From the NCBI GenBank assembly GCA_964522115.1, contig CAZFSX010000001.1, positions 1-58,671 on the forward strand: a stretch of 58,671 nucleotides of DNA, in the 5' to 3' direction. Below the pieces are notes generated by a model. It had not been told where the DNA came from. It saw only the letters and a program-made list of their open reading frames with translations, and searched no databases. Within the stretch, counting starts at the first letter, position 1. Each line of letters opens with the position of its first letter. This DNA comes from an uncultured Pseudobdellovibrionaceae bacterium. GTDB lineage: Bacteria > Bdellovibrionota > Bdellovibrionia > Bdellovibrionales > Bdellovibrionaceae. The position numbers and the translations under genes were made by a program. This document shows positions 1 to 58,671 of the stretch, piece after piece.

Positions 1-576
1 ACTCTTGTGGATAGCCATGAAGACCTACCTGTTGAAGAAGCAGATCTGAAGCGCTTAAATGACATTGAACTGATTCCTTTCAAAAAGACATTCAAATCTC
101 GCGCTGAAATGGTGATGACAGCTCATATACTTTTTAAAAATGTTGATCCTGATTGGCCAGTGACTTTGTCTGAAAAGTTTTTGAAAAAAATCTTACGTGA
201 AGACTGCAAATACAGAGGTCTTGTCATCACAGACGATCTAGATATGAAGGCAATGTCCAAGCACTACGATAAAGCGAAGATCCCTGTTCGAGCTTATCAA
301 GCTGGAGCGGATATTTTACTTTATTGCAACGAACCCGACAGTCCTCCTGTTGCGATTGAAGGCATGGTCGAGGCGGTTGCCCAGGGTGCTATTTCTAAGG
401 ACGATTTAATGAAATCCCACGCCCGTTTGTTAGAATTTAAAAAAGAACACCTCCAAAAACCCGAGCCTTTAACTTTGCATGAAGCCACCCAAATCATTGG
501 ATCTTCTGAGCATTTTAAGCTGAGTCAGGCCATTGCGGCGAAGGAAGTTCCAACAGATCTTCAGGCAATGAATTAG
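1..576 (+). CDS. nagZ: beta-N-acetylhexosaminidase (GH3, NagZ-like), 5'-truncated by the window edge
   Basis: Frame 1 is open from nt 1; the track begins it at an internal GTG at 7. The translation (..VMTAHILF..PVTLSEKFLKKILRE..GLVITDDLDMKA..AGADILLYC..) matches the C-terminal half of GH3 NagZ enzymes. Confidence 0.8.
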   Translation, partial: TLVDSHEDLPVEEADLKRLNDIELIPFKKTFKSRAEMVMTAHILFKNVDPDWPVTLSEKFLKKILREDCKYRGLVITDDLDMKAMSKHYDKAKIPVRAYQAGADILLYCNEPDSPPVAIEGMVEAVAQGAISKDDLMKSHARLLEFKKEHLQKPEPLTLHEATQIIGSSEHFKLSQAIAAKEVPTDLQAMN

Positions 577-633
577 GGCTATTGCGCAAAGCGTCTAAAT
601 TTGGTAGGATTGGCCCCTAGCACGGAGGTCCAT

Positions 634-1938
634 ATGTCCTATGCTTTGCCAAATTCCGAACGCACCCTAAGTTTTATGGGGCTATCAAGCCTTCTTCATG
701 CTGCTTTATTTATCGCTACTTCCATGGTGGTCATTTTAGCTCCAAAACCTAAGCCTGCAGAAATTATCACCATCGAAATCCAAAGTCGTCCGCAAGCATC
801 TGGAGGCTTATCTGGTTTAGCTTCGGGCCCCGCGGGGGCTCTTGCTCCAGCTGCTCCTATTCAAAAATCAGCAACGCAAGCAAACTCAACTCAAAGAACT
901 CAACATCAAGTGAAGGTTGTTGCATCGAAAGCTCATCGGATTTCTTCAGCAAGATCTCACACAGCACAGGCTGTTCACATCCCCCTGAAGCAATCCCGTC
1001 AGCCCGTCGCTCAACTTTCCAAAGCTCCCCGTAATCCCATCACCTCCCCCCGCCAAGCGGCCATCCCTAAAATTGCGAAAGCCACACCAGTTCAAAAAAC
1101 AGGCCCAGTTGTGCTTCCACATGTCGACTTTGACCAAGCCCTGCATGAAGAAATCAGTGATATGGATGAAAAAGACTTTCAAGATGACTTTGACAAGGCT
1201 GATAAGTTGGCAGTGAAACACTTATCGAAAAAAAGTGATTCTGAATTGAAGCAACTTGAAAAGGAATTTCAATCCTCGGAAGAAAGCCAAAAGATGGCTG
1301 CCGCTGCACTTGAAAAAGATATTCAGGAACAGAACGCAATGATGGAAAAACGATCCAAAGACCGTTTGCAAAAATCAATTTCAGAAATGGAAAAACAAGC
1401 TGCAGCAGAAGCTGCTGCGAACGCTGCCGCATTGGCCGCCGCTGAAAAGGCACGAAAAAATGCTGTAGGATTTTCTGGAGGATCTTCGAATCACGGAAAC
1501 AGTAAGTCCTTTGGAAATGATCCCGATGGTGACCCTCTTTCTAATCGAATTGCTGGCAATAAAAATGGCTATGGAAGCGGGGGTCGCAATAGTGGTCAAG
1601 GAATGGGAGGCACGGGACAAGGTGGAGTAAGATCCTTGGATGAACTAAAACAAATGCCTGGGAATGCTCGACCATCTTATAGCCAAGACGACCGCTACCA
1701 TCGCAGACAAGGAAATGTCATTTTTCAAGCTTATATTAATAGCGCAGGAAGACCGACCAAGTTTTCGATGTCGAAAAGCAGTGGCCACCCATCGTTGGAT
1801 GAGAAAACGTTGGAAGCACTTAAAAAGTGGAAGTTTTATCCGGGACAAGAAGGCTGGGTAGAGATCCCATTTCTGTGGGACCTCAAAGGAGGTCCACAGC
1901 CAATGCCTTCTTTACTGAGAAGAAACGCTTCAAGATAA
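634..1938 (+). CDS. TonB-family energy transducer-like protein
   Basis: GGAGG at 624-628 sits 5 nt before ATG 634, so I prefer this to the track start at 601. It has an N-terminal TM (LSSLLHAALFIATSMVVILAP), a Pro/Ala/Gln-rich spacer and a Lys/Glu coiled region. The C terminus (RRQGNVIFQAYINSAGRPTKF..SSGHPSLDEKTLEALKKWKFYP) is typical of the TonB C-terminal domain. Confidence 0.7.
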   Translation: MSYALPNSERTLSFMGLSSLLHAALFIATSMVVILAPKPKPAEIITIEIQSRPQASGGLSGLASGPAGALAPAAPIQKSATQANSTQRTQHQVKVVASKAHRISSARSHTAQAVHIPLKQSRQPVAQLSKAPRNPITSPRQAAIPKIAKATPVQKTGPVVLPHVDFDQALHEEISDMDEKDFQDDFDKADKLAVKHLSKKSDSELKQLEKEFQSSEESQKMAAAALEKDIQEQNAMMEKRSKDRLQKSISEMEKQAAAEAAANAAALAAAEKARKNAVGFSGGSSNHGNSKSFGNDPDGDPLSNRIAGNKNGYGSGGRNSGQGMGGTGQGGVRSLDELKQMPGNARPSYSQDDRYHRRQGNVIFQAYINSAGRPTKFSMSKSSGHPSLDEKTLEALKKWKFYPGQEGWVEIPFLWDLKGGPQPMPSLLRRNASR

Positions 1939-1940
1939 AA

Positions 1941-2069
1941 TTAGTCTTTGAATAGTTCTTTTGCAGAACGAGTAGTTCCGGCACTTCTTTGTGCGGCTTT
2001 GCGTTTGCGGCCAGATGTAGCTTTTTTGCGCTCGCGACGATATTCAGTACGTTTTGTTTTTGAAGCCAT
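1941..2069 (-). CDS. small, highly basic protein (42 aa), unannotated
   Basis: It is below the track's size cut-off. On the minus strand GGAGGAAGTC is followed by ATG (2069), and the ORF reads MASKTKRTEYRRERKKATSGRKRKAAQRSAGTTRSAKELFKD then TAA (1943-1941). It lies 40 nt downstream of the OMP gene on the same strand. Confidence 0.45.
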   Translation of the reverse strand: MASKTKRTEYRRERKKATSGRKRKAAQRSAGTTRSAKELFKD

Positions 2070-2109
2070 GACTTCCTCCTAAAGATACGAGTGGAAACCA
2101 AGACAGCTA

Positions 2110-2988
2110 TCAAAATGGAATCACCAAGTCAACGGAATGTCTTGCAACCAGCTGACTTGGGGTCTTTGAACTTAAATATCCATAGTGAACACCAAATTTT
2201 GGACCATGAAATCCAAATCCTGCACCATATTCTTCCTTCGAGTTTTCTGGCGACCAGGCCGCCCCCATGCGCAGATTCAAGAAGCTATTTAGGTAATGCT
2301 CAAGCCCCGCACGGTAGGTATTGATCGCATCGGAATTTTCAATATCCATACGAAGACGAAAAACAGATTGAAAAACCATTGCAGATCCAAGCGCATAAAG
2401 CGGGGATTGACGCAGATGCTTTGGTATTTTTGACGACTCCGTCAAAATATTTTCAGCCACGAAGCCTATTCCCCAGTTGTCGCTGACAGCATAGATACCG
2501 CCCAAGCGCAGGTTCGATTGACTGTAATTTACGGCTTCGTAAATATCTGTTTTTTGCAAATATCCACCAATTCCAAAGTAAGTTTTTTCTGCCACTCTAT
2601 TCGCAAAACTGATTTCTACTAAACTTTGACCTGAAGTTTCTTTTTCAAGACTGGTTGTTTTTTTGCGATACTTGATAGCCGCTGGCAGCCAATTATCTTC
2701 CGTTGCATCGATCAGGTTCACTTGAAGCTCTTGGACCTGTTGTTCTTGCTGTAAGTCAGACATCTGTTTATAGGCACTCAGGGACGACGAAAAAAAGAAC
2801 CCTCTCATTGCAGCAATTGAAGCTGGATTTGAGGATGGCCCGTCGACAATATCAACACTGGCTCGACCAGCTCCTGCTAAACTGCTGGTCACGGCACCAC
2901 CGTTTTCCATCGCTTGAACGGGATGCAAAATAAAAATACCGCTTAAAAGTGAAAAACAAAAAAGAAAAGAATGGATATATTTCTTCAT
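2110..2988 (-). CDS. outer-membrane beta-barrel protein (hypothetical)
   Basis: It has a signal peptide (MKKYIHSFLFCFSLLSGIFILHPVQA), alternating hydrophobic/polar strands rich in G/Y/S, and a C-terminal aromatic residue (..VDLVIPF), as expected for a BAM substrate. Confidence 0.6.
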   Translation of the reverse strand: MKKYIHSFLFCFSLLSGIFILHPVQAMENGGAVTSSLAGAGRASVDIVDGPSSNPASIAAMRGFFFSSSLSAYKQMSDLQQEQQVQELQVNLIDATEDNWLPAAIKYRKKTTSLEKETSGQSLVEISFANRVAEKTYFGIGGYLQKTDIYEAVNYSQSNLRLGGIYAVSDNWGIGFVAENILTESSKIPKHLRQSPLYALGSAMVFQSVFRLRMDIENSDAINTYRAGLEHYLNSFLNLRMGAAWSPENSKEEYGAGFGFHGPKFGVHYGYLSSKTPSQLVARHSVDLVIPF

Positions 2989-3047
2989 GACCTTAAGGAT
3001 CCATCGGGCAAAGAAGGCTTGTCAATGGACAAGCCTTTCCACCGACT

Positions 3048-4289
3048 TTATTTTTCGAACTTGTTAAATACTTGATCGCAAGATCCGCTCATTTTCATTG
3101 TTGAAAGTGACTTCTGAGAAGGAATAAATGGCCATGGGTTTGTATCAGAAGAAGGATTTCTGTCGGCCCTCATCAAAAAGTCACCCTTTTGTAGCATCTG
3201 CTGAAACTGATGTTCATAAAAAATAAACAGGCCTGTTCTAAGCCGTGCTTCTTTCATTTCACGCATAAACATGAGAGCAGCTTGCAAGGAAATCTGAGTC
3301 AGATTCTTATAGCTTTGAATTTCTGCCTCAAGCAGACTGCGTGGAATATCCTCTAAGCCAATCTTAAGTTGATTTGTTTTATCTACAGAAATCCGCTTCG
3401 AACCTTTGGAAATTTCGTCTTGGTAAAACTGAATGCTAGACTTCAAAAAGGGAAACGAAAGAGCTGCCACTCGGATAAGATCCGCTTTTGACATGGAATC
3501 TTTTTCTTGCGCAACTGATTCTGAAAAAGTTTCGTAAATACTATGAAATGGATTCGCATCATGCTCCATAATAGAATCGCTCATTGCCATTGGTTTTTTT
3601 AACAACAAGATTCGCGTCTTTTCATCGAAACCGTTTGCAATTTTAAAGAATCGAGACAAGACACCCGAGTCTGCCTTAGAAACTTGAGTCCAAATTCGAG
3701 CACCCCATAGCGATGGATCTCGAGAATTTCTTGCATCCGAAAGAAACTGTAAATTTCTAGGTAAATCATTCAAAACTTCATTGATAAAAAAGTGAGTTCC
3801 AAGTTGCTGATCGACCTGCAAAAGATATTCGAAGCATAAGATTAAGTTATCCGACACAGAGAGCGCTTTTCCGTCTGCACGTCGATTCATTATTTTATTT
3901 TCAAATCGCTTTTTTAAAAACTCCTGTATCGCAAGAATACTTTCAGAAGGTACTCCTTGAAAAAGATGAATGTATTTTAAAACAGGTTCAAGATCAGATT
4001 CTGCCGCAGAGTTAAGAGAGACACTTCGACCTTCACTTTCATATTCCAAAAGAGCCAAAGGCAAAGAGTCATGCCAAAATTGATAAGGCTGCCACTCTAA
4101 AGGAACGGACAAGCCAACTCCTCGCCGAACAGCATTGACCATTTGATGCAACTTATTCGAGGGAGAATTCTGAGTTTGATCTAAATTAACTTGAGTGACA
4201 ACAGAGCCCGCCACCCCTGGAAGCGACATCAGCACATGGAGCACAAAAAAGCCGCAAATAAGTTTCCATCTTTGATGCAAAGACATCAT
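3048..4289 (-). CDS. exported hypothetical protein
   Basis: A 413-aa ORF with an N-terminal signal-like segment (ICGFFVLHVLMSLPGVAGS). I recognise no family motif. Confidence 0.5.
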   Translation of the reverse strand: MMSLHQRWKLICGFFVLHVLMSLPGVAGSVVTQVNLDQTQNSPSNKLHQMVNAVRRGVGLSVPLEWQPYQFWHDSLPLALLEYESEGRSVSLNSAAESDLEPVLKYIHLFQGVPSESILAIQEFLKKRFENKIMNRRADGKALSVSDNLILCFEYLLQVDQQLGTHFFINEVLNDLPRNLQFLSDARNSRDPSLWGARIWTQVSKADSGVLSRFFKIANGFDEKTRILLLKKPMAMSDSIMEHDANPFHSIYETFSESVAQEKDSMSKADLIRVAALSFPFLKSSIQFYQDEISKGSKRISVDKTNQLKIGLEDIPRSLLEAEIQSYKNLTQISLQAALMFMREMKEARLRTGLFIFYEHQFQQMLQKGDFLMRADRNPSSDTNPWPFIPSQKSLSTMKMSGSCDQVFNKFEK

Positions 4290-4423
4290 AACTCCCCCAT
4301 AGAATTAAAAAACGATGTTCATTCTGTATCGTTTTCTAATTCAAAAAGGAAGTTATTTTTATGTCACGATATTAACCCAAAATCGACGCACGACAAAATA
4401 CCCCAGAGAATCCATCTGAAGTT

Positions 4424-5749
4424 TTAATTCGAAGCCCTTGTGCAGACAGAAACATAGCGCATACAGCGCACGATTTTTCCTTCTGTGGTGATACATTGTT
4501 TTTTTTCAGTCAGATTTGTTGAAGTACCTGCATAGTCTAAACTCAAACGCTGACCTGCAGAAGAGCATGCCTGAAGGTTTCCACCAACGATACATACCGA
4601 ACCACTGACCACTTCATTGGAAACAGTGGGAGGAGTCACTTCACCACTTCCATAACAACTATTCACACCTTTTACAGGCACAAGACAAAGCAGGTTCGAA
4701 GTGGACTTCCGAATATCCCACAGATGAGATGGCAAATGTCGACGTAACATTCTAACAGCGGATAAGGTCGTTGAATCTGTGATAGGACCTGGTGAACAGA
4801 CATTTCCTATTGCATCTTCAGGATCAACAACAGGATACCTTGCACAAGTCCAAGAGGGCATCGTCGCAGTTCTTTCGCTGGGCTGGGTTTCTTCAACCCC
4901 TCTGACCTCAAAACTTCCACTGCCACTGGGTACATTAGCAAAGTTCAAGGAGTAGTTCCGACCATACCATTTCCCTTGCTGGAAGTTTCCTTTACTATCT
5001 ACAGGAGTGACGACCATATCACCGTCTTTAAAGTACGAACTTAGAAAAAGCTGTTTATTGCTTAGGTCATTTGCAATACCAGCAATACCTCGCAAAGTTC
5101 CAGAAGAACCCAGCAAAGACATTGGGATTGTTCTGTAAATTCTTGGCAAACTTGCAGCAACAAAAGCGGCCTCAGGAAAATAGGAAGTCATCGTATTTGA
5201 AGTTAATAAAGAAACAGGTTGAACAATTCCTGATTGTGATAATATCCCCAAGGGAGCACTTCCTCGAGCCGAAGAACCTTCCACTTCTGTATCCACTCCA
5301 TTCGTCAGAGCGATGACTAAAGACGCTTCCGCATTTTTAGGAGATGTTTGAAGAATTGATTGGACCATATCTTGGGGCACAGATATTTTACTTTTTGGGT
5401 TGGCAGGATCTTCCCTTCGGCCATAGTTATTCAGAATATAATCAGTAAATTCTTTGCGAAGCCCCAAGCCCACATATTTCGCTGGATCATCATAGGCTCC
5501 AGCGCGAATCATGAAATCATCTTTCATTGTGACACTTGGATCACAACCATTCACTGTAATTTGGTTTAAGACAACGTCATAAGCGAAGGGCACATTCGAC
5601 ATTTTTGCATCCAAAGAGGATGCATTTTCACCCTCGGAATCCGATGGAGCCTGTCCACAGTTTTGAAATGAAAATATAATTAGACTGGAACCAAGAAGCA
5701 ACGCTAGCGTTTTCAATTTTATTGAAAAATGAAGATATAAGGACTTCAT
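4424..5749 (-). CDS. lipoprotein, Cys-rich C-terminal region (hypothetical)
   Basis: I moved the start to the internal ATG at 5749. This gives MKSLYLHFSIKLKTLALLLGSSLIIFSFQNCGQ, a signal peptide plus an 'FQNC' lipobox. The track start at 5830 adds 27 non-signal residues. Confidence 0.55.
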   Translation of the reverse strand: MKSLYLHFSIKLKTLALLLGSSLIIFSFQNCGQAPSDSEGENASSLDAKMSNVPFAYDVVLNQITVNGCDPSVTMKDDFMIRAGAYDDPAKYVGLGLRKEFTDYILNNYGRREDPANPKSKISVPQDMVQSILQTSPKNAEASLVIALTNGVDTEVEGSSARGSAPLGILSQSGIVQPVSLLTSNTMTSYFPEAAFVAASLPRIYRTIPMSLLGSSGTLRGIAGIANDLSNKQLFLSSYFKDGDMVVTPVDSKGNFQQGKWYGRNYSLNFANVPSGSGSFEVRGVEETQPSERTATMPSWTCARYPVVDPEDAIGNVCSPGPITDSTTLSAVRMLRRHLPSHLWDIRKSTSNLLCLVPVKGVNSCYGSGEVTPPTVSNEVVSGSVCIVGGNLQACSSAGQRLSLDYAGTSTNLTEKKQCITTEGKIVRCMRYVSVCTRASN

Positions 5750-5892
5750 ACGGTCACGCAGCATAGAATTTCCCCCCAATGCAACCATCTTACCACACCA
5801 GAATGAAACATCTTCAAAAATTCTAAACATGGATCATTTCGAGACAGCCAAAAGTCCTTGTCAAGCCCACAAAGGTTTGAGAACAATGATTC

Positions 5893-6798
5893 ATGTCGAA
5901 AAATTTTTCTAAAAAAGTAAGAAAAGCTATCATCCCCGCCGCAGGTCTAGGAACTCGTTTTTTACCTGCGACTAAAACTGTCCCCAAAGAAATGCTGACC
6001 ATTGTCGATGCGCCCATCATTTTTTATGTTGTCCAGGAAGCTATTCAAGCAGGCATAGAAGACATTGTCCTTATCCAGGGCCGCGGAAAAACAGCCATCG
6101 AAGATTTTTTTGATGTCTCTTTTGAGCTTGAGGAAACACTGCTTCGGACTAAAAAAGAATCCCTTTTAAAAGACTTGATCCAAATTCGAAAGATGGCCAA
6201 CATCATCAGCGTTCGCCAAAAACAACCTCTTGGACTTGGACATGCGGTCCTTTGTGCTGAACGCATTATCGGCGATGAGCCCTTTGCTGTTCTATTGGGT
6301 GATGAAATTATGCTTTCTCGTGAGGGTGAAAAAAACGTAACTTCACAACTTTGTCAACTGTATGGACAGACCGACAAGTCCTCGATTGCAGTCATGAAAG
6401 TCGCAGATACTGAAGTTTCAAAGTATGGTATTGCTGAATTTGATTCGACAAATATTCATGAATTTATGGAAGTAAAAAATTTGATCGAAAAGCCAAAGAT
6501 CGATGAAACACAAAGTCGTTGGGCGCTTCCTGGAAGATATGTTTTTACTCCAAGCATATTCCAAGACTTGCAAAAAACCCAACCGGGAAAGAATGGCGAA
6601 ATTCAGTTAACAGATGCGATGAAATCCTTGCTTCAGCGTGAAGGCATTGTTGCGACAACTTTTTCTTCAACTCGTTTTGATGCTGGTGATAAGCTTGGAT
6701 TTCTGAAAGCAAATATAGAAATGGCACTGCATCGTCCAGAACTTCAAGAATTACTTCAAGAATATCTTCTTGATTTAGCTTCAAGGATAAAAAAATGA
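5893..6798 (+). CDS. galU: UTP--glucose-1-phosphate uridylyltransferase
   Basis: The N-terminal motif AIIPAAGLGTRFLPATKTVPKEML is present, as are ..VRQKQPLGLGHAV.. and ..LLGDE... The length (301 aa) is typical of GalU. Confidence 0.9.
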   Translation: MSKNFSKKVRKAIIPAAGLGTRFLPATKTVPKEMLTIVDAPIIFYVVQEAIQAGIEDIVLIQGRGKTAIEDFFDVSFELEETLLRTKKESLLKDLIQIRKMANIISVRQKQPLGLGHAVLCAERIIGDEPFAVLLGDEIMLSREGEKNVTSQLCQLYGQTDKSSIAVMKVADTEVSKYGIAEFDSTNIHEFMEVKNLIEKPKIDETQSRWALPGRYVFTPSIFQDLQKTQPGKNGEIQLTDAMKSLLQREGIVATTFSSTRFDAGDKLGFLKANIEMALHRPELQELLQEYLLDLASRIKK

Positions 6799-7631
6799 AA
6801 ATACTCTGCCTCCTTTTGATTGCATTACAATCCCATGCTTGGATTCCTCGTGGAATGCAAATTCTGAATAAAGCTGTGGAAAACTCGGGTGCAGGCCTTT
6901 ACCAAATTGAGTATGAAGTTCAAATCCCCGTTGGGGTTGATACCTATGCAATCAAAGAGCGATGGTTGATCGAAAATGATGGAACAATGAAGGTCACTGC
7001 CACCGGCTTGCGTGAATTGAAGGATCAATTTCAATGGCAAGCTCTGTATACCGGTGGACAAAAATACCAGTTGACCACTCAGGGAAAAGTCAATGAGCCG
7101 CTTCCTGTTAGCTTCATAGAAAGAGTTTTTCACTTTCGGAACTCTGATTCATTTGCCAATTACTTAGTCCAGCAACAGATTGTCCCATCATCTATTTTTC
7201 AAGGATCTAAAAGAGCGCTGAAAACTTTGACAGATATAAGCAATCAGACCGAACCCTTCATGCGACTTTCTCGAACAGGAGGAAGTATTGCTTTTGCGTT
7301 TGGTACTCCCTCGGCAACGACGGCTTCGGAAAATAATCCTGGCTTATGGATAGATCAAGATCAGTTTGTTGTTCGAAAGTATCGTGATCCACGTCAGGTG
7401 GAGGTCCTAGCAGATCAATTCCAAACCTATTCTCGAGGTCTTGTGCACCCCAAGGTTCGCACAGTTAAATGGGGATCTCAAACATGGAATATCCTAACGA
7501 CTCAAGTTCAAACTAAGCCTTTTTCACAAAAAGAATTTCAAGCAAGCTCTTTAGATACCTTGAGCAAAAATACAATTCCTCAAGAACAACTCAAAAATCT
7601 GATTCAAGAATTCTATTCCAAATTGAGGTAA
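6795..7631 (+). CDS. exported hypothetical protein
   Basis: There is an ATGA start/stop overlap with galU and a signal peptide (MKILCLLLIALQSHA). No family motif recognised. Confidence 0.55.
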   Translation: MKILCLLLIALQSHAWIPRGMQILNKAVENSGAGLYQIEYEVQIPVGVDTYAIKERWLIENDGTMKVTATGLRELKDQFQWQALYTGGQKYQLTTQGKVNEPLPVSFIERVFHFRNSDSFANYLVQQQIVPSSIFQGSKRALKTLTDISNQTEPFMRLSRTGGSIAFAFGTPSATTASENNPGLWIDQDQFVVRKYRDPRQVEVLADQFQTYSRGLVHPKVRTVKWGSQTWNILTTQVQTKPFSQKEFQASSLDTLSKNTIPQEQLKNLIQEFYSKLR

Positions 7632-7634
7632 ATC

Positions 7635-9674
7635 ATGTCCACAGGCGAATTTTGGAAAGTCGCCACAGATACTCCTGTGGATCAACTTTTTACCTACCAA
7701 GCCCCGATGGAGTTGGTAGAGTCTTTGGTTCCTGGGCAATTCATCAAAGTCCCCTTAGGTCGCGGAGGAAGAAAAGTATCTGGTATCTTGATTGAAAAAC
7801 AAAGCGAAGAACCTACTTTTGAAGCAAAACAAATATTGGAGATCCAGTCGGAATATCCTATTCTTCCACAAAATTTTATTCATTGGTGCCAGTGGTTAGC
7901 GAAATATTATCTTCATCCTTTAGGAGAAGTCTTGCATCTGTCGCTACCTCCTTTATCAAAAAAAAATTCTAAGAAGACTAAGAAATCAGATCCAAGCATG
8001 GGCGATCTTCAGAAGGCACAAATCCCAAGACCCGCACTATCTGCAGAACAAACTATCGTTTTAGAATCAATCCAAAAAACACAAGGCTTTCAAACACATC
8101 TTCTTTTTGGCGTCACGGGATCTGGCAAAACAGAAGTGTATATGCATTTGCTTGAAAAAGTTCTTGCCGAAGATAAAAGTGCAATTGTCATTGTCCCTGA
8201 AATTTCTTTAACACCTCAATTGATTGATCGCTTTGTCCACAGATTTGGCAAGCAAATCGCAGTTCTTCATTCTCAACTAACACCACGTGAAAAAACAAAT
8301 CAGTGGTGGGACATGATAGAAGGAAGAAAAAGAATTGTGATCGGAGCAAGATCCGCTCTCTTTTGCCCTCTTCCTGATCTTGGAATGATCATTGTGGATG
8401 AAGAACACGAATCCAGCTTTAAACAAGATGAAAAGTTGAAATATCATGGCCGTGATGCCGCTGTCATGCTGGGCAAGTATCACCAGTGCCCCGTCGTCTT
8501 GGGATCCGCAACTCCAAGTTTAGAATCCTGGCATAACTGCCTTCAAAAAAAATATCATTTACACAAAATGGAAAATCGAGTGATGGATCGACAACTTCCA
8601 ATTGTGGACATAGTGGATTTAAGAACGACTCCCAAAGAAGAAAATCATGATCTTCGCCCCAGTTGGTGCAGTCCTTTCTTGTTCGAAAAAATTCACGAAA
8701 CTTTGGAACGTGGAGATCAAGTTGCTTTATTTTTAAATCGAAGAGGGGTCGCCCCCTTTGTCTTATGCCCCGCCTGTGGACATACTCGAGAATGTCCTAA
8801 TTGCGATATTTCCTTAACTTTGCATGGGAAAAGTCATCTTGTTTGTCATTATTGCGATTATCATGAAAACCTAAAGACAAGATGTCCAGACTGCAATGAA
8901 GATGAAATGAAACCTGTTGGTCTAGGCACTGAAACACTTGAAAATGATATGCGTAGATTATTTCCAGAAAGACTGATCGTGCGCGCTGATCGCGACGAAA
9001 TTCAAGACAGAGTTAGTTTGGAAAATTTTATTCGTCAGATGGAATCTGGAGCCGTGGATATTTTGATCGGAACGCAAATGATTGCCAAAGGCTTGGACTT
9101 TCCCAAGTTAACACTTGTCGGACTTGTCCTTGCCGATATCGGTTTTCATTTGCCGGATTTTCGATCCACGGAACGAAGCTTTCAAATTTTAACCCAAGTC
9201 AGTGGAAGATCAGGAAGGCATGTTCAGCCGGGACAATCCCCTGGTCATGTGATTATTCAAACTTTAAGTCCCGAACACCCAAGTATTCAGTTCGCGCAGA
9301 ACCATGACTTTCCTGGCTTTGCAAAACATGAGTTGGAGTTTCGCAAGATCCTGGGCTATCCCCCCGTCGGCAAGCTCGTCTCGTTTCGCGTTCAAGGAAC
9401 TCATTTGGATCGAGTTCAACAAACAGCTAGACTTTTGTCTGAACGCGCCTGGGCTTTAAAAACACAACGTCCTCATTTTGAAAACTTCGAAATTTTAGGA
9501 CCCACAGAAGCTCCATTAGCAAAGCTACGAGGGCAATTTCGACATTTTTTGTTGATCAAAAATCCGCAAGGAACCCCCCTTAGTGCTTATTGTTCCCAGC
9601 TTTTATCGGATCAAAAATGGGTTCCTGCAGGAGTTCGTATCGTTGTGGATGTTGACCCACTTCATCTTCTTTAA
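7635..9674 (+). CDS. priA: primosomal protein N' (replication restart helicase PriA)
   Basis: It carries Walker A (GVTGSGKTEVY), a DEEHE box and the Cys-rich zinc insertion CPACGHTRECPNCDISLTLHGKSHLVCHYCDY..CPDC. The length is 679 aa. Confidence 0.9.
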   Translation: MSTGEFWKVATDTPVDQLFTYQAPMELVESLVPGQFIKVPLGRGGRKVSGILIEKQSEEPTFEAKQILEIQSEYPILPQNFIHWCQWLAKYYLHPLGEVLHLSLPPLSKKNSKKTKKSDPSMGDLQKAQIPRPALSAEQTIVLESIQKTQGFQTHLLFGVTGSGKTEVYMHLLEKVLAEDKSAIVIVPEISLTPQLIDRFVHRFGKQIAVLHSQLTPREKTNQWWDMIEGRKRIVIGARSALFCPLPDLGMIIVDEEHESSFKQDEKLKYHGRDAAVMLGKYHQCPVVLGSATPSLESWHNCLQKKYHLHKMENRVMDRQLPIVDIVDLRTTPKEENHDLRPSWCSPFLFEKIHETLERGDQVALFLNRRGVAPFVLCPACGHTRECPNCDISLTLHGKSHLVCHYCDYHENLKTRCPDCNEDEMKPVGLGTETLENDMRRLFPERLIVRADRDEIQDRVSLENFIRQMESGAVDILIGTQMIAKGLDFPKLTLVGLVLADIGFHLPDFRSTERSFQILTQVSGRSGRHVQPGQSPGHVIIQTLSPEHPSIQFAQNHDFPGFAKHELEFRKILGYPPVGKLVSFRVQGTHLDRVQQTARLLSERAWALKTQRPHFENFEILGPTEAPLAKLRGQFRHFLLIKNPQGTPLSAYCSQLLSDQKWVPAGVRIVVDVDPLHLL

Positions 9675-9686
9675 GACAATAATTCT

Positions 9687-10553
9687 ATGTCAAACGTCAA
9701 CTGTCCTCGATGTGGTAATTTATCGACAGGTCTTCTTCCGGTGGAAGAGGGTCTGCGTACAGCATTAAAAGATGCCGGAGTCGCCGAAAATCTTCCTGCT
9801 GATATTTGTGGAACATGCTATGCCCAACTTTCAGCCAGTGTTGGGCGTGGAGGAATGCTCCTTGCCAGAGAAAAGGCAAAAGAACAGAACAAATTGATGC
9901 TGTGGAAAAGTCGTGTGAACTTAATTAAAAAAGCTAGAAATCATATGGCTGAAAAAGGTTTTTCCGAAGCAGCTGTTGCATATGAAAAATACATTCGTGT
10001 CCTTGAAATTGTCTTTGATGTTGAAAAGGGACAATTAAGTCCTGAGCTTTTCAAAGATTCTGCTCGAACCCCAGAGCTGACCGTCGTCGCTTCTGTTTAT
10101 TGGGATTTAATGAGGATCTACGACACGAACGATAAGTACAACGACCGACAACAAACTGCCTCAAAAAAACTCACGCAATTTTTGAAGTTTACTCCTATCT
10201 ATCCCGACATTATGCGAAAGGCGGAATCCTTTGCGAAATCAGCAAAAAACCCTGCCGTGTTCAAAAGCTTTGTGAAATCTTCAGCTCAAGCAAAGGGACG
10301 CTGTTTCATCGCCACAAGTGCTTTTGAAAATTGGGAAGCGCCCGAAGTCCTGTACTTACAAGACTTTCGCGATCAGGTTTTGATGAACTCCGTCTGGGGA
10401 CAAGCTTTGATTAACTGCTATTACAGGTATTCTCCTCCATTGGCTTTTTTCATTGATCAGCATCCTGGCTTAAAATTCCCTGTTCAATGGGGTTTGCGTC
10501 AGTTCGTCACCTTGTTAGAAGTACGAAATTTGCGAAAGAATGACTTGCAATGA
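9687..10553 (+). CDS. zinc-ribbon protein with a C-terminal 'CFIATxA' domain (hypothetical)
   Basis: The N terminus has CPRCGN..(30)..CGTC. The C terminus reads GRCFIATSAFENWEAPEVLYLQDFRDQVLMNS..YYRYSPPLAFFI. Confidence 0.6.
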   Translation: MSNVNCPRCGNLSTGLLPVEEGLRTALKDAGVAENLPADICGTCYAQLSASVGRGGMLLAREKAKEQNKLMLWKSRVNLIKKARNHMAEKGFSEAAVAYEKYIRVLEIVFDVEKGQLSPELFKDSARTPELTVVASVYWDLMRIYDTNDKYNDRQQTASKKLTQFLKFTPIYPDIMRKAESFAKSAKNPAVFKSFVKSSAQAKGRCFIATSAFENWEAPEVLYLQDFRDQVLMNSVWGQALINCYYRYSPPLAFFIDQHPGLKFPVQWGLRQFVTLLEVRNLRKNDLQ

Positions 10554-10579
10554 TACCCCGCTCTTTGAGAAGGTAAATC

Positions 10580-11734
10580 ATGTCTGACACAAAAAAAACA
10601 AAATCAAATCATTACGACTACATCATTGTTGGAAGTGGGCTTACAGGCCTGTCTATTGCGGCGAAGTTATCTTCTGAAAATTTGAATGTGCTTCTTCTGG
10701 ATGGTGCTGATACCTATGGCGGATTTAACCACAACATTCATTCTGCAAAACTAGGTGACTTCGACAACGGCTTAAGGTGGTTACCAGATACACAGGCATG
10801 TAAAAATGCGTTGCAATTTCTTTCAAAAACCCTGGGGCAAGAAATCAATTATCATAGAAAAGATTCTGCAGCCGTGACTTTTGAAAATGGCCATTTGCGA
10901 CCTTTTTTGGGCTTTGCAGATACTCCCCCAGCCTTTTACGAACAACTTCGTTATTTTTTAAGCGAAGCTTTTTTGCAAACAGACATCCCTGTCCACCAGT
11001 GGCCAACAAAACTTTTTGAAAAATTTCAAGGCGAATACATGCCACGATCATGGGTGACAAAATTTATCGGAGAAAACCATCGCATCCAGCAAGTGATCGT
11101 CAATGGTCAAAAGTATTTCTCCGCGGATAACTTTATTTATGCAGGACCTGTGCGCGGTTTAAAAACATTACTTCCAGACGATGCTCTCAGCGCGAAAAGC
11201 AAACAAAAACTGGCTAAAAATGATTATTGGACAGCACTGTGCTTAGATCTGATGCACGATCATCATGTGACATCTTCCACTTCTCTGCATGTTTTGAATG
11301 GAACAACTCAAGATGAAATTGGTCCATGTGTTGGACAATTTCAATTTCGAGCTATTGGAGATTGGCAATATTCTCAATGGGTAACATTTTTATCTGATGA
11401 TGATGCGGAAGATTCAGAAGTACTTGGTGCGGCATTAAAAAAAATGAAACGACAAATTAAAAGAGCCTATCCAGCAGCATTTGATAATTTGAAATATGAG
11501 CGCATTTTAGTTGTTCCATCAATGGATGGAAACGGTGATTTAAAAGTTCAAAAGAATATGAATCTGGCTAACTACAATAATTTATTTATTGCCTGCAGCC
11601 AAATGAGCCCAGAAAAAAATCTTGTTGGAAGTCTGCTTCAAGCAGAAAAAATGACATCCCTTTTGCTTGGAAGTCCTTTGTCTGAGATTCAATCCAACGA
11701 GACCGAAGACCTTGATGATCCCATGGAACTTTAA
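10580..11734 (+). CDS. FAD/NAD(P)-binding oxidoreductase (GDI/phytoene-desaturase-like fold)
   Basis: An N-terminal Rossmann dinucleotide motif is present: YDYIIVGSGLTGLSIAAKLS..NVLLLDGADTYGG. Confidence 0.65.
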   Translation: MSDTKKTKSNHYDYIIVGSGLTGLSIAAKLSSENLNVLLLDGADTYGGFNHNIHSAKLGDFDNGLRWLPDTQACKNALQFLSKTLGQEINYHRKDSAAVTFENGHLRPFLGFADTPPAFYEQLRYFLSEAFLQTDIPVHQWPTKLFEKFQGEYMPRSWVTKFIGENHRIQQVIVNGQKYFSADNFIYAGPVRGLKTLLPDDALSAKSKQKLAKNDYWTALCLDLMHDHHVTSSTSLHVLNGTTQDEIGPCVGQFQFRAIGDWQYSQWVTFLSDDDAEDSEVLGAALKKMKRQIKRAYPAAFDNLKYERILVVPSMDGNGDLKVQKNMNLANYNNLFIACSQMSPEKNLVGSLLQAEKMTSLLLGSPLSEIQSNETEDLDDPMEL

Positions 11735-11790
11735 AGTTCCATGGCCTGAAGCTTGCATCCTTCAATTTATGAAATGATTTTCCTGTCCCG

Positions 11791-11820
11791 CAGTCTGTTT
11801 TATTGATTTAAAACAGACTG
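11791..11820 (+). terminator. stem-loop downstream of the oxidoreductase gene
   Basis: A perfect 12-bp stem (CAGTCTGTTTTA / TAAAACAGACTG) encloses a 6-nt loop. It is followed by GGCGGACCTATTTT, so there is no immediate U-tract. Confidence 0.4.
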
Positions 11821-11869
11821 GGCGGACCTATTTTGTCACTGTGACTAACGGTTTGACGGAGGAGGCTAT

Positions 11870-13480
11870 ATGTTGTCCAAAATCTTAAGCCTAAGTTTTT
11901 TTATAAGTTTACCCTCATTTTCGGCTTCATCTGTATCCTGTGCAGATATTTTTGCGTCACAGAGTTCAATGGAGCTTTTCTTAAAAAAGATTCTTGAGAC
12001 ACCCACCGCTGAAACTGCCTCAACGCTCAAGAGCACGGCAAGCAAATCCTTCCAATTTCATCGCCTAAGAGATTTTAAAATTCCTAACGTTCACATTTCC
12101 CATGCCGTGTACTTCTCAGAGGGGCAACTGATGCTGATCGAAATTGACAAAGAGGGAAAGCGACCAATTCAACATATCAAAGGTTCTCATTTTAAGGATC
12201 ATGAGGTCGCGGTTGTAGATCTGAGAAGTGGTCATATTGTTTCTCTCTCGTCTCAATTTAAAAATATGGATGATATCGATATCCCAACCTTTGAATCCTC
12301 AGGATTAATTCAGCCTCGTCTGTCAGCAAAAAATCAACTTCTTCCCCAGCTACTGGTGGAACCCAAAAAAAAGATGAGTCAACACGCTGATTTAAAAAAT
12401 ATGCTGCCTTACCAAGCTCCTTTGGTTGGAGCCCTAAATATCCAACAATTCAGAATGGGTCGATCCGCATTCCCTCTTCGCGACCGCCTGTTTGTACATG
12501 ATACGTTTCTGATGATCCCAGAAAAAAATCCTGCAGACTTAACCCAATTACAAACTATCGATCCAACCGTCAAATCCACAAATAGCGACCATGTTGCTCT
12601 TGGCATCTTTGATCACTCAAGTCCGCATAATTTGTACCGAACCGTGCCTCAGCACAAACTAGAAAAAAGCCAAAACTTGTTTCTTTATCCTCGTGAAGAA
12701 GAAATTAAAAATTATACGTTGAATTCTCGTTTTTTTGCCGGGATGGTCAACGAAGGCCAGCTAAAAATTAGAATTTGGTCAACCCGCAATGGAAAAATCA
12801 TTAAGGATTTACCTACGGATATCTTTCAGTATTTTGACACGGATCAAGCCCTTTCGCTGTACAGCTCTGCTCAGGGACGATGGCTTGTTGTTTTTTCAAA
12901 TCAAACACTTTTAATTTTCGATGGCCATACTTTGGAACTTCAGGAAGCACGCCAGACGCCAAGTCATTTTATCAATCAAGTTATTTTTAGTGATTCTGAA
13001 AATGCGATCGCTTTCCAAGATAAATACCATGTCTTTCTATGGCATAAGGAAACTCCCGATCAGTTCACGACCAATCCTCCAACAAACTTCAAGGTTGACG
13101 TTTTATCAACACAAGGAATTTCCCAATGGATTTCATTGCCCTCAGACCAGGTCATTTTATTAAAGCCCATCCTTCCACAAGATTCCGATTTCCATTCAAA
13201 CCAAGAAATGACCAGAGAAAAACTTGAAGAACAATTTGGATTGAGACCATCGTCCCACCGATGGCGCGCATTTAAGGCCAAGGAACGGAATCAACTCAAC
13301 ACAATGATGGAAGTCGCTCCTTCAAAAGATTCTCATTTTACCTTAAACATGTTGCCTACGGATCTTCCAACCACGGCATTCAGTGCGGGCAACCATTCCT
13401 TCATAAGCTATACAAACCAATCCGACGGCACCGCTGAATTTGTTCTTGTCAAAGTATGGAGAAAAACCATTGAACCCTAA
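11870..13480 (+). CDS. exported hypothetical protein (paralogue A)
   Basis: GGAGGAGG RBS, then a signal peptide followed by SCADIF. It shares motifs with the next ORF (see findings). Confidence 0.6.
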   Translation: MLSKILSLSFFISLPSFSASSVSCADIFASQSSMELFLKKILETPTAETASTLKSTASKSFQFHRLRDFKIPNVHISHAVYFSEGQLMLIEIDKEGKRPIQHIKGSHFKDHEVAVVDLRSGHIVSLSSQFKNMDDIDIPTFESSGLIQPRLSAKNQLLPQLLVEPKKKMSQHADLKNMLPYQAPLVGALNIQQFRMGRSAFPLRDRLFVHDTFLMIPEKNPADLTQLQTIDPTVKSTNSDHVALGIFDHSSPHNLYRTVPQHKLEKSQNLFLYPREEEIKNYTLNSRFFAGMVNEGQLKIRIWSTRNGKIIKDLPTDIFQYFDTDQALSLYSSAQGRWLVVFSNQTLLIFDGHTLELQEARQTPSHFINQVIFSDSENAIAFQDKYHVFLWHKETPDQFTTNPPTNFKVDVLSTQGISQWISLPSDQVILLKPILPQDSDFHSNQEMTREKLEEQFGLRPSSHRWRAFKAKERNQLNTMMEVAPSKDSHFTLNMLPTDLPTTAFSAGNHSFISYTNQSDGTAEFVLVKVWRKTIEP

Positions 13481-13520
13481 CCATCAAACTGCTATCACCT
13501 AGCATCACGAGGGGTTACGT

Positions 13521-15035
13521 GTGCAATTAATTTTGGAAAGAATATTTTTATTTGCTGTTGGGTTCCTTCCATCAGCAGCTTTCGGTCAAAGCTGCGATCA
13601 AATCTTTCCAAACTCATCCCCCTTGGAAAATTCCCATCGCCAAAAGACTCAATCCTGGTTATCTGAAATACTTTCTTCCAATCTTTTGCCAGAAGCTTCG
13701 AAGTCCGATGGAAAATCGGTGGATTTTTCATTTCAGTTAGTTCGTAAAAAAATCCTATTAAAAGAGGAAATCAAGGGCGTATTGTCGGGTGACGGCCTTT
13801 ATTTTTTTACGCAACCTCAAAGTTTGGATCTCACAAAACCGGACTCACGCCTCTTAGATGTTAGATCAAATGCATGGGCCTCGGTCGATCACGACTATGC
13901 CTCGATCAATCGATCGGCATTCATCCAAAGTGGTGGACCTCTTTGGTCCCGCGGATCCACGATTCAAAAACCTGAAGACAGGCTCCTTTTAAAGCAAAAC
14001 GATGCCTTCCATATCAAATGGTACAATCCCAACGGCACGATCAAGATCGCCCAACGCTTTACATTCCCTGTTCAATCTGCCCTGCAAATTCCATCGCAAA
14101 CCGCTTGGGTTGTTATCCCTGAAAAAAATAGAGATTACTTGGCGGATCTTTGGCAAAGTCAAAATAAGAAAAAAATCCTGTCAGAATATTTCAACCAACC
14201 CATTCTTATTTACGGCCAAGATTCTATGCATAAAGATTTTCGCTTTGTCTTAGAAGATAGCCACCATTTAACTTCGGGCGATGATTTTTTATCACCAACT
14301 CCGACTTGGGCCATCGGACCCCACTTTATCGTTCGAGCTGTATCGACACCTGCAGACTCAATTCATGATTTAAACCCAGAAAAATATCCTTTATTGGAAA
14401 ATACACTCTATGAAAATGAGATCTATTTTTGGAGTGCCCGGAACGGGAAAAAGCTGATCCATCTTTCAAAAAACTTCTTCTTGAAATCCTTGATTGTTGA
14501 TCCTCTTCTGTCTATCAAACTTTCACCTGATGAAAACTTTCTTGCATGTATTTTTAAAAATCATATCCGCTTTTTTCATCTTCCAACAGAAAGCTGGAAA
14601 TCGGTTTTATCTTGGGATCATCTTTCTGCGGAAGGAAATTGGAATCCCGAAGGATCTGTTTTTCTGGCTCAAGATGATTTTCATTTTTTGAAGTTTGAAC
14701 GTGAATCTGGTAACGCATCTGAATTATCATCCTTCTTTGAGGGCCAACAGTTTCACTTTCAAAGTTTGCCTAAAAAGAACTATGGTGAAAACGCAGGAAG
14801 TCCCCATCAGCCCATTCAATGGCTCAACGACCGTGTGTTTGTCTCTCGCCCAGAAGGCCATCAAAAAACAATCATCGTTGATGTTTTGACGGGGAATTCT
14901 CTTCACCAAATTCTTGATCATTTACCAGGCCTTATCTTTAACAATAGCAACATAGCGTATCGCGTTATTCGCTCCGAAGGTTCCACTTCCTATCAGCTTG
15001 AAGTGTATCAGAAGGTCCATCAGCAGCCTAAATAG
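13521..15035 (+). CDS. exported hypothetical protein (paralogue B)
   Basis: GTG start after GAGGGG, then a signal peptide followed by SCDQIF. It shares motifs with the preceding ORF. Confidence 0.6.
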   Translation: MQLILERIFLFAVGFLPSAAFGQSCDQIFPNSSPLENSHRQKTQSWLSEILSSNLLPEASKSDGKSVDFSFQLVRKKILLKEEIKGVLSGDGLYFFTQPQSLDLTKPDSRLLDVRSNAWASVDHDYASINRSAFIQSGGPLWSRGSTIQKPEDRLLLKQNDAFHIKWYNPNGTIKIAQRFTFPVQSALQIPSQTAWVVIPEKNRDYLADLWQSQNKKKILSEYFNQPILIYGQDSMHKDFRFVLEDSHHLTSGDDFLSPTPTWAIGPHFIVRAVSTPADSIHDLNPEKYPLLENTLYENEIYFWSARNGKKLIHLSKNFFLKSLIVDPLLSIKLSPDENFLACIFKNHIRFFHLPTESWKSVLSWDHLSAEGNWNPEGSVFLAQDDFHFLKFERESGNASELSSFFEGQQFHFQSLPKKNYGENAGSPHQPIQWLNDRVFVSRPEGHQKTIIVDVLTGNSLHQILDHLPGLIFNNSNIAYRVIRSEGSTSYQLEVYQKVHQQPK

Positions 15036-15129
15036 ACAGCCTGATTCGAAGGTTTATCTTGCGTCTTCGCCTACCTGCATGTTAACACCGACAGTCTAAA
15101 TTACTCACTTTTTAGCACAACCAACTGGT

Positions 15130-15166
15130 CTCGAGGATGGTCCTCGAGCGCTTACCCCAAAAGGGG
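15130..15166 (+). promoter_or_regulatory. two stem-loops in the rpsB 5' leader
   Basis: CTCGAGGA-TGG-TCCTCGAG (15130-15148) and CCCC-AAAA-GGGG (15155-15166) lie about 40-75 nt upstream of the rpsB ATG. Confidence 0.3.
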
Positions 15167-15204
15167 TCCCTGCTGAAAAGGTGGCCTAACCAGAAGGAGA
15201 AAAT

Positions 15205-16152
15205 ATGGCACAAGTAACGATGAAAGATATGTTGGACGCCGGCGTCCACTTTGGACACCAAACTCAACGTTGGAATCCAAAAATGAAACCTTATGTCTAC
15301 ACAGCTCGTGGAGGCATTCATATCATCGATCTTCAAAAAACTGTCAGCAAAGCAAATAGCGCTGCTGAGTTTATTAAAGAGGTTGCAGCAAAGGGTGGAA
15401 AAATCATTTTTGTTGGAACAAAAAAACAAGCTGTAGAACCCATTCTTGAAGCTGCTGCAAAATGCGGTCAATTCCACGTTACAAAACGCTGGTTGGGTGG
15501 AATGTTGACAAACTTTGAAACAATCAAATCAAGCATCGACCGCTTGAAACGCATCGATCAAATGCGTGAAAAAGGCGAACTTGACTACTACGGAAAAAAA
15601 GAACGCTCTAAAATCGAAAAAGAATCTGTACGTCTTGCTGATTTCTTAAGCGGTATCCGCGATATGAAAGAAACTCCAGCGGCGATGTTTGTTGTTGATT
15701 TGCCTAAAGAACACATTGCTGTTGCAGAAGCAAAACGCCTTGGAATGACTGTGATCGGCATTGCTGACACAAATTCGAATCCTGAAGAAATCCAATTTCC
15801 AATTCCTGGAAATGATGATGCTATTCGCTCGATCAAACTTTTTGCAAACTTGATTGCTGATGCTTACCTTGAAGGAGCAAAAGACTACGAACAACGTCTT
15901 CGTGCTCAAACAGACAAAGCGTCTGACGTTGCTGCTGCAAAAGATGCGAAAGAAGAAAAAGCACCTGCTGCTGACAAGCGCCGTGGACGTGCTCCAGCGA
16001 AAGCTGCTGCAACTGAGAAAAAATCTTCTGGACCAGAAGTTGTTCGCGTGAATAAACCACGCAAATTGGTTGCTGCGGGTATGGCGGAAATCGTTGAAAT
16101 CCAAGCTGAGCTTGAAAACGAAACATCTTCAACAGAAGGCGATAACAACTAA
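15205..16152 (+). CDS. rpsB: 30S ribosomal protein S2 with a Lys/Ala/Glu-rich C-terminal extension
   Basis: The N terminus (MKDMLDAGVHFGHQTQRWNPKM..YVYTARGGIHIIDL) is canonical S2, and AAGGAG precedes the ATG. About 80 extra C-terminal residues are low complexity. Confidence 0.95.
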   Translation: MAQVTMKDMLDAGVHFGHQTQRWNPKMKPYVYTARGGIHIIDLQKTVSKANSAAEFIKEVAAKGGKIIFVGTKKQAVEPILEAAAKCGQFHVTKRWLGGMLTNFETIKSSIDRLKRIDQMREKGELDYYGKKERSKIEKESVRLADFLSGIRDMKETPAAMFVVDLPKEHIAVAEAKRLGMTVIGIADTNSNPEEIQFPIPGNDDAIRSIKLFANLIADAYLEGAKDYEQRLRAQTDKASDVAAAKDAKEEKAPAADKRRGRAPAKAAATEKKSSGPEVVRVNKPRKLVAAGMAEIVEIQAELENETSSTEGDNN

Positions 16153-16202
16153 GGTTGTTATCCCTTTTTGTAAATCTGGAATTATTTTAAAGGAGTTGGA
16201 AA

Positions 16203-16856
16203 ATGAGTATTTCTGCAACGATGGTAAAAGAACTGCGTGAAAAAACAAACGCGGGAATGATGGATTGTAAAAAAGCCCTTGAAGAAGCAAAAGGTGATTT
16301 CGAAGCTGCAATTGAATGGCTTCGCAAAAAAGGCTTGGCTTCTGCTGCTAAAAAAGCGGATCGCTTGGCCTCTGAAGGACTTGTTCATTCTTACATCCAC
16401 GGCGAAGGAAAAGTTGGCGTGATGTTGGAAGTTAACTCCGAAACAGACTTTGTTGCTCGAAATGAACAATTTAAAGCTTTTGTGAATGACATTGCTCTTC
16501 ATATTGCAGCAATGAGCCCAATTGCAATTTCTACAGATGAAGTTCCTGCGGCTTTGATTGCAAAAGAAAAAGAAATTCTTCGTGCAAAAAATATCGAACA
16601 AGGCAAAAAAGCTGAAATGGTGGACAAAATTGTAGAAGGCCAAATTAAGAAATGGTTGTCTGAAGTTTGCTTACTTGAGCAATCTTTTGTTAAAAATCCA
16701 GATCTTAAAATTGCTGATTATTTGAAAGAAACCGTTGCTCGCATCGGTGAAAACTTAGTCATTCGTCGTTTTGTTCGTTATGAATTGGGTGAAGGTTTGG
16801 AAAAACGTTCCAATAACTTTGCTGAAGAAGTTGCTGCTCAAACGAAGGGGCACTAA
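16203..16856 (+). CDS. tsf: elongation factor Ts (short form)
   Basis: It begins SATMVKELREKTNAGMMDCKKAL and continues ..GKVGVMLEVNSETDFVARNEQF... It lies directly after rpsB. Confidence 0.9.
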   Translation: MSISATMVKELREKTNAGMMDCKKALEEAKGDFEAAIEWLRKKGLASAAKKADRLASEGLVHSYIHGEGKVGVMLEVNSETDFVARNEQFKAFVNDIALHIAAMSPIAISTDEVPAALIAKEKEILRAKNIEQGKKAEMVDKIVEGQIKKWLSEVCLLEQSFVKNPDLKIADYLKETVARIGENLVIRRFVRYELGEGLEKRSNNFAEEVAAQTKGH

Positions 16857-17570
<714 letters not shown>

Positions 17571-17589
17571 CTTCGCAAGGAGAAACAAC

Positions 17590-18147
17590 ATGCTTAATAA
17601 CTTAAAAAATTCGACTCAAGAAAAAATGAATAAAGCGACAGAAGCTCTGTCCAATGAACTCAAAAAAGTTCGCACAGGTCGAGCTCAGGTCAGCATGCTT
17701 GATAATATCAAAGTGAATTACTACGGTAGCATCACTCCTCTGAATCAAGTTGCTGCAGTTTCTACACCCGATGCAAAATCTTTTTTAATTTCTCCGTGGG
17801 AAGGTTCTCTTTTAAAAGAAATTGAATCTGCTTTAATCAAAAGTGATATCGGCATGACTCCCATGAATGATGGAAAAGCCATCCGCTTAAAAGTTCCTGA
17901 TTTGACAGAACAACGCCGTAAAGACCTTGTGAAACAAGTTAAAAAACTTTCTGAAGATGCAAAAGTTTCTGTCCGCATGGCTCGTCGCGATGCCAATGAA
18001 GAAGTCAAAAAAGCTTTAAAAGATAAAGCCATCAGTGAAGATGAAAGCAAACGATCCAATGACGAAATTCAGAAAATGACAGACGATTATATTAAAAAAA
18101 TCGACTCTATTACTGAAGAAAAAGAAAAAAGCATTCTTACGATTTAA
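17590..18147 (+). CDS. frr: ribosome recycling factor
   Basis: Motifs: ..LKKVRTGRA..SMLD.IKV.YYGS.TPLNQVA.. and ..LTEQRRKDLVK... Length is 185 aa and AAGGAG precedes the start. Confidence 0.95.
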   Translation: MLNNLKNSTQEKMNKATEALSNELKKVRTGRAQVSMLDNIKVNYYGSITPLNQVAAVSTPDAKSFLISPWEGSLLKEIESALIKSDIGMTPMNDGKAIRLKVPDLTEQRRKDLVKQVKKLSEDAKVSVRMARRDANEEVKKALKDKAISEDESKRSNDEIQKMTDDYIKKIDSITEEKEKSILTI

Positions 18148-18155
18148 GGAACTTC

Positions 18156-18878
18156 ATGCAACTGCCAGAACATATTGCTATCATTATGGATGGAAATGGC
18201 CGCTGGGCACAGTTGCGCAAGAAAGAACGCACCTTTGGGCATATCAAAGGTGCCCGTACAGCGAAAAAAATCATCACTCACTGTTCACGCTTGGGCATTA
18301 AATATTTAACTTTATATGCTTTCAGTTCTGAAAACTGGCTTCGGCCCATGCTGGAAGTGCAATTTCTGATGACCTTACTTCGTCGTTATCTTCGGAAGGA
18401 AACCTTGAATCTTGTGAAGGAAAATATTCGCTTTTCTGTCATGGGTGACCTTTCAAAACTTCCTGCAGATATTCAGATCGCCATTGCTCAAACTCAAGTT
18501 GCAACACAAAACTGTACTGGTTTGCAGGTTTGCTTCGCTCTCAGCTATGGATCTAGGCAAGAAATGATTCATTCTTTTCAAAAAATTGCAAAACAGATCG
18601 AAGCTGGTGAATTAAAATCACAGGATATCAACGAAGACTTAATCCATCAGAATCTTTATCTACCAGAATTCCCAGATCCTGATCTGATTCTTCGCACAAG
18701 TGGAGAAAAACGTCTTTCCAACTTTTTACTATGGCAAGCCGCCTATAGTGAATTTTATTTTTCAAAAGCTCTATGGCCTGATTTTACTACTCAAGATCTG
18801 GATATAGCGATAGCATCGTATCTACAACGCGAAAGAAGATACGGAGCCATTGTTCAGCATGAAAACTCTCATCACTAG
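18156..18878 (+). CDS. uppS: di-trans,poly-cis-undecaprenyl-diphosphate synthase
   Basis: Motifs: HIAIIMDGNGRWA, LTLYAFSSENW, DLILRTSGEKRLSNFLLWQAAYSEFYF. Confidence 0.9.
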   Translation: MQLPEHIAIIMDGNGRWAQLRKKERTFGHIKGARTAKKIITHCSRLGIKYLTLYAFSSENWLRPMLEVQFLMTLLRRYLRKETLNLVKENIRFSVMGDLSKLPADIQIAIAQTQVATQNCTGLQVCFALSYGSRQEMIHSFQKIAKQIEAGELKSQDINEDLIHQNLYLPEFPDPDLILRTSGEKRLSNFLLWQAAYSEFYFSKALWPDFTTQDLDIAIASYLQRERRYGAIVQHENSHH

Positions 18879-19677
18879 AATTCTATCCGCCATTGCAGCC
18901 CTGATCCTTGTTGTACTCAATCTATATTATTTCAAAGCTAACGGCGCCATTGGCATGGTCATTCTTGCATCCATTCTTTGTCATCGGGAATACCTAAGGC
19001 TAATTTTTCCAAACTCAACTCCGCCGATTGGAATTAAAACATACTTTTTCTTTGCGTTGATCCCCCTTCTGATTGAACTAGAACACCCTGATGTTGGCCT
19101 ACCAATCCTGTTTTCAAGCCTGCTTGCAGCTTTGTCTATTCAAGTTTTTAATACCGTAGAAAACTCTCTCCAGGCGTCCCTCAATTTATCTCTCCGCTTG
19201 GCTTTCGGTATCATCTATTGCACAGCCCTACCCCTTTTTGTGTTGAAGTTGATCCGCCTTCACTCCGGATTAGATTGGTTTTTGTTTCTTCTGATCAGCG
19301 TCTTAGCCGGTGATACCTTTGCTTATCTTTTTGGACGCCTTTGGGGGACAACAAAACTTTTACCACAGGTCTCACCAAGTAAAACAATCATGGGTTCATT
19401 GGGCGGCTCTGTGGGGTCCTTTATTTGTGGTGGTGCCTACAGCTACATTGCCCTGGGAAGCAGTCCTCGACTTGCTATCACAATGGCATTTATTGCCCTT
19501 GCTGCTGGATTCTTAGGACAAGCCGGAGATCTTTTTGAATCCCTTCTGAAACGGATTGCAAACCGAAAAGACTCGGGAACTCTGATGCCAGGTCATGGAG
19601 GAATTCTGGATCGTCTTGATGGAGTCCTATTTGCTGCACCGTGGATTTATGCTGTTGCTTTTTTTCTAGAAAACTAA
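18859..19677 (+). CDS. cdsA: phosphatidate cytidylyltransferase
   Basis: A polytopic membrane protein with the signature SLLKRIANRKDSGTLMPGHGGILDRLD. The start is ambiguous between TTG 18850 (the track start) and ATG 18859. It overlaps the uppS 3' end. Confidence 0.85.
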   Translation: MKTLITRILSAIAALILVVLNLYYFKANGAIGMVILASILCHREYLRLIFPNSTPPIGIKTYFFFALIPLLIELEHPDVGLPILFSSLLAALSIQVFNTVENSLQASLNLSLRLAFGIIYCTALPLFVLKLIRLHSGLDWFLFLLISVLAGDTFAYLFGRLWGTTKLLPQVSPSKTIMGSLGGSVGSFICGGAYSYIALGSSPRLAITMAFIALAAGFLGQAGDLFESLLKRIANRKDSGTLMPGHGGILDRLDGVLFAAPWIYAVAFFLEN

Positions 19678-19827
19678 CTTAAATTAAAATATTTTTTGAC
19701 CCTTTGATCTATAGGAAACGACCTTGGTCTAGCCCTTGATTCTGTCACTTTATGCCATTGTCCTTCTGTCGAAATCATCATAAACTAATCACTGTTTTTA
19801 TAGCCAACCAGACCCCAAAAAGGAGTC

Positions 19828-21501
19828 ATGTTTTTTATGGATATTATTATGAATTATCTACACCAAGGTATGTCTGCTGTTCTGCCCTTCGTCGTTCTTT
19901 TGGGCGTACTGATCTTTGTCCACGAACTTGGTCATTTTTTGGTTGCTAAGTTTTTTGGAGTTCGAGTTGAAGTGTTTAGCTTAGGCTTTGGAAAAAAATT
20001 ACTTAGCTACAAAAAAGGGGATACAACTTACTGTATTTCTCTTATCCCGTTGGGTGGATATGTCAAAATGTACGGTGACGAAATCGGCTCAGATATTCCA
20101 GAAAAGGAAAAACAATATTCCTTTACTCATAAGCCAGTATTACAAAGAATCGCCGTTGTTCTTGCCGGCCCAATGATGAATTTCTTTTTTGCCATTCTTG
20201 TCTTTTTTTTGGTTGCACAAATAGGTGAAGAAGTTCGCTCCCCTGTTGTTGGTGATATTCCTGTAGGTTCCGTTGCAGCAAAGGCGGGAGTTCAAAGCGG
20301 TGACCTTATTTTGGAAGTCAACTCAGCGCCAGTGAAAAGCTGGGATGAGGTTCAGCGAAATTTACAAGTTTCAAAGAACCGATCAGCTTCATTAAAAATC
20401 AGACATCAAGATGGCTCTGAAAAACAAATTGAAGCCATCACTGAAATTGTCCCCAATCCAAATCCTGTCAGTTTGGACGATTATATCGCTGACATTCAAG
20501 GCCTAAGTTATATCTCGAAAGCAGCCTCTGTCGGAGTAAAGCCCGATTCCATTTTAGCTAAAGCTGGATTGCAAACAGGCGATGTCATCACTATGGTCAA
20601 TGATACTCCTGTTAAATATTTTCGTCATCTTGAATCCGTATTACAAACTGTTTCCAGTGAAAAAAAATCCATTCAATTTCAAATACAAAGACTCAGTCTT
20701 GACGAAAAAAAGAATGACTCAAAAACAATTTCTTTCGAATTGCAGGACTCCATCAAAGATTTATCTTCTATCGGATTAGAGTCCTCGGAACTGTTCCTTG
20801 CGAAAGTTTTGGATGGATCTCCAGCACAAAAAGCAGGATTGATGATCGGCGATCGAATTGTGGAAATTAACAATAACCCCGTTGAACACTGGGAACAAGT
20901 TCTGCAAAATATTAAATCTTTCTCCGGAACGGGCAGTATCTCCATCAAAATTCGACGAGGGTCGGAATTGAAGGATCTTTCGATGACTCCCACAATGACC
21001 ACACAATCGAATGGTCTTGGAAATGAAGAAAAACGATTCACCATCGGAATCATTCCATTTATGACCCAAGGATCTGCATCAACAACCGTCATCAAAGCTG
21101 ATGGATTTTTGAATGCTTTAGGTCGCGGCTTTCAAAAAACAATCGATGTCAGTGTGATGACCGCGGTTTCGTTTTTAAAGCTGATCCAAAATAAAATTTC
21201 TCCCAAACACATCGGAGGAGTTATTGCAATTGGCCAGGCTGCCAGCGAAACTTTTAAAATAGGTATGTCTCACTTTTTGCAAATGATGGGACTCATATCG
21301 ATCAATCTATTCATTTTGAACCTACTTCCCATCCCTGTTTTAGACGGAGGACACCTGTTGTTTTACACTATTGAGGCACTTCGAGGGGCCCCTGTCAGCA
21401 TGAGGAAGATGGAAATTGCTCAGCAAATTGGTCTTTTTTTGCTGATGAGCTTGATGTTGCTTTCATTATTTAATGACTTTACTCGAATTATCAGCAATTA
21501 A
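19828..21501 (+). CDS. rseP: RIP zinc metalloprotease RseP (site-2 protease) with PDZ domains
   Basis: AAAGGAG RBS. It has the HELGHF zinc motif in TM1, two PDZ-like segments (AAKAGVQSGDLILEVN, AQKAGLMIGDRIVEINN) and the C-terminal NLLPIPVLDGGH. Confidence 0.9.
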   Translation: MFFMDIIMNYLHQGMSAVLPFVVLLGVLIFVHELGHFLVAKFFGVRVEVFSLGFGKKLLSYKKGDTTYCISLIPLGGYVKMYGDEIGSDIPEKEKQYSFTHKPVLQRIAVVLAGPMMNFFFAILVFFLVAQIGEEVRSPVVGDIPVGSVAAKAGVQSGDLILEVNSAPVKSWDEVQRNLQVSKNRSASLKIRHQDGSEKQIEAITEIVPNPNPVSLDDYIADIQGLSYISKAASVGVKPDSILAKAGLQTGDVITMVNDTPVKYFRHLESVLQTVSSEKKSIQFQIQRLSLDEKKNDSKTISFELQDSIKDLSSIGLESSELFLAKVLDGSPAQKAGLMIGDRIVEINNNPVEHWEQVLQNIKSFSGTGSISIKIRRGSELKDLSMTPTMTTQSNGLGNEEKRFTIGIIPFMTQGSASTTVIKADGFLNALGRGFQKTIDVSVMTAVSFLKLIQNKISPKHIGGVIAIGQAASETFKIGMSHFLQMMGLISINLFILNLLPIPVLDGGHLLFYTIEALRGAPVSMRKMEIAQQIGLFLLMSLMLLSLFNDFTRIISN

Positions 21502-21512
21502 TTCTGACTCTT

Positions 21513-22211
21513 ATGAGTTACGAACTAGCCGTCGACAGCAGCACATTTCACGGAAGCTTGGCCATCGCAAAAGATGGCCAAATTCTTTTTCAAGAGCAAT
21601 GCCTTCATCAAAGATCTCATAGCGAATTTTTTAATGCTTCTCTTGAGCGAGGCTTGAAACAATTGGGTATTCACCCCCGACAACTTGACACAATCTATTA
21701 TGACAAAGGTCCGGGCAGTTTCACAGGTCTTCGAGTGACAGGTAACCTTGTCAAAACTCTAAGCTTCTTACACCAGACACCCGTCGTTGCAGTTGACTCT
21801 TTACATGTTCTGGCTGCACCATTTTTGCTTCAAAAACAAGATGTCTTGGTCGTCATGAATGCCTTCAAAAATTTGTTTTTTTCCTGTGCATATCAAGCCG
21901 ACAAGCAAGTGTTGCAACCCAGTTCCGTCAGTGCTGAACAACTTCATCAGCTACTGAACAATGCCTCCGGCCCCCTTGCTTTAGTGGGAGATGCCGTCGA
22001 TCTATTCCTTTCCACATGTTCTGAAAGTCAAAAAAAACTATTTCTTCTCTCTGAAAACCATGTTCACACTCCATTGGCCCAAACACTGATTCAGTGGGGA
22101 AATTTTTTTAAAAAACATTACGGGACCTTAGACTGGAATTTCATTCAACCCCTTTACCTTCGTGACTCAGAAGCCGAAGAAAACCTTAGAAAAAAATCCA
22201 ATTTAATTTAA
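21513..22211 (+). CDS. tsaB: tRNA t6A biosynthesis protein TsaB (YeaZ family)
   Basis: Motifs: LAVDSST..GSLAI, ..GPGSFTGLRV.. The length of 232 aa is typical. Confidence 0.8.
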   Translation: MSYELAVDSSTFHGSLAIAKDGQILFQEQCLHQRSHSEFFNASLERGLKQLGIHPRQLDTIYYDKGPGSFTGLRVTGNLVKTLSFLHQTPVVAVDSLHVLAAPFLLQKQDVLVVMNAFKNLFFSCAYQADKQVLQPSSVSAEQLHQLLNNASGPLALVGDAVDLFLSTCSESQKKLFLLSENHVHTPLAQTLIQWGNFFKKHYGTLDWNFIQPLYLRDSEAEENLRKKSNLI

Positions 22212-22218
22212 GGTTTGT

Positions 22219-23190
22219 ATGAAATCGGATGTTGAGAAAAAAAAGAAATCAAATGTTGTCTCTTTGCATCGTCGTCGCAAGGGTTCTGCAACTCACCTGT
22301 GGGGCATAACTTCAGGAAAAGGCGGTGCAGGAAAATCTTTTGTTACGTCTTCCTTGGCATTAACTTTATGCAAACTGGGTTACAGTGTTGTTCTTGTGGA
22401 TTTTGATTCAGCAGGGCCTAACTTGCACACCATGCTTGGATTAAATCCCTCAGTAAAAAATTTACGATCATTTTTTGAAGATGAACGTCCCTTATTTGAG
22501 TTGATTGAATCTACAAACATACCTCACCTTTCTATAATTCAAGGATTTGGTGAATCCTGGGGACCAACTGAAATTACAATTGAACAAACACAAAATCTTA
22601 TTAAATCTGTTCAAGATCTGACCTGTGATTTTGTTCTTTTTGATCTTGGAGCAGGCGCCACGATCAATCATTTAGAAGTTTTAAAACACTGCCAAGAAAA
22701 GTTTTTAGTGACATCACCAGAGCCCACTTGCATAGAAAAAACATATCGCTTCTTGGAAAGTTATATTTGTTATTCTCTAAGACAAGAAGCAACCTATGAA
22801 AGTTATCGTGAACTTTCACATAAACTTCGTGAATTTCGCCATGAACACAGAAAAGAGTATTTTCATTTTAAAAAATACTTGCAGTCTCATGAAGGATTCA
22901 ATATCGATTTTTTTGAAAAGATTTCCGAAAATCCTGTGCGTCTTATTGTGAATGGAACTCGAAGCCATCTAGACCAAGAGCTAGGATATTCTATGAAGAG
23001 TGTCTGTCAAAAATATTACGATATCACGATTGATTTTGCTGGCAGCATCGATTTTGATAATTCCGTTTGGCAGTCCATTCGCAAACGTGAACCTACTTTA
23101 GTGAATCAACCCTTCACTCCTTTGTCAGGTCAGTTTTTATCTATTTGCAAACATATCCTACCTCAACAGTCACAACGTGTGGCTGTCTAA
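22219..23190 (+). CDS. MinD/ParA-family P-loop ATPase
   Basis: It has the deviant Walker A (ITSGKGGAGKSFVTSSLA) and Walker B-like VLFDLGAG. The N-terminal tail is basic (KKKKSNVVSLHRRRK). Confidence 0.75.
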   Translation: MKSDVEKKKKSNVVSLHRRRKGSATHLWGITSGKGGAGKSFVTSSLALTLCKLGYSVVLVDFDSAGPNLHTMLGLNPSVKNLRSFFEDERPLFELIESTNIPHLSIIQGFGESWGPTEITIEQTQNLIKSVQDLTCDFVLFDLGAGATINHLEVLKHCQEKFLVTSPEPTCIEKTYRFLESYICYSLRQEATYESYRELSHKLREFRHEHRKEYFHFKKYLQSHEGFNIDFFEKISENPVRLIVNGTRSHLDQELGYSMKSVCQKYYDITIDFAGSIDFDNSVWQSIRKREPTLVNQPFTPLSGQFLSICKHILPQQSQRVAV

Positions 23191-23284
23191 AACCTAGACC
23201 CTGACTGACGTCTAGGTAGGAACTAGGCTGGACCTTGCTTATGTCGAGTTCCCGTGCAGTAATATTCTTGAGGAGTTGAATTGC

Positions 23285-23908
23285 ATGGAGACCATACAAA
23301 AGTACAACTATTACGATGTTCTTGAAATCAGTGCTCATTGCCCCCAACACGAAGTCACGACGGCCTATGAGCGTGCAAAGGCTACTTATTCAGGCGAAAA
23401 CCCAGCTATCTATACGGTTTTTTCGGAAGACGAAGCTCGTGTCCTTTTAACTCTTGTTGAAGAGGCTTATTCAGTTTTGGGAAACAAGTCACTTCGTTCT
23501 TTATATGATGAGCGATTGAATGCTGGGAATTGCAAAAAAGAAGATCTGAGTTACGAATCTCTTTTGGTTGCCAGCAAAGCCCAAATGCCTGAACCAAGAA
23601 AAATAGGACAAAGTACAGAACGGTTTTCACGTGACGAAAAATTTGAAAACCAAATTCAAACCTTGGAAGAATGGAACGGCGCTTGGCTTAAAAAGGTTCG
23701 AGAATACCGCCTGATATCTTTGGAACGAATGAGTGAAATCACACGCATCAATGGATATTACATTAATGCAATAGAAAAAGACGATAATAAAAATTTGCCT
23801 GCAGCCGTCTTTGTACGTGGATATGTTGTTCAAATTGCAAAGACACTTCAACTTGACTCTCAAAAAGTTGCTGATAGTTATATGAAACATTTTAAAAAAC
23901 TTCTTTGA
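23285..23908 (+). CDS. J-like domain (no HPD) fused to a RodZ-type helix-turn-helix domain
   Basis: GAGGAG sits 9 nt upstream of ATG 23285. The N terminus reads YYDVLEIS..AYERAKATYSGENP..EEAYSVLGN..LRSLYDERL, a J-domain scaffold with YSGE in place of YHPD. The C terminus reads LISLERMSEITRINGYYINAIEKDDNKNLPAAVFVRGYVVQIAKTLQLD, an HTH_25/RodZ-like pattern. Confidence 0.6.
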   Translation: METIQKYNYYDVLEISAHCPQHEVTTAYERAKATYSGENPAIYTVFSEDEARVLLTLVEEAYSVLGNKSLRSLYDERLNAGNCKKEDLSYESLLVASKAQMPEPRKIGQSTERFSRDEKFENQIQTLEEWNGAWLKKVREYRLISLERMSEITRINGYYINAIEKDDNKNLPAAVFVRGYVVQIAKTLQLDSQKVADSYMKHFKKLL

Positions 23909-23926
23909 TGTGATAGCTTCGCAAGC

Positions 23927-24955
23927 ATGATGACAAAGAATTCAAACCAAGCACGGATTATTTCCATCCCAAGCACTCAAGATATGATAGGACTACGTGC
24001 TGACAAGGCTTTAGCTTTGCATGAGGAAATACGTACAAGATCACGGGCACAGCAATTGATCGACGAAGGCCTTGTTGTATTAAAAAATGGGAAAATTAAA
24101 GCCTCGTACTGCGTACGTTCGGGGGATATTTTTGAAGTCAATTTACAACTCAGTTCCGATCAAGAACAAGAAATTCTGCCAGCTGATATTCCTTTGGATA
24201 TTGTCTATGAAGATGCAGATCTCATTGTGATCAATAAACCCTCTGGATTGGTTATGCATCCTGCCGTTGGACATCGACAGGATACACTTGTGAATGCATT
24301 ACTTCATCATACGCAAGATCTATCCATGAAGTTCGGAGATATCAGACCAGGAATTGTTCATCGAATTGATAAAGAAACAAGTGGCCTAGTCGTTGTGGCC
24401 AAAAATGATCGATCCCATGAACACCTGTCCTTACAATTCAAGGCACGAAGTATCGAAAGACTTTACGAAGCCATCAGTGTTGGCCGCTGTGGACGCCCTC
24501 ATGGGCGACTTTGCAGCTACCTTGCTCGCCACCCACAAGATAGACAAAGATATGCTTCGGTAAGAAATACAGAACGTCAAATTATTGATGATCCAACGGC
24601 AAACTTGGAACACGGTAAATGGGCAGTCACAAATTTTAAAGTTCTGAAATCGACACCTCAGTTCACATTATTTGAATTGAAACTTGAAACTGGTCGTACG
24701 CATCAGATCAGAGTTCACTTACAAGAACTTGGATTTCCAATTCTTGGTGACACTACTTATGGTTATGATCGTAAAATTAAATCGATCAAAGACAGTGCTA
24801 TTGTTGATTTTGTTAAAGACAGTCAGCGATTCTATCTACATGCAAAAGTATTAGGCTTTATCCATCCAAGCTCTGGCCAAAATATGCGGTTTGAACAAAG
24901 CTGGCCAATGCAAACAAAAAAACTTTTGGATCGACTGTTTCCTCCTTCAAAATAA
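23927..24955 (+). CDS. rluD: RluA-family 23S rRNA pseudouridine synthase (RluD-like) with an S4 domain
   Basis: It has an S4-like N terminus, the catalytic motif HRIDKETSGLVVVAKN, and the C-terminal TGRTHQIRVHL. Confidence 0.85.
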   Translation: MMTKNSNQARIISIPSTQDMIGLRADKALALHEEIRTRSRAQQLIDEGLVVLKNGKIKASYCVRSGDIFEVNLQLSSDQEQEILPADIPLDIVYEDADLIVINKPSGLVMHPAVGHRQDTLVNALLHHTQDLSMKFGDIRPGIVHRIDKETSGLVVVAKNDRSHEHLSLQFKARSIERLYEAISVGRCGRPHGRLCSYLARHPQDRQRYASVRNTERQIIDDPTANLEHGKWAVTNFKVLKSTPQFTLFELKLETGRTHQIRVHLQELGFPILGDTTYGYDRKIKSIKDSAIVDFVKDSQRFYLHAKVLGFIHPSSGQNMRFEQSWPMQTKKLLDRLFPPSK

Positions 24956-25108
24956 ATGGTCTCATTTTGAGAACTCACACTATATGCACGCAGCAAGATT
25001 TTATGTGTCTTAATATAAAACACTATAAATAATTTTCATCCTCTTACACTTCCTGGTCAAAGTGGCCGATAAGACCATTGTCAGGCCATTACCTGTAGGG
25101 GATGAATT

Positions 25109-27418
25109 GTGAATTTAAATAGATTATTTAGCATTTTTAAATTCATTCGTAGTTTTTTCAAGACTAGACTTTCTTCTAAAAAGAAATTCACATCTAAATC
25201 TATTATCTTTTTAATATTTTCAATCACAGTCTTTTTCTTTCAAAACTGCAAAATCAACGAATCGTTAGACCTGAGCGCACTGTCTATTCTTAGCAAAAAA
25301 CAAACTTCCATAGAAATTCAACCGGTAGAAAACGTCCACCAAACAGCTTCTGGTGGTAATGGCGATGGATATGAAGGAAAATTGAATGGTCGATTTGTAA
25401 GATGGATTCCTGAACACTCTTGCGAAGGAACTGAAGCTGAATACTCGGAATTGATTTTAGATTCTTCGAATAAAACAGCGCAATTAATTACAAATGAATC
25501 AGCCCTGTGCCAAGCTCGATCAGATGAAATTATTGATTTAAATACTATTGATTTTTCTAGCATGAATCAAAACATTGTTGCCTACCAAGATGGAATCTAT
25601 CTTCGAGCAGAATCTACACAACAGAATGTGGAAGCTTCATGCCAAAGCGAATTCGTACAAATGAATATATTTCTCAGCAATACTGTCAATTTAAGTTCTT
25701 CACTAAGCCTCAATCTGGATGAAACACAGAAAAATCTTCGTGTCGCAGAAATATTCTTCAAAGACCCAAATAGCAGTAAAATTAGTAAAGTGATTTCAAT
25801 CCCATTAATTCACGCTGACCTGCAAACAAGTGAAAAGGTTTCAAAAGGGGTTGAATACAAATTAGATTCACTTCATTATGAAAAAAATAGCGCATTAGAA
25901 TCACTCCTACTTTCCATTGATTCTCAAAAAATGGGCCTTTACGGACAACATCAATTTGACAGTCACTTGACAATCCATTCGTCAATTGAAGCGCTTAATC
26001 AAACAAATTTGATAATGTCCTGCCGCTTAGCAGGACATTATGATGGAGTGATCTGGCCATCAAAAGTTCTGGTGCAAGGCAAACAAGTTCATGATTTTCA
26101 ATTATTGAAAAAAAATAATCTAGATTTAGGATTTGTTTTTTCAGCTGACCATATTCAATCATTAGATAGACTTGTCGGGCCCAAAAAACTTTATTACTTA
26201 AATTTCCAAGATGGATCTACGAATACCTTAGTTTCTGATTTCCCAGAAAGAACGACAGGCATACAAAGGTTTCTGATTACTCAAGATCAAGAAAATGTAA
26301 TTTATTCGGCGATCGAAAACCCACTTGGATTTACAGATCTTTTTCGTCTGTCTCTGGATTTAAAAATAAAAAATAAAATCAATTCGGAGAGAACCTCGTC
26401 TGGCTATGGCGTACTGCCTGACTTCCAACTAGATCCTCAAACAGAACGAATTATCTTTCGTGAAAGTTCCACCCTACCAGGAATACCACAAAGCATGTTC
26501 TATTTAAGAACAAACACAATGGATGGGACCTCCTTGCAAAAGGTAATATCAGAAACAGGTGATCTGAACGAACAAACTCGTAATTATTGGATTGATTCCA
26601 CTTTGAATAAAATTTTCTTTTATACTGGATTCACAACAGTGCAGTTGAATATGTTCGACCCTCAGACAAACCAATTGACGAAGTCTATAGACAATTCGAT
26701 TTTTGAACATTCACAGCAAGTCATGAACTGGTATGATATTCTCAATGCATCTGAAATATCCCATCAGACTATTCACCCAAAATATCTTTTAAGTGTCTTA
26801 CGTGATGGTATAACTTCAACTTCGAAAAGGTTGTTGCGATCAAATTTTGATGGTACCCAATCTGTTGACTTAGGATATTTTGAAAATGTTAAATCCTATA
26901 GTCCCGATGGAACTAAAATCATTTTAGAAATTAAGACGGCACAAGAATTACAATTCAAATTTATTGATTTAGATAATCTAACAAGCTTTGCCGTACCAAG
27001 TGGGGATTCCTACTTGTTTAATGCAACTCAGGATGGCGTATATATTTGGAAACACAGAACAGAAAATAACATAGACTTCTTCCTGGATTTACAGTTTTTC
27101 CATTTAACAACAAAAACTTTTTCAACTTTAAAGTCGATTCCAAGCAAACAAAAAATTGTTCATCAATTTCAGTGGATGTATAAAAATCAATATCTTGTAT
27201 TTATGATGGATTCAAATCTGGATAAACTGAACGAACTCTATTTATTAGATATCTTTGACTCAAGTAAAGACCTTATCCAAATCAGCGATAGATATTTTGA
27301 CTATGGTGGTGTCAAAGAGTTCAAAATTATCAACGATCGATCAATTGTCTATAGTACTCAACCTCTAAATAACATTAGTCCTTCCTTATTTATTTGGAGC
27401 TTACCTGAGGCGAAATAA
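25109..27418 (+). CDS. large lipoprotein (hypothetical)
   Basis: GTG start after AGGGGA. The signal peptide ends in an 'FFQNC' lipobox (IIFLIFSITVFFFQNCK). The 769-aa ORF is AT-rich and I recognise no family. Confidence 0.5.
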   Translation: MNLNRLFSIFKFIRSFFKTRLSSKKKFTSKSIIFLIFSITVFFFQNCKINESLDLSALSILSKKQTSIEIQPVENVHQTASGGNGDGYEGKLNGRFVRWIPEHSCEGTEAEYSELILDSSNKTAQLITNESALCQARSDEIIDLNTIDFSSMNQNIVAYQDGIYLRAESTQQNVEASCQSEFVQMNIFLSNTVNLSSSLSLNLDETQKNLRVAEIFFKDPNSSKISKVISIPLIHADLQTSEKVSKGVEYKLDSLHYEKNSALESLLLSIDSQKMGLYGQHQFDSHLTIHSSIEALNQTNLIMSCRLAGHYDGVIWPSKVLVQGKQVHDFQLLKKNNLDLGFVFSADHIQSLDRLVGPKKLYYLNFQDGSTNTLVSDFPERTTGIQRFLITQDQENVIYSAIENPLGFTDLFRLSLDLKIKNKINSERTSSGYGVLPDFQLDPQTERIIFRESSTLPGIPQSMFYLRTNTMDGTSLQKVISETGDLNEQTRNYWIDSTLNKIFFYTGFTTVQLNMFDPQTNQLTKSIDNSIFEHSQQVMNWYDILNASEISHQTIHPKYLLSVLRDGITSTSKRLLRSNFDGTQSVDLGYFENVKSYSPDGTKIILEIKTAQELQFKFIDLDNLTSFAVPSGDSYLFNATQDGVYIWKHRTENNIDFFLDLQFFHLTTKTFSTLKSIPSKQKIVHQFQWMYKNQYLVFMMDSNLDKLNELYLLDIFDSSKDLIQISDRYFDYGGVKEFKIINDRSIVYSTQPLNNISPSLFIWSLPEAK

Positions 27419-29123
27419 GTCGGTTGGACTTTCTTTTGACAACCAGTTGATACTTTTGTCCTCGGCCAGAACCAGATACAATCAACCATTTTTCTTCTAC
27501 AAGCTCGTGGACAATTCTTCGAACCTGCCTATCTGAACACGACCATAAATTTCGAAGAATTTTATTCGTAAATAAAGTGGACGAGGGAAATGGTTTTTCC
27601 TTTTGATAATCCAGAAGTAAATTTATGTAATTTTTCGTAAAACATTCCTGTGGACTTAAATTCATTCCGTATTGCAAAACAAATAGAATTTCTGAATTTA
27701 TTTCCATTCTATAGATAGACTTGCTTGATTTGATCTTGATGGGAATTCCATTTTTCTTCAAAAATTGATTACAACGACTGACAATTTTTTTTAGCCTTTC
27801 GATTGAATAATCAGGGTCAAATACTTGATTCGGAAATATCTCAGAAAACAAAACACCTAAAGAATGATTTCGATAGGGATTTTTAGTTAGACATGAAAGA
27901 AGCAAATAAAATGACGAATTCTTTTTAAGAGATGGAAGAGGCCTTTGATTCCAGGTCCAATGAACAAGATTTAATGTATGTCTTTGCAAATCCTCCTTCC
28001 TTTTTTTCTCTGAAGGGGAGGTTCTTAAGACAAACCCCGATGGATCATACAATAACCCTATGGGTCCAAGTTTTCCATTTTGATGCAACAAGTGTTTTTT
28101 TATTTTTACTTTAAATGCCTGATGGGGTGTTAGCATTGCCATCTTTCTTAAAGCCTCTAAGTCTGAATTCATTATGGATATATAATAATCGACATCGCGT
28201 ACAGTTTCCCAGTTTCGCAAACGCAAAGCCCATGCTTTTAGTTTTTCTAACTTTTTTTTTGCTTCATCTAAAGATGAAGGGTTTGTGTTTATTCCTTTAT
28301 CTGTAGAAAAAAAAGGGTGTAACTCAGCTAATGTTTTCCATTTATTCAGGTATAAAAGGAATGGACCACTTGAATTTTTTAAATAACTATCTGCTTTCAG
28401 GTATAAGTGATGGACATTCTCATATTTTTTTAAAAAAAACATGTTTTGAATTTCTATTTCCAAAAGATTTCCATATAATAAATAGGCTTTAAGTTTTTCT
28501 GCCATTTTTTTTGCTTTCGCGATGTAATGATTCGACAACTTATTTTTACCCAACCCAGCATATCCAGATGCAATATTTACAAGGCCTACCAGCTTCTGAT
28601 ATTCATCATTTTCATTGTATTGAATATATTTTTTTAACAATGGTATAGCTTGAAAATATTCCCACTTCTTAAAATGTGTAATCGCTTTTTGTAACAACAG
28701 TTCTGGATATTTTTTTTCATCTAATGCATCCATCAATGCCATAGCTTCTGCCGTACATTCGATATTTCTTAATGAAGCTGCATAGGATATCAAGATCCTA
28801 TTTTCTAAATCTGTTCTAGAATTCGTTTGTTGAATTAAGTGTTTCGAGTAAAACTTATTTTCGTAATAATTTCCAAAGATATTTTTTAAAATTGGCCTTA
28901 ATAAAACTAAGGACCACGAAGACTGACCCAGTCGTCTTAAAATATTGGACAACTGCAAACGTATTTGTATATCCATGGGAATATTCTTCATTTTTTTAAC
29001 TTCAGTTAAGACTCGATACCCCTTCCCAGATTTGATTTCGGATTCAAATTCTTGTATTAATTTGATCCATTTTGTCTTTTCTTTTTCACTGATTTCATAT
29101 TTCATTGCTGTCTTTTCGGACAA
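27390..29123 (-). CDS. helical-repeat (TPR-like) protein with a C-terminal winged-helix DNA-binding-like domain
   Basis: A 577-aa ORF, all-helical with repeat-like segments. The C terminus (LRNLWSCSDRQVRRIVHELVEEKWLIVSGSGRGQKYQL) resembles a wHTH. Its 3' end overlaps the convergent lipoprotein gene by 29 nt. Confidence 0.45.
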   Translation of the reverse strand: MSEKTAMKYEISEKEKTKWIKLIQEFESEIKSGKGYRVLTEVKKMKNIPMDIQIRLQLSNILRRLGQSSWSLVLLRPILKNIFGNYYENKFYSKHLIQQTNSRTDLENRILISYAASLRNIECTAEAMALMDALDEKKYPELLLQKAITHFKKWEYFQAIPLLKKYIQYNENDEYQKLVGLVNIASGYAGLGKNKLSNHYIAKAKKMAEKLKAYLLYGNLLEIEIQNMFFLKKYENVHHLYLKADSYLKNSSGPFLLYLNKWKTLAELHPFFSTDKGINTNPSSLDEAKKKLEKLKAWALRLRNWETVRDVDYYISIMNSDLEALRKMAMLTPHQAFKVKIKKHLLHQNGKLGPIGLLYDPSGFVLRTSPSEKKRKEDLQRHTLNLVHWTWNQRPLPSLKKNSSFYLLLSCLTKNPYRNHSLGVLFSEIFPNQVFDPDYSIERLKKIVSRCNQFLKKNGIPIKIKSSKSIYRMEINSEILFVLQYGMNLSPQECFTKNYINLLLDYQKEKPFPSSTLFTNKILRNLWSCSDRQVRRIVHELVEEKWLIVSGSGRGQKYQLVVKRKSNRLISPQVSSK

Positions 29124-29267
29124 AGGTCGCCAAAACCTTAATTCTCATTTCGATACAAACCTTCAAGCATCCGTAGAGACACAATTCTTCCTTATTTATC
29201 GGACAAATCCATCCCTATCGAATTTCAGCAAAATCTCTTATTCTAGATTTAGAAAGTTGAGGTACTT

Positions 29268-30443
29268 ATGAAAGCTGATTTAAAATTTGAAATACTGCAA
29301 TCCTTACCAACAATCCCAACAGCTGATAATACTCAACCTTGGAAAGTTTCATTTCAATCCTCTGGATTAAATCTGTTTGTTGATTTGTATCACACTGGAT
29401 CTCTTGCTCAGCATACATTAAACAGCTTTGGTGTCGCTTCCATTTTTTCAATGGGTTTTGTCATAGAAACCTTCGAACTTATAGGCAAGAAATGTGGCTA
29501 CAAATTGAACGTTAAATTTCAACAAGAAAGCTGGTCCAAACTTGATTCAGACCTGATGGTTCCTGTGGCCAAGTTATCTTTTGTCTTTGATCGTAAGACT
29601 ATTCTGAATACTCAGGAAGCTAACTTGTTAGAACAATTAGCTGTGCGACATACAAACAGAAATGTGTACAAACAACATACATGGTCAGATGATGTTTTCG
29701 CTCAACTGAACAAATCGTCAAATTTGTCTGATTCAAAAATCACATATTTTTCGACTAAAACGAATTCGGTCATAAATTATATTGCTCAAACTGAGTCTAT
29801 CATGTGGAAGGAATCAAATATCTTAAATCAAATCTTAAAATGGATTCGCTTCACCGACCAAGATGTGAAATCCCATAAAAATGGTTTGAATGGAAACGGC
29901 TTGGGTTTTCATGGTTTAGAATGGAATATTGTCAAATTTGTTACACAAAACAAAGTCGTTTTAAATCTGGTTCGCCCATTCATTTCCAAAATCATTGGCC
30001 CAATGAAAACAAAAATACAATTAAAATCAAGCACAGCTCTAGCCGCTGTTTCTGTAAAAACTGTTAACTTGGAAAGCCTTGTCCAGTCTGGACGTTTGAT
30101 GATGAAACAATGGCTTTTATTAACACAAATGGGTTATGCCATTCATCCTTATACACTAGGAAGTCTTAATATTTTCAATTTAAAAAATCACACTTTGGCT
30201 GATGTACTTCAAAAGAAACATCTTTCCTTGCTGCAGAAGGGTGACTCTTTATTTAAAAAAGTTCTTGGTCTTTCTGACTCGGAGTCCGTTGTCTTCTTTT
30301 TTCGATTGGGGCTTGCAGAAGAATTGCCTGAATCATGCAGATCAAAAAAACAAAATCCCGATTATTTTCTTGTTAACATCGATAAGGATCAATTCAAAAC
30401 TCCTTCTGAGAACTCCTTACAAAGCCTGGACATGCCGACTTAA
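29268..30443 (+). CDS. Acg-type (double nitroreductase-fold) FMN oxidoreductase-like protein
   Basis: The first half has PTADNTQPWKV..LNLFVD. The second half begins with LAVRHTNRNVY. This layout resembles tandem-nitroreductase Acg family proteins. Confidence 0.5.
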   Translation: MKADLKFEILQSLPTIPTADNTQPWKVSFQSSGLNLFVDLYHTGSLAQHTLNSFGVASIFSMGFVIETFELIGKKCGYKLNVKFQQESWSKLDSDLMVPVAKLSFVFDRKTILNTQEANLLEQLAVRHTNRNVYKQHTWSDDVFAQLNKSSNLSDSKITYFSTKTNSVINYIAQTESIMWKESNILNQILKWIRFTDQDVKSHKNGLNGNGLGFHGLEWNIVKFVTQNKVVLNLVRPFISKIIGPMKTKIQLKSSTALAAVSVKTVNLESLVQSGRLMMKQWLLLTQMGYAIHPYTLGSLNIFNLKNHTLADVLQKKHLSLLQKGDSLFKKVLGLSDSESVVFFFRLGLAEELPESCRSKKQNPDYFLVNIDKDQFKTPSENSLQSLDMPT

Positions 30444-30592
30444 TCACTCCAGATACAATGTTGCAGAAGGCGGCCATCCAGGAATCAACTCCAAGAGCCT
30501 GCTTATCTGTTTTTTTTAACGAAATAAAATAAATCTTTTGCCAAAAAGCTAAGCACTTTCTATATTCGGGCCTCATCACAAACGGAGGCCCT

Positions 30593-32458
30593 GTGGCAAT
30601 CAAAGAACTCAGTGAAGAACAGATACATACCCTAACCCTGGAACAAAAAGATCGTTGGTGGCTGGAAAATGTCTATAAAGGTAATATGCCTCAACTGAAT
30701 CTACGCTCTGCCCTGACAGGAATGATTCTGGGCGGTATTCTAAGTCTGACCAATTTGTATATTGGCATGAAAACTGGTTGGACTTTAGGGGTTGGAGTTA
30801 GCTCTGTTGTTCTTTCTTTTGCACTCTTCAAAATTCTTTCGAAGCTAGGGATCGGTCGTGAAATGACTGTATTGGAAAATAATGCCATGCAATCTATTGC
30901 TACAAGTGCTGGCTATATGACAGCCCCAATGATGGCTTCTCTACCTGCTTATATGATGGTGACAGGACAAGTGATCCCCATGTGGCAAACCTTTTGGTGG
31001 ATTGTTGTTCTAGCTATTCTAGGTGTGCTCTTTGCCTTCCCTTTAAAAAAACGCTTTATCAATGACGAGCAGCTGCCTTTTCCTGAGGGCTACGCTGCAG
31101 GTATCGTCATGGACAGCCTTCATGCTGATGATGGGAAAGAAGGAATTTTTAAAGCCAAGCTTCTTGCGTGGGGAGCCGCCGCTTCTGCTTTTGTTGAAGC
31201 ATGGAGAACCGAAAGCTTTATGGAAAAAATTAAAATGAAGGCTTTCCTTTTGCCAGAAACTTGGGATGGCTTCATTTATAAATATTTTACTCCTTCAATT
31301 TATGGGTCACCACTCAAAGCGCTGACGATTCAGTTCGATACATCCATTGTCATGATTGGAACTGGTGGTTTAATGAATATGAGAACATCCATGTCCATGT
31401 TGATGGGTGGATTTATTAACTACTTTCTGTTAGCTCCTGTCTTGATTGATATGGCCATCATTCCTGAAGCCAAATTTAAGGCGATCTCGATGTGGTCACT
31501 TTGGTTTGGCGCTGCAATGATGACAACCGCTTCTTTGTACGCCTTTTTTTCTAAGCCTGATATCATCATTCAGGCCTTAAAAAAACCCTTTCAAAAAGCA
31601 GGCGATCGTCAAGTTGATTTACTCAGCGACATTGAACTTCCCATGTGGATTTCATGGTTGGGAGTTCCCATCATTGGTGGTTTGGCTGTTTACCTTGGAC
31701 ATACTTGGTTTGGAATTCATTACTGGTTGGGTTTGATTGCAATCCCCATGGTATTTGTTTTCACTTTGATCGCTGTGACAGCAACAGGCTTAACCGCGAT
31801 CACTCCGGGAAGCGCACTTGGTAAGTTGACTCAAATTAGTTACGGAGTCATGGCTCCAGGTGATATCACTACAAATCTTATGACCGCTGGGATCACAACA
31901 GAAGTTGCACTGAATTCAAGTAACCTCTTGATGGATATTAAACCTGGTTACATGCTTGGTGGTAAACCACGTCACCAAGCCCTGGGACATATCCTGGGAA
32001 TTTTTGCGGGAGGTCTTGTCGCAGTCCCTGCCTTCTATGCTCTTTTCCACGGCGATATTTCTCAGTTTACAACAGAACGCATGCCGCTTCCATCTGCCGG
32101 TGTTTGGAAAGGCGTGGCTGAAGTTTTAGCTCATGGATTAAGTTCACTCCATCCAACAGCGCAAACGGCAGCATTGGTGGGAGCAATCCTTGGTATTGTG
32201 TTTGAATATCTCAGCAAAAAAACTAAAAACCGTTTTCCAATTTCTGGCGTTGCCTTTGGATTAGGTTTTGTTTTGCGCTTCACGGACACATGGGCCATGG
32301 CTTTTGGAAGTTTATTATTCTGGCTTGCCAGCAAGAAGTTCAAAGACCCCAAATCCTTTGGATTCCGTACTTTTGTAGAAAACCAAGAAACCTTGGCTGC
32401 TGGAATCATTGCTGGCGGATCCATCATTGGAATTCTGCTGATGCTTTTGGAGCTTTAG
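30593..32458 (+). CDS. OPT-family oligopeptide transporter
   Basis: GGAGG sits 5 nt before GTG 30593. The N terminus (LTLEQKDRWWLENVYKG..PQLNLRSALTGMILGGILSLTNLYIGMKTGW) is characteristic of OPT transporters, followed by about 16 TM segments. Confidence 0.85.
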   Translation: MAIKELSEEQIHTLTLEQKDRWWLENVYKGNMPQLNLRSALTGMILGGILSLTNLYIGMKTGWTLGVGVSSVVLSFALFKILSKLGIGREMTVLENNAMQSIATSAGYMTAPMMASLPAYMMVTGQVIPMWQTFWWIVVLAILGVLFAFPLKKRFINDEQLPFPEGYAAGIVMDSLHADDGKEGIFKAKLLAWGAAASAFVEAWRTESFMEKIKMKAFLLPETWDGFIYKYFTPSIYGSPLKALTIQFDTSIVMIGTGGLMNMRTSMSMLMGGFINYFLLAPVLIDMAIIPEAKFKAISMWSLWFGAAMMTTASLYAFFSKPDIIIQALKKPFQKAGDRQVDLLSDIELPMWISWLGVPIIGGLAVYLGHTWFGIHYWLGLIAIPMVFVFTLIAVTATGLTAITPGSALGKLTQISYGVMAPGDITTNLMTAGITTEVALNSSNLLMDIKPGYMLGGKPRHQALGHILGIFAGGLVAVPAFYALFHGDISQFTTERMPLPSAGVWKGVAEVLAHGLSSLHPTAQTAALVGAILGIVFEYLSKKTKNRFPISGVAFGLGFVLRFTDTWAMAFGSLLFWLASKKFKDPKSFGFRTFVENQETLAAGIIAGGSIIGILLMLLEL

Positions 32459-32536
32459 TACTTCCCAGGTCCATTGCGCTGAACCATTCGTTCAGCGCAA
32501 GTCCTTGAAGTTCTTTTCATGAAATTGTGTACAAAC

Positions 32537-32575
32537 AAAAACCCCACAGTTGCTTTGACTGTGGGGTTTTTATTT
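32537..32575. terminator. bidirectional intrinsic terminator between the convergent OPT and glnN genes
   Basis: The sequence is AAAAACCCCACAGT-TGCTTTG-ACTGTGGGGTTTTTATTTT, a 9-bp GC-rich stem flanked by an A-tract and a T-tract. A second hairpin (GCGCTGAA-CCATTCG-TTCAGCGC) is at 32476-32498. Confidence 0.75.
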
Positions 32576-32590
32576 TCAGTGCCCTTTGAA

Positions 32591-34804
32591 CTACATCAAA
32601 AGATGAGCCAAAAGCATTTCGCGGTATTTTGGAAGTGGCCATAATTCGTTGGAGACAAGACTTTCTGCTTTGTCACAAGCTTGGCGTAAATCGACGACCA
32701 AGGGTTGTAACAATTTAACGATGTCTTTCATTTTCTTTTCTTCGTCGTGGCCATTGTAAACAACTTCACATTGAGCTTCTAAAGCCGTTAAATTTCCTAA
32801 AATATCTGCAAACACAGTCTCAAGTTCTGACTGACGAGTTGTGCAAAGTTTTTTTAATTTTTCAGAATGAACTGCGGACATGCTTTGATGTGAAAGGGAC
32901 ATTTGTTTTTCCACAGCCGGAATCACATATGTACGAACCATTTCCATCATCGTTAAGTGTTCAAGCTGCAATGTTTTTACGTAGCGTTCGACATTGATAT
33001 GATAACGACTTTGAATTTCTTCTTCCGTCAAGACGTTCGTTTCGACTAAAAAGCGTGTGGATTTTTTATCATTCAGCACAGGCAATGCGTCTGCGGTTGA
33101 GTTTAAAATTGGTAATCCACGTTTTTTGGCTTCATCTCTCCATTCTTGAGAATATCCATTGCCTTCAAAACGAATCGTTTTAGTGGCTTTCACATTTTCC
33201 CGAACCAGTTCCATCACAGCTTCATCTCTGGATGGAATTTTGACCAGCAATTCTTTCAAACGTGCAGAAGCCTGCTTGAAAGCGTAAGCCACGGCAGCAT
33301 TCAATGTTGCCATAGGAACGGATACGTTCGCAGATGAACCCACGGCACGGAATTCAAACTTATTCCCAGTGAAAGCAAAAGGGCTTGTTCGATTGCGATC
33401 CGTATAGTCTTTAGAAATATTAGGAATTTTGCTTAAGCCCAAATCAATGATTTGTTGATCTGTGGCTTTCAAAGCCTTTCCACTTTCAATTGTATTTAAA
33501 ATTTGTTCCAACATGGATCCTAAAAAGACAGAAATGATCGCAGGAGGGGCTTCATTCGCACCAAGGCGATGATCATTTCCAGGAGAAGCAATCGCCGCAC
33601 GAAGAACAGCCGCGTGGTCATGAACAGCTTTCAAAACTATCGAAAGGACCGCCAAAAATCTCAAGTTCTGATGAGGAGTATGACCTGGTTCTAAAAGGTT
33701 TTCTCCTTTATCGTTGGCAATGCTCCAGTTATTGTGTTTTCCACTTCCATTCACTCCTGCAAAAGGCTTTTCATGCAATAAGCAAGCGAGCCCATGCTTG
33801 ATCCCCACGCGACGAAGAACATCCATCATCAGAGTATTGTGATCAGCTGCAATGTTCACATCTTCAAAAATTGGAGCAACTTCAAATTGACTTGGTGCCA
33901 CTTCGTTGTGACGAGTCTTAACAGGTATTCCTAGTTTGAATAATTCTGTCTCTGCATCCACCATAAAGTTTTTAATTCGTGTTGGAATGGATCCAAAATA
34001 ATGATCTTCCAATTGCTGACCACGAGCTGAACTTGCTCCTAATAACGTACGCCCTGTCATGTATAAATCTGGCCGTTGGGACACAAAATTCAAATCAATT
34101 AAAAAGTATTCCTGTTCAGCTCCCAGTGTGCAGGAAATTTTCTTCACATCCACATCACCAATCATGCGAAGAAATTCACAAGCCGCATCCGAGACACTTT
34201 CAACAGATCGAAGTAGTGGCGTTTTATTGTCCAAAGCTTGCCCATGATATCCAAAAAAGACGGTGGGAATACAAAGAGTTTTTGAACTGCCATCTTCCAC
34301 AATAAAAAGTGGTGATGAAGGATCCCATGCCGTGTAGCCACGGGCCTCGAAAGTTGATCGCATACCTCCATTAGGAAAGCTGGAGGCGTCGGGTTCGCCT
34401 TGGATCAGTTGTGATCCTGAAAATCTTTCGATGACTCTTAATTCAGAATGATAACTGTGCTGGATAGTCATAAAGGCATCATGTTTTTCTGCCGTTAAGC
34501 CAGTCATAGGTTGAAACCAATGGCAAAAATGTGTCACACCCTTACTGACGGACCATTCTTTGATCGCCAGAGCAATGGCATCTGCTGTTTCTTTTTGAAG
34601 TTTTTTCCCATTTTCTAAAGTTTTGAGAAGACCTGAATAAGCTTCCTTTGGAAGTTTTTCACGCATCTGACTTAATCCAAAAGTCATGCAACCAAAAAAT
34701 TCAGAAACAGGTTTTGCTCGACCATGTTCGTCTTTTAAAATTTCAATATGGCGAGTGGGAGTATTGATGGCTCGTCGAAATGCCATCGAACGATCGTGGG
34801 ACAT
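32591..34804 (-). CDS. glnN: glutamine synthetase type III
   Basis: A 737-aa ORF. The N terminus (..FGCMTFGLSQMREKLPKEAY..) and core (..GAEQEYFLID.., ..RHNEVAPSQFE.., ..NGSGKHNNWS..) fit GSIII in size and motifs. Confidence 0.9.
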   Translation of the reverse strand: MSHDRSMAFRRAINTPTRHIEILKDEHGRAKPVSEFFGCMTFGLSQMREKLPKEAYSGLLKTLENGKKLQKETADAIALAIKEWSVSKGVTHFCHWFQPMTGLTAEKHDAFMTIQHSYHSELRVIERFSGSQLIQGEPDASSFPNGGMRSTFEARGYTAWDPSSPLFIVEDGSSKTLCIPTVFFGYHGQALDNKTPLLRSVESVSDAACEFLRMIGDVDVKKISCTLGAEQEYFLIDLNFVSQRPDLYMTGRTLLGASSARGQQLEDHYFGSIPTRIKNFMVDAETELFKLGIPVKTRHNEVAPSQFEVAPIFEDVNIAADHNTLMMDVLRRVGIKHGLACLLHEKPFAGVNGSGKHNNWSIANDKGENLLEPGHTPHQNLRFLAVLSIVLKAVHDHAAVLRAAIASPGNDHRLGANEAPPAIISVFLGSMLEQILNTIESGKALKATDQQIIDLGLSKIPNISKDYTDRNRTSPFAFTGNKFEFRAVGSSANVSVPMATLNAAVAYAFKQASARLKELLVKIPSRDEAVMELVRENVKATKTIRFEGNGYSQEWRDEAKKRGLPILNSTADALPVLNDKKSTRFLVETNVLTEEEIQSRYHINVERYVKTLQLEHLTMMEMVRTYVIPAVEKQMSLSHQSMSAVHSEKLKKLCTTRQSELETVFADILGNLTALEAQCEVVYNGHDEEKKMKDIVKLLQPLVVDLRQACDKAESLVSNELWPLPKYREMLLAHLLM

Positions 34805-35015
34805 ATCTTTTCCTTTCAGTGCCTGACAGAATCTTCAACTTCAAAGTTGGCTCTGTTCAGCAGGTAAGTTCCATGTGTCTTTGCAAACCCTATGCTTGCA
34901 AAAATCACCTCTTTATTGAAACTCACTTTTGAAAAGAAGAAAAGTCCAATTCTATGGGAAGAATTGCGTCGTACTGTATATGGACAGAGTAGATACTCTA
35001 TCTACAATGTCCTGC

Positions 35016-35510
35016 TTACTTCACAGCTCCAGAGGATATGTCATTTTTGATTGCGCCACCAGGAGCCTTGGCTGAAGCTTTCGTTTTTTCCAAATCCTGA
35101 CAGGTTTGGTATGAAAAATAGGATTGATCCAATGATTCTTTTTCTTTATCTTCAAAAATTAATTTTGCATCTTGAAGTTCACAGGTCTGCGTTTTGTCAA
35201 ATAAACTCTGAAGGAATTCACGGCATTCATTGAATTTTTCAATTCCCTCTGTGATACGCATATACTCTTTGAAACTTCCTTCGCTGTTTGCCCTTTTTTT
35301 CTCAAATTCGGATTTCAGGTAGACCTTTGCATCTTCATAACATTTGTCTGGAGCTGTATACCTTGGCAGACGAACTTTCAGTACTTGAGCACAGACTTGA
35401 TGATCATTTTGACAGGTGGAAACATCATCCGCCTGCACACGGGGAGCATCCAGGAAGAAAAACGCTAAGACAAAACATGTTGTAATTTGAATTCCGTCAT
35501 ACTTTTCCAC
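35016..35510 (-). CDS. exported hypothetical protein
   Basis: A GGAGG RBS and a signal-like N terminus (ITTCFVLAFFFLDAPRVQA). The 164-aa protein has several Cys. Confidence 0.45.
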   Translation of the reverse strand: MEKYDGIQITTCFVLAFFFLDAPRVQADDVSTCQNDHQVCAQVLKVRLPRYTAPDKCYEDAKVYLKSEFEKKRANSEGSFKEYMRITEGIEKFNECREFLQSLFDKTQTCELQDAKLIFEDKEKESLDQSYFSYQTCQDLEKTKASAKAPGGAIKNDISSGAVK

Positions 35511-35630
35511 ATGGCCTCCTGATCATCCCACTATCTATCGACAGAATCAGAGCCTTACTTAAGTCTTGGTGAAAATTTCACAGCAATAGAAAATGCGGTT
35601 CATTTTGAGACAACTTTCCACTCTCATTCC

Positions 35631-35825
35631 ATGACATTAATACTATTTCGGTTCATAAACCGAAAAGGTTGTTATGCGAAGATCAATAGAATTGTCTCTC
35701 TCATAGGACCTTCAGAAAAAATTGTCATATCGTTAGCACCACGACAATGTGCAAAAATATTTCTTCAACGAGACTGGGACATAACTCAAAAGCTTGTGAT
35801 TTTTGATGAATTACATAAACTGTAA
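35631..35825 (+). pseudogene. possible remnant of an AAA_14/DUF4143-type ATPase gene
   Basis: This 64-aa ORF contains ISLAPRQCAKIFL (compare the Walker A context GPRQxGKTTL) and LVIFDELHKL (compare the ..DEiQ.. box). The spacing is collapsed, the P-loop is degraded and the ORF stops early. Confidence 0.3.
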
Positions 35826-35926
35826 CAGTGGAATTCCAAATCTTGCATATGTAGACCTTTGTCTTGATATCGTAATATTTTTCCTTTCTACTCAGACATT
35901 GTGCTCAAGCCTGATAAAATATTTAT

Positions 35927-37072
35927 ATGCATTTCATTTCCATCGTTTTTTCTTTGATCTTGAATCATTGCGACTGGGCTTCTGCTTCACAACAGGAAAC
36001 TGGGCGGAACGAACAGCCTCAGGTTCAACTTTTAGATGTACGCCCATTTCTAAATGACCCTGCGTGCTCCACTGTTGACCCCCTGTCTTCACTGGCGAAT
36101 GCCAACAAGAATATTCCAAAAAACTGCAGTATTAAAATTGCAGAAGTCGTGAATCATGAAGATTGTAACTGCGCAAAGAATGGCGAAACGGTTCGAGATT
36201 CCAACAACATCAAAGATCTACGAAACCTTTTGCCTGCCATGGCCCCCTTAGTTGCTAAATCTCAAATGAACATTTATGAACAGCAATTTCTTCCTAGCCT
36301 TGGAATCGATGTCGACAGCAAAACACCGATGAATTCCTGCGAAGAAAGACGTGAAAAGCTTCGTCAAAGAGTTTGCGACAAAGCGAATCCATTTGCATTA
36401 AAGAATTCATTTCTTAGCAATCACTGCAAATCCAATAAAAAGACCGATATGAGCAACGATGAAATCGCCTATGTCCAAGCCCGGATTCAGGATGAACAGA
36501 ACTTGGCACAAAATGAACCACAACGCCGTCCTCATTTTTCACAATTTCGTGATCTAGGAATTTATGCTTTACTTGCTTGGACAGGATGTCCGCAGATCAT
36601 TAGGGGCTTTACTGATTTTCTCAAATCAACTAGGTCCCAATTTTCGCTGCAACAACAAGATCGCGAAGGCTCCACGCAGGGAACTTTTTTTCCTCTTACG
36701 ACCGAATTTGCAAACCCAAGTGTTTCAAATGCAGCAACCTCGAACGCTCAAAAAAATAGTTTGCCAGCAAGCAGCACTACCCCCCAGGTCTCCACTTCTG
36801 GCAAGGTCAGAGGTGGAATCAATAATCTTGGATTGAATACAGAAACAGATCTTACTCGCTTATACGACAAAGCATCCTTCGCCATCAGCGTCAGACAACC
36901 GATGGCCAAAGAAGGAGAACAAAAATTAGACCTATCATTAATCTTGCCCGTTTTTCAAAACGCTGCTGTTGCAAGACTGGGTCGACTGCAAACAAGGGAT
37001 ACTTCTATTGAAAACTCCAAGTACGACCCGATATACTACTTGAATTTTACCATACCCTTGGGAAAAAAATAA
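35927..37072 (+). CDS. exported hypothetical protein
   Basis: A 381-aa ORF with a signal peptide ending ..DWASA|SQQ. It is Cys-containing and Ser/Thr/Asn-rich, and I recognise no family. Confidence 0.5.
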   Translation: MHFISIVFSLILNHCDWASASQQETGRNEQPQVQLLDVRPFLNDPACSTVDPLSSLANANKNIPKNCSIKIAEVVNHEDCNCAKNGETVRDSNNIKDLRNLLPAMAPLVAKSQMNIYEQQFLPSLGIDVDSKTPMNSCEERREKLRQRVCDKANPFALKNSFLSNHCKSNKKTDMSNDEIAYVQARIQDEQNLAQNEPQRRPHFSQFRDLGIYALLAWTGCPQIIRGFTDFLKSTRSQFSLQQQDREGSTQGTFFPLTTEFANPSVSNAATSNAQKNSLPASSTTPQVSTSGKVRGGINNLGLNTETDLTRLYDKASFAISVRQPMAKEGEQKLDLSLILPVFQNAAVARLGRLQTRDTSIENSKYDPIYYLNFTIPLGKK

Positions 37073-37075
37073 ATT

Positions 37076-37666
37076 CTACTTCGCTGTAAAATCACGCGCC
37101 ATCACTGTTTTTCGTCCATCACGTCGAGCTTGCTCAACAGCCTGATCACATGCAGTACGAATCATTTCACTCAAAACTGTGGCGACATCTCCTGCTGTAT
37201 TCATGTCTGCAATATCTTTCACGTACTGCTTCATTTTTGAAACAACCACCAAAACTTCATTTTGCATCGAAGACGACACTTTGTTCATATTGATCGAGGA
37301 AGCCCCTGGATTCGATGAGTGATTAGGTGCTGATCCAACGATATATCGCTGCGGAGATTGGGCGGATGATGAAACACTTTGATTGCCAGACGAGGACAAG
37401 GAAGAACTTGCTGAACTTTGTGACCCCTCATCTGCGGAACATTCCTGCATCCACTGTTGTTTTGTTGGTGCTATTTTTTCAACTGCACCAGCATCACGAT
37501 GACGAGCTCCTGGTAAGTGCCGTTCCCAACAAGGGACTGAGCAAAAAACATAGCCTGTGCGTTTGCGTGTGCATGTGCTAACACTGCACTCATAATACTT
37601 ACTCTGGTAGGCCAATGGCTTTTTACAAGAACTACAGACACGCCAGTAATCTGGATGAACCGTCAT
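37076..37666 (-). CDS. cross-brace zinc-finger / Ser-rich linker / histone-fold (DUF1931-type, bacterial-histone-like) protein
   Basis: The N terminus reads CSSC-x12-CSVSTC-x9-CSVPCWERHLPGARH (C2-C2-C2-H2). The middle is low complexity (SQSSASSSLSSSGNQSVSSS). The C terminus reads EVLVVVSKMKQYVKDIADMNTAGDVATVLSEMIRTACDQAVEQARRDGRKTVMARDF. Confidence 0.65.
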   Translation of the reverse strand: MTVHPDYWRVCSSCKKPLAYQSKYYECSVSTCTRKRTGYVFCSVPCWERHLPGARHRDAGAVEKIAPTKQQWMQECSADEGSQSSASSSLSSSGNQSVSSSAQSPQRYIVGSAPNHSSNPGASSINMNKVSSSMQNEVLVVVSKMKQYVKDIADMNTAGDVATVLSEMIRTACDQAVEQARRDGRKTVMARDFTAK

Positions 37667-37888
37667 TTAAATATCCCCCACATTTCGAAATCTCCACACA
37701 AATCTTAGCAGCATAAAAACGGTGAAAGCAATCGATGCCGCAAGCCCATAGCCATAGCCCTCACCTGGGTACGAGGAATAATTCAAACCGAAGTATAAAA
37801 CGAAAGACTTTCCAATCAGAGTCGGCATCAAAAAAGATACAACAAAACTTCGAATTAACTGAGGTCGACTCATTTTTTCTGGGTTCAC
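37667..37888 (-). CDS. small two-TM membrane protein
   Basis: A 73-aa ORF with two hydrophobic helices (VVSFLMPTLIGKSFVLYFGL and GLAASIAFTVFMLLRFVW). Its stop codon abuts the ATG of the histone-fold gene. Confidence 0.5.
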   Translation of the reverse strand: MNPEKMSRPQLIRSFVVSFLMPTLIGKSFVLYFGLNYSSYPGEGYGYGLAASIAFTVFMLLRFVWRFRNVGDI

Positions 37889-38212
37889 AATTTACCTCTT
37901 AGGGGGTTGATCTTTCAGTTATCTTATCTGACCCCTTCTTGCAAGGCTGCAGAAAAAAATTATGTTTTCTGTCACCTTCAAACTGATGGATCGAGTGATA
38001 AAATGGATATCCCCTGCGACAACTGTCGAACATTTTTTGTAGCCCATGAAACCAAGGACTTATCTTTTCCATTCGTAGCATTTTTCCTCAAATATCTGCT
38101 TTGCAAGTGTCTCATTCTGAGATAGGGATCCATGCTTCAGGGCATGAGTATTGCAATAGACATAAGTTGTCCATTGCGCCAACAATTTCAACTCGAGAAC
38201 GAAGAGGTTATT

Positions 38213-38827
38213 ATGTTTTTGAATAAATTTTTATCACTCACAACCATCTGCTTGGCCCTAGCTTTGATATGTCAACCCGGCTTTGCTCAGAATGAGTCCA
38301 CTATCCAAAATGCTAGTTCTGAAAATCCTGCAGCTCCTCATCAGCAGCATGAACCAAATTCTGCAAATGCTTCCCCGCAAACTCCTGTGGTCGCTAACCC
38401 TCAAAATATTCAGACGGGTCAGCCAATCTCTTCTGGTTGTCAAACGGAAGATCCTACTTTTCAACCTTGGGTCCAAAGCCTGTATCAAGAGTATCAGGGA
38501 AACAACTCTTCTGTGGAATCTTCGCAAGAAACTTCCACTGAAAGTCCAACAACCTGGCTTCGTCGAGAAGTGGATATTGGTCGCAAGATTTTTTACAAGT
38601 GCAGCCCTCTACTGAATCAATCCAACCAATGCAAAGACAAACAAACGGATTTAGAAAAGAAATTCGCCAAATTCATTCTGGAAGTTCATGCTCGAAAAAT
38701 CATTGCAGCAAAATATGCTAATAATAAATTTCTTAAACGATTTGCAAAAGGGTCAGAAACCCCTGCTCAATGGTGGACCCATCAAACAGATTTTTTAAAA
38801 GAATCCTTTTCCATGAAGTGCGAATAA
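38213..38827 (+). CDS. exported hypothetical protein
   Basis: I moved the start to ATG 38213, after GAAGAGG. This gives the signal peptide MFLNKFLSLTTICLALALICQPGFA|Q. The track start at 38132 adds 27 non-signal residues. Confidence 0.55.
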   Translation: MFLNKFLSLTTICLALALICQPGFAQNESTIQNASSENPAAPHQQHEPNSANASPQTPVVANPQNIQTGQPISSGCQTEDPTFQPWVQSLYQEYQGNNSSVESSQETSTESPTTWLRREVDIGRKIFYKCSPLLNQSNQCKDKQTDLEKKFAKFILEVHARKIIAAKYANNKFLKRFAKGSETPAQWWTHQTDFLKESFSMKCE

Positions 38828-38885
38828 AAGACAGAAAATCCAATCAAAAAAAAAGCGCGCATTTCGCAAGGCTGAAGTGAAAGCA

Positions 38886-38925
38886 TAAAAAAAGGGACTG
38901 TCTTTCGACAGTCCCTTGCTATTTT
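38886..38925. terminator. bidirectional intrinsic terminator (convergent with lon)
   Basis: The sequence is AAAAAAAGGGACTGTC-TTTC-GACAGTCCCTTGCTATTTT, an 11-bp stem with an A-tract 5' and a T-rich tract 3'. Confidence 0.7.
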
Positions 38926-38941
38926 GAAATATCCTTCGAAC

Positions 38942-41398
38942 TTAGTGATGCTGTTGAACAGCATGACCGGTATAGTTCGCTTTGATTCCATGAGTGCTTT
39001 CTTTTTGGAACTTGAACAATTCCTTTGGATTTTTAATATCCAAAGCATTCACCAGAACCTGATCCACATGATCCACAAGAATCACTTTTAATTCTTTCAT
39101 GATTTCTTTTGGAATGTCTTTCAAATCCTTTTCATTTTCCTTAGGGCAAATGATTGTTTTAATTCCTCCGCGATGAGCAGCCATGACTTTTTCTTTCAAT
39201 CCACCAATCGCCAAAACTTTTCCGCGCAATGAAATTTCACCCGTCATCGCCACTGTTCTACGAACTGGAATTTTTGTGATCGAAGAAACAATACTTGTCG
39301 TCAATGCAATCCCTGCTGAAGGACCATCTTTCGGTGTCGCTCCTTCAGGTAAATGGATATGCACATCCACGTTTTGGAAGTAATCTTTATCGATTCCCAA
39401 CAAAGGACCACGTGAACGAACGTAGCTCATTGCTGCCGAACAAGATTCTTTCATCACGTCGCCCAGTTGACCTGTGATCGTAAATTTCCCACGACCTGGA
39501 ACAACACTGGCTTCCACAGCAAGCAAGTCTCCGCCCACCTCGGTCCAAGCCATTCCATTTGTCAGACCAATTTCATTTTCATCTTCGATACGACCAAATT
39601 TGTACTTTTCAGGCCCCAATAATTCCACCAACTTCTTCGGTGTCACCTGGTAAGGCTTAACATTTTTGACATCTTTTTTCTTTTTGCCCTCGAATTCAGC
39701 TTGAGCCTCATCCTTCACAATGATGGTCGCAATTTTTCGACAAACATTGGCCACTTGACGTTCTAAATTACGAACACCAGCTTCTCGAGTATAAAAGCGG
39801 ATCACATTTTTCAAAGCACTGTCTTGGATCGTGACCTTACGATCTTGCAAACCATGGTTTTCCAACTGTTTGCCAATCAAGTAGTTCTTTGCAATGTGAA
39901 ACTTTTCAGTTTCCGTGTAGCCTTCCAATGCAATGATTTCCATACGATCCAACAAAGGACGAGGAATCGTGTGCAAAGAGTTCGCAGTCGCAATGAACAT
40001 CACTTTGGACAAATCGTATTCCACTTCCAAGTAATGATCTTGGAAAGTCGCATTTTGTTCAGGATCCAAAACTTCCAACATGGCTGCACTTGGATCTCCA
40101 CGGAAATCCGAAGCCATCTTGTCGATCTCATCCAAAAGGATCAACGGATTGCCTTTGTCCACTTTACGAAGTGCTTGCAAAATCTTACCCGGCATCGCAC
40201 CCACATAGGTTTTGCGATGACCGCGGATTTCAGCTTCGTCACGAACTCCACCCAGAGAAATACGAGCAAAAGGACGATTCAAAGATCTTGCAATCGAGCG
40301 AGCCAAAGATGTTTTACCCACACCTGGAGGACCCACCAAACATAAGATAGGACCTTTCATGTCGCGCTTCAAAGCCAAGACTGCTAAGTATTCTAAGATA
40401 CGCTCTTTGACTTTTTCTAAGCCCCAGTGATCGTCATTCAAGATATCTTCTGCCGCTTTGATATCATGCTTTTCTGCAGAGAATTCATACCATGGCAACG
40501 ACAACATCCAATCGATGTAGTTGCGAACCACAGTCGCTTCTGCACTCATCGGAGACATCAATTTCAGCTTCTTGATTTCTTTTTTCGTTTTTTCACGCGC
40601 TTCTGCGCTCATTTTCTTCTTCGCAAGCTTTTCTTCTAATTCTTGAAGTTCAGCCTGGTAATCATCTTTTTCACCCAACTCTTTTTGAATGGCCTGCATT
40701 TGCTCATTCAAATAGTATTCCTTCTGAGATCGCTCCATCTGTTTTTTTACACGTGTGCGAATCTTCTTTTCCACTTCCAGGATTTCAATTTCACCTGTCA
40801 TTGTATTCAAAAGATGTTCTAAACGTTTTCCTGGATCAAAGATTTCCAATACTTTTTGTTTGTCTTCCAATTTTAAATTCAATTGAGCCACGATAATATC
40901 TGCAAGTTCAGCAGCATTTTCGATGGACGAAACTCGCATCAAAATTTCTGGTGGAATGCGTTTGTTCAACTTCACATAGGTTTCGAAGGTCGTCTTCACC
41001 GAACGAACCATCGCATTGGTTTCAACGATATTTTCGATTTCCTCTTGAATATCTTCAACCTGAGCCAAGAAGTAATTATCATTTGGAATGTAATTTTTAA
41101 TACGAACACGACGCTTACCTTCCACCAAGACTTTGACGGTACCGTCAGGAAGTCTTAAAAGCTGAATGATTGTTCCCACAGTTCCTACACTGTAGATATC
41201 CTTTACTTCTGGATTGTTGGTTTTAGCGTCTCTTTGAGCAGCAAGGACAATGTCCGTTTGCTTGTTCATGGCCTCTTCAAGAGCATTGATGCTTTTTTCG
41301 CGACCCACGAAAAGGGGCATCATCATGTGCGGGAAAATGATCAAATCCCGCAAGGGAAGTAGTGGTAATTGGTTCTGTGTTTTCGCGCCCTCGCTCAT
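38942..41398 (-). CDS. lon: ATP-dependent Lon protease
   Basis: I moved the start to ATG 41398, where AGGAGG sits 5 nt upstream. It has the LON N-domain ([27 protein letters not shown]), Walker A ([15 protein letters not shown]), the catalytic Ser context [11 protein letters not shown], and Lys in GGLKEK. Confidence 0.95.
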
Positions 41399-41467
41399 GG
41401 TTTCCTCCTTCATATGTCGGTTGAGAGACTATGACTAAGGACGCTTGGAACTTTCTTTTCGGTTAAA

Positions 41468-41493
41468 GGAATTTGCGTGGTTTCGCAAATTCC
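41468..41493 (-). terminator. stem-loop between clpX and lon (partial terminator/attenuator)
   Basis: GGAATTTGCG-(6 nt)-CGCAAATTCC, a 10-bp stem. On the minus strand it is followed by TTTAACC, which is a weak U-tract. Confidence 0.4.
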
Positions 41494-41517
41494 CTTTCTG
41501 TCCAGTTAGAGCTTCCG

Positions 41518-42822
41518 CTACGCACTTTCGACGCTGGATTTTTTAGCCTCGTCGTCGGCGCGCATTTCTTCCTCAGTCTTGTACACCAACTTAGGCGGTA
41601 CGCCCTCATCGATGACCTTCTCGTCAATTATAACTTCTTTGACGTTCGACTTGGAAGGAATTTCGAACATTATATCTAACATGGCATGTTCAATCACACC
41701 TCTAAGACCACGTGCGCCAGTTTTACGTTTCAATGCCAACTGAGCTATGGCCTTAAGTCCCTTTTCTGTAAACTTAAGTTCCACACCTTCGTAACTAAAA
41801 AGTTTTTGGTATTGTTTTGTTACCGCATTGCGAGGTTTGACCAAGATGTCGATCAAAGCTGACTCTTCCAAAGGATCCAAAACCGCAATCACAGGAAGAC
41901 GACCGATGAACTCTGGAATCAAACCAAATCTTGATAAATCATCCGGTTCAACTTTCTGAAGAATATTTTCTCCTTCATTGTCTCTTTCTGCCGCCGTTCG
42001 AATATCTGCTCCGATACCCATTGTTTTATTTGTCACGCGACCTTCGATCACTTTATCCAAACCAACGAAAGCTCCACCGACAATAAATAAAATATTGCTG
42101 GTGTCGACTTGAATAAACTCTTGCTGAGGATGCTTACGTCCACCTTTTGGAGGTAAGTTCGCAACAGTTCCTTCCAGGATCTTTAACAGAGCCTGCTGAA
42201 CACCTTCACCACTGACATCGCGAGTGATGGATGGATTTTCTGATTTACGAGAAATTTTATCGATCTCATCGATGTAAATAACGCCTTTTTGAGCTTTTTC
42301 GATATCATAATCCGCCGCTTGCAAAAGATTCAAAACGACGTTTTCCACATCTTCACCCACATAACCAGCTTCGGTCAGTGTTGTGGCATCGGCCATCGCA
42401 AAAGGCACATTCAAAATGCGCGCGATCGTTTGGGCCAACAAAGTCTTTCCTGAACCCGTTGGTCCAATCAAAAGAATATTACTTTTTTGAAGCTCGATAT
42501 CGTCTTTACGTTTTCCACCAGAGATATGATTGATGCGTTTGTAATGATTGTGAACTGCCACTGACAATGCTTTTTTTGCTTTTGTCTGACCAATCACAAA
42601 ATCATCCAAGAACGCTTTGATTTCCTGCGGAACTGGAACTCGGAAAGCTCCACCACGCACGGCGACTTCACGCTGTTTTTCTTCATCGATAATGTCGGTG
42701 CAAAGGTCAATACACTCATCACAAATGTACACACCAGGGCCCGCAATCAACTTCTTCACTTCTTTTTGGTTTTTGCCGCAGAAGCTACACTTCAATACAC
42801 CATTTTCCGTTTTCGAAGACAT
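41518..42822 (-). CDS. clpX: ATP-dependent Clp protease ATP-binding subunit ClpX
   Basis: It has the zinc-binding N terminus ([20 protein letters not shown]), Walker A ([13 protein letters not shown]), and IYIDEIDKI. Confidence 0.95.
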
Positions 42823-42825
42823 GCA

Positions 42826-43431
42826 TTACCCCTTCACTGCACTTTTGCGGAATTCAACCACATGATCAATCAAACCAAAATCTTTTGCTTCTTGAGCCGT
42901 CATAAAGTTGTCGCGATCCATTGCTTTTGTCAGAGTGTCGAAATCACGTCCTGTATGATGAACATACAATTGAGTTAGACGCTCTTTTGTGCGCATCATT
43001 TCACGCGCTTGAATTTCAATGTCACTGGCTTGACCACTGAGTCCACCTGAAATCAAAGGCTGATGAATCATGACACGCGCATTCGGCATGCAATAATGCT
43101 TTCCTTTTGCTCCCGCAGTCAGAAGCATAGATCCCATGCTGGCAGCCATTCCAATACAATACGTTGCGACTTCACATTTCACGAATTGCATCACGTCATA
43201 AATTCCCATTCCCGCAGAAACACTTCCGCCCGGAGAATTAATGTAAAGATGGATATCCTTTTCAGGATTGTCTACTTCCAGAAATAAAAATTGTGCGACG
43301 ATGGCGTTGGCAATTTCATCTGTTACTGGTGAACCCAAAATGACAATGCGATCTTTCAGTAGACGAGAATAGATGTCGTAACTGCGTTCTCCGCGTGATG
43401 ATTGTTCGATGACATATGGAATAAGTGGCAC
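42826..43431 (-). CDS. clpP: ATP-dependent Clp protease proteolytic subunit
   Basis: GTG start after AAGGAGA. The catalytic triad contexts are present: GMAASMGS (Ser), MIHQP (His), DRD (Asp). Confidence 0.95.
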
Positions 43432-43598
43432 AGCTGTCTCCTTCAGTGATTGGTCTAATTATTCTGCCAAATTTTTATCGGTTTTACGAGTCAAGGACTC
43501 AATCGCCTTTGGTCCTAAAGTTATCCAAGAAAAAGATCTTGCCGTCACGACGGTATATGTTACAAGCTCTAAGTCTAGTCTAATTTCACGGAGTACAT

Positions 43599-45122
43599 AT
43601 GAAAATTGAATTGACCCACTTGACCTTAGCTGAATCCAAAGCCAATAAAGCAAAAAATCCTTCTGTTGTTGTGTTTGCAACTTCGACAAAAAAAGACAAA
43701 AAGTCTGTCGTTAAAATTACACATGAAGGATTGCATCATCGCTTGAATGAGTCCATTGAAGACAAAACAATCAAAGGCTCTGAAAACGAGACTGTTCTTT
43801 ACCGCGATTTATACTTTGAAGGAGCTCGCCATGTGATCGTAGCTGGCCTTGGTGATGAGTCAAAGCTGACTCACGAAACTTTGCGTCAAGCAGCTGCGGC
43901 AATTTATGATCGCGTGAAAGCTTCAAATATGGGGCATATCTTTGTAGATTTTGACGGCATTCCTCACACTGCAGAAAATGCAGCCAAATACGTTCAAGCC
44001 TTCACGGAAGGACTGTTGCTTGCCTCCTATTCTTTTGATGAGTTGAAATCAAATGTACCTGCCGAAAAATCATCTCTTCGCTTTGAGTTGGTGACTCAAT
44101 CTGCTCAGAATAAAGATGCAAAAGCAGCATTCCAAACCGCTCTTATTTTAGCAGAGTCCGTTAACTTTTCTCGCCGTCTTGGGGATATGCCAGGGAACTT
44201 AATGACTCCTGCAATTCTTGCGAAAGAAGCCATTGCTGCATGCAAAGGAACAGGCATCAAAGCAACGGCTTGGGATAAAAAGCGTATTCAAAAAGAAAAA
44301 ATGGGCGGATTGCTTGGGGTCAACCAAGGAAGTGATCAAGAACCACGTTTTATCATTCTAGAATACAAAGGCGCAGCGGCCTCTCAAAAACCCGTCGTGT
44401 TTGTTGGTAAATGTCTGAATTTTTACTGCGGTGGAATCAGCATTAATCCAAATGCCGGTATGGAAGAAATGAAATACGATATGTGCGGCGGAGCCAATGT
44501 GATTGGCGCGCTGATCGCTATTGCGAAATTAAAATTGAAAATCAATGCCTTTGCGGTTGTTCCGGCCACAGAAAATTTGGTGAACGGAAAAGCAACAAAA
44601 CCTGGCGATGTTCACCGCGCACGCAATGGAAAAACATTTGAAGTGAACAATACAGATGCTGAAGGTCGTTTGATTTTGGCAGATGCTCTTTGCTATGCCA
44701 CGGAATTAAAACCTCAGGCCATCATTGATGCGGCCACTTTAACAGGTGCGATGGCGATGGCTCTTGGAAATATTCACACTGGTTACTTTACTCGTTACAA
44801 AGATTTGAAAGAGCGTGTTGAAAACGCTGCTGAAGTTTCAGGTGAGTGGGTTTGGAATATGCCTTTAACAGATTTGCACGTTAAAGATATGAAAGGCACT
44901 TATGCTGATCTATCCAATATGTCTTCTGGAAAAGGAGCAGGAAGTGCAACGGCAGCTGCCTTCCTTGAACAATTTGTGGGTGAAGGAATTCCATGGGCGC
45001 ATTTTGATATTGCAGGCACTGGTTGGGCGATCGGAAATCGCGTGAACTACTGCCCTAAAAAAGGTGCAAGTGGTGTCATGATTCGTACCTTTGTTGAACT
45101 GGCAAGACAGTTCCAAAAATAA
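43599..45122 (+). CDS. pepA: M17 leucyl aminopeptidase homologue (PepA) with a non-canonical active-site motif
   Basis: The NTDAEGRLILAD signature and MKYDMCGGA are present. The normally invariant VGKG-TFD(S/T)GG-S-KP block reads VGKCLNFYCGGISINP (see finding). Confidence 0.85.
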   Translation: MKIELTHLTLAESKANKAKNPSVVVFATSTKKDKKSVVKITHEGLHHRLNESIEDKTIKGSENETVLYRDLYFEGARHVIVAGLGDESKLTHETLRQAAAAIYDRVKASNMGHIFVDFDGIPHTAENAAKYVQAFTEGLLLASYSFDELKSNVPAEKSSLRFELVTQSAQNKDAKAAFQTALILAESVNFSRRLGDMPGNLMTPAILAKEAIAACKGTGIKATAWDKKRIQKEKMGGLLGVNQGSDQEPRFIILEYKGAAASQKPVVFVGKCLNFYCGGISINPNAGMEEMKYDMCGGANVIGALIAIAKLKLKINAFAVVPATENLVNGKATKPGDVHRARNGKTFEVNNTDAEGRLILADALCYATELKPQAIIDAATLTGAMAMALGNIHTGYFTRYKDLKERVENAAEVSGEWVWNMPLTDLHVKDMKGTYADLSNMSSGKGAGSATAAAFLEQFVGEGIPWAHFDIAGTGWAIGNRVNYCPKKGASGVMIRTFVELARQFQK

Positions 45123-45134
45123 TTTCTCTGACTC

Positions 45135-45173
45135 CACTTTTAGGACTCCACCAAAAGCGTAGTCCTAAAAGTG
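45135..45173. terminator. long stem-loop between convergent genes
   Basis: CACTTTTAGGACT-(13 nt)-AGTCCTAAAAGTG, a perfect 13-bp stem with no clear U-tract. Confidence 0.45.
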
Positions 45174-45206
45174 CAGTCTTTAATGCTGAAGTTAAAATTC
45201 AAAGAT

Positions 45207-45830
45207 TTATTCGAAACGGACTTGAATGGGGTTGGCTAAATAGCCCTTCAGCTCGTGGGGCTGAATCGTCAATTGATGTTGTGATTGAGCCGACTTTAAA
45301 ACAATGGATTGAAGAGTCCACTCCTTGGGCCAACGTTCCCCCACATTGTCAAATCTGACACTCAACATGCCTTGTTGGCGAAATTGAAATTCTCCATCTG
45401 CGGGGACTTGACCAATAATTTTTTGAACAGGAATCATTAAGGCCTGAAGTTGATCGCGCCCCACCTGTGCCATACAGGACCCCTCGACTTCCATTCTTGC
45501 CGTTGTGGTTTCTTCAGAAGATCCCTGCGATGAAGTAAATTGAAAAATGACGCTTGAGAATTCTTGGCACACATGGCCTTTGACTCCCATCGCAGTTCGC
45601 ATTTGGAAAGCCCCTAGTGAAATTCCTACACCTTCTTGAGTATGAACCATGCGCGCATCGCTGACTAAACGTTCTTTCGAGGCTCGTAAAAATTCATCTG
45701 CTTGCATTTGTGAAAAATCATAGGACTTCCGAACGGCTGCAGGAAAGCGAACTTTAGGCATTGGACGAAATGAAAAAAAGTATCCAACCGTAAAACATAA
45801 AATAAAAAGGACCCATGCTTTGAAAGTCAT
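45207..45830 (-). CDS. membrane-anchored hypothetical protein
   Basis: I moved the start to ATG 45830, where AAGGAG sits 9 nt upstream. This gives MTFKAWVLFILCFTVGYFFSF, a signal anchor. It is the last gene of the ArsA-like operon. Confidence 0.5.
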   Translation of the reverse strand: MTFKAWVLFILCFTVGYFFSFRPMPKVRFPAAVRKSYDFSQMQADEFLRASKERLVSDARMVHTQEGVGISLGAFQMRTAMGVKGHVCQEFSSVIFQFTSSQGSSEETTTARMEVEGSCMAQVGRDQLQALMIPVQKIIGQVPADGEFQFRQQGMLSVRFDNVGERWPKEWTLQSIVLKSAQSQHQLTIQPHELKGYLANPIQVRFE

Positions 45831-45891
45831 GATCAACGACTCCTTGAATAACACAGGTCTTTTCGGTCTTCACTTGGAAGAACTTAAGCAA

Positions 45892-47130
45892 TCAGGACTT
45901 CCATCCAGGAAATGGAGCTTTCATTTCCTGCGCTTCCATGGCAATAGCTAAAAGTCCCAGTCTTGCAGACCATCCATAAACATTTTCATTAGGACAATTT
46001 TTTACACTGATCGCAAGATCTGAAACACACATGCGTTTGTAAACAGCACCAGGGCTATTCAGGCTTTCTTCAGAATTTTTTTCGCTATGTGTGCGTAAAA
46101 ATCCACCGGCCAAATCTTTCCCAATCATATAAATCACAGGCTCCGCAGAAATACCGTCGGACTGAACAATGGAAGGAAGTCCTTCTTGAATAATAACTTC
46201 TTCCACGTCACGCCCGCCCTTGGCAGCTTTCATTTTTTTTCGTGACTTATAAGTCCAATCTAAAACATCCTGGCCAGAACTGACACGCACAACAGCCAAA
46301 CCATAAGTGCCTGCATTGTTTTTTACAAATGCAAATGGCTTTTGATGGATACCTCGAACTTCATACTCTTTTTTTAGTGTCAGCAATAAATCATCTACCT
46401 TTTCAGCTAAAATCTTACGACTGCCATCATCTTGAATATCAAAATCTAAAAACTCATCTGTACGAACGTTAAACAAAAAAGGATCCAATCCAACAAGTTC
46501 ACCAAATTCATGCGCCAGCTGGTTGTAAAATTTAAAATACCGTGACTTTTGACGTTGATACCAACCCAACTGTCGTGGGGGCATAATGGGAATAGAAATA
46601 TCTTTTGCCCATTCTGCATAATCGACAGAAAAATCATTGTTACTTAGAATCAATTGCGGTGAAAATTGCTTCCACTTTAAACCGCTTGGATGACCTGCAA
46701 AAAATTCCATGGATCGACCTGTTGCCGAAGTCAGCATCAAGGGTTCATCCATCTGCTTGGGGAAGGCTAACATGACGTCATATCCTGCTGATTGAAGCAA
46801 GCTCTGTAAAGTCGCCACATTTTCTAAATAAAATGGATTTCCTGTGTGCTCCTCTGTCGCCAAACAAATTCTTTGTACGTCAGGATAATGTGTCTTCAAA
46901 AATTTCTTCATTAAGTCGATCGAAGTTTCTTTATCTGTTGGGCAGATATTGTTAAAACCCGCAGGATAAATATTCGCGTCCACATTGGCCACTTTATAAC
47001 CTGAATCCCGAATATCGTAGCTGGAATAAATGGTGTAGGGCAAATTTTTAATTTTTGAATCATACCAGTCACAAACGCGGTCACAATGATGCACTAGAAT
47101 TTCATGCAATTGCTTTTGAATCGGACTCAT
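45892..47130 (-). CDS. putative glutamate--cysteine ligase-like enzyme (bacterial GshA-type family)
   Basis: The N-terminal pattern YSSYDIRDSGYKVANVDANIYPAGFNNI resembles, from memory, the small bacterial GshA family. There is an ATGA overlap with the upstream gene. The assignment is tentative. Confidence 0.4.
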   Translation of the reverse strand: MSPIQKQLHEILVHHCDRVCDWYDSKIKNLPYTIYSSYDIRDSGYKVANVDANIYPAGFNNICPTDKETSIDLMKKFLKTHYPDVQRICLATEEHTGNPFYLENVATLQSLLQSAGYDVMLAFPKQMDEPLMLTSATGRSMEFFAGHPSGLKWKQFSPQLILSNNDFSVDYAEWAKDISIPIMPPRQLGWYQRQKSRYFKFYNQLAHEFGELVGLDPFLFNVRTDEFLDFDIQDDGSRKILAEKVDDLLLTLKKEYEVRGIHQKPFAFVKNNAGTYGLAVVRVSSGQDVLDWTYKSRKKMKAAKGGRDVEEVIIQEGLPSIVQSDGISAEPVIYMIGKDLAGGFLRTHSEKNSEESLNSPGAVYKRMCVSDLAISVKNCPNENVYGWSARLGLLAIAMEAQEMKAPFPGWKS

Positions 47131-48266
47131 AAATTGGGATCTCCTTCGGGCGAACCTGAATTCTGCTTTTCCTTTGACGAAGAGTCTTCCTTACGACCGG
47201 GATCTACCATTTGCAAGTCTTCGTAAATCATTGACTGTCGACGTCGTGTTTCAGGTGTCACATCCGTCATATCCATCTTTGCAACCATCTCCATCTGCGT
47301 TTGTTTTTCTAACTGCCGTATGAACAAATCTGCACGGTCTGTGACTGGATTTTTTTCACTTTCTAATCTTGTTTCTTGATAACGATCAACTAGATTTAGA
47401 ATTTCAAACAAATGCTTTCTTTGTACTTGGTTTTTTTTTCGAACAGCAATTGCCATATCTGTCGATGGATCATTTAAATTCATCTCCATTGTCCAATTCC
47501 AAGCATCACGATAAATGGATTGTAATTTTTCTAAAGACTTTTCTGACCAAACCGAAGAATTGTATTCCATGCTTTTAATCAAAAAAATCTGACCGATTTT
47601 TAATCCATCAATCAACTTTTCAATTCTTGCAGGATCATAACTATTCCAATAAATTTGCCCCATCTGAAAATATATCCGTGCAAACCAATCCTTATTGACT
47701 TGTGTGACCTGGCTGCGCATTTGAAAAACGCCTCGTTCGGCTTCTTTCAACCAGACTTCAGATTCTTGCAGTTGACCCATCAATAAACTCAATGAAGCCA
47801 TCCTTGCAGGATATTCAGCAATTTTGCGTTCTAAAGAAAGAAATTCTCTATATTTCAAAAGATCCCTCATGATTGCTCGCCATCGAATTTTATCCCCCAA
47901 GGCTTCATAGCAATAGGACAATTGAAACATGGCCTCCGCAGCCAATGCCGGGTGGATAGATATTTCCTTTTCAATCACCCCACGCAACAAACTTTCAGCT
48001 GAAGAGTAGTTTTCTAATCCGATGAAACCCTGAGCTCTTAAAATATCCACTTGGCTATCAAAAATAGAATACGGAAAATCCTTTTGAAACTTCTGACTAT
48101 CATCGATCAACTGTTGATATTGAGCTTGGTCATATAAAGATCTTAATTGCTGCAAACTTGGAATTTGCTGTTGTTCCGGATCAACCCTTACAACCTGTGC
48201 TGTTTGACAACTTAAGCCAAGTGCCATGAAGAAGAGAAGACAAATTTTACCCACTGGTTTTTCCAC
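47127..48266 (-). CDS. TPR-like exported protein or lipoprotein
   Basis: The signal peptide is ICLLFFMALGLSCQ. Helical repeats with Tyr/Ala/Leu periodicity follow, and the C-terminal tail is acidic/basic. Confidence 0.5.
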   Translation of the reverse strand: MEKPVGKICLLFFMALGLSCQTAQVVRVDPEQQQIPSLQQLRSLYDQAQYQQLIDDSQKFQKDFPYSIFDSQVDILRAQGFIGLENYSSAESLLRGVIEKEISIHPALAAEAMFQLSYCYEALGDKIRWRAIMRDLLKYREFLSLERKIAEYPARMASLSLLMGQLQESEVWLKEAERGVFQMRSQVTQVNKDWFARIYFQMGQIYWNSYDPARIEKLIDGLKIGQIFLIKSMEYNSSVWSEKSLEKLQSIYRDAWNWTMEMNLNDPSTDMAIAVRKKNQVQRKHLFEILNLVDRYQETRLESEKNPVTDRADLFIRQLEKQTQMEMVAKMDMTDVTPETRRRQSMIYEDLQMVDPGRKEDSSSKEKQNSGSPEGDPNL

Positions 48267-49311
48267 AAGATACCACCTTCGACGGATTCAATGCTGCATA
48301 AATATCTTGAATCATTTGTCTCATATCCTCAAGCGAAGAAAGATCTTCTTCATATTCAGGTAGGCAAATCCAAGAAAGACTTTGCAGACGCGAATCCATT
48401 TGAAACTGGTTCAGCAACTGCTTTTTTTGCTCCTGATATTGAATCACTTCCGAATCCAAAGTAAGACCTTTCGATTCCATTACAGATTCTGGCAAAAATG
48501 CTTTATTCAGATACATTTTTTCAAACTGATAGCCTTGCTTTTCTAATTCAGTCTTTAATTCAGCAGCTTCATGCAAAGCCACATTTCTTAAACTTGTTAC
48601 AAGAATGAATTTTGTGCTTTCCCCATGCAAAAGTTGCTGTGAAAAGGTTAGCCTTTCAGCAATTTTTTCCTGCCAATTTTCAATCAGTTGAAAAAAATCA
48701 AACAACTGCGACAAAAATTCAGCTCCTGTTAACGACTCAAGAATTTTCACTAATTTTTCATATCCAAGAACCAACATTCTTTCAAAAAAGCCTCGCTCTT
48801 TCTGTGGTCGGCCTAACCGAACCCATTGAAATATGTTTTTATCAAATAAAGCGATGATTTTTTGTGGTGTATTCAAAAAATCGATCGCCTGCTCTGCCGG
48901 TGGCGTATCTATCAAAATCAAATCCCAAAGCCCTGTTTTGTATTGAGAATAAATAAATTCAATAGAGGTAAACTCCTGTGCTCCAGAAAGCTGTGTTGAT
49001 AATTTTTGATATAGTTTATTTTGAAATAGGCTTTGAATGCGTTCATCCTTCTGGGCAAATTGTCGAACAAAATCATCAAATATTTTTTGAGCGTTCAGTA
49101 AACATGCCGTGATGGAAATACCCTGATGACTGATCTGTTGCAATTGCCCGTCATGACTTAGACCTAAACTTACTTTCAATCTTTGAGACGGATCCACAGT
49201 CAAAAGTAAGACCTTCTTTCCCATCTTTGCCTGAGCAAAAGCCATCGCAACTGCCGTTGTTGTTTTTCCAACTCCACCCGTTCCTACAACGATTTGAATC
49301 TCTGTTTTCAC
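48247..49311 (-). CDS. ArsA/Get3-family ATPase-like protein (second copy)
   Basis: I prefer GTG 49311, which forms a GTGA overlap with the upstream stop. This gives MKTEIQIVVGTGGVGKTTTAVAMA (P-loop), LLTVDPSQRL, and ILIDTPPAEQAIDFL. Confidence 0.7.
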   Translation of the reverse strand: MKTEIQIVVGTGGVGKTTTAVAMAFAQAKMGKKVLLLTVDPSQRLKVSLGLSHDGQLQQISHQGISITACLLNAQKIFDDFVRQFAQKDERIQSLFQNKLYQKLSTQLSGAQEFTSIEFIYSQYKTGLWDLILIDTPPAEQAIDFLNTPQKIIALFDKNIFQWVRLGRPQKERGFFERMLVLGYEKLVKILESLTGAEFLSQLFDFFQLIENWQEKIAERLTFSQQLLHGESTKFILVTSLRNVALHEAAELKTELEKQGYQFEKMYLNKAFLPESVMESKGLTLDSEVIQYQEQKKQLLNQFQMDSRLQSLSWICLPEYEEDLSSLEDMRQMIQDIYAALNPSKVVSCGKTSG

Positions 49312-50189
49312 AAAGGGCTCCAGCCTGCAACACATGGGGCATCAGAAATTTGCTGGATGACCTTCAATTCGTGCATATTATAGATCATGGGAATATGAAA
49401 AACTTTTTCAGGTTGTAAACTTTGAAACAAAGAACTGTTCTGCAGTTCGCATTGACGTCGCTTTTTCTGTGCAAGATATGTCTTCGTGTTTTTATCGATC
49501 TGCTGCAGATCGTGGGATTGATTGATCCACAGATAGGCGTTTTTTTGAAAATTGTTTTTTAAAAATTGCAATATCTCGCTGGACTCTTGCAGCGAATATT
49601 CTGTCGGCAAAGCAACACAGTGAAATATTGTTTGTGCCGATCTTAAACACTCATCTATAGCACGGCTTTGCTCTCCCATTGGCCCCATCGACACCACTTG
49701 CCCTAACGCTTGAGGCGCCTTCAAAAGCGACATAAAGTGCCCCGTTGCAAATGCATCAACCACAATGTCTTGATAGGGCATTGCTGGGCCCACACGACGG
49801 AAGTGACTGGTTGCCTTCCCCAACAAGGAAAGCTCGGTCAAACCAGGCGCCACCTGAATCAAAGATCGCGACACCGAGTTTTCTAAAAACCAATCAACCA
49901 AAGTAGGAACTTTCAACAGGTGAAGAGCGTAATCTCTTAAACATTCAGTCCCTGTCCAAACCGACCACTGCATGGGTAGATCTTTCCCCAAGGAATCCCC
50001 CCAGCCCTGAGGATAAAACTGCCCCTGCAACCCCGGGAACAGATGGGCAAAATAGCTTTTTTGCCGTAGCTCCACCAGTAGGACTCGGCGCCCTTTCCTT
50101 GCCAAGGACAAAGCCAAAGCCGCCGAAACCGCCGACTTCCCTACCCCTCCCTTGCCAGTGATAAAGTGCAAATGTGCCATGGAACTCAT
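49308..50189 (-). CDS. ArsA/Get3-family ATPase-like protein (first copy)
   Basis: HFITGKGGVGKSAVSAALALSLARKGRRVLLVEL (deviant P-loop) and VVDAFATGHFMSLL (compare the ArsA DTAPTGHT switch). Confidence 0.75.
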   Translation of the reverse strand: MSSMAHLHFITGKGGVGKSAVSAALALSLARKGRRVLLVELRQKSYFAHLFPGLQGQFYPQGWGDSLGKDLPMQWSVWTGTECLRDYALHLLKVPTLVDWFLENSVSRSLIQVAPGLTELSLLGKATSHFRRVGPAMPYQDIVVDAFATGHFMSLLKAPQALGQVVSMGPMGEQSRAIDECLRSAQTIFHCVALPTEYSLQESSEILQFLKNNFQKNAYLWINQSHDLQQIDKNTKTYLAQKKRRQCELQNSSLFQSLQPEKVFHIPMIYNMHELKVIQQISDAPCVAGWSPL

Positions 50190-50337
50190 CTTTTAAGTGT
50201 AGGAAGCTTCTTTCGCCGCGTCCAGGAATGTTGTGCTGTGCAATATTTTCCAGACTTGCTCTTTCTGAGGCACTGATGATGGACATTCCGCACAAATTTT
50301 CATAAGATCGCCGCTCAAAAAAAGCCTAAGGAGAGTT

Positions 50338-51630
50338 ATGAAAAGCACAATTGAACAAGTGAATAAATTGGGCCGCCGTATGAACATTGAAATTCCGGCG
50401 GAAGTCGTTCAACAAACCATGGATAAAATGTTACGCGACATTCAATCCAAAGCAGACTTAAAGGGTTTCCGTAAAGGGAAAGCTCCTATGACAATGATCA
50501 AATCTATGTACGCAGATCGCGTGAAGCAAGATGCCGTTCAAGAATTGATTCAAATGCACTACTTCCAAGCTTTAAAAGAACATAACATAGACCCTATTTC
50601 TTACCCTGAGTTTGAGTTTGCTCCATTAACAGAGGCGCAAAATTTTTCTTTCTCTGCAAGTTTTGATGTTCGCCCCTCTGTTGAATTGAAAAAAACGGAA
50701 GGTCTTGAAGTTGAACGTGAAAAATTCGTTTTGACAGAAGATCGCGTAGACAAAGTGATTGAAAATATTCGTTCTGCTCGCGCAACAACAACTGACGTTT
50801 TGGAAGACCGCGCTTGCGCTATGGGCGATATCGCCATCATTAACTTTGAAGGTTTTGTTGATGGCAATGCTTTAGAAGGTGGTAAAGGCGAAAATCATCC
50901 ACTTGAATTAGGTGCAAAACAGTTCATCGATGGTTTTGAAGAAGCCGTTGTTGGAATGAAAGTTGGAGATTCTCGTAAGATTTCCTTGAAGTTCCCAGAT
51001 CCATATCACTCTATGGACCTAGCTGGAAAACCCGTTGAATTCCAAGTGACATTGACAAAATTGCAGAAAAAAGTTTTGCCAGAAATGGACGAAGCTTTCT
51101 TCCAAACATTGGGAATGATCAAAGATATTGAACAATTAAAACAAACGATCCGTGAAGACATCGAACGTACTGAACAAAAACGTATCCAAGGTGACTTCCA
51201 CAATGCTCTTTTAAAAGCTTTGATCCAAGCAAATCCTGTCGATGTGCCAGCGCGTATGTTGGAAGAACAGAAACAAGGTTTGATTGAAGACAGCAAAAAG
51301 CGTCTTGCAGAACAAGGTATGACAGATGATGATTTCAAAAAATACGTTGAAAAATGGAATGCTGATTTTGAAAAAACAGCTTCAGAAATGATTCAATCTA
51401 GTTTTATCGTCGATGCTATTGCTGCACAAAACAACCTTCGCTGCACAGATCTTGATTTCACAAAAAAACTTCAAGACTATGCTGTTCAAACTGGAATCGA
51501 CGTTGCTCGCGTTGAGGAATACTATGGTAAACCTGAACTTGCTAGCCGTCTTCGTTTCCAAATTACAGAAGAAAAAGTTTTGGAATTCTTAACTTCCAAA
51601 GCAAAAATCAAAGATGTAACAAAAGCGTAA
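50338..51630 (+). CDS. tig: trigger factor
   Basis: AAGGAGAG RBS. The N terminus includes ..DLKGFRKGKAPMTMIKSMY.. (ribosome-binding GFRxGxxP motif), followed by an FKBP-like middle domain. Length is 430 aa. Confidence 0.95.
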   Translation: MKSTIEQVNKLGRRMNIEIPAEVVQQTMDKMLRDIQSKADLKGFRKGKAPMTMIKSMYADRVKQDAVQELIQMHYFQALKEHNIDPISYPEFEFAPLTEAQNFSFSASFDVRPSVELKKTEGLEVEREKFVLTEDRVDKVIENIRSARATTTDVLEDRACAMGDIAIINFEGFVDGNALEGGKGENHPLELGAKQFIDGFEEAVVGMKVGDSRKISLKFPDPYHSMDLAGKPVEFQVTLTKLQKKVLPEMDEAFFQTLGMIKDIEQLKQTIREDIERTEQKRIQGDFHNALLKALIQANPVDVPARMLEEQKQGLIEDSKKRLAEQGMTDDDFKKYVEKWNADFEKTASEMIQSSFIVDAIAAQNNLRCTDLDFTKKLQDYAVQTGIDVARVEEYYGKPELASRLRFQITEEKVLEFLTSKAKIKDVTKA

Positions 51631-51655
51631 TCGCTGAAATGTTATGATTTGTATG

Positions 51656-51690
51656 AAGAAGAGCCAGCTTTATGTTGGCTCTTCTTTTTT
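51656..51690 (+). terminator. intrinsic terminator of tig
   Basis: AAGAAGAGCCAGC-TTTAT-GTTGGCTCTTCTT followed by TTTT. Confidence 0.75.
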
Positions 51691-51736
51691 ATGAACTGAC
51701 AAAGCCTTCTTGTCGTTGTGGGCTTTTTAAAATGAC

Positions 51737-52345
51737 TTAGTCCTGGCAAAAATTATTTTCTTCAAAGTATTGAGAACACATCGTGTATTGATAGTCACAG
51801 TCGGCAAGTTTTGCAGAACTAACGCTCATCTCTAAACATTGTTTGATTTCTCCGCGATCGACAGAAACATCAAAACTTCCTGTGGAAACAATCCTTCCGC
51901 GTTTACTCATATGAAAGGTCACGGTATTGACTCCAATGGAAAGCAAGGGCATTTGACCTAAGGATGGAAACCATAGATTAAAACCTTCTGCGCTTTGTCC
52001 ACGGTTGGATAAATACGGCAACATCTGACTGCGCTGCGTTTGATCGGGACGGACGACTGTAAGATAAACTTGATCTGCATCCACACCCTTAGGTCCTACA
52101 AAATAATCTCTTTCTCTAGCTGTGTCTTTTCCGGCAACAGATTTACTTTCTTCCGAGGATAAAATCTCGTTAAAACAGCTAAAAGTAACATCTCGTTTTT
52201 TTGATCCCTCGAAGCAGGACACATGCAAAGTGCCGCGCAGGGGGATTGCTTTAAAAAATTTTCCAGATTGGAATCCGACATCATCGATAGCATAACTAGG
52301 TAAGCATAAAATCCAAAAGTAAAACAAAGTGCAAAATTTATTCAT
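51737..52345 (-). CDS. exported hypothetical protein
   Basis: I moved the start to ATG 52345, where GGAGG sits 5 nt upstream. This gives the signal peptide MNKFCTLFYFWILCLPSYA|IDD. The track start at 52459 adds 38 residues without signal character. Confidence 0.5.
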   Translation of the reverse strand: MNKFCTLFYFWILCLPSYAIDDVGFQSGKFFKAIPLRGTLHVSCFEGSKKRDVTFSCFNEILSSEESKSVAGKDTARERDYFVGPKGVDADQVYLTVVRPDQTQRSQMLPYLSNRGQSAEGFNLWFPSLGQMPLLSIGVNTVTFHMSKRGRIVSTGSFDVSVDRGEIKQCLEMSVSSAKLADCDYQYTMCSQYFEENNFCQD

Positions 52346-52477
52346 CAGGTCCTCCCCGATTTGGATAGGAAAGACCTTAACCTTAGCTTTACATAGAATC
52401 AACCGCACGGCGCCATGAAGTCCTTCTCCAGGAGGAGGCTCTGATCGCCAGAGATTCAAATCAAAACAACGAAAACC

Positions 52478-53803
52478 TTACAAAATTCGTCGCATTAATT
52501 TGAAGGCTTGAAGATGATGAAACGCCTGCTGCAGTTGAAAGTCGTTTTTTAAAATTTCTTCTTTCGCAGAAGGTTTTTCTGACTTTTTTGAATCTCCAAT
52601 TTTTTCTTTTTCACCCAGCAAATGCCCTGATAAATCTTTTTCTCGAGAGGCATCTTTTTTATCTTTTTTGACTTCAATTTCACGATCTTCAATTTCTATA
52701 TCGGGTTTGATACCTTCCGCCTGGATAGAAATACCACTGGGTGTGTAATAGCGTGCCACAGTAAGTTTAAGTCCGGCCCCATCACCCAATTTCACGATCG
52801 ATTGAACGGATCCCTTTCCAAAGCTTCGCTCTCCGACAATTAAAGCACGTTTATTATCCTGCAAGGCTCCTGCAACAATTTCACTGGCACTGGCGGAGTG
52901 TTCATTAATAAGAACAACTAAAGGAAGTTTTGGATAGGCAGCCTTCTTTGTTGCCATGGCAACCTCTTTATCATTTTTATTGCGTCCGATCGTGCTGACA
53001 ATCACGCCCTCGGGAAGAAATAAGTCACTGACTTTGATGGCTTGATCCAAAAGCCCACCTGGGTTTTTCCTCAAGTCCAAAATAAGCCCCTTCATTTCAG
53101 GATATTTTTTTTGATGGTTTTGCAAAGCCTTTTCTAAGTCTTTCGAAGTTCCTTCGATAAAGCTAGTAATCTTCACATATGCAAATCCATCTTCTAAATC
53201 TGTGTATTTCACACTGTGAATTTTAACGACACCGCGAACGATGGGGATTTCAATGGGCTTATCTTCTTCCTCATTGCGAATCACTTTTAAAGTAATTTTA
53301 GCACCCTTTTTCCCACGCATCATCTGAGATGCTTCAACAAGACTCAATCCCTTTGTTGATTTGCCATCTATGGCGATTATTTTATCTCCAGATTTAACTC
53401 CAGCATTGTAGGCGGGAGTATCTTCGATGGGCGCAATGACAGTTAAATAGCCATTTTGAACAGAAATTTCCACACCTAGCCCACCAAATTCACCGTTCGT
53501 TTCATTTTCAAAGTCTCTCATAATTTCAGGTGGTAAATAATTAGTGTGTGGATCTAATTCGCGCATCATTCCACGAATAGCGCCATTCAGAAGTTTTTTT
53601 GTATCTACTTCTTCGACATAGTATTGTTGAATCATGTTCAACACTTTAGAAAAATTTTGAATTTCAGCATAACGTTCATCGACTGCGGCGGAGGCTGCCG
53701 CGAAAGATTTTGTCCATTTGAATTGAAAATGTTTGTGAATAAAAAGTCCTGCAGCAATAGCAAGTAAGCACAAAACCAATTTTATCATTCGCTGTTGGTT
53801 CAT
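52478..53803 (-). CDS. ctpA: carboxy-terminal processing protease (S41, PDZ-containing)
   Basis: ATG 53803 forms an ATGA overlap with the upstream ftsX/envC stop. It has a PDZ segment (AYNAGVKSGDKIIAIDG), the catalytic Ser context GERSFGKGSVQ, and Lys in GIKPDI. Confidence 0.9.
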   Translation of the reverse strand: MNQQRMIKLVLCLLAIAAGLFIHKHFQFKWTKSFAAASAAVDERYAEIQNFSKVLNMIQQYYVEEVDTKKLLNGAIRGMMRELDPHTNYLPPEIMRDFENETNGEFGGLGVEISVQNGYLTVIAPIEDTPAYNAGVKSGDKIIAIDGKSTKGLSLVEASQMMRGKKGAKITLKVIRNEEEDKPIEIPIVRGVVKIHSVKYTDLEDGFAYVKITSFIEGTSKDLEKALQNHQKKYPEMKGLILDLRKNPGGLLDQAIKVSDLFLPEGVIVSTIGRNKNDKEVAMATKKAAYPKLPLVVLINEHSASASEIVAGALQDNKRALIVGERSFGKGSVQSIVKLGDGAGLKLTVARYYTPSGISIQAEGIKPDIEIEDREIEVKKDKKDASREKDLSGHLLGEKEKIGDSKKSEKPSAKEEILKNDFQLQQAFHHLQAFKLMRRIL

Positions 53804-55839
53804 AAAGAGGGTCCTTTCAACCATGACTTGGGATCATAGGGTTCTGAAAAATGTCGAATTTCAAAATACATTCCTTGCGTTCCATGAATTTCCGAAAAAC
53901 CCGTGCTGGCAATCTTTTGCTGGGGTTGAACTTTTTCTCCAAGACTGACCACGGCATCTTTGGTTCCAGCATAGACGGTGTAGTAATGATCACCATGATC
54001 TAAGACGACGACTTGTCCCCATCCATCCATCGATCCTTGGTATGCAACTTTTCCACTGGCAACTGCAAACACTGTTTGATCGTGATCTGTCGCAAAGAAC
54101 AAGCCTTTGTGTGCAAATGCAATTTTTAAAAAAGGGTCCCTTTGAACACCAAATCCCTGGTATATCTTAGCATTCAATGGATATGGCAATTGTCCCTTTA
54201 AATCTGAAAAGGCGGACTCAGACAGAAGGTCAACCCATCCTTGATCCGTGCGTTGATCCCGGTTTAATTTTTCTTTTAACACGGCCAGTTTTTCTTCCGT
54301 CATCAAGGCACTGTCTTTGATTTTTTTAAGTAATTTCTTTTTCAGCTGATTTTGTTCGGCTAAACGACTTTCTGTTCGAAGATGTTGTTTTTGTAGCTTT
54401 TGAAGTTTTGCCACCCGAGACGCAAGTTTTTTCTTTTTCCCATCCAATTCTGCAAACGTCGATCGATAATTACGAATCAATTCCAAATCATTGCGCATCA
54501 GATGCGAAAGAATGCGCACATTTCGATCTAAATCGTTCATCTTATCCGATGACAAAATGATTTTTAACACTCCCTGCTGAGAGACACGATAAATGGATCG
54601 AACGCGCTTCTTTAGAAAATCTTTTTGACCGCTGAGTTGCTGATCCAGCTGACTTATTTTCCCATTGATATCTTCGATGCTGACTTCAAGGGACTGCGAC
54701 TCTTGTTCCAGCATGCTACGTTCTTGTTCCGCGCGACGTTGTTTTCGATTCAGTTCAAACAAAGCCCCAAGAAGACGGCGTTGTTCTTGCTCTTGCTGCA
54801 GAAGCTTTTGTTTTGTTTTTAGATAGTGCTCCTTTAAATTTCCAGAATTCGCAGCCAAAGAAGAAGAATTCGCAGCCAACAAACTTGCAAGACACATCCA
54901 TGGTAACCATAAAGGCACTGCCCATGTTGCTGTTGTTGCCGTGGACCATCCCGTATTGATCGAACGAACACGCAAATATGCTATACTGATTGTGACCAGG
55001 ACGGCCGCAGATAGAAATGACAGTAATTGTTTTGAATTTAAAAACTGAACCTGTTTAGCAATGCTAACCAACGCCAGATTTTCACGCATTTCCTGTGCTA
55101 GCAAATCAAAAACAACGTAATCCAAAACCATGGCAAGGCAAGAGGCAAGAATCGACAAAAATAGTGCTTCAAAAAGAAAGGGGCCACGGATCATCCAACG
55201 GCCGGCACCAATTATTTCTAAGACTTCCAACTCTTCCCTTCGTTGATCAATAGAAGTTTGCAATGAATTCGAAATCACAAAAAACACACCCGCCACCAAA
55301 AGAATTGAAATCAGTCCACCTAAACTTTGAAAGCCTTTCACAAATTGCGCATATCTTTGGATCCAGTCCTGACCGTAGGTCACTTCATCCACCCAAGTGC
55401 TTTGCTTCACTTGTTCAGCTAAATTCGCAAGAAGCACAGATCTTTGATCAAAGGGAATGTCTTCCTTCAAACGCACTTCTAAGCTGGCGGGAATGAGTTT
55501 CAGGACGTCGACATCTTTAATTAAATCGCCAGCGATGTGATTCATCTGATTTTGAAAGGACCGAATGGAATCTTCTTGCGAAATAAATCCAATATTTTGC
55601 ACATTTGGATTTTCTTGAATATTTTGAATCAAATCCTGAACATCATCATGCTTTGCCGTTGAAACCAGATAAGCAGTTAGTTGAAATTCATTGCCCCAAA
55701 ATGTGACCAATCTTGAAAAATTTTGAGAAAGTAAAAAGAAAAACAAAATCACAGACAGCGATGCTGTCATCACAATCAGACTTGTTAATTGCAAACCTGA
55801 ATGATGTTTCCATGTCTTCACAAGATGTCGCAAAATCAT
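53800..55839 (-). CDS. ftsX: FtsX permease fused in frame to an EnvC-like coiled-coil / degenerate LytM (M23) domain
   Basis: Residues 1-290 have FtsX topology: TM1, a periplasmic loop, then 3 TMs. Residues 307-325 form an extra hydrophobic segment (AVPLWLPWMCLASLLAA). Residues 335-530 are a Gln/Lys/Glu coiled coil. Residues 560-679 are an M23 fold with degraded metal motifs. There is no stop codon anywhere in the 679 codons. Confidence 0.8.
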   Translation of the reverse strand: MILRHLVKTWKHHSGLQLTSLIVMTASLSVILFFFLLSQNFSRLVTFWGNEFQLTAYLVSTAKHDDVQDLIQNIQENPNVQNIGFISQEDSIRSFQNQMNHIAGDLIKDVDVLKLIPASLEVRLKEDIPFDQRSVLLANLAEQVKQSTWVDEVTYGQDWIQRYAQFVKGFQSLGGLISILLVAGVFFVISNSLQTSIDQRREELEVLEIIGAGRWMIRGPFLFEALFLSILASCLAMVLDYVVFDLLAQEMRENLALVSIAKQVQFLNSKQLLSFLSAAVLVTISIAYLRVRSINTGWSTATTATWAVPLWLPWMCLASLLAANSSSLAANSGNLKEHYLKTKQKLLQQEQEQRRLLGALFELNRKQRRAEQERSMLEQESQSLEVSIEDINGKISQLDQQLSGQKDFLKKRVRSIYRVSQQGVLKIILSSDKMNDLDRNVRILSHLMRNDLELIRNYRSTFAELDGKKKKLASRVAKLQKLQKQHLRTESRLAEQNQLKKKLLKKIKDSALMTEEKLAVLKEKLNRDQRTDQGWVDLLSESAFSDLKGQLPYPLNAKIYQGFGVQRDPFLKIAFAHKGLFFATDHDQTVFAVASGKVAYQGSMDGWGQVVVLDHGDHYYTVYAGTKDAVVSLGEKVQPQQKIASTGFSEIHGTQGMYFEIRHFSEPYDPKSWLKGPSL

Positions 55840-55922
55840 TCTTTAAGAATACTTCGGTTCATCTGCAGGAACAAAAGTCCCGAGGTCCAGGTCTTGTCTT
55901 GGAAGGAAGTGCAGAAGTAAAA

Positions 55923-56576
55923 CTAGACCTTTAAAAGGCCATCTTTAATTTCTAAGGTTCTTTTTTTTCGACGTTGTACCATCGAGTGATCATGGGTTGC
56001 GATGAAGACAGTTGTCCCCTGGCTGGAGACCTTTTCAAATAAATCCATAATGTCTTCACTTAATTGTGGATCCAAGTTTCCTGTGGGCTCATCCGCGATC
56101 AGCAATTTTGGTTGATGAACAATGGCACGAGCAATGGCGGTACGTTTCTGTTCTCCACCCGAGACAAAATCAGGGTACTGATCTGCCTTGCTGGCAAGCC
56201 CCACTTTTTCTAAAATTTGCAGGGACTTTGCCATAGCTTCTTTGGAAGAGACCCCTTGAATGGTTAAGGGTAAGGCAACATTTTCTTGCAAAGTACGGTC
56301 CTTCAAAAGTTTGAAGTCTTGAAAGACGATCCCCACATTACGACGAAACTTCACCAGATCCTTTGCGGAAATATTTTGAAGATCAAACCCAACGACCTTC
56401 AAGGTTCCACTTGTGGGTCGATCAAAGGCAGACAACATTTTAAACAAAGTTGTTTTCCCCGATCCCGATGGACCTGTTAAATAAACGAATTCGCCTTGAT
56501 CAATATGAAGATCAATATTTTTCAAGGCCTGAATCTGCCCTGGATAAACTTTGTAAACGTGAGACATCTCAATCAT
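55923..56576 (-). CDS. ftsE: cell-division ABC transporter ATP-binding protein FtsE
   Basis: Motifs: LTGPSGSGKTTL, VSGGEQKRTAIARA, LLIADEPTGNLD. It is 217 aa and lies directly upstream of ftsX. Confidence 0.95.
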   Translation of the reverse strand: MIEMSHVYKVYPGQIQALKNIDLHIDQGEFVYLTGPSGSGKTTLFKMLSAFDRPTSGTLKVVGFDLQNISAKDLVKFRRNVGIVFQDFKLLKDRTLQENVALPLTIQGVSSKEAMAKSLQILEKVGLASKADQYPDFVSGGEQKRTAIARAIVHQPKLLIADEPTGNLDPQLSEDIMDLFEKVSSQGTTVFIATHDHSMVQRRKKRTLEIKDGLLKV

Positions 56577-56866
56577 TCTTTCAGCTTAAGTCGATTTTTT
56601 GTTCAGAACAAAACCCGCGAAGTCCAGCTGGGTGGTTCAGGATCTTCGGCTGGGGAAGTAAGGGGGGGTATGGCATTTTTTTCAAACTATATGAGTGTCC
56701 GAAATCCAGACATCCTTCAAAAATTCTTTAAAATTCTCTTCAAATTCCCTATATTGAATTTAATTCTAATATTTGGATATTTAGTTATTTCCGAAAGTCT
56801 TTTTTTGCGTTGAAAGCAATAATATTTCTTCAATATTTATGCCCAGTTTGAATATTTCATATGAGT

Positions 56867-56895
56867 TTGATAATTATTCTCTGCACGCATAATTT
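56867..56895 (+). promoter_or_regulatory. candidate sigma70-type promoter for the small ORF
   Basis: TTGATA (56867-72), a 17-nt spacer, then TAATTT (56890-95). This would place a transcription start about 15-20 nt upstream of the GGAG/ATG of the 22-codon ORF. It rests on sequence pattern only. Confidence 0.25.
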
Positions 56896-56919
56896 TAATG
56901 CCTGCTGAAAGGAGATTTT

Positions 56920-56988
56920 ATGGCATGGAGTTCTGGAAAAATTAAAACAACTAAATCAACTGTAGTTAAAATTGTTGTTGAGCAATAA
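56920..56988 (+). CDS. 22-codon small ORF (leader peptide or small secreted/signalling peptide)
   Basis: AAAGGAG sits 6 nt before ATG 56920. The translation is MAWSSGKIKTTKSTVVKIVVEQ, followed by TAA. It is below the track's size threshold. Confidence 0.4.
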   Translation: MAWSSGKIKTTKSTVVKIVVEQ

Positions 56989-57016
56989 AAAATGGGGCCT
57001 TTGTGCCCCATTTTTT
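56986..57016 (+). terminator. intrinsic terminator immediately after the small ORF
   Basis: TAAAAAATGGGGC-CTTTGT-GCCCCATTTTTT. The GC-rich stem starts 3-4 nt after the stop codon and a T6 tract follows it. Only 18 nt separate the T-tract from the next ATG. Confidence 0.7.
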
Positions 57017-57034
57017 GATTGAAAGTGAGTATTT

Positions 57035-58671
57035 ATGCAAAAACAATCAAATATATTTCTTTTACTAAGTTTATTTTTTTATCTCTTTACACAGGTTTTT
57101 TTTATTTATGCATCCATGGGACATCTCACGATGATGGACCAAGGCATTAAAAGTATTTCTCTTTTATTATTACTCCAGGCCTGTGGTGCTTTGATTTCAA
57201 GACTTATTAAAAATAATTTATTCAGTAAAAGAATCTATTGGATTTCAGCTAGTTTGTTTTATTCTTTTATTCCTCTATTTTTTTTGAACAATAAAAACTT
57301 CTCTAACACTCTAACTATTTTTACTTTTATCTTATATTTCTTTCTTAGTTCAAACCTATCACTTTATGTACTGAATAAACTTGGTTCTATTTCAAATCCA
57401 GATGAATATATTCTGCCAAAAAAAATTACTCTTGTAAGTACCACTTCTTACTTATTGGGTACTGCCATTGGACCATATATAGGTCTAGAAAAAAACTCAG
57501 AAACCATTGTTGCAATTTCGATGCTATCTTCATTTGTTGGTTTTTTGCTTCTAATTGCCGCCCTTAATTCAGAAACTAACGTGAAAGAACAATTGACCGA
57601 TAGAAGTTCGTACAAAAATATTCATTCAGACAGTTTTTTCTATATTTTTATTAATTTTTTGCTTTGGGTAACGTTTGGCGCACTACAAGTAATCGAAATT
57701 CCAATTTTGAAAGAACGTTTCAATTTTGATTCTCATACTATTTCACTTTTATTTTCATTAGCTCTCATTTCTAACATTATTTTTTCATCATTTTTTCACA
57801 AATTTTTCGGGAAAGAGTTTATTTTAAATTCAAAGCATTTGGCTCTAATACTTCTGATAACAATTTTAACCGTAATTTTTTATGGTGTTAATACGTTCAA
57901 GTTTTTTAACTGGCCAATAATGATTACAATCGGAGTCCTAAATGGCCTTTATCTTATTTGTTTAAACGGCTTGGTATTTCGCATTAGAATTGAATCGCAA
58001 AGATTAGTATTATTTCAGAATTTAAAAGTGGCAGAGTATTTCGGAACTATCTGTGGCTGCTTGCTGGCTGCATTATTTTCAAAATTGGACGGTAGTATAC
58101 TCATTTTATCTATTGGAATAATTGTCATTACATTTTTTTTAATTTTTCTTTTTTTACATTTTCGAAAAATTGCTTTTTTTGTTTTGCCTATAATTACAAT
58201 TATTTCTTACACAAAGCATTCCTATGCTAATCCAATCCGACACGACTTCAATGTTGTTATTCCAAGTTTACCAAAAAGCTGTCTACCAACGGAGGCGGGA
58301 TTAACACCATCAGCTCTAGTTTTTAATCAAATTTTTAATCGACTATATGAGTATACTGAACAAGATCTCGTAGAACCTGTACTTATCGCAAAACATGTTT
58401 GGTCGCAAAATGGTACCCATTTAAATCTTACCCTAAAGAAGGGAATATTTTTTTCAGACGGCACTGAATTAACTTCAAAGGATGTTTATTATAGCATAAC
58501 TAATTCTTTAAAACTTCTTAAAGGTGGTGCAGGATGGGCCTTTGGTAATATCAAGGGATATGACCAATTTAAGAAATCGTTAAACCTCAGTCACCTTTCT
58601 GGATTTAAAGTTATTGATAAATATAATATTTCCTTCACTTTTATGGTGCCCGATAAGGCTTTCATTTCAAT
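57035..58671 (+). CDS. MFS-like 12-TM permease fused via a 13th TM to a family-5 (peptide/nickel-type) solute-binding domain; 3'-truncated by the window edge
   Basis: It is absent from the supplied track because it has no stop before the window end. My manual translation from ATG 57035 gives 545 sense codons with no stop. About 12 hydrophobic helices are arranged 6+6 around a polar central loop (residues 178-200). They are followed by HFRK-IAFFVLPIITIISY-TKHSYA (signal-anchor-like), then ..LVFNQIFNRLYEY..DLVEPVLIAKHVWSQNGTHLNLTLKKGIFFSDGTELTSKDVYYSI.., the classic N-terminal pattern of SBP_bac_5 proteins. Confidence 0.75.
   Translation, partial: MQKQSNIFLLLSLFFYLFTQVFFIYASMGHLTMMDQGIKSISLLLLLQACGALISRLIKNNLFSKRIYWISASLFYSFIPLFFLNNKNFSNTLTIFTFILYFFLSSNLSLYVLNKLGSISNPDEYILPKKITLVSTTSYLLGTAIGPYIGLEKNSETIVAISMLSSFVGFLLLIAALNSETNVKEQLTDRSSYKNIHSDSFFYIFINFLLWVTFGALQVIEIPILKERFNFDSHTISLLFSLALISNIIFSSFFHKFFGKEFILNSKHLALILLITILTVIFYGVNTFKFFNWPIMITIGVLNGLYLICLNGLVFRIRIESQRLVLFQNLKVAEYFGTICGCLLAALFSKLDGSILILSIGIIVITFFLIFLFLHFRKIAFFVLPIITIISYTKHSYANPIRHDFNVVIPSLPKSCLPTEAGLTPSALVFNQIFNRLYEYTEQDLVEPVLIAKHVWSQNGTHLNLTLKKGIFFSDGTELTSKDVYYSITNSLKLLKGGAGWAFGNIKGYDQFKKSLNLSHLSGFKVIDKYNISFTFMVPDKAFIS

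What the first reader, a model, noticed from the sequence alone, without database searches (positions are those of the whole stretch)
37076..37888. Zinc-finger/histone-fold fusion protein coupled to a small membrane protein
The C-terminal ~60 residues are EVLVVVSKMKQYVKDIADMNTAGDVATVLSEMIRTACDQAVEQARRDGRKTVMARDF. They carry the helix-strand-helix layout and the hallmark ..A...GRKTV...D.. ending of DUF1931-type bacterial histone-fold proteins. To my recollection this is the family that includes the abundant Bdellovibrio nucleoid histone.

Here the domain is preceded by an eight-ligand cross-brace zinc module (CxxC..Cx4C..Cx3Cx3Hx5H, with the YxFCSxxCxxxH flavour of ZZ/HIT/MYND fingers). A ~45-residue Ser-rich disordered linker lies between the two. 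Zinc-finger-plus-histone ('ZZ-histone'-like) architectures have, as far as I recall, only been catalogued computationally and not characterised.

The gene's ATG abuts the stop of a 73-aa two-TM protein, with no spacer, which suggests co-translation and perhaps membrane-tethered chromatin.
Basis: partly seen in the sequence, partly recalled or inferred. Interest (0 to 1): 0.65.

Follow-up and report, generated by a model that had tools for sequence, protein, structure and literature searches.

The report
ZZ-type zinc-finger bacterial histone gene
This gene encodes an ordinary member of the already catalogued but still untested "ZZ histone" family of Bdellovibrio-like bacteria: a two-zinc finger tethered to a DNA-binding histone fold. 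Its tight link to a small membrane-protein gene occurs only in this organism's closest relatives.

Summary
A 196-aa ORF (37076-37666, minus strand) encodes three parts: an N-terminal eight-ligand Cys/His module, a 39%-serine disordered linker, and a C-terminal histone fold.

- **Histone fold:** it is 52% identical to the Bdellovibrio histone HBb (PDB 8CMP/8FVX/9EZZ; E 7e-12; TM about 0.8, rmsd 1.6 Å). It keeps 9 of HBb's 12 DNA-contact residues (a tenth, Ser24, in 102 of 120 relatives, but Ala in the window) and the Arg-Asp clamp.
- **Zinc ligands:** seven of eight are invariant in 120 homologues. The eighth is Cys in 107 and Asp in 13.
- **Fold of the zinc module:** the best structural matches are all ZZ domains, but only weakly (E 0.01), and Pfam's ZZ model does not match.
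- **Family:** this architecture is the "ZZ histone" subfamily defined by Schwab et al. 2024. Its presumed B. bacteriovorus member is Bd3044. I found no experimental study of it. The "DUF1931-type" label is wrong.
- **Upstream gene:** the 73-aa gene is a real, conserved two-TM family. It abuts the histone gene (TAAATG), and metatranscriptome contigs span the junction.
- **Gene pair:** it is not conserved. It occurs only in near-identical relatives: 1 of 46 metagenome loci that encode the small protein, and 0 of 22 other distinct ZZ-histone loci. "Membrane-tethered chromatin" is therefore not supported.

Verdict: a new member of a known, uncharacterised kind, of modest interest.

The parts
37076..37666 (-). 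ZZ-histone coding sequence (196 aa, ATG start, TAG stop at 37076-37078)
   Evidence: ORF list. 846 homologues at E<=1e-3, mostly 156-234 aa, in Bdellovibrionota and Myxococcota.
37469..37645 (-). N-terminal two-zinc (C4 + C2H2, cross-brace) ZZ-like module, residues about 8-66. Ligands are C11, C14, C27, C32, C42, C46, H50, H56.
   Evidence: Ligand conservation is 7/8 invariant and C42 is 107 Cys / 13 Asp in 120 homologues. AlphaFold2 pLDDT is about 90. The Foldseek top 20 hits are all ZZ domains (p62 6MJ7, E 1e-2, prob 0.98). No Pfam match. Net charge is +6 here and +3 to +7 across the family.
37421..37462 (-). Predicted helix (residues 69-82) that packs after the zinc module
   Evidence: DSSP on both AlphaFold2 models. 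P67 is invariant.
37262..37438 (-). Ser-rich, disordered, length-variable linker (residues 77-135)
   Evidence: 39% Ser. pLDDT below 50. Linker length is 21-101 aa in homologues. There is a 16-aa indel against the closest relative. No tandem DNA repeat.
37337..37357 (-). Conserved short motif inside the linker. The family consensus is P-x-R-R-I-I-V; here it reads S-P-Q-R-Y-I-V (residues 104-110).
   Evidence: R107 is Arg in 113 of 120 homologues, and hydrophobic residues follow. Its function is unknown. AlphaFold2 does not predict it to dock onto either domain.
37085..37261 (-). C-terminal HBb-like histone fold (residues 136-194). Alpha1 is 142-153, alpha2 is 159-182, and a truncated alpha3 is 191-194.
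   Evidence: phmmer against PDB: 8CMP 6.7e-12 and 8FVX 9.4e-12. Foldseek: HBb TM 0.77-0.82, rmsd 1.5-1.7 Å, 51-53% identity. DNA-contact residues and the RD clamp are conserved (mapped).
37667..37888 (-). Small membrane-protein coding sequence (73 aa, GTG start). It has two hydrophobic segments (about 15-33 and 49-64) around an invariant Y-P-G-E-G-Y-G-Y-G-L loop. Both termini are basic.
   Evidence: ORF. Hydropathy. 82 homologues of 44-102 aa, none with a Pfam or NCBIfam match.
37664..37669 (-). TAAATG junction: stop of the small gene directly followed by the start of the ZZ-histone gene
   Evidence: Sequence. Identical in relatives L027 and L029. An RNA-derived contig, 100% identical, spans 37494-37697.
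37674..37679 (-). Shine-Dalgarno-like GGGGGA, 7 nt upstream of the ZZ-histone ATG and inside the small gene
   Evidence: Read from the sequence. Its function is inferred.
37894..37900 (-). Shine-Dalgarno-like AAGAGGT, 5 nt upstream of the GTG start of the small gene
   Evidence: Read from the sequence. The same SD precedes an ATG start in L027 and L029.

Best explanation
The 196-aa protein is a member of the 'ZZ histone' subfamily of bacterial alpha3 histones. This family is found in Bdellovibrionota, Myxococcota and their relatives, and the presumed B. bacteriovorus representative is Bd3044.

**Shown here**
- The C-terminal 60 residues are a close homologue of the DNA-bending histone HBb.
- They keep most of HBb's DNA-backbone contacts and its fold-stabilising Arg-Asp clamp.
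- The N-terminal 66 residues form a conserved module with two predicted zinc sites, in the C4 + C2H2 cross-brace arrangement described for ZZ histones. Its closest structural relatives are ZZ domains.
- The two domains are joined by a disordered, serine-rich tether of variable length that carries one short conserved motif.

**Inferred**
- The protein dimerises through the histone fold as HBb does. It then binds DNA non-specifically in the minor groove and bends it.
- Each dimer carries two basic zinc modules on flexible arms. These add a second interaction, most likely with a protein partner or with further nucleic acid.
- It would therefore act as a low-abundance, accessory or regulatory nucleoid protein rather than as the bulk chromatin protein.

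**The upstream gene**
The 73-aa gene encodes a separate, conserved two-TM protein of unknown function. In this lineage only, it has come to lie directly in front of the histone gene. The two are probably co-transcribed and possibly translationally coupled. I read this as a local gene arrangement, not a functional module.
For: **Histone domain**
- PDB sequence matches to HBb at E 7e-12.
- Foldseek TM about 0.8, rmsd about 1.6 Å, 52% identity.
- Predicted alpha1, alpha2 and a one-turn alpha3.
- Of the HBb DNA contacts named in PMC11317129, S9, K10, K12, K16, N22, T23, K52, T53 and R57 map to S143, K144, K146, K150, N156, T157, K186, T187 and R191. These are conserved in 115-120 of 120 homologues.
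- The clamp residues R185 and D192 are invariant.

**Zinc module**
- Ligand invariance.
- Confident AlphaFold2 model.
- ZZ domains are the best fold matches.
- Seven of the eight ligand positions equal the published ZZ-histone HMM positions plus one.

**Family and its status:**

**Gene pair is local**
- hmmsearch of 22 other distinct ZZ-histone loci and 45 other small-protein loci finds no adjacency.
- ZZ-histone neighbours differ between clades.
- The small protein is more often followed by other membrane proteins.

**Co-transcription:** RNA-derived contigs span the junction, and in a related strain one spans the whole small ORF plus the 5' part of the histone gene.
Against: - No biochemical data exist for any ZZ histone. 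Zinc binding, dimerisation and DNA binding are all inferred.
- The ZZ assignment of the N-terminal module is weak. No Foldseek hit reaches E<=0.001, rmsd is 4-5 Å, and Pfam ZZ does not match.
- Two HBb DNA contacts differ: T8 becomes Val, and A25 is variable. S24 is Ala in the window.
- The histone domain alone has a net charge of only +1.
- The module is basic, whereas the peptide-binding pocket residues of eukaryotic ZZ domains are reported not to be conserved. The nature of its ligand is therefore open.
- Metatranscriptome contigs carry no strand information and may include contaminating DNA (tool caveat).
Confidence: 0.75

Rival explanations
1. Membrane-tethered chromatin. The 73-aa two-TM protein and the ZZ histone form a functional pair, made together by translational coupling, which anchors DNA to the inner membrane.
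For: - Zero-spacer TAAATG junction with an internal SD.
- The arrangement is kept in the closest relatives L027-L029.
- RNA-derived contigs span the junction.
- Both termini of the small protein are basic, so they are probably cytoplasmic (inference).
Against: - The pair is confined to sequences about 80-95% identical to the window's proteins.
- 45 of 46 metagenome loci with the small gene have no ZZ histone within up to 3 kb. 22 other distinct ZZ-histone loci have no small gene within up to 4 kb.
- In a Pseudobdellovibrio MAG the two genes lie on different contigs.
- The small protein usually sits next to other membrane proteins.
- Both families are therefore kept without each other in the loci sampled.
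Confidence: 0.06
2. The basic zinc module is a second nucleic-acid-binding site. This would turn an HBb-like bender into a DNA-bridging or looping protein, with two arms per dimer, or into an RNA/DNA-binding protein.
For: - The module carries net charge +3 to +7 (median +5) in all 120 homologues, while the histone domain is near neutral.
- Invariant or near-invariant basic residues are K15, R36 and R57.
- The pocket residues of peptide-binding ZZ domains are reported as not conserved.
- The long flexible tether would allow contacts in trans.
Against: - The nearest structural relatives (p62, HERC2, PRT1 and BIG ZZ domains) bind peptides, not nucleic acids.
- There is no direct evidence.
- Standalone copies of the module exist without any DNA-binding partner domain. 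This fits either reading.
Confidence: 0.3
3. The histone fold serves mainly as a dimerisation scaffold, as in TAF or NF-Y type proteins. On this view the protein is a specific regulator or adaptor whose activity resides in the zinc module, not a general DNA binder.
For: - The zinc module is at least as conserved as the histone domain (56-71% identity for residues 1-84 against 47-65% overall).
- Low expression and abundance are reported for the B. bacteriovorus ZZ histone.
- It apparently cannot replace Bd0055.
Against: The DNA-contact residues of HBb are under strong conservation in this family: S143, K144, K146, N156, T157, K186, T187 and R191 are each conserved in 115-120 of 120 homologues. 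That would be unexpected if DNA binding had been lost.
Confidence: 0.15
4. The C-terminal domain is a DUF1931-type histone-fold protein.
For: One PDB relative, the Leptospira HLp structure 9QT0, is deposited under the name 'DUF1931 domain-containing protein'. It matches at E 7e-4.
Against: - No Pfam DUF1931 match at E<=10. The only Pfam match is CBFD_NFYB_HMF.
- The DUF1931 pseudodimer structures do not appear among the PDB hits at E<=10.
- DUF1931 proteins are two-fold pseudodimers that lack DNA-binding residues. This protein has a single fold that keeps them.
Confidence: 0.03

Closest known systems
ZZ histones (alpha3 histone subfamily; Schwab et al. 2024, Nat Commun, PMC11390915). Examples: Haliangium ochraceum D0LYE7 and, by inference, B. 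bacteriovorus Bd3044.
   Same: - The same architecture: an N-terminal C4 + C2H2 zinc module, then a linker, then a bacterial-dimer-like histone fold with a truncated alpha3.
- Seven of the eight ligand positions equal the published HMM positions plus one.
- The same taxa (Bdellovibrionota and Myxococcota).
   Different: Nothing essential.
- The linker here is unusually Ser-rich, and 16 aa longer than in its closest relative.
- The gene is fused into an operon-like arrangement with a small membrane-protein gene, which other members lack.
HBb / Bd0055, the 'bacterial dimer' histone of Bdellovibrio bacteriovorus (PDB 8CMP, 8FVX, 9EZZ, 9F0E)
   Same: - The histone fold is 51-53% identical, with TM about 0.8.
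- Most DNA-backbone contact residues and the RD clamp are conserved.
- The dimer-interface positions L31 and I35 are kept as L165 and I169 (read from the alignment).
   Different: - HBb is a free-standing protein of about 64 aa, highly abundant and probably essential.
- This protein carries a 135-residue N-terminal extension (zinc module plus linker).
- Its family is reported as lowly expressed.
- T8 becomes Val, and S24 becomes Ala in the window.
Eukaryotic ZZ domains (p62/SQSTM1, HERC2, p300, ZZZ3, PRT1, BIG; Pfam PF00569)
   Same: - A two-zinc cross-brace module of about 50-60 residues.
- These are the best Foldseek matches (prob up to 0.98, TM 0.55-0.62).
   Different: - No sequence-profile match.
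- Different ligand spacing (Cx4C and Cx3C in place of CxxC pairs).
- rmsd of 4-5 Å.
- The module is strongly basic.
- The peptide-pocket residues are reported as not conserved.
- It is followed by an extra beta-strand and helix (residues 61-82).
FtF histones (Leptospira HLp, PDB 9QT0; Thermococcus HTkC, PDB 9F2C)
   Same: The alpha3-truncated histone fold (TM 0.79-0.84, 30-34% identity).
   Different: These are more distant in sequence. They form tetramers that wrap or bridge DNA. The window protein is much closer to the dimeric HBb type.

Membership tests
ZZ histones (Schwab 2024) | N-terminal zinc-finger domain with a C4 site and a C2H2 site (eight ligands) | tested here: met
   C11, C14, C27, C32, C42, C46, H50 and H56 are present. 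Seven are invariant, and C42 is Cys in 107 and Asp in 13 of 120 homologues. Seven positions equal the published HMM positions plus one; the eighth is printed as C43 in the paper, where 45 would be expected.
ZZ histones (Schwab 2024) | The N-terminal domain is structurally ZZ-like | tested here: met
   With the N-domain model, the Foldseek top 20 PDB hits are all ZZ domains (best E 1e-2, prob 0.98, TM 0.55-0.62). MYND and HIT are much weaker. The support is weak in absolute terms, since no hit reaches E<=0.001.
ZZ histones (Schwab 2024) | C-terminal bacterial-dimer-like alpha3 histone fold (short alpha3) | tested here: met
   HBb matches at E 7e-12. TM is about 0.8. Alpha3 is predicted as a single turn, residues 191-194.
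ZZ histones (Schwab 2024) | Direct homology to named members (D0LYE7, Bd3044) | not tested
Myxococcota and Bdellovibrio-labelled MAG relatives were found at 38-56% identity.
ZZ histones (Schwab 2024) | Actual binding of two zinc ions | not testable with these tools
   This needs ICP-MS or a solved structure.
Bacterial dimer histones (HBb type) | Histone fold with HBb-like DNA-contact residues and RD clamp | tested here: met
   9 of the 12 contacts named for HBb are conserved across the family and in the window (S24 is kept in 102 of 120 relatives but is Ala here; T8 and A25 differ). R185 and D192 are invariant.
Bacterial dimer histones (HBb type) | Free-standing single-domain protein of about 60 aa | tested here: not met
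   The protein has 196 aa, with a 135-residue N-terminal extension. It is therefore filed under ZZ histones, not bacterial dimers.
Bacterial dimer histones (HBb type) | Forms dimers; binds and bends DNA | not testable with these tools
   No multimer prediction or assay was available.
DUF1931 (PF09123) pseudodimeric histones | Match to the DUF1931 profile; two histone folds in one chain; DNA-binding residues absent | tested here: not met
   No Pfam DUF1931 hit at E<=10. The protein has a single fold, and its DNA-contact residues are present.
Eukaryotic ZZ domain (PF00569) | Match to the Pfam ZZ profile | tested here: not met
   hmmscan of residues 1-81 at E<=10 returned only an insignificant zf_C2H2_13 match.
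Conserved two-gene module (small TM protein + ZZ histone) | Adjacency conserved across the two families | tested here: not met
   1 of 46 metagenome loci with the small protein has the pair, and 0 of 22 other distinct ZZ-histone loci has it. The pair is seen only in the near-relatives L027-L029, with L033 being the same contig as L027.

The most novel reading that the evidence does not exclude
The conserved, uniformly basic two-zinc module, together with the conserved P-x-R-R-I-I-V motif in the tether, may give this histone an activity that HBb lacks. Candidates are DNA bridging or looping by two flexible arms, or recruitment of a specific partner to DNA. A cysteine-zinc redox switch is also conceivable, though that idea is mine and untested.

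ZZ histones would then be a regulated class of bacterial chromatin protein, mechanistically distinct from HBb. A still bolder variant applies to this lineage only: that translational coupling to the two-TM protein creates a membrane anchor for the nucleoid.
Probability: 0.2. Interest if true: 0.6.

Novelty: new member of a known kind. Interest (0 to 1): 0.3.

Why it matters
Bacterial histones were recognised only recently, and only HBb-type and FtF-type members have been studied experimentally. ZZ histones are a third subfamily. They are conserved (846 homologues found here) and occur in culturable bacteria, but their biochemistry is unknown.

This copy adds no new principle. The analysis does sharpen what should be tested:
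- The HBb DNA-contact set is conserved.
- The zinc module is basic, which argues against the idea that it reads basic histone tails.
- The linker holds a conserved short motif.
- The module also occurs as a standalone protein.

The analysis also removes one attractive but unsupported idea, membrane-tethered chromatin.

Tried and rejected
- **Pfam and NCBIfam on the whole protein and on each domain.** Only a borderline CBFD_NFYB_HMF / archaeal-histone match appeared. There was no match to ZZ, HIT, MYND, TRASH or DUF1931.
- **Pfam and NCBIfam on the 73-aa protein.** Nothing.
- **Conservation of the gene pair.** I tested it three ways: genome loci found with the histone, contigs that encode individual homologues, and a metagenome scan with the small-protein alignment. 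The pair was rejected as a conserved module.
- **A conserved operon partner of ZZ histones.** Neighbour clustering found none beyond subclades, at most 5 of 25 loci.
- **Intramolecular docking of the linker motif onto the zinc module.** AlphaFold2 leaves the motif disordered, with pLDDT about 45-50, so there is no support.
- **A tandem DNA repeat as the origin of the Ser-rich tract.** None was found.
- **Other architectures of the zinc module**. Many apparent 'no-histone' proteins are fragments. Others change into unrelated or low-complexity sequence right after the conserved VLVVVSK stretch, and look like frameshifted or chimeric gene calls. Only short standalone forms (about 67-77 aa, for example L021) look genuine.
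- **Promoter and terminator scan of the locus.** It was uninformative, with counts at the shuffle expectation.
- **Zinc-site geometry.** I could not check it, because model coordinates are not exposed.
Full report
**What is in the sequence**

The window carries two abutting ORFs on the minus strand: a 196-aa ORF (37076-37666, ATG) and a 73-aa ORF (37667-37888, GTG). The TAA stop of the small ORF is followed at once by the ATG of the larger one, giving TAAATG.

Each start has a Shine-Dalgarno-like sequence in front of it. AAGAGGT lies 5 nt before the GTG. GGGGGA lies 7 nt before the ATG, inside the small ORF. In the closest relative the small gene begins with ATG at the same place, behind the same SD. 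This supports the GTG start.

The 196-aa protein has the ligand pattern C11-x2-C14-x12-C27-x4-C32-x9-C42-x3-C46-x3-H50-x5-H56. The only correction is that the linker is nearer 59 residues than 45.

**The C-terminal domain**

A phmmer search of the PDB matches residues 136-194 to the Bdellovibrio bacteriovorus histone HBb/Bd0055. The E-values are 6.7e-12 for 8CMP and 9.4e-12 for 8FVX. Weaker matches are the Leptospira histone HLp, Thermococcus HTkC and the archaeal HMf histones.

An AlphaFold2 model built on 50 homologues predicts alpha1 (142-153), alpha2 (159-182) and a one-turn alpha3 (191-194). Foldseek ranks the HBb structures first, with TM 0.77-0.82 on the target, rmsd 1.5-1.7 Å and 51-53% identity.

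I used the HBb numbering of Hu et al. 2024 (PMC11317129) together with the alignment. The DNA-contact residues S9, K10, K12, K16, N22, T23, K52, T53 and R57 then correspond to S143, K144, K146, K150, N156, T157, K186, T187 and R191. Each is conserved in 115-120 of 120 homologues. The clamp residues R185 and D192 are invariant. T8 is Val in this family, and S24 is Ala in the window but Ser in 102 of 120.

The 'DUF1931-type' label does not hold. Pfam gives only CBFD_NFYB_HMF, at 18.7 bits for the whole protein and 21.4 bits for the isolated domain, which is exactly the gathering score. It gives no DUF1931 match at E<=10. The literature treats DUF1931 pseudodimers as a separate group that lacks DNA-binding residues.

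**The N-terminal domain**

In 120 homologues, seven of the eight ligands are invariant. C42 is Cys in 107 and Asp in 13, the latter forming a subgroup with the sequence VFDSVHCWERH. W8, K15, the V-S-T run before C32, R36, G38, F41, A61, E63 and P67 are also invariant among the 50 aligned sequences.

AlphaFold2 models the module confidently. In the full-length model, pLDDT is about 90 for most 10-residue blocks. For residues 1-84 alone, pTM is 0.65.

With the domain-only model, the 20 best PDB matches are all ZZ domains: p62/SQSTM1, BIG, HERC2 and PRT1. The best has E 1e-2, probability 0.98 and TM 0.55-0.62. LIM, MYND and HIT-containing chains come lower. No match reaches E<=0.001, rmsd is 4-5 Å, and Pfam's ZZ model does not match. 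'ZZ-like' is thus the best available description, but the support is weak.

The module is basic throughout the family, with net charge +3 to +7 and a median of +5. The histone domain is near neutral.

A phmmer scan of 1.84 billion representative proteins with residues 1-75 found only 265 clusters at E<=1e-3. Of the 148 sequences retrieved, 64 also carry the histone fold. Most of the others are fragments, or look like frameshifted or chimeric gene calls. A few are genuine standalone proteins of about 67-77 aa. One example is L021, which ends in a stop codon after 75 residues.

**The linker**

The linker is predicted to be disordered (pLDDT below 50). Its length ranges from 21 to 101 residues in homologues. 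It differs by a 16-residue indel from a relative whose folded domains are about 95% identical. It does not come from a tandem DNA repeat.

It holds one conserved island, consensus P-x-R-R-I-I-V (SPQRYIV here, residues 104-110). The second Arg is present in 113 of 120 homologues. AlphaFold2 does not dock this motif onto either domain.

**What is known about the family**

Schwab et al. 2024 (PMC11390915) defined 'ZZ histones' as a minor alpha3-histone subfamily with exactly this architecture. They described a C4 site and a C2H2 site, and similarity to the HERC2, p300 and ZZZ3 ZZ domains. They reported that the peptide pocket is not conserved. They also reported low transcript and protein levels for the B. 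bacteriovorus member.

Hocher et al. 2023 describe Bd3044 as the second, longer and less abundant histone-fold protein of B. bacteriovorus, present in 37% of Bdellovibrionota genomes. A 2025 preprint reports that bd3044 transcripts peak late in the growth phase.

I found no paper that characterises a ZZ histone biochemically or genetically. One review says that deletion of Bd3044 is lethal. The passages I retrieved from the primary paper report deletion attempts only for bd0055, so I do not rely on that statement. That Bd3044 is the ZZ histone of HD100 is my inference from these two sources. No retrieved text says so outright.

**The small gene and the pairing**

The 73-aa protein belongs to a real, unannotated family. 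The search found 82 homologues of 44-102 aa, and the named ones come from Bdellovibrio-like MAGs. The family has two hydrophobic segments, basic termini and an invariant loop, Y-P-G-E-G-Y-G-Y-G-L.

The abutting arrangement with a ZZ histone recurs only in L027-L029, and in L033, which is the same contig as L027. Those loci share the Lon synteny. Their DNA is about 90% identical over lon and about 77% identical over the pair and its downstream neighbour. Their small protein is 95% identical and their ZZ histone 80% identical.

- Profile searches of 22 other distinct ZZ-histone loci (L001-L022 and L024), with up to 4 kb of flank, found no small-protein gene.
- A metagenome scan with the small-protein alignment returned 46 loci. 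Only the one just mentioned has a ZZ histone.
- In one Pseudobdellovibrio MAG the two genes have distant locus tags on different contigs.
- The small gene is instead often followed, again tightly, by another membrane protein of about 80 aa (9 loci) or by a Na_H_antiport_3-type membrane protein (3 loci).
- ZZ-histone neighbours vary by clade. The largest shared neighbour covers 5 of 25 loci.

Within this lineage the two genes are probably one transcript. A 205-nt metatranscriptome contig, 100% identical, spans 37494-37697. An 889-nt contig from a strain about 93% identical spans 37329-38155. These contigs carry no strand information and could contain DNA.

**Context**

The organism is an uncultured Bdellovibrionota-like bacterium. 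The best named relatives of both proteins are Bdellovibrionota and Pseudobdellovibrio MAGs. The sequence occurs in wastewater, activated-sludge and freshwater metagenomes.

The neighbouring genes are ordinary chromosomal genes: clpP-clpX-lon, a type III glutamine synthetase, an OPT transporter and a leucyl aminopeptidase.

**Conclusion**

The gene is a typical member of the ZZ-histone family. The most likely mechanism is an HBb-like dimer that binds and bends DNA through conserved minor-groove contacts. It would carry two basic zinc modules on flexible serine-rich arms, and these would provide a second interaction, with a protein or with nucleic acid. The identity and conservation of the domains are shown. 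Dimerisation, DNA binding, zinc binding and the role of the module are inferred.

The link to the small membrane protein is a local operon arrangement. The finding is a new member of a known but experimentally unexplored kind. It is of modest interest, mainly as a pointer to an accessible open question about bacterial chromatin.

Noticed in passing
window 37337-37357 (residues 104-110 of the ZZ histone): A short conserved motif, P-x-R-R-I-I-V, sits in the middle of an otherwise hypervariable, disordered linker. The second Arg is present in 113 of 120 homologues. I did not see it mentioned in the passages of the ZZ-histone paper that I read.
   Followed up: partly
window 37541-37543 (Cys42 codon); homologues P0040, P0055, P0064, P0094, P0110: In 13 of 120 homologues the fifth zinc ligand is Asp instead of Cys (VFDSVHCWERH). 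These form a subgroup with long linkers. Either Asp ligates the zinc or the first site is altered.
   Followed up: partly
L021 3980-4207; proteins P0265, P0288, P0312: The ZZ-like zinc module also occurs as a standalone protein of about 67-77 aa without a histone fold. L021 ends in a stop codon after 75 residues.
   Followed up: partly
window 37667-37888 and loci L030-L078: The 73-aa protein defines an unannotated family of two-TM proteins with an invariant Y-P-G-E-G-Y-G-Y-G-L loop. In 9 loci it is followed within a few bases by another conserved membrane protein of about 80 aa (GWISTxTFLxSI...HGATAIWVKW). In 3 loci it is followed by a Na_H_antiport_3-type protein.
   Followed up: partly
L028 about 3420 (run of A in the ZZ-histone gene): One metagenome copy of the closest relative's gene has an extra A in an A6 run. 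This splits the gene into two frames. It is probably an assembly or sequencing error.
   Followed up: partly
window 37076-37666 against L027 3223-3765: Over lon, the window and its closest relative are about 90% identical in DNA. From the small gene through the ZZ histone and the downstream 381-aa gene they are only about 77% identical. There is also a 16-aa indel in the Ser-rich linker.
   Followed up: no
proteins P0220, P0320, P0349 (representative library): Several database proteins carry the zinc module and then switch to unrelated sequence exactly after the conserved VLVVVSK stretch. One example continues as an MltG/YceG-like sequence (my reading by eye, not tested). These look like chimeric assemblies or gene calls, not true fusions.
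   Followed up: no
window 35927-37072 (+), 38132-38827 (+), 35016-35510 (-): Three flanking ORFs of 381, 231 and 164 aa have no Pfam match. The 381-aa ORF converges on the ZZ-histone gene with only 3 nt between the two stop codons. The 231-aa ORF has a hydrophobic N-terminal stretch, so it may be secreted.
   Followed up: no
window 38942-43431 (-): A clpP-clpX-lon gene cluster lies just upstream on the same strand. A divergent 231-aa gene separates it from the small-gene/histone pair.
   Followed up: partly
literature (PMC11318664 against PMC10627809): A review states that deletion of Bd3044 is lethal. The passages I retrieved from the primary paper describe deletion attempts only for bd0055. 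The essentiality of the ZZ histone therefore appears untested.
   Followed up: partly

Follow-up and report, generated by a model that had tools for sequence, protein, structure and literature searches.

In the pyrBI and pyrE attenuators, a translated open reading frame (ORF), namely the pyrL leader and the upstream rph ORF, respectively, reaches the terminator hairpin, and a ribosome following closely behind the polymerase prevents the hairpin from folding, without the need for an antiterminator. In pyrL, the ORF extends through the hairpin, and UTP is sensed by way of U-rich pause sites. For the E. coli ampC attenuator, Jaurin and coworkers reportedly described growth-rate control in 1981 and proposed that a ribosome positioned at a tiny ORF blocks the hairpin. 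The mini-ORF of ampC consists of little more than AUG-UAA, and the upstream frd operon is terminated by the same hairpin. The classical leaders trpL, hisL, thrL, ilvL, pheL, and leuL combine a short ORF led by a ribosome-binding site (RBS) with an intrinsic terminator that precedes the first structural gene. They are characterized by runs of regulatory codons, by the mutually exclusive hairpins 1:2, 2:3, and 3:4, and by amino-acid biosynthesis genes downstream. A small ORF followed by a terminator is also found with the lantibiotic structural genes and pqqA, which stand next to genes for membrane proteins and modifying-type enzymes. Highly expressed precursor and pheromone genes usually stand in front of the genes for their processing and transport, separated from them by a leaky terminator.

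The effect of a nearby stop codon on termination has been measured with the E. coli terminator tR2. With the stop codon 5 bp before the terminator, termination fell below 10%, as compared to approximately 90% at a distance of 28 bp, and it did so only with coupled translation (Li et al., NAR 2016, PMC4824070). Terminators situated within a coding region's first 100 bp remained functional, with the first ribosome lagging behind the polymerase, and pyrBI is quoted as a natural example of a short leader whose pause sites impose the coupling (PMC4824070). The locus described here, in which the stop codon of a 22-codon mini-ORF adjoins a hairpin, is similar in its proposed mode of action to the attenuators of pyrBI/pyrE and ampC. 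As the best explanation, which we hold tentatively and at somewhat less than even confidence, we propose that a translated leader ORF and the intrinsic terminator act together on a strain-specific sensory operon as an attenuator of the ribosome-occlusion (coupling) type.

The window, that is, the whole 58.7-kb stretch of DNA analyzed, is a complete contig of a 3.04-Mb genome with 40.8% G+C that is distributed over 515 contigs. The locus occupies a 458-nt gap between ftsE (55923-56576, minus strand) and a divergent long ORF on the plus strand (Table 1). The first-pass annotation had described a good RBS and an ATG opening a peptide, and both were recovered as AAGGAG, a 5-nt spacer, and the ATG at 56920, which opens MAWSSGKIKTTKSTVVKIVVEQ. 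The same holds for the 7-bp hairpin and T6 tract claimed to lie within 3–4 nt of the TAA codon: the stem AUGGGGC/GCCCCAU begins 3 nt past the stop codon, and the T6 tract occupies 57011-57016. A gap of 18 nt separates this tract from the downstream ATG at 57035, precisely as annotated.

Table 1. Coordinates of the sequence features between ftsE and the downstream operon (positions in the window)
Feature	Position	Strand	Remarks
ftsE 5' untranslated region	56577..56657	-	Common to all sister strains; near-identical up to ~56657, then three alleles; breakpoint adjoins a poly-G run
Cassette-specific AT-rich upstream region	56658..56908	+	GC drop from ~0.40 to 0.27-0.34; only in strains with the MFS-SBP5 gene
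Shine-Dalgarno AAGGAG	56909..56914	+	5-nt spacer ATTTT, then ATG 56920-56922
22-codon mini-ORF MAWSSGKIKTTKSTVVKIVVEQ plus TAA (56986-56988)	56920..56988	+	Candidate translated leader ORF; direct reading
Intrinsic terminator (candidate attenuator)	56987..57016	+	12-bp perfect stem, loop CUUUGU, T6 tract
Weak Shine-Dalgarno-like GAAAGUGAG before the downstream gene	57021..57029	+	5 nt before ATG 57035; direct reading
MFS-like/SBP5 gene, 5' part	57035..58671	+	Continues past the contig end; 856 aa at full length

Flanking A6 and U6 runs lengthen the stem to a perfect 12 bp, in which 56987-56998 pairs with 57005-57016 around a loop at 56999-57004, and the GC core is formed by 56994-56998 and 57005-57009. 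The resulting order A6-UGGGGC/GCCCCA-U6 is symmetric and gives the hairpin a bidirectional shape. Its calculated stability of -19.3 kcal/mol compares with -8.4 ± 2.5 kcal/mol for shuffled sequences (z = -4.35). None of 200 shuffles was as stable, and folding against shuffles revealed the hairpin as the sole statistically significant structure in the leader. The earlier description as a terminator is in line with the bona fide terminator-type structure predicted here. A standard terminator scan did not report the hairpin at 56987-57016, whereas our own scan for GC stems followed by T-tracts did; it was presumably missed because the A/U pairs carry the stem into the T-tract. Applied to the entire 3.04-Mb genome with crudely called genes, our scan returned approximately 160 strand-specific terminator-like hairpins, including that of the locus. 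The 101 hairpins located no more than 300 nt past a co-directional stop codon represent the ordinary terminators of the organism, and the host's ordinary terminators mostly share the symmetric A-tract/T-tract shape. No long or ordinary gene ends at the hairpin of the locus (56994-57009) on either strand. Its GC core has a free energy of -8.7 kcal/mol, and 87% of the gene-following terminators in the genome are stronger; judged by this weak core, some basal leak of the terminator is likely. Another 13 terminators in the genome are likewise followed within 60 nt by a co-directional start, these starts being longest-ORF guesses. Thus, a terminator beside a start codon is not regulatory per se, which counts against an attenuator.

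The mini-ORF and the terminator are unlikely to adjoin each other by chance. The motif AAGGAG-N4-9-ATG occurs at 347 sites in the genome, and at 72% of these a long ORF starts or has an in-frame candidate start. Other ORFs of less than 60 codons behind an AAGGAG motif showed no subsequent terminator in the 18 of 34 cases inspected. An ATG-initiated ORF of 10–60 codons that carries a 6-mer RBS and ends no more than 12 nt upstream was found for 4 × 10^-4 of random intergenic positions of this genome. According to our arithmetic, approximately 0.02–0.07 chance pairs of ORF and terminator would be expected over all terminator-like hairpins of the genome. The TAA codon overlaps the extended stem and is separated from the GC core by 5 nt, and a stop-to-stem distance of 5 nt belongs to the lowest 8% of gene-terminator distances in the genome (median 36 nt). 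The codon usage of the mini-ORF, with log-odds of 0.215 per codon, is close to that of real genes (0.198 ± 0.117) rather than to that of intergenic ORFs (0.014 ± 0.133) and ranks in the top 6% of intergenic ORFs with comparable lengths. Both the RBS and the mini-ORF are probably functional, and the mini-ORF is probably translated.

The encoded 22-residue peptide had no match in Pfam or NCBIfam. Searches of 150 genomes of the family revealed chance matches only (E 0.3–2), two of which were examined and dismissed. Within the genome, there was neither a paralogue of the peptide nor a repeat of the region, indicating that it is not a mobile repeat. Inspection by eye yielded no signal peptide, double-glycine motif, or Cys-rich core, and the peptide does not resemble the downstream protein. 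We also considered that the mini-ORF might be the remnant of the C-terminus of a decayed gene. This was rejected on account of the frame, which measures 29 codons from stop to stop, the missing homologue, and the perfect RBS and ATG.

The downstream gene encodes a protein in which an MFS-like membrane domain of 12 helices is fused to a family-5 solute-binding domain (SBP5). It heads an operon in which a tandem SAM-methyltransferase gene comes next, its start overlapping the stop codon of the MFS-like/SBP5 gene, and a gene for a histidine kinase follows. Translated from the ATG at 57035, the protein aligned from residue 1 with its orthologue from Bdellovibrio sp. 28-41-41 (L004/L063) and with the MFS-only sequences L007 and L008. 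The four aligned N-termini share the first two transmembrane helices and a basic loop, and L10, L11, and F14 are invariant. The gene caller placed the start of the near-identical Logan contig protein (P0001) at 57116, 27 codons downstream, which would remove helix 1 from the 6+6 helix layout. On the basis of the alignment, ATG 57035 is likely the true start, as had been assumed in the first-pass annotation. The designation of the product as a peptide-binding transporter is not supported; the protein is better described as an MFS-like/SBP5 fusion at the head of an operon for a methyltransferase and a histidine kinase. In two other Bdellovibrionota, MFS-like homologues likewise adjoin histidine kinases. 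The MFS-SBP5/methyltransferase/kinase operon looks like a sensory module and not like a nutrient transporter.

A sigma-70-like scan of the plus strand revealed no promoter-like hexamer pair between 56838 and 57018. This agrees with the previous claim that promoter hexamers are missing between the T-tract and the ATG and that read-through would be needed. Alternative promoters in or after the hairpin (sigma-54, FliA, leaderless) were checked by eye and did not fit; the FliA motif of Bdellovibrio is TTAAG-N16-CCGATA (PMC3627812). With no promoter-like site after the hairpin and a start at 57035, transcription of the downstream genes would require read-through of the terminator. A promoter of a non-sigma-70 type may overlap the hairpin, and we counted this against the attenuator. 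The promoter of leader and operon presumably resides within the cassette-specific AT-rich region. There, the promoter scan returned the pair TTGAAA-16-AATATT (56810-56837, plus strand), and a second promoter-like pair, TTGAAT-15-GATAAT (56848-56874, plus strand), was spotted by eye. Altogether, five promoter-like sites were found in the region, with 3.5 expected.

To compare strains, we used the contigs of the 90%-identity FtsE cluster. The FtsE of this Bdellovibrio-like bacterium shares at most 71% identity with every other FtsE cluster, and those relatives with a named source bear the labels Bdellovibrio or Pseudobdellovibrionaceae. All strains of the cluster keep the approximately 80-nt ftsE 5' untranslated region and diverge abruptly by the poly-G run; in these alignments, position ~56657/56658 is a recombination breakpoint. 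In the first allele (window, L006, and L094), the breakpoint is followed by 377 nt of AT-rich sequence with the mini-ORF and the terminator and then by the MFS-SBP5, methyltransferase, and kinase genes. Contig L093 matches this allele and ends near 56805, short of the mini-ORF. In the second allele (L088 and L095), the methyltransferase gene directly follows the breakpoint, with the kinase gene next in L088, and MFS-SBP5, mini-ORF, and terminator are absent. The third allele (L091, L092, and L096) continues with unrelated sequence that contains neither mini-ORF nor terminator. Because the leader is found only in strains carrying MFS-SBP5, the mini-ORF and the terminator are, on this comparison, co-inherited with that gene in a single cassette. 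By the same comparison, they belong neither to ftsE nor to the methyltransferase-kinase pair. We examined whether L088 carries a deletion scar and rejected this, the similarity between the region upstream of its methyltransferase gene and the hairpin (ATGGGGCTTT) not being above that of shuffles. Cassette and operon have a G+C content of 27–36%, as compared to 40.8% for the genome. The four available leader copies are 100% identical. Consequently, no substitution pattern can be read and conservation is uninformative, which counts against the attenuator.

The search for homologues of the downstream protein covered the family and the phylum as well as 5.8 billion proteins, metagenome contigs, and GTDB genomes, and one true orthologue was obtained. 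It belongs to Bdellovibrio sp. 28-41-41, where the same three genes stand together in an orthologous operon with 28–30% identity. The 205 nt upstream of that operon contained no comparable ORF or terminator and no sequence similarity. The first-pass annotation had suggested looking for a similar mini-ORF and hairpin in front of homologous transporters; the sole distant orthologous operon has neither, and the peptide itself is without homologue. A comparison of the DNA of the region with 41 relatives and plasmids gave no match, and the searched collections contained no close relative of the operon beyond the sister-strain contigs.

Folding of the leader RNA revealed no antiterminator: when the 3' arm was left out or kept from pairing, the 5' arm remained essentially unpaired. 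Pause structures or structures sequestering the RBS were not significant in the leader, the remaining hairpins having z values between -0.1 and -1.0. Thus, the classical alternative-hairpin mechanism is unsupported. No significant structure was recovered that would help a ribosome to catch the polymerase within approximately 100 nt, which is a point against the attenuator. A search of the region against Rfam at E ≤ 10 yielded a best match of 22 bits (E = 0.73), a score that the terminator alone explains, and the whole window gave nothing at the gathering threshold; tRNA or tmRNA genes were not found.

The locus shares with trpL, hisL, and related leaders a short, RBS-led ORF and an intrinsic terminator ahead of the structural genes, and Thr, Val, and Ile are somewhat frequent in its peptide. 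In contrast to these leaders, it has neither runs of regulatory codons (at least three in tandem) nor downstream genes for amino-acid biosynthesis. As judged from the folds, it also lacks the mutually exclusive hairpins and thus departs from the classical trp/his type in two defining features, these hairpins and the cognate codon clusters. The proposed action resembles that of pyrBI. However, the ORF stops just before the stem instead of running through it, no significant pause hairpin was found in the leader, and the genes that follow encode a sensor, a methyltransferase, and a kinase and are not involved in nucleotide synthesis. With ampC, the locus has in common an ORF directly before the terminator hairpin, and read-through would scale with the translational capacity of the cell. 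It differs from ampC in the length of the ORF, 22 codons, and in that no upstream gene ends at the terminator.

According to our model, transcription would begin in the AT-rich DNA upstream of 56909, and each operon transcript would meet the terminator. As the ORF is short, the polymerase would usually be at the T-tract before the first ribosome, and the hairpin would fold. The released transcript would comprise approximately 100–170 nt, depending on its start site. The end of the T-tract is 97 nt away from the start codon, and the ORF measures 69 nt, which is inside the regime of the first 100 bp. With this distance, the default should be termination, and read-through should occur when the first ribosome trails closely. 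Fast initiation, or a slowed or paused polymerase, would bring the first ribosome close behind, onto the last codons or the stop codon. Counted from the first base of its P-site codon, a ribosome covers approximately -12 to +15 nt. With the stop codon or Gln22 in the A site, this general footprint would extend, by our estimate, from 56987 to approximately 56998-57000 and thus include the entire 5' arm. The leading part of the footprint (approximately +12 to +15 nt) would mask the whole of 56987-56998, no hairpin would form, and the polymerase would read through into the operon. Control would hence be exerted by direct ribosome occlusion, that is, by kinetic coupling, and neither by alternative hairpins nor by amino-acid sensing. 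The stop-to-stem distance of 0–5 nt falls where termination was experimentally repressed in E. coli (PMC4824070). The same footprint estimate suggests that a ribosome stalled at the Val/Ile codons (P site ≤56977) would reach the A-tract only and not the GC core. The idea, put forward in the first-pass annotation, that a ribosome covers the 5' arm is accordingly retained for a terminating ribosome, on the strength of the footprint estimate and the analogy to the E. coli data, and abandoned for one stalled at Val/Ile codons. The companion idea of amino-acid or nascent-peptide sensing is not supported: there are no codon runs, the excess of Thr, Val, and Ile was noted post hoc, and there is no antiterminator.

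If the attenuator is real, it would provide an instance, from outside the enterobacteria, of the simplest form of ribosome-controlled attenuation, in which the terminator is blocked directly and alternative RNA structures play no part. The controlled operon, in the little-studied Bdellovibrionota, would be sensory instead of biosynthetic, and the case would imply that such a leader can travel with its gene in a strain-variable cassette. With its approximately 100–170 nt, the leader would also be a compact part for use in laboratory strains. As judged from sequence, the locus appears to be a well-formed case in a single species, and its general importance is modest.

Two other explanations require no regulatory ribosome, and we regard both as unlikely, though each deserves serious consideration. 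In the somewhat stronger of the two, the ORF is incidental, its RBS and ATG being fortuitous or without relevance, and the hairpin either terminates an sRNA made from the leader or acts constitutively, as a partial terminator or an insulator, and merely damps the acquired AT-rich operon. Such a role would agree with the terminator being the only significant structure, with the many promoter-like sites that AT-rich DNA yields, with the lack of peptide conservation in the 150 family genomes, and with the occurrence of other terminators just upstream of starts. In addition, very many windows were screened, so that some chance pairs of ORF and terminator are expected. The joint arrangement is, however, rare at single positions and expected far less than once in the entire genome, the codon usage is gene-like, and an sRNA family was not recovered from Rfam. 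According to the second explanation, which the first-pass annotation had offered as its alternative, the mini-ORF is a stand-alone gene for a small peptide with a leaky terminator. An abundant short mRNA would be made, a minority of transcripts would read through, and the ribosome would have no regulatory role. The strong RBS, the gene-like codons, and a terminator right at the stop codon are what such a gene would have, and the weak GC core makes leakiness plausible. With an ORF of 69 nt and a lagging first ribosome, the terminated RNA would mainly serve as mRNA (PMC4824070). As with the lantibiotic structural genes and pqqA, the small ORF and its terminator are followed by genes for a membrane protein and a modifying-type enzyme, and across strains the peptide co-occurs with MFS-SBP5, a candidate exporter or receptor. 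In contrast to those systems, the locus lacks a recognizable precursor family, a leader motif, and a dedicated maturation enzyme, as well as, by eye, a signal peptide, a double-glycine motif, and a Cys-rich core. Moreover, sister strains and the distant orthologous operon of Bdellovibrio sp. 28-41-41 keep the methyltransferase and kinase genes without the peptide, and neither a homologue beyond chance in the family genomes, nor a Pfam or NCBIfam match, nor a paralogue speaks for a peptide with a function of its own.

A leader peptide that arrests the ribosome or senses amino acids appears highly improbable. A stall near the 3' end of the ORF would keep the terminator open; it might be due to a nascent chain targeted by a small molecule or antibiotic, to Thr, Val, Ile, or Gln hunger, or to slow release at UAA. 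The peptide contains 9 Thr, Val, and Ile among 21 residues (P = 0.006) and 7 among the last 12 (P = 0.002), both values being uncorrected and based on a grouping chosen post hoc. Its C-terminal KIVV-E resembles what we take to be the ErmAL1 stall site IAVV-E, and KIK presumably corresponds to the '+x+' macrolide-arrest motif; an MFS-like domain lies downstream. Against this stand the expectation of Lys-rich motifs by chance in AT-rich DNA, the absence of any tandem run of three or more, and the missing antiterminator. Furthermore, a stall at Val/Ile would miss the GC core, which would be occluded only with Gln22 or the stop codon in the A site, and the operon is sensory, being neither biosynthetic nor recognizable as a resistance operon. 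Similarly far-fetched, in our estimation, is a role of the peptide as an exported signal, which would be secreted by the MFS-like half of the downstream protein, re-captured by its periplasmic, peptide-binding family-5 half, and signaled to the co-transcribed histidine kinase. If this were the case, the strain-specific cassette of peptide gene, leaky terminator, and MFS-SBP5 would turn a methyltransferase-kinase module into a peptide self-signaling circuit in a Bdellovibrio-like predator.

The MFS-like/SBP5 fusion gene is the first member of a conserved three-gene unit, which it forms together with a tandem SAM-methyltransferase gene and a histidine kinase gene (window 57035-58671; near-identical operon contig L006, 410-5132; orthologous operon of Bdellovibrio sp. 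28-41-41, L063, 2623-8182). The fusion protein shares 28-30% identity with its counterpart in Bdellovibrio sp. 28-41-41. In two other Bdellovibrionota genomes, represented by loci L007 and L008, kinases or response regulators adjoin the MFS-like homologues, and the SBP5 part in L008 is encoded by a gene of its own that is not fused to the MFS-like homologue. This gene context suggests a sensory role of the fusion rather than one in nutrient uptake. The gap of 400 nt that separates the kinase/response-regulator gene from the MFS-like homologue in L008 harbours a direct repeat (see table).

The gene caller placed the start of the fusion protein at 57116 (M28), resulting in a product of 829 aa, and initiation at 57035 yields 856 aa. 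The 856-aa form regains transmembrane helix 1 and aligns from residue 1 with three homologues. The called start at 57116 is probably wrong.

The tandem methyltransferase is a mosaic between strains. The proteins encoded in L006 (2977-4368) and in the sister-strain contig L088 (476-1867) are 86% identical overall; by eye, their N-terminal halves are clearly divergent and their C-terminal halves nearly identical. This difference in divergence between the two halves indicates intragenic recombination.

Coordinates of the features in the window and in related loci
Feature	Locus	Positions	Strand	Remarks
FtsX/coiled-coil/M23-peptidase fusion	window	53800-55839		679 aa
Palindrome, perfect	window	56597-56613		TTTTGTTC-A-GAACAAAA; inside ftsE 5' untranslated region
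47-codon hydrophobic ORF	window	56670-56813		starts exactly at cassette breakpoint, right after poly-G run
Group II intron	L088	~2060-3995		JGI 3300056624, contig Ga0558117_06227
Direct repeat, ~20 nt	L008	~2840-3020	minus	CTTTCATGAGATCA[T/C]GAAGA; two copies, ~160 nt apart

The ftsE 5' untranslated region is bordered on its upstream side by a hot spot of strain variation. Comparison of positions 56577-56670 of the window with the sister-strain contigs L088, L091, L092, L094, L095, and L096 revealed near-identical sequences in all of them up to ~56657 and divergence at a poly-G run. Past this point, three unrelated alleles occur: some strains carry the MFS-SBP5 cassette, in others the methyltransferase gene follows directly, and a third group has a gene encoding 343 aa. 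The length of the G-run is variable, with 7 G in the window, 8 G in L006, and interrupted runs in L088 and L095. As the 47-codon ORF starts at the cassette breakpoint, it is part of the cassette-specific DNA.

The palindrome was retained in most sister strains, but is missing from L088 and L096. A dimeric regulator of ftsEX could use it as its operator. In L088, a group II intron adjoins the ftsE start codon on its upstream side, in the same orientation as ftsE. The evidence for the intron comprises an RVT_1 ORF (2584-3903), a match to Rfam RF02005 (93.9 bits, 2110-2337), a 5' GTGCG, and a domain V-like hairpin close to its 3' end. The FtsX/coiled-coil/M23-peptidase fusion is of constant length in every sister-strain contig of the FtsE cluster with a complete gene. 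In the genome of a relative (G009), the FtsX ORF encodes a separate protein of 297 aa.

Follow-up and report, generated by a model that had tools for sequence, protein, structure and literature searches.

The gene at the end of the window, i.e. the whole stretch of 58,671 nucleotides analysed here, encodes an 856-residue inner-membrane protein in which a 12-helix MFS carrier, of the proton-gradient type, is followed by a 13th helix, or internal signal peptide, and a complete family-5 solute-binding protein (SBP5), a peptide-type protein whose usual partners are ATP-driven ABC importers. The gene stands first in a conserved operon of tightly coupled genes and forms part of a module of three to four genes. 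The protein belongs to a rare, uncharacterised family whose MFS and SBP5 components always occur with the same histidine kinase wherever the loci reach far enough, which points to an undescribed coupling of a solute-binding protein (SBP) to transport and signalling.

The window holds the 5' 545 of the 856 codons as an open frame on the forward strand, from position 57,035 to the window end at 58,671. Because the frame runs past the end, it is absent from the list of open reading frames; the earlier note had recognised it nevertheless, and its observation is directly confirmed. The independent Logan assembly L001 overlaps the final 2,046 nt of the window with 99.7% nucleotide identity (5 mismatches and 1 gap) and supplies the rest of the gene (410-2980 in L001), so that the full frame is obtained with the fusion in frame. 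Homologues align through TM1, which supports the ATG at 57,035 as start codon. A misassembly or frameshift joining two ordinary genes, or a decaying pseudogene, could be suspected only from the AT-rich region (about 30% GC) and from the T-rich sequence around the junction, of a kind prone to indels. Such an artefact is refuted by the same in-frame junction in the independent assembly and by at least 10 other fused homologues, 16-36% identical, which align collinearly across both halves. None of these sequences shows the frameshift or stop that would have split the gene in two, and we see practically no chance for this explanation.

The first 376 residues (57,035-58,162, forward strand) are assigned to an MFS-fold permease domain with 12 transmembrane helices and a disordered central loop at residues 184-195. 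The AF2 model of window residues 1-399 (pLDDT 82.4, pTM 0.81) displays 12 long helices around this loop. When the model was compared with the PDB by Foldseek, all 50 of the matches listed were MFS carriers, aligned over about 390 columns at TM-scores of 0.6-0.75, including NorA, G6PT1, MdfA, VMAT, SotB and GlpT; G6PT1 and GlpT rank no better than the DHA1 carriers. The MFS_1 profile (PF07690) gives 30.5 bits (E 2.3e-7) on the 399-residue N-terminus, just below its 33.4-bit cut-off. A Pfam search with the 378-residue N-terminus yields no match, and neither does a PDB sequence search with the MFS part, as a single sequence or as a profile; only the fold comparison succeeded. However, 10 of the 12 family members match MFS_1, several of them with scores above the cut-off (35.9-55.3 bits), and the best E-value is 1.6e-18. 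The MFS assignment proposed earlier is therefore firm for the family and indirect for this protein, for which it rests on the relatives and on the modelled fold.

The residues P147, G215, E221, P223, L225, F240 and G300 are invariant across the family. Conserved positions of the MFS part cluster in the cavity-lining C-domain helices TM7, TM8 and TM10 (W211, G215, F217, E221, N247 and G300), the strongest family motif being E-V-P-x-L-K-x-R-F at the outer end of TM7, and the N-domain is poorly conserved. The earlier note had argued for an MFS carrier from a 6+6 helix layout and from a G-x-L-x-x-R-x-x-K motif after TM2. The layout is borne out. The motif is present but specific to this sequence and, lacking conservation across the family, provides no evidence for MFS membership. 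Motif A (G-x-x-x-D-[RK]-x-G-R-[RK]) of the TM2-TM3 loop is likewise not conserved in the 12-sequence MFS alignment, and we reject it as proof of membership. Motif A is common among MFS carriers without being universal. Its lack of conservation in the alignment could mean a non-cycling, sensor-type MFS.

The second domain begins in the window with the N-terminal third (residues 399-545; 58,229-58,671, forward strand) of a family-5 SBP of cluster C, of the peptide/opine/nickel type, which is predicted to be periplasmic. The family-5 signature noticed earlier is indeed present: the SBP_bac_5 profile (PF00496, cut-off 32.4 bits) gives 41.9 bits on the window part, with the match at residues 446-543, and 80.5 bits on the full protein from L001, and all fused relatives score 53-112 bits. 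It had been conceded that the SBP-like part might be a short fragment ending just beyond the window; instead it comprises about 455 residues and a complete two-lobe binding-protein fold. Positions 15-427 of the SBP-domain profile align with residues 25-480 of PDB entry 8upi (E 4e-34), and OppA/MppA-type chains align nearly end to end. Foldseek with the SBP domain returns MppA, DppA, OppA and DppE among its matches, with target TM-scores of 0.6-0.76. The cysteines C650 and C816 are invariant in nine aligned fused members.

The two domains are connected by residues 377-398 (58,163-58,228, forward strand), which form TM13 and resemble an internal signal peptide. On direct view of the sequence, the segment consists of RK, IAFFVLPIITIIS and YTKHSYA; signal peptidase I might cut between SYA and NP, following residue 398. 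The proposal that it is a retained signal peptide is supported by the stand-alone relatives, since MFS proteins stop after TM12, before the equivalent segment, and SBPs start with a signal peptide equivalent to it. The anticipated 13-TM topology also holds: 13 helices are counted, and the number is odd in all fusions, including the 11-TM variants P0011 and L014, where two helices are missing so that the odd count is maintained. The K+R balance is 13 inside versus 8 outside. This topology would place the binding domain in the periplasm, a location inferred from the sequence only, without experimental topology. The AF2 model of the whole protein, which lacks TM1, is of moderate quality only (pTM 0.55).

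It is possible that the fusion exists at the level of the gene only. TM13 would then be a working internal signal peptide, at which signal peptidase I frees the SBP in a 1:1 ratio with the MFS part, in a polyprotein-like manner for which the Bradyrhizobium FbcH cytochrome b/c1 precursor is a precedent. An n-region, a hydrophobic core and a small-x-Ala signal-peptidase motif are kept in 8 of 8 13-TM fusions, 8-14 residues before the first SBP strand, in proteins that share 30% identity or less, and the spacing between motif and SBP matches that of the secreted stand-alone SBP of L009. A rough estimate puts the chance expectation of the motif at 1.7e-4; however, the residue range on which it rests was picked after seeing the data. 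Moreover, P0011 and L014 have no clear n-h-c signal peptide, yet their helix is joined directly to the SBP, and cleavage remains a prediction without experimental data. We regard it as a serious possibility with somewhat less than an even chance. What is at stake is the make-up of the mature proteins, and each of the functional models can accommodate cleavage.

The fusion family is sparse. An exhaustive HMMER search with the N-terminus recovered only 12 relatives among 1.84 billion representatives, and word-indexed homology searches, with the protein or with the family profile, yielded nothing beyond the protein itself and ordinary SBP5 proteins. Scanning the genome collection with the single protein gave no match; the scan with a subset of the alignment containing four sequences was productive. 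In total, 14 distinct loci were found, from Bdellovibrio-like MAGs and unassigned metagenome contigs. The comparison of fused and split genes suggested by the earlier note proves informative: the MFS and SBP5 parts are fused in nine loci and separate in four, the remaining locus being truncated and unresolved. In the split loci L011, L015 and L020 the MFS gene precedes the SBP gene, and in L009 the order is SBP, methyltransferase, histidine kinase and MFS. Since the two proteins are separate genes of one operon in these relatives, and once reordered, they work together as partners; the occurrence of an MFS protein and a family-5 SBP in one operon as a fusion, as two genes and in a changed order is a classic genomic signature of physical partnership. 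The co-divergence of the two parts in a mirror-tree comparison is weak (r = 0.41, p ~0.03), because the family members are about equally distant from each other.

In the module, the fusion gene is followed by a tandem SAM-methyltransferase and a sensor histidine kinase, and the genes abut or overlap. In the leader of the operon, an RNA fold predicts a 13-bp hairpin at 56,986-57,017 (no strand assigned), flanked by an A-run and a U-run and ending 18 nt before the start codon. Its folding energy is -17.2 kcal/mol (z = -4.6), and 0 of 200 shuffles fold as well. The consensus scan did not call the hairpin, and an Rfam scan of the leader gave nothing meaningful. A role as terminator or attenuator is possible but uncertain. 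An upstream 22-codon open reading frame was considered as a conserved precursor or leader peptide and rejected, as it is not conserved at the other loci.

ABC permease or ATPase genes are found in the module at none of the 14 loci, although partners elsewhere in the genome are not excluded; no ABC ATPase other than FtsE, which is paired with an FtsX and lies on the opposite strand, is encoded nearby within the window. Because ABC genes are missing from the module and a periplasm-sensing kinase is always adjacent, the context fits uptake or sensing that is assisted by a binding protein and needs no ABC ATPase, the function itself being untested. Our best explanation is MFS uptake assisted by the binding protein, with signalling to the kinase, to which we would assign close to, but not quite, an even chance; transport, binding and signalling are all inferred, without measurements. 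Whether still tethered or freed by signal peptidase, the binding domain would capture a peptide-like, amine-bearing ligand in the periplasm, the identity of which is not known. It may then dock on the periplasmic face of the MFS part, at the E-V-P-x-L-K-x-R-F motif, although no docking interface was inspected, and the carrier would import the ligand at the expense of a membrane gradient rather than of ATP. The kinase, through its periplasmic domain, would read the liganded binding protein or the state of the carrier, as BctE reads BctC in the TTT citrate system, and the cytoplasmic double methyltransferase would modify the imported compound. The last step is counted as accessory because one locus lacks the methyltransferase.

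Among the partners, the kinase is the most constant: all 13 loci that extend far enough encode a periplasm-sensing histidine kinase specific to the family, L018 with its missing methyltransferase included. In all loci it is laid out as TM1, a periplasmic domain of about 115-125 residues, TM2, HisKA and HATPase_c, often followed by REC; at the source locus it is truncated and known over about 255 residues only. This constancy and the periplasmic domain would also be expected of a sensor complex that does not transport, in which the MFS part would act as a 'transceptor' like UhpC, or merely as a membrane scaffold, and SBP5 as a co-receptor presenting the ligand to the kinase, without import. LuxP for LuxQ, TorT for TorS and BctC for BctE are such co-receptors of histidine kinases. 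The unconserved motif A and the poorly conserved N-domain of the MFS part are consistent with this possibility, and there is a precedent for an MFS protein serving as a sensor, UhpC, which signals via the UhpABC cascade (PMC8154325). However, the conserved residues in the cavity-lining C-domain helices form the pattern expected of a working substrate pathway, and for mere anchoring neither the conservation of 12 helices nor, in the split loci, an MFS protein with a gene of its own would be needed. The cytoplasmic double methyltransferase also implies a cytoplasmic substrate. Sensing without transport seems unlikely.

The double methyltransferase is present in 13 of the 14 loci, L018 having only the fusion and the kinase. 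SAM motif I is kept in both halves; the protein matches generic class-I SAM-MTase models only, far below any family cut-off. A self-contained circuit is a further possibility, in which the methyltransferase would make a methylated small molecule, the MFS part would export it, and SBP5 and the kinase would re-capture and sense it. The closest MFS structures are DHA1-type exporters or antiporters, MatE and MFS_3 efflux genes adjoin the module in L020, and an operon that combines a methyltransferase with a histidine kinase parallels PhcB/PhcS quorum sensing (PMC8578825 and others), where PhcB makes methyl 3-hydroxymyristate. However, L018 retains the fusion and the kinase without the methyltransferase, for which no specific family cut-off is reached, and population sensing would be short-circuited if a receptor were tethered to the protein that exports its ligand. 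Furthermore, all characterised pairings of an SBP with a membrane transporter are for import (PMC5812351, PMC8276074). We find such a circuit quite improbable. Assisted uptake with signalling is itself not favoured by the nearest MFS structures, since most of these are antiporters of the drug:H+ or organophosphate kind (NorA, MdfA, SotB, VMAT and G6PT), and it is weakened by the moderate model of the whole protein, the weak co-divergence and the possible ABC partner elsewhere in the genome.

Comparison with known systems reveals partial likenesses only. TRAP transporters (DctPQM and SiaPQM, with rare Q-P fusions) resemble the present family in SBP-dependent secondary transport, in the occurrence of fused and unfused forms, and in extra helices that adjust the topology (PMC8276074, PMC5812351), but they possess the DctM/DctQ carrier fold (ion-transporter superfamily, elevator-type), a DctP- or TAXI-type SBP and organic acid substrates. 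In the TTT system BctCBA/BctDE of Bordetella, the SBP serves a gradient-driven secondary transporter and, once liganded, signals to a co-encoded periplasm-sensing kinase, BctC serving both transport and the kinase BctE (PMC5812351). Its membrane parts are TctA/TctB, however, and its SBP belongs to the TctC/Bug family, has never been reported fused to a carrier, and is not accompanied by a methyltransferase. Since the membrane part of the fusion has an MFS fold and its SBP is of family 5, membership in TRAP or TTT is not met. The MFS-SBP5 system may work like them without being a member.

Among ABC systems, SBPs fused to the translocator are known, as they are for TRAP (PMC8276074). The importers OpuA and GlnPQ share with our protein a binding domain tethered to the translocator polypeptide (PMC8276074), but they are ATP-driven, with ABC transmembrane domains and ATPases, whereas the fusion module contains no ABC genes. 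Opp, Dpp and MppA have binding domains of the same family and fold, which align over the full length and keep the D-[YF]-x-D-P motif region. The partner of the fused domain, however, is an MFS protein and not OppBCDF or DppBCDF, and the fusion family has its own motifs as well as C650 and C816. Membership among Opp/Dpp-type ABC importers is not met, there being no associated permease or ATPase genes in the 14 loci.

UhpC and UhpB, which sense glucose-6-phosphate in E. coli, provide a case of an MFS protein acting with a histidine kinase (PMC8154325). UhpC differs in having no binding-protein domain and in belonging to the organophosphate:phosphate antiporter family. Only the MFS fold is shown to be in common; the kinase of the fusion module has two TM helices and a periplasmic domain. 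In sialic-acid transport, periplasmic NanM is fused to SSS (SiaF) or MFS carriers via an extra helix that fixes the topology, and likewise represents an accessory periplasmic domain on a secondary carrier (PMC8461474). The fused domain is a beta-propeller enzyme rather than an SBP, though, and kinase or methyltransferase partners have not been described. PhcB/PhcS of Ralstonia is similar in that a SAM-methyltransferase gene acts with a sensor histidine kinase gene, but it contains no MFS protein or SBP, and homology of the module methyltransferase to PhcB is not shown.

SBPs have been described only as partners of ABC, TRAP and TTT systems (PMC5812351, PMC8276074). The earlier note regarded an SBP5 domain tethered to an MFS carrier as an uncharacterised arrangement; consistent with this, our literature search for MFS-SBP fusions found no published description, although prior mention is not fully excluded. 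In a review of MFS structure and mechanism of 300,000 characters, the term 'binding protein' is absent (PMC8154325).

If the protein is a transporter, it would represent a new energy-coupling solution for high-affinity uptake, the rocker-switch mechanism of MFS carriers would have to accept a docking protein, and orphan SBP genes beside MFS genes would need re-annotation. With its invariant kinase partner, the family offers a compact model of transport and signalling sharing one receptor. The conserved signal-peptidase motif raises the possibility, rarely documented, of a bacterial membrane polyprotein. Only tentatively, and with appreciable doubt, do we propose that this is the founding case of a fourth class of SBP-dependent transporters after ABC, TRAP and TTT, in which an MFS carrier is fed by a family-5, peptide-type SBP, tethered or released, and is hard-wired to a dedicated kinase. 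By such a system, Bdellovibrio-like cells could sense peptides or muropeptides derived from prey and take them up at no cost in ATP.

The open frame at 57035-58671 (+) comprises 545 codons without a stop and, on translation, passes the window end, as the earlier note had claimed; it is absent from the ORF track because the ORF lister skips such frames. A word-indexed search returned a sole protein, P0001 (829 aa, 100% identity across the overlap), encoded on L001, a Logan contig of 5,134 nt that overlaps the window's final 2,046 nt with 99.7% identity (5 mismatches, 1 gap). L001 comes from a slightly different strain and was assembled independently; there the fusion gene is complete, opening at the same ATG and staying in frame for 856 codons up to its stop codon. 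The two domains are thus joined intact in a second assembly as well, and the assembly or frameshift artefact that had been feared is excluded. Because homologues align through the first transmembrane helix, the ATG at 57035, rather than the Met28 chosen by the gene caller, is the likely start codon.

The N-terminal 378 aa have no match in Pfam, NCBIfam or PDB sequences, and an exhaustive phmmer search of 1.84 billion representatives with aa 1-399 yields only 12 other proteins at E <= 1e-3, eight of 791-887 aa and four of 354-400 aa; SBP_bac_5 is present in every long one. Many of these relatives lie above the 33.4-bit cut-off of MFS_1 (35.9-55.3 bits), and in a domain-only alignment this model is matched by 10 of 12 members; the window's own 399-aa N-terminus, at 30.5 bits (E 2.3e-7), stays just below that cut-off. 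Its AF2 model is confident (pLDDT 82.4, pTM 0.81), with a 6+6 arrangement of 12 long helices and a short 13th, and all 50 Foldseek matches listed from the PDB are MFS carriers (TM-scores 0.6-0.75), among them NorA, G6PT1, MdfA, VMAT1/2, SotB, GlpT and NupG. The proposed 6+6 layout is thus confirmed and the MFS identity supported, the latter resting on the relatives and on the fold. Canonical motif A is not conserved in the family alignment, and the G-x-L-x-x-R-x-x-K-like motif after TM2, which the earlier note had read as that of MFS carriers, proves private to the window sequence. The strongest family motif of the MFS part is E221-x-P223-x-L225-K-x-R-F, at the predicted periplasmic end of TM7, a plausible docking site.

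The assignment of the C-terminal domain to SBP5 is borne out by SBP_bac_5 scores of 41.9 bits for the window part and 80.5 bits for the full protein (cut-off 32.4). The last 459 aa match solved chains of OppA, MppA, AppA, DppE and PrgZ with both ends covered, and in an SBP-domain profile from ten loci positions 15-427 align with residues 25-480 of a peptide-binding protein (E 4e-34), the family motif GYVPDYxDPDALL falling onto the W-x-x-D-[YF]-x-D-P motif of peptide-binding proteins. The AF2 model of P0001 (pLDDT 75, pTM 0.55) gives target TM-scores of 0.6-0.76 against MppA, DppA, OppA and DppE. These end-to-end matches indicate a complete binding protein, not the fragment that had been considered.

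At the junction, stand-alone MFS relatives stop immediately after TM12, and fused relatives run on through a short basic loop into TM13. TM12 and TM13 are missing together from two fused variants, P0011 and that of locus L014, which keeps the helix count odd. Stand-alone SBP relatives start with signal peptides, and K+R residues (13 inside vs 8 outside) agree with an N-in topology. On these grounds the binding domain is predicted to face the periplasm; the ends and signal peptides of the stand-alone relatives likewise support, as a prediction, the earlier reading of aa 377-398 as a signal-peptide-like 13th TM. The full signal-peptide layout is retained in each of the eight 13-helix fusions, with a small-x-Ala motif (SYA, AVA, TRA, AQA, LNA, GYA, ATA, VSA; rough chance estimate 1.7e-4), located 8-14 residues before the first SBP strand, the spacing also seen in the secreted L009 SBP. 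Signal peptidase I may therefore cleave here and free the SBP, a live possibility inferred from sequence alone.

Downstream of the fusion gene in L001, with stop and start codons overlapping, come a gene for a 464-aa protein with two class-I SAM-methyltransferase domains and a gene of which the contig holds only the first 255 aa, with a weak HisKA match at their end. Look-ups of relatives, two collection scans and our own HMMs gave 14 distinct loci of this module. MFS and SBP5 are fused in nine (window/L001, L002, L004, L006, L008, L012, L014, L017, L018) and split in four (L011, L015 and L020, MFS then SBP; L009, in the order SBP, methyltransferase, kinase, MFS); L013, cut at its 5' end, is unresolved. 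The family-specific kinase is found in 13/13 loci extending far enough, always as TM1, a periplasmic domain of ~115-125 aa, TM2, HisKA and HATPase_c, often with an added receiver domain. HMMs trained without L012-L015 recover the partner genes there at E 1e-62 to 1e-163. With only 14-36% identity between loci in all four parts, the arrangement has thus survived deep divergence. The module contains no gene for an ABC permease or ATPase at any of the 14 loci; the ABC ATPase encoded beside the fusion gene in the window is FtsE, which pairs with an FtsX fusion, both on the opposite strand.

The double methyltransferase is present in 13 of the 14 loci, with SAM motif I kept in both halves, neither of which reaches a specific family cut-off. 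The sole exception is L018 (33-4278), where the 11-helix fusion P0011 is followed directly by the kinase; the methyltransferase is therefore dispensable to the core. This locus also weakens the idea of an export and autocrine circuit, which draws on the DHA1-like structural neighbours of the MFS part and an analogy with PhcB/PhcS, and which we regard as improbable.

Several neighbouring genes were observed alongside. A second paralogue of the module kinase (L013 5873-7771, Pseudobdellovibrionaceae MAG; E 4e-121 to the kinase HMM) lies ~1.2 kb downstream of the module's own. In L020 the stretch directly upstream of the split module (3645-7810) encodes a MatE efflux pump, an MFS_3 carrier and a sigma-54-dependent response regulator, the last of which could be the kinase's missing output partner in that genome. 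MbnB/TglH/ChrH-family (DUF692) genes are typical of peptide-modification clusters, and one lies ~4 kb downstream of the split module of L011 (19069-19884), probably by coincidence.

In the window, a 22-codon ORF at 56920-56988 (+), MAWSSGKIKTTKSTVVKIVVEQ, has a good AAAGGAG ribosome-binding site and is directly followed by a strong hairpin of 13 bp flanked by A and U (56986-57017; -17.2 kcal/mol, z = -4.6). The hairpin ends 18 nt before the fusion gene's ATG, so that a promoter would not fit between. At the other loci this ORF is not conserved ahead of the module; an attenuator, a small gene and mere chance are all conceivable readings of the pair. FtsE (55923-56576, -) adjoins a gene at 53800-55839 (-) for a single 679-aa protein combining an FtsX extracellular domain, FtsX permease, PcsB-type coiled coil and M23 peptidase domain. 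FtsX and its EnvC/PcsB-type partner are normally separate proteins and appear fused here. Two adjacent, overlapping ArsA-type ATPase genes (48247-50189, -; 362 and 293 aa) are flanked by a trigger-factor-like gene, identified by sequence only, and a tetratricopeptide-like protein.

The window's leucyl aminopeptidase shares 65-69% identity with proteins of Bdellovibrio and Pseudobdellovibrionaceae, and the MAGs that carry family loci are labelled as Pseudobdellovibrionaceae, as Oligoflexia, as 'uncultured Elusimicrobia' or as unclassified. GC content falls from ~0.40 in the housekeeping flank to ~0.30 across the module (window from about 56600 to the end; L001); L011 dips in a similar way but less, and L008 only slightly. 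Module neighbours differ in every locus and in some include toxin-antitoxin or Abi genes, which together with the GC drop suggests a mobile cassette.

What is established is the domain architecture, that the SBP is predicted to lie in the periplasm, and that MFS, SBP5 and kinase are obligate genomic partners; the function of the fusion is unproven. Our inference, held tentatively and at somewhat less than even confidence, is that the SBP would assist gradient-driven uptake by the MFS, that the kinase would read the same SBP or the carrier state, and that the imported compound may be methylated. We favor this reading because the fused, split and reordered pattern is that known for SBPs with ABC and TRAP translocators (PMC8276074), and because BctC of a TTT system serves its carrier and also the kinase BctE (PMC5812351). 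A complex that only senses appears unlikely to us.

In reviews, the only SBP-dependent secondary transporters listed are TRAP and TTT (PMC5812351). A comprehensive review of the MFS covers enzymatic, regulatory and signalling fusions, with UhpC as a sensor, and nowhere contains the term 'binding protein' (PMC8154325). Targeted full-text searches, which did not cover the survey of MFS C-terminal fusions by Willson et al. 2019, found no description of an MFS-SBP. The nearest architectural precedent for MFS-TM13-SBP5 is the fusion of NanM, a periplasmic enzyme, via an extra helix to SSS/MFS carriers (PMC8461474). The fusion is a real, conserved feature of unusual architecture, and its family is rare. 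That it constitutes a distinct new transporter class is possible but doubtful; we rate the system as secondary transport or sensing that depends on a binding protein, here with a new carrier partner.
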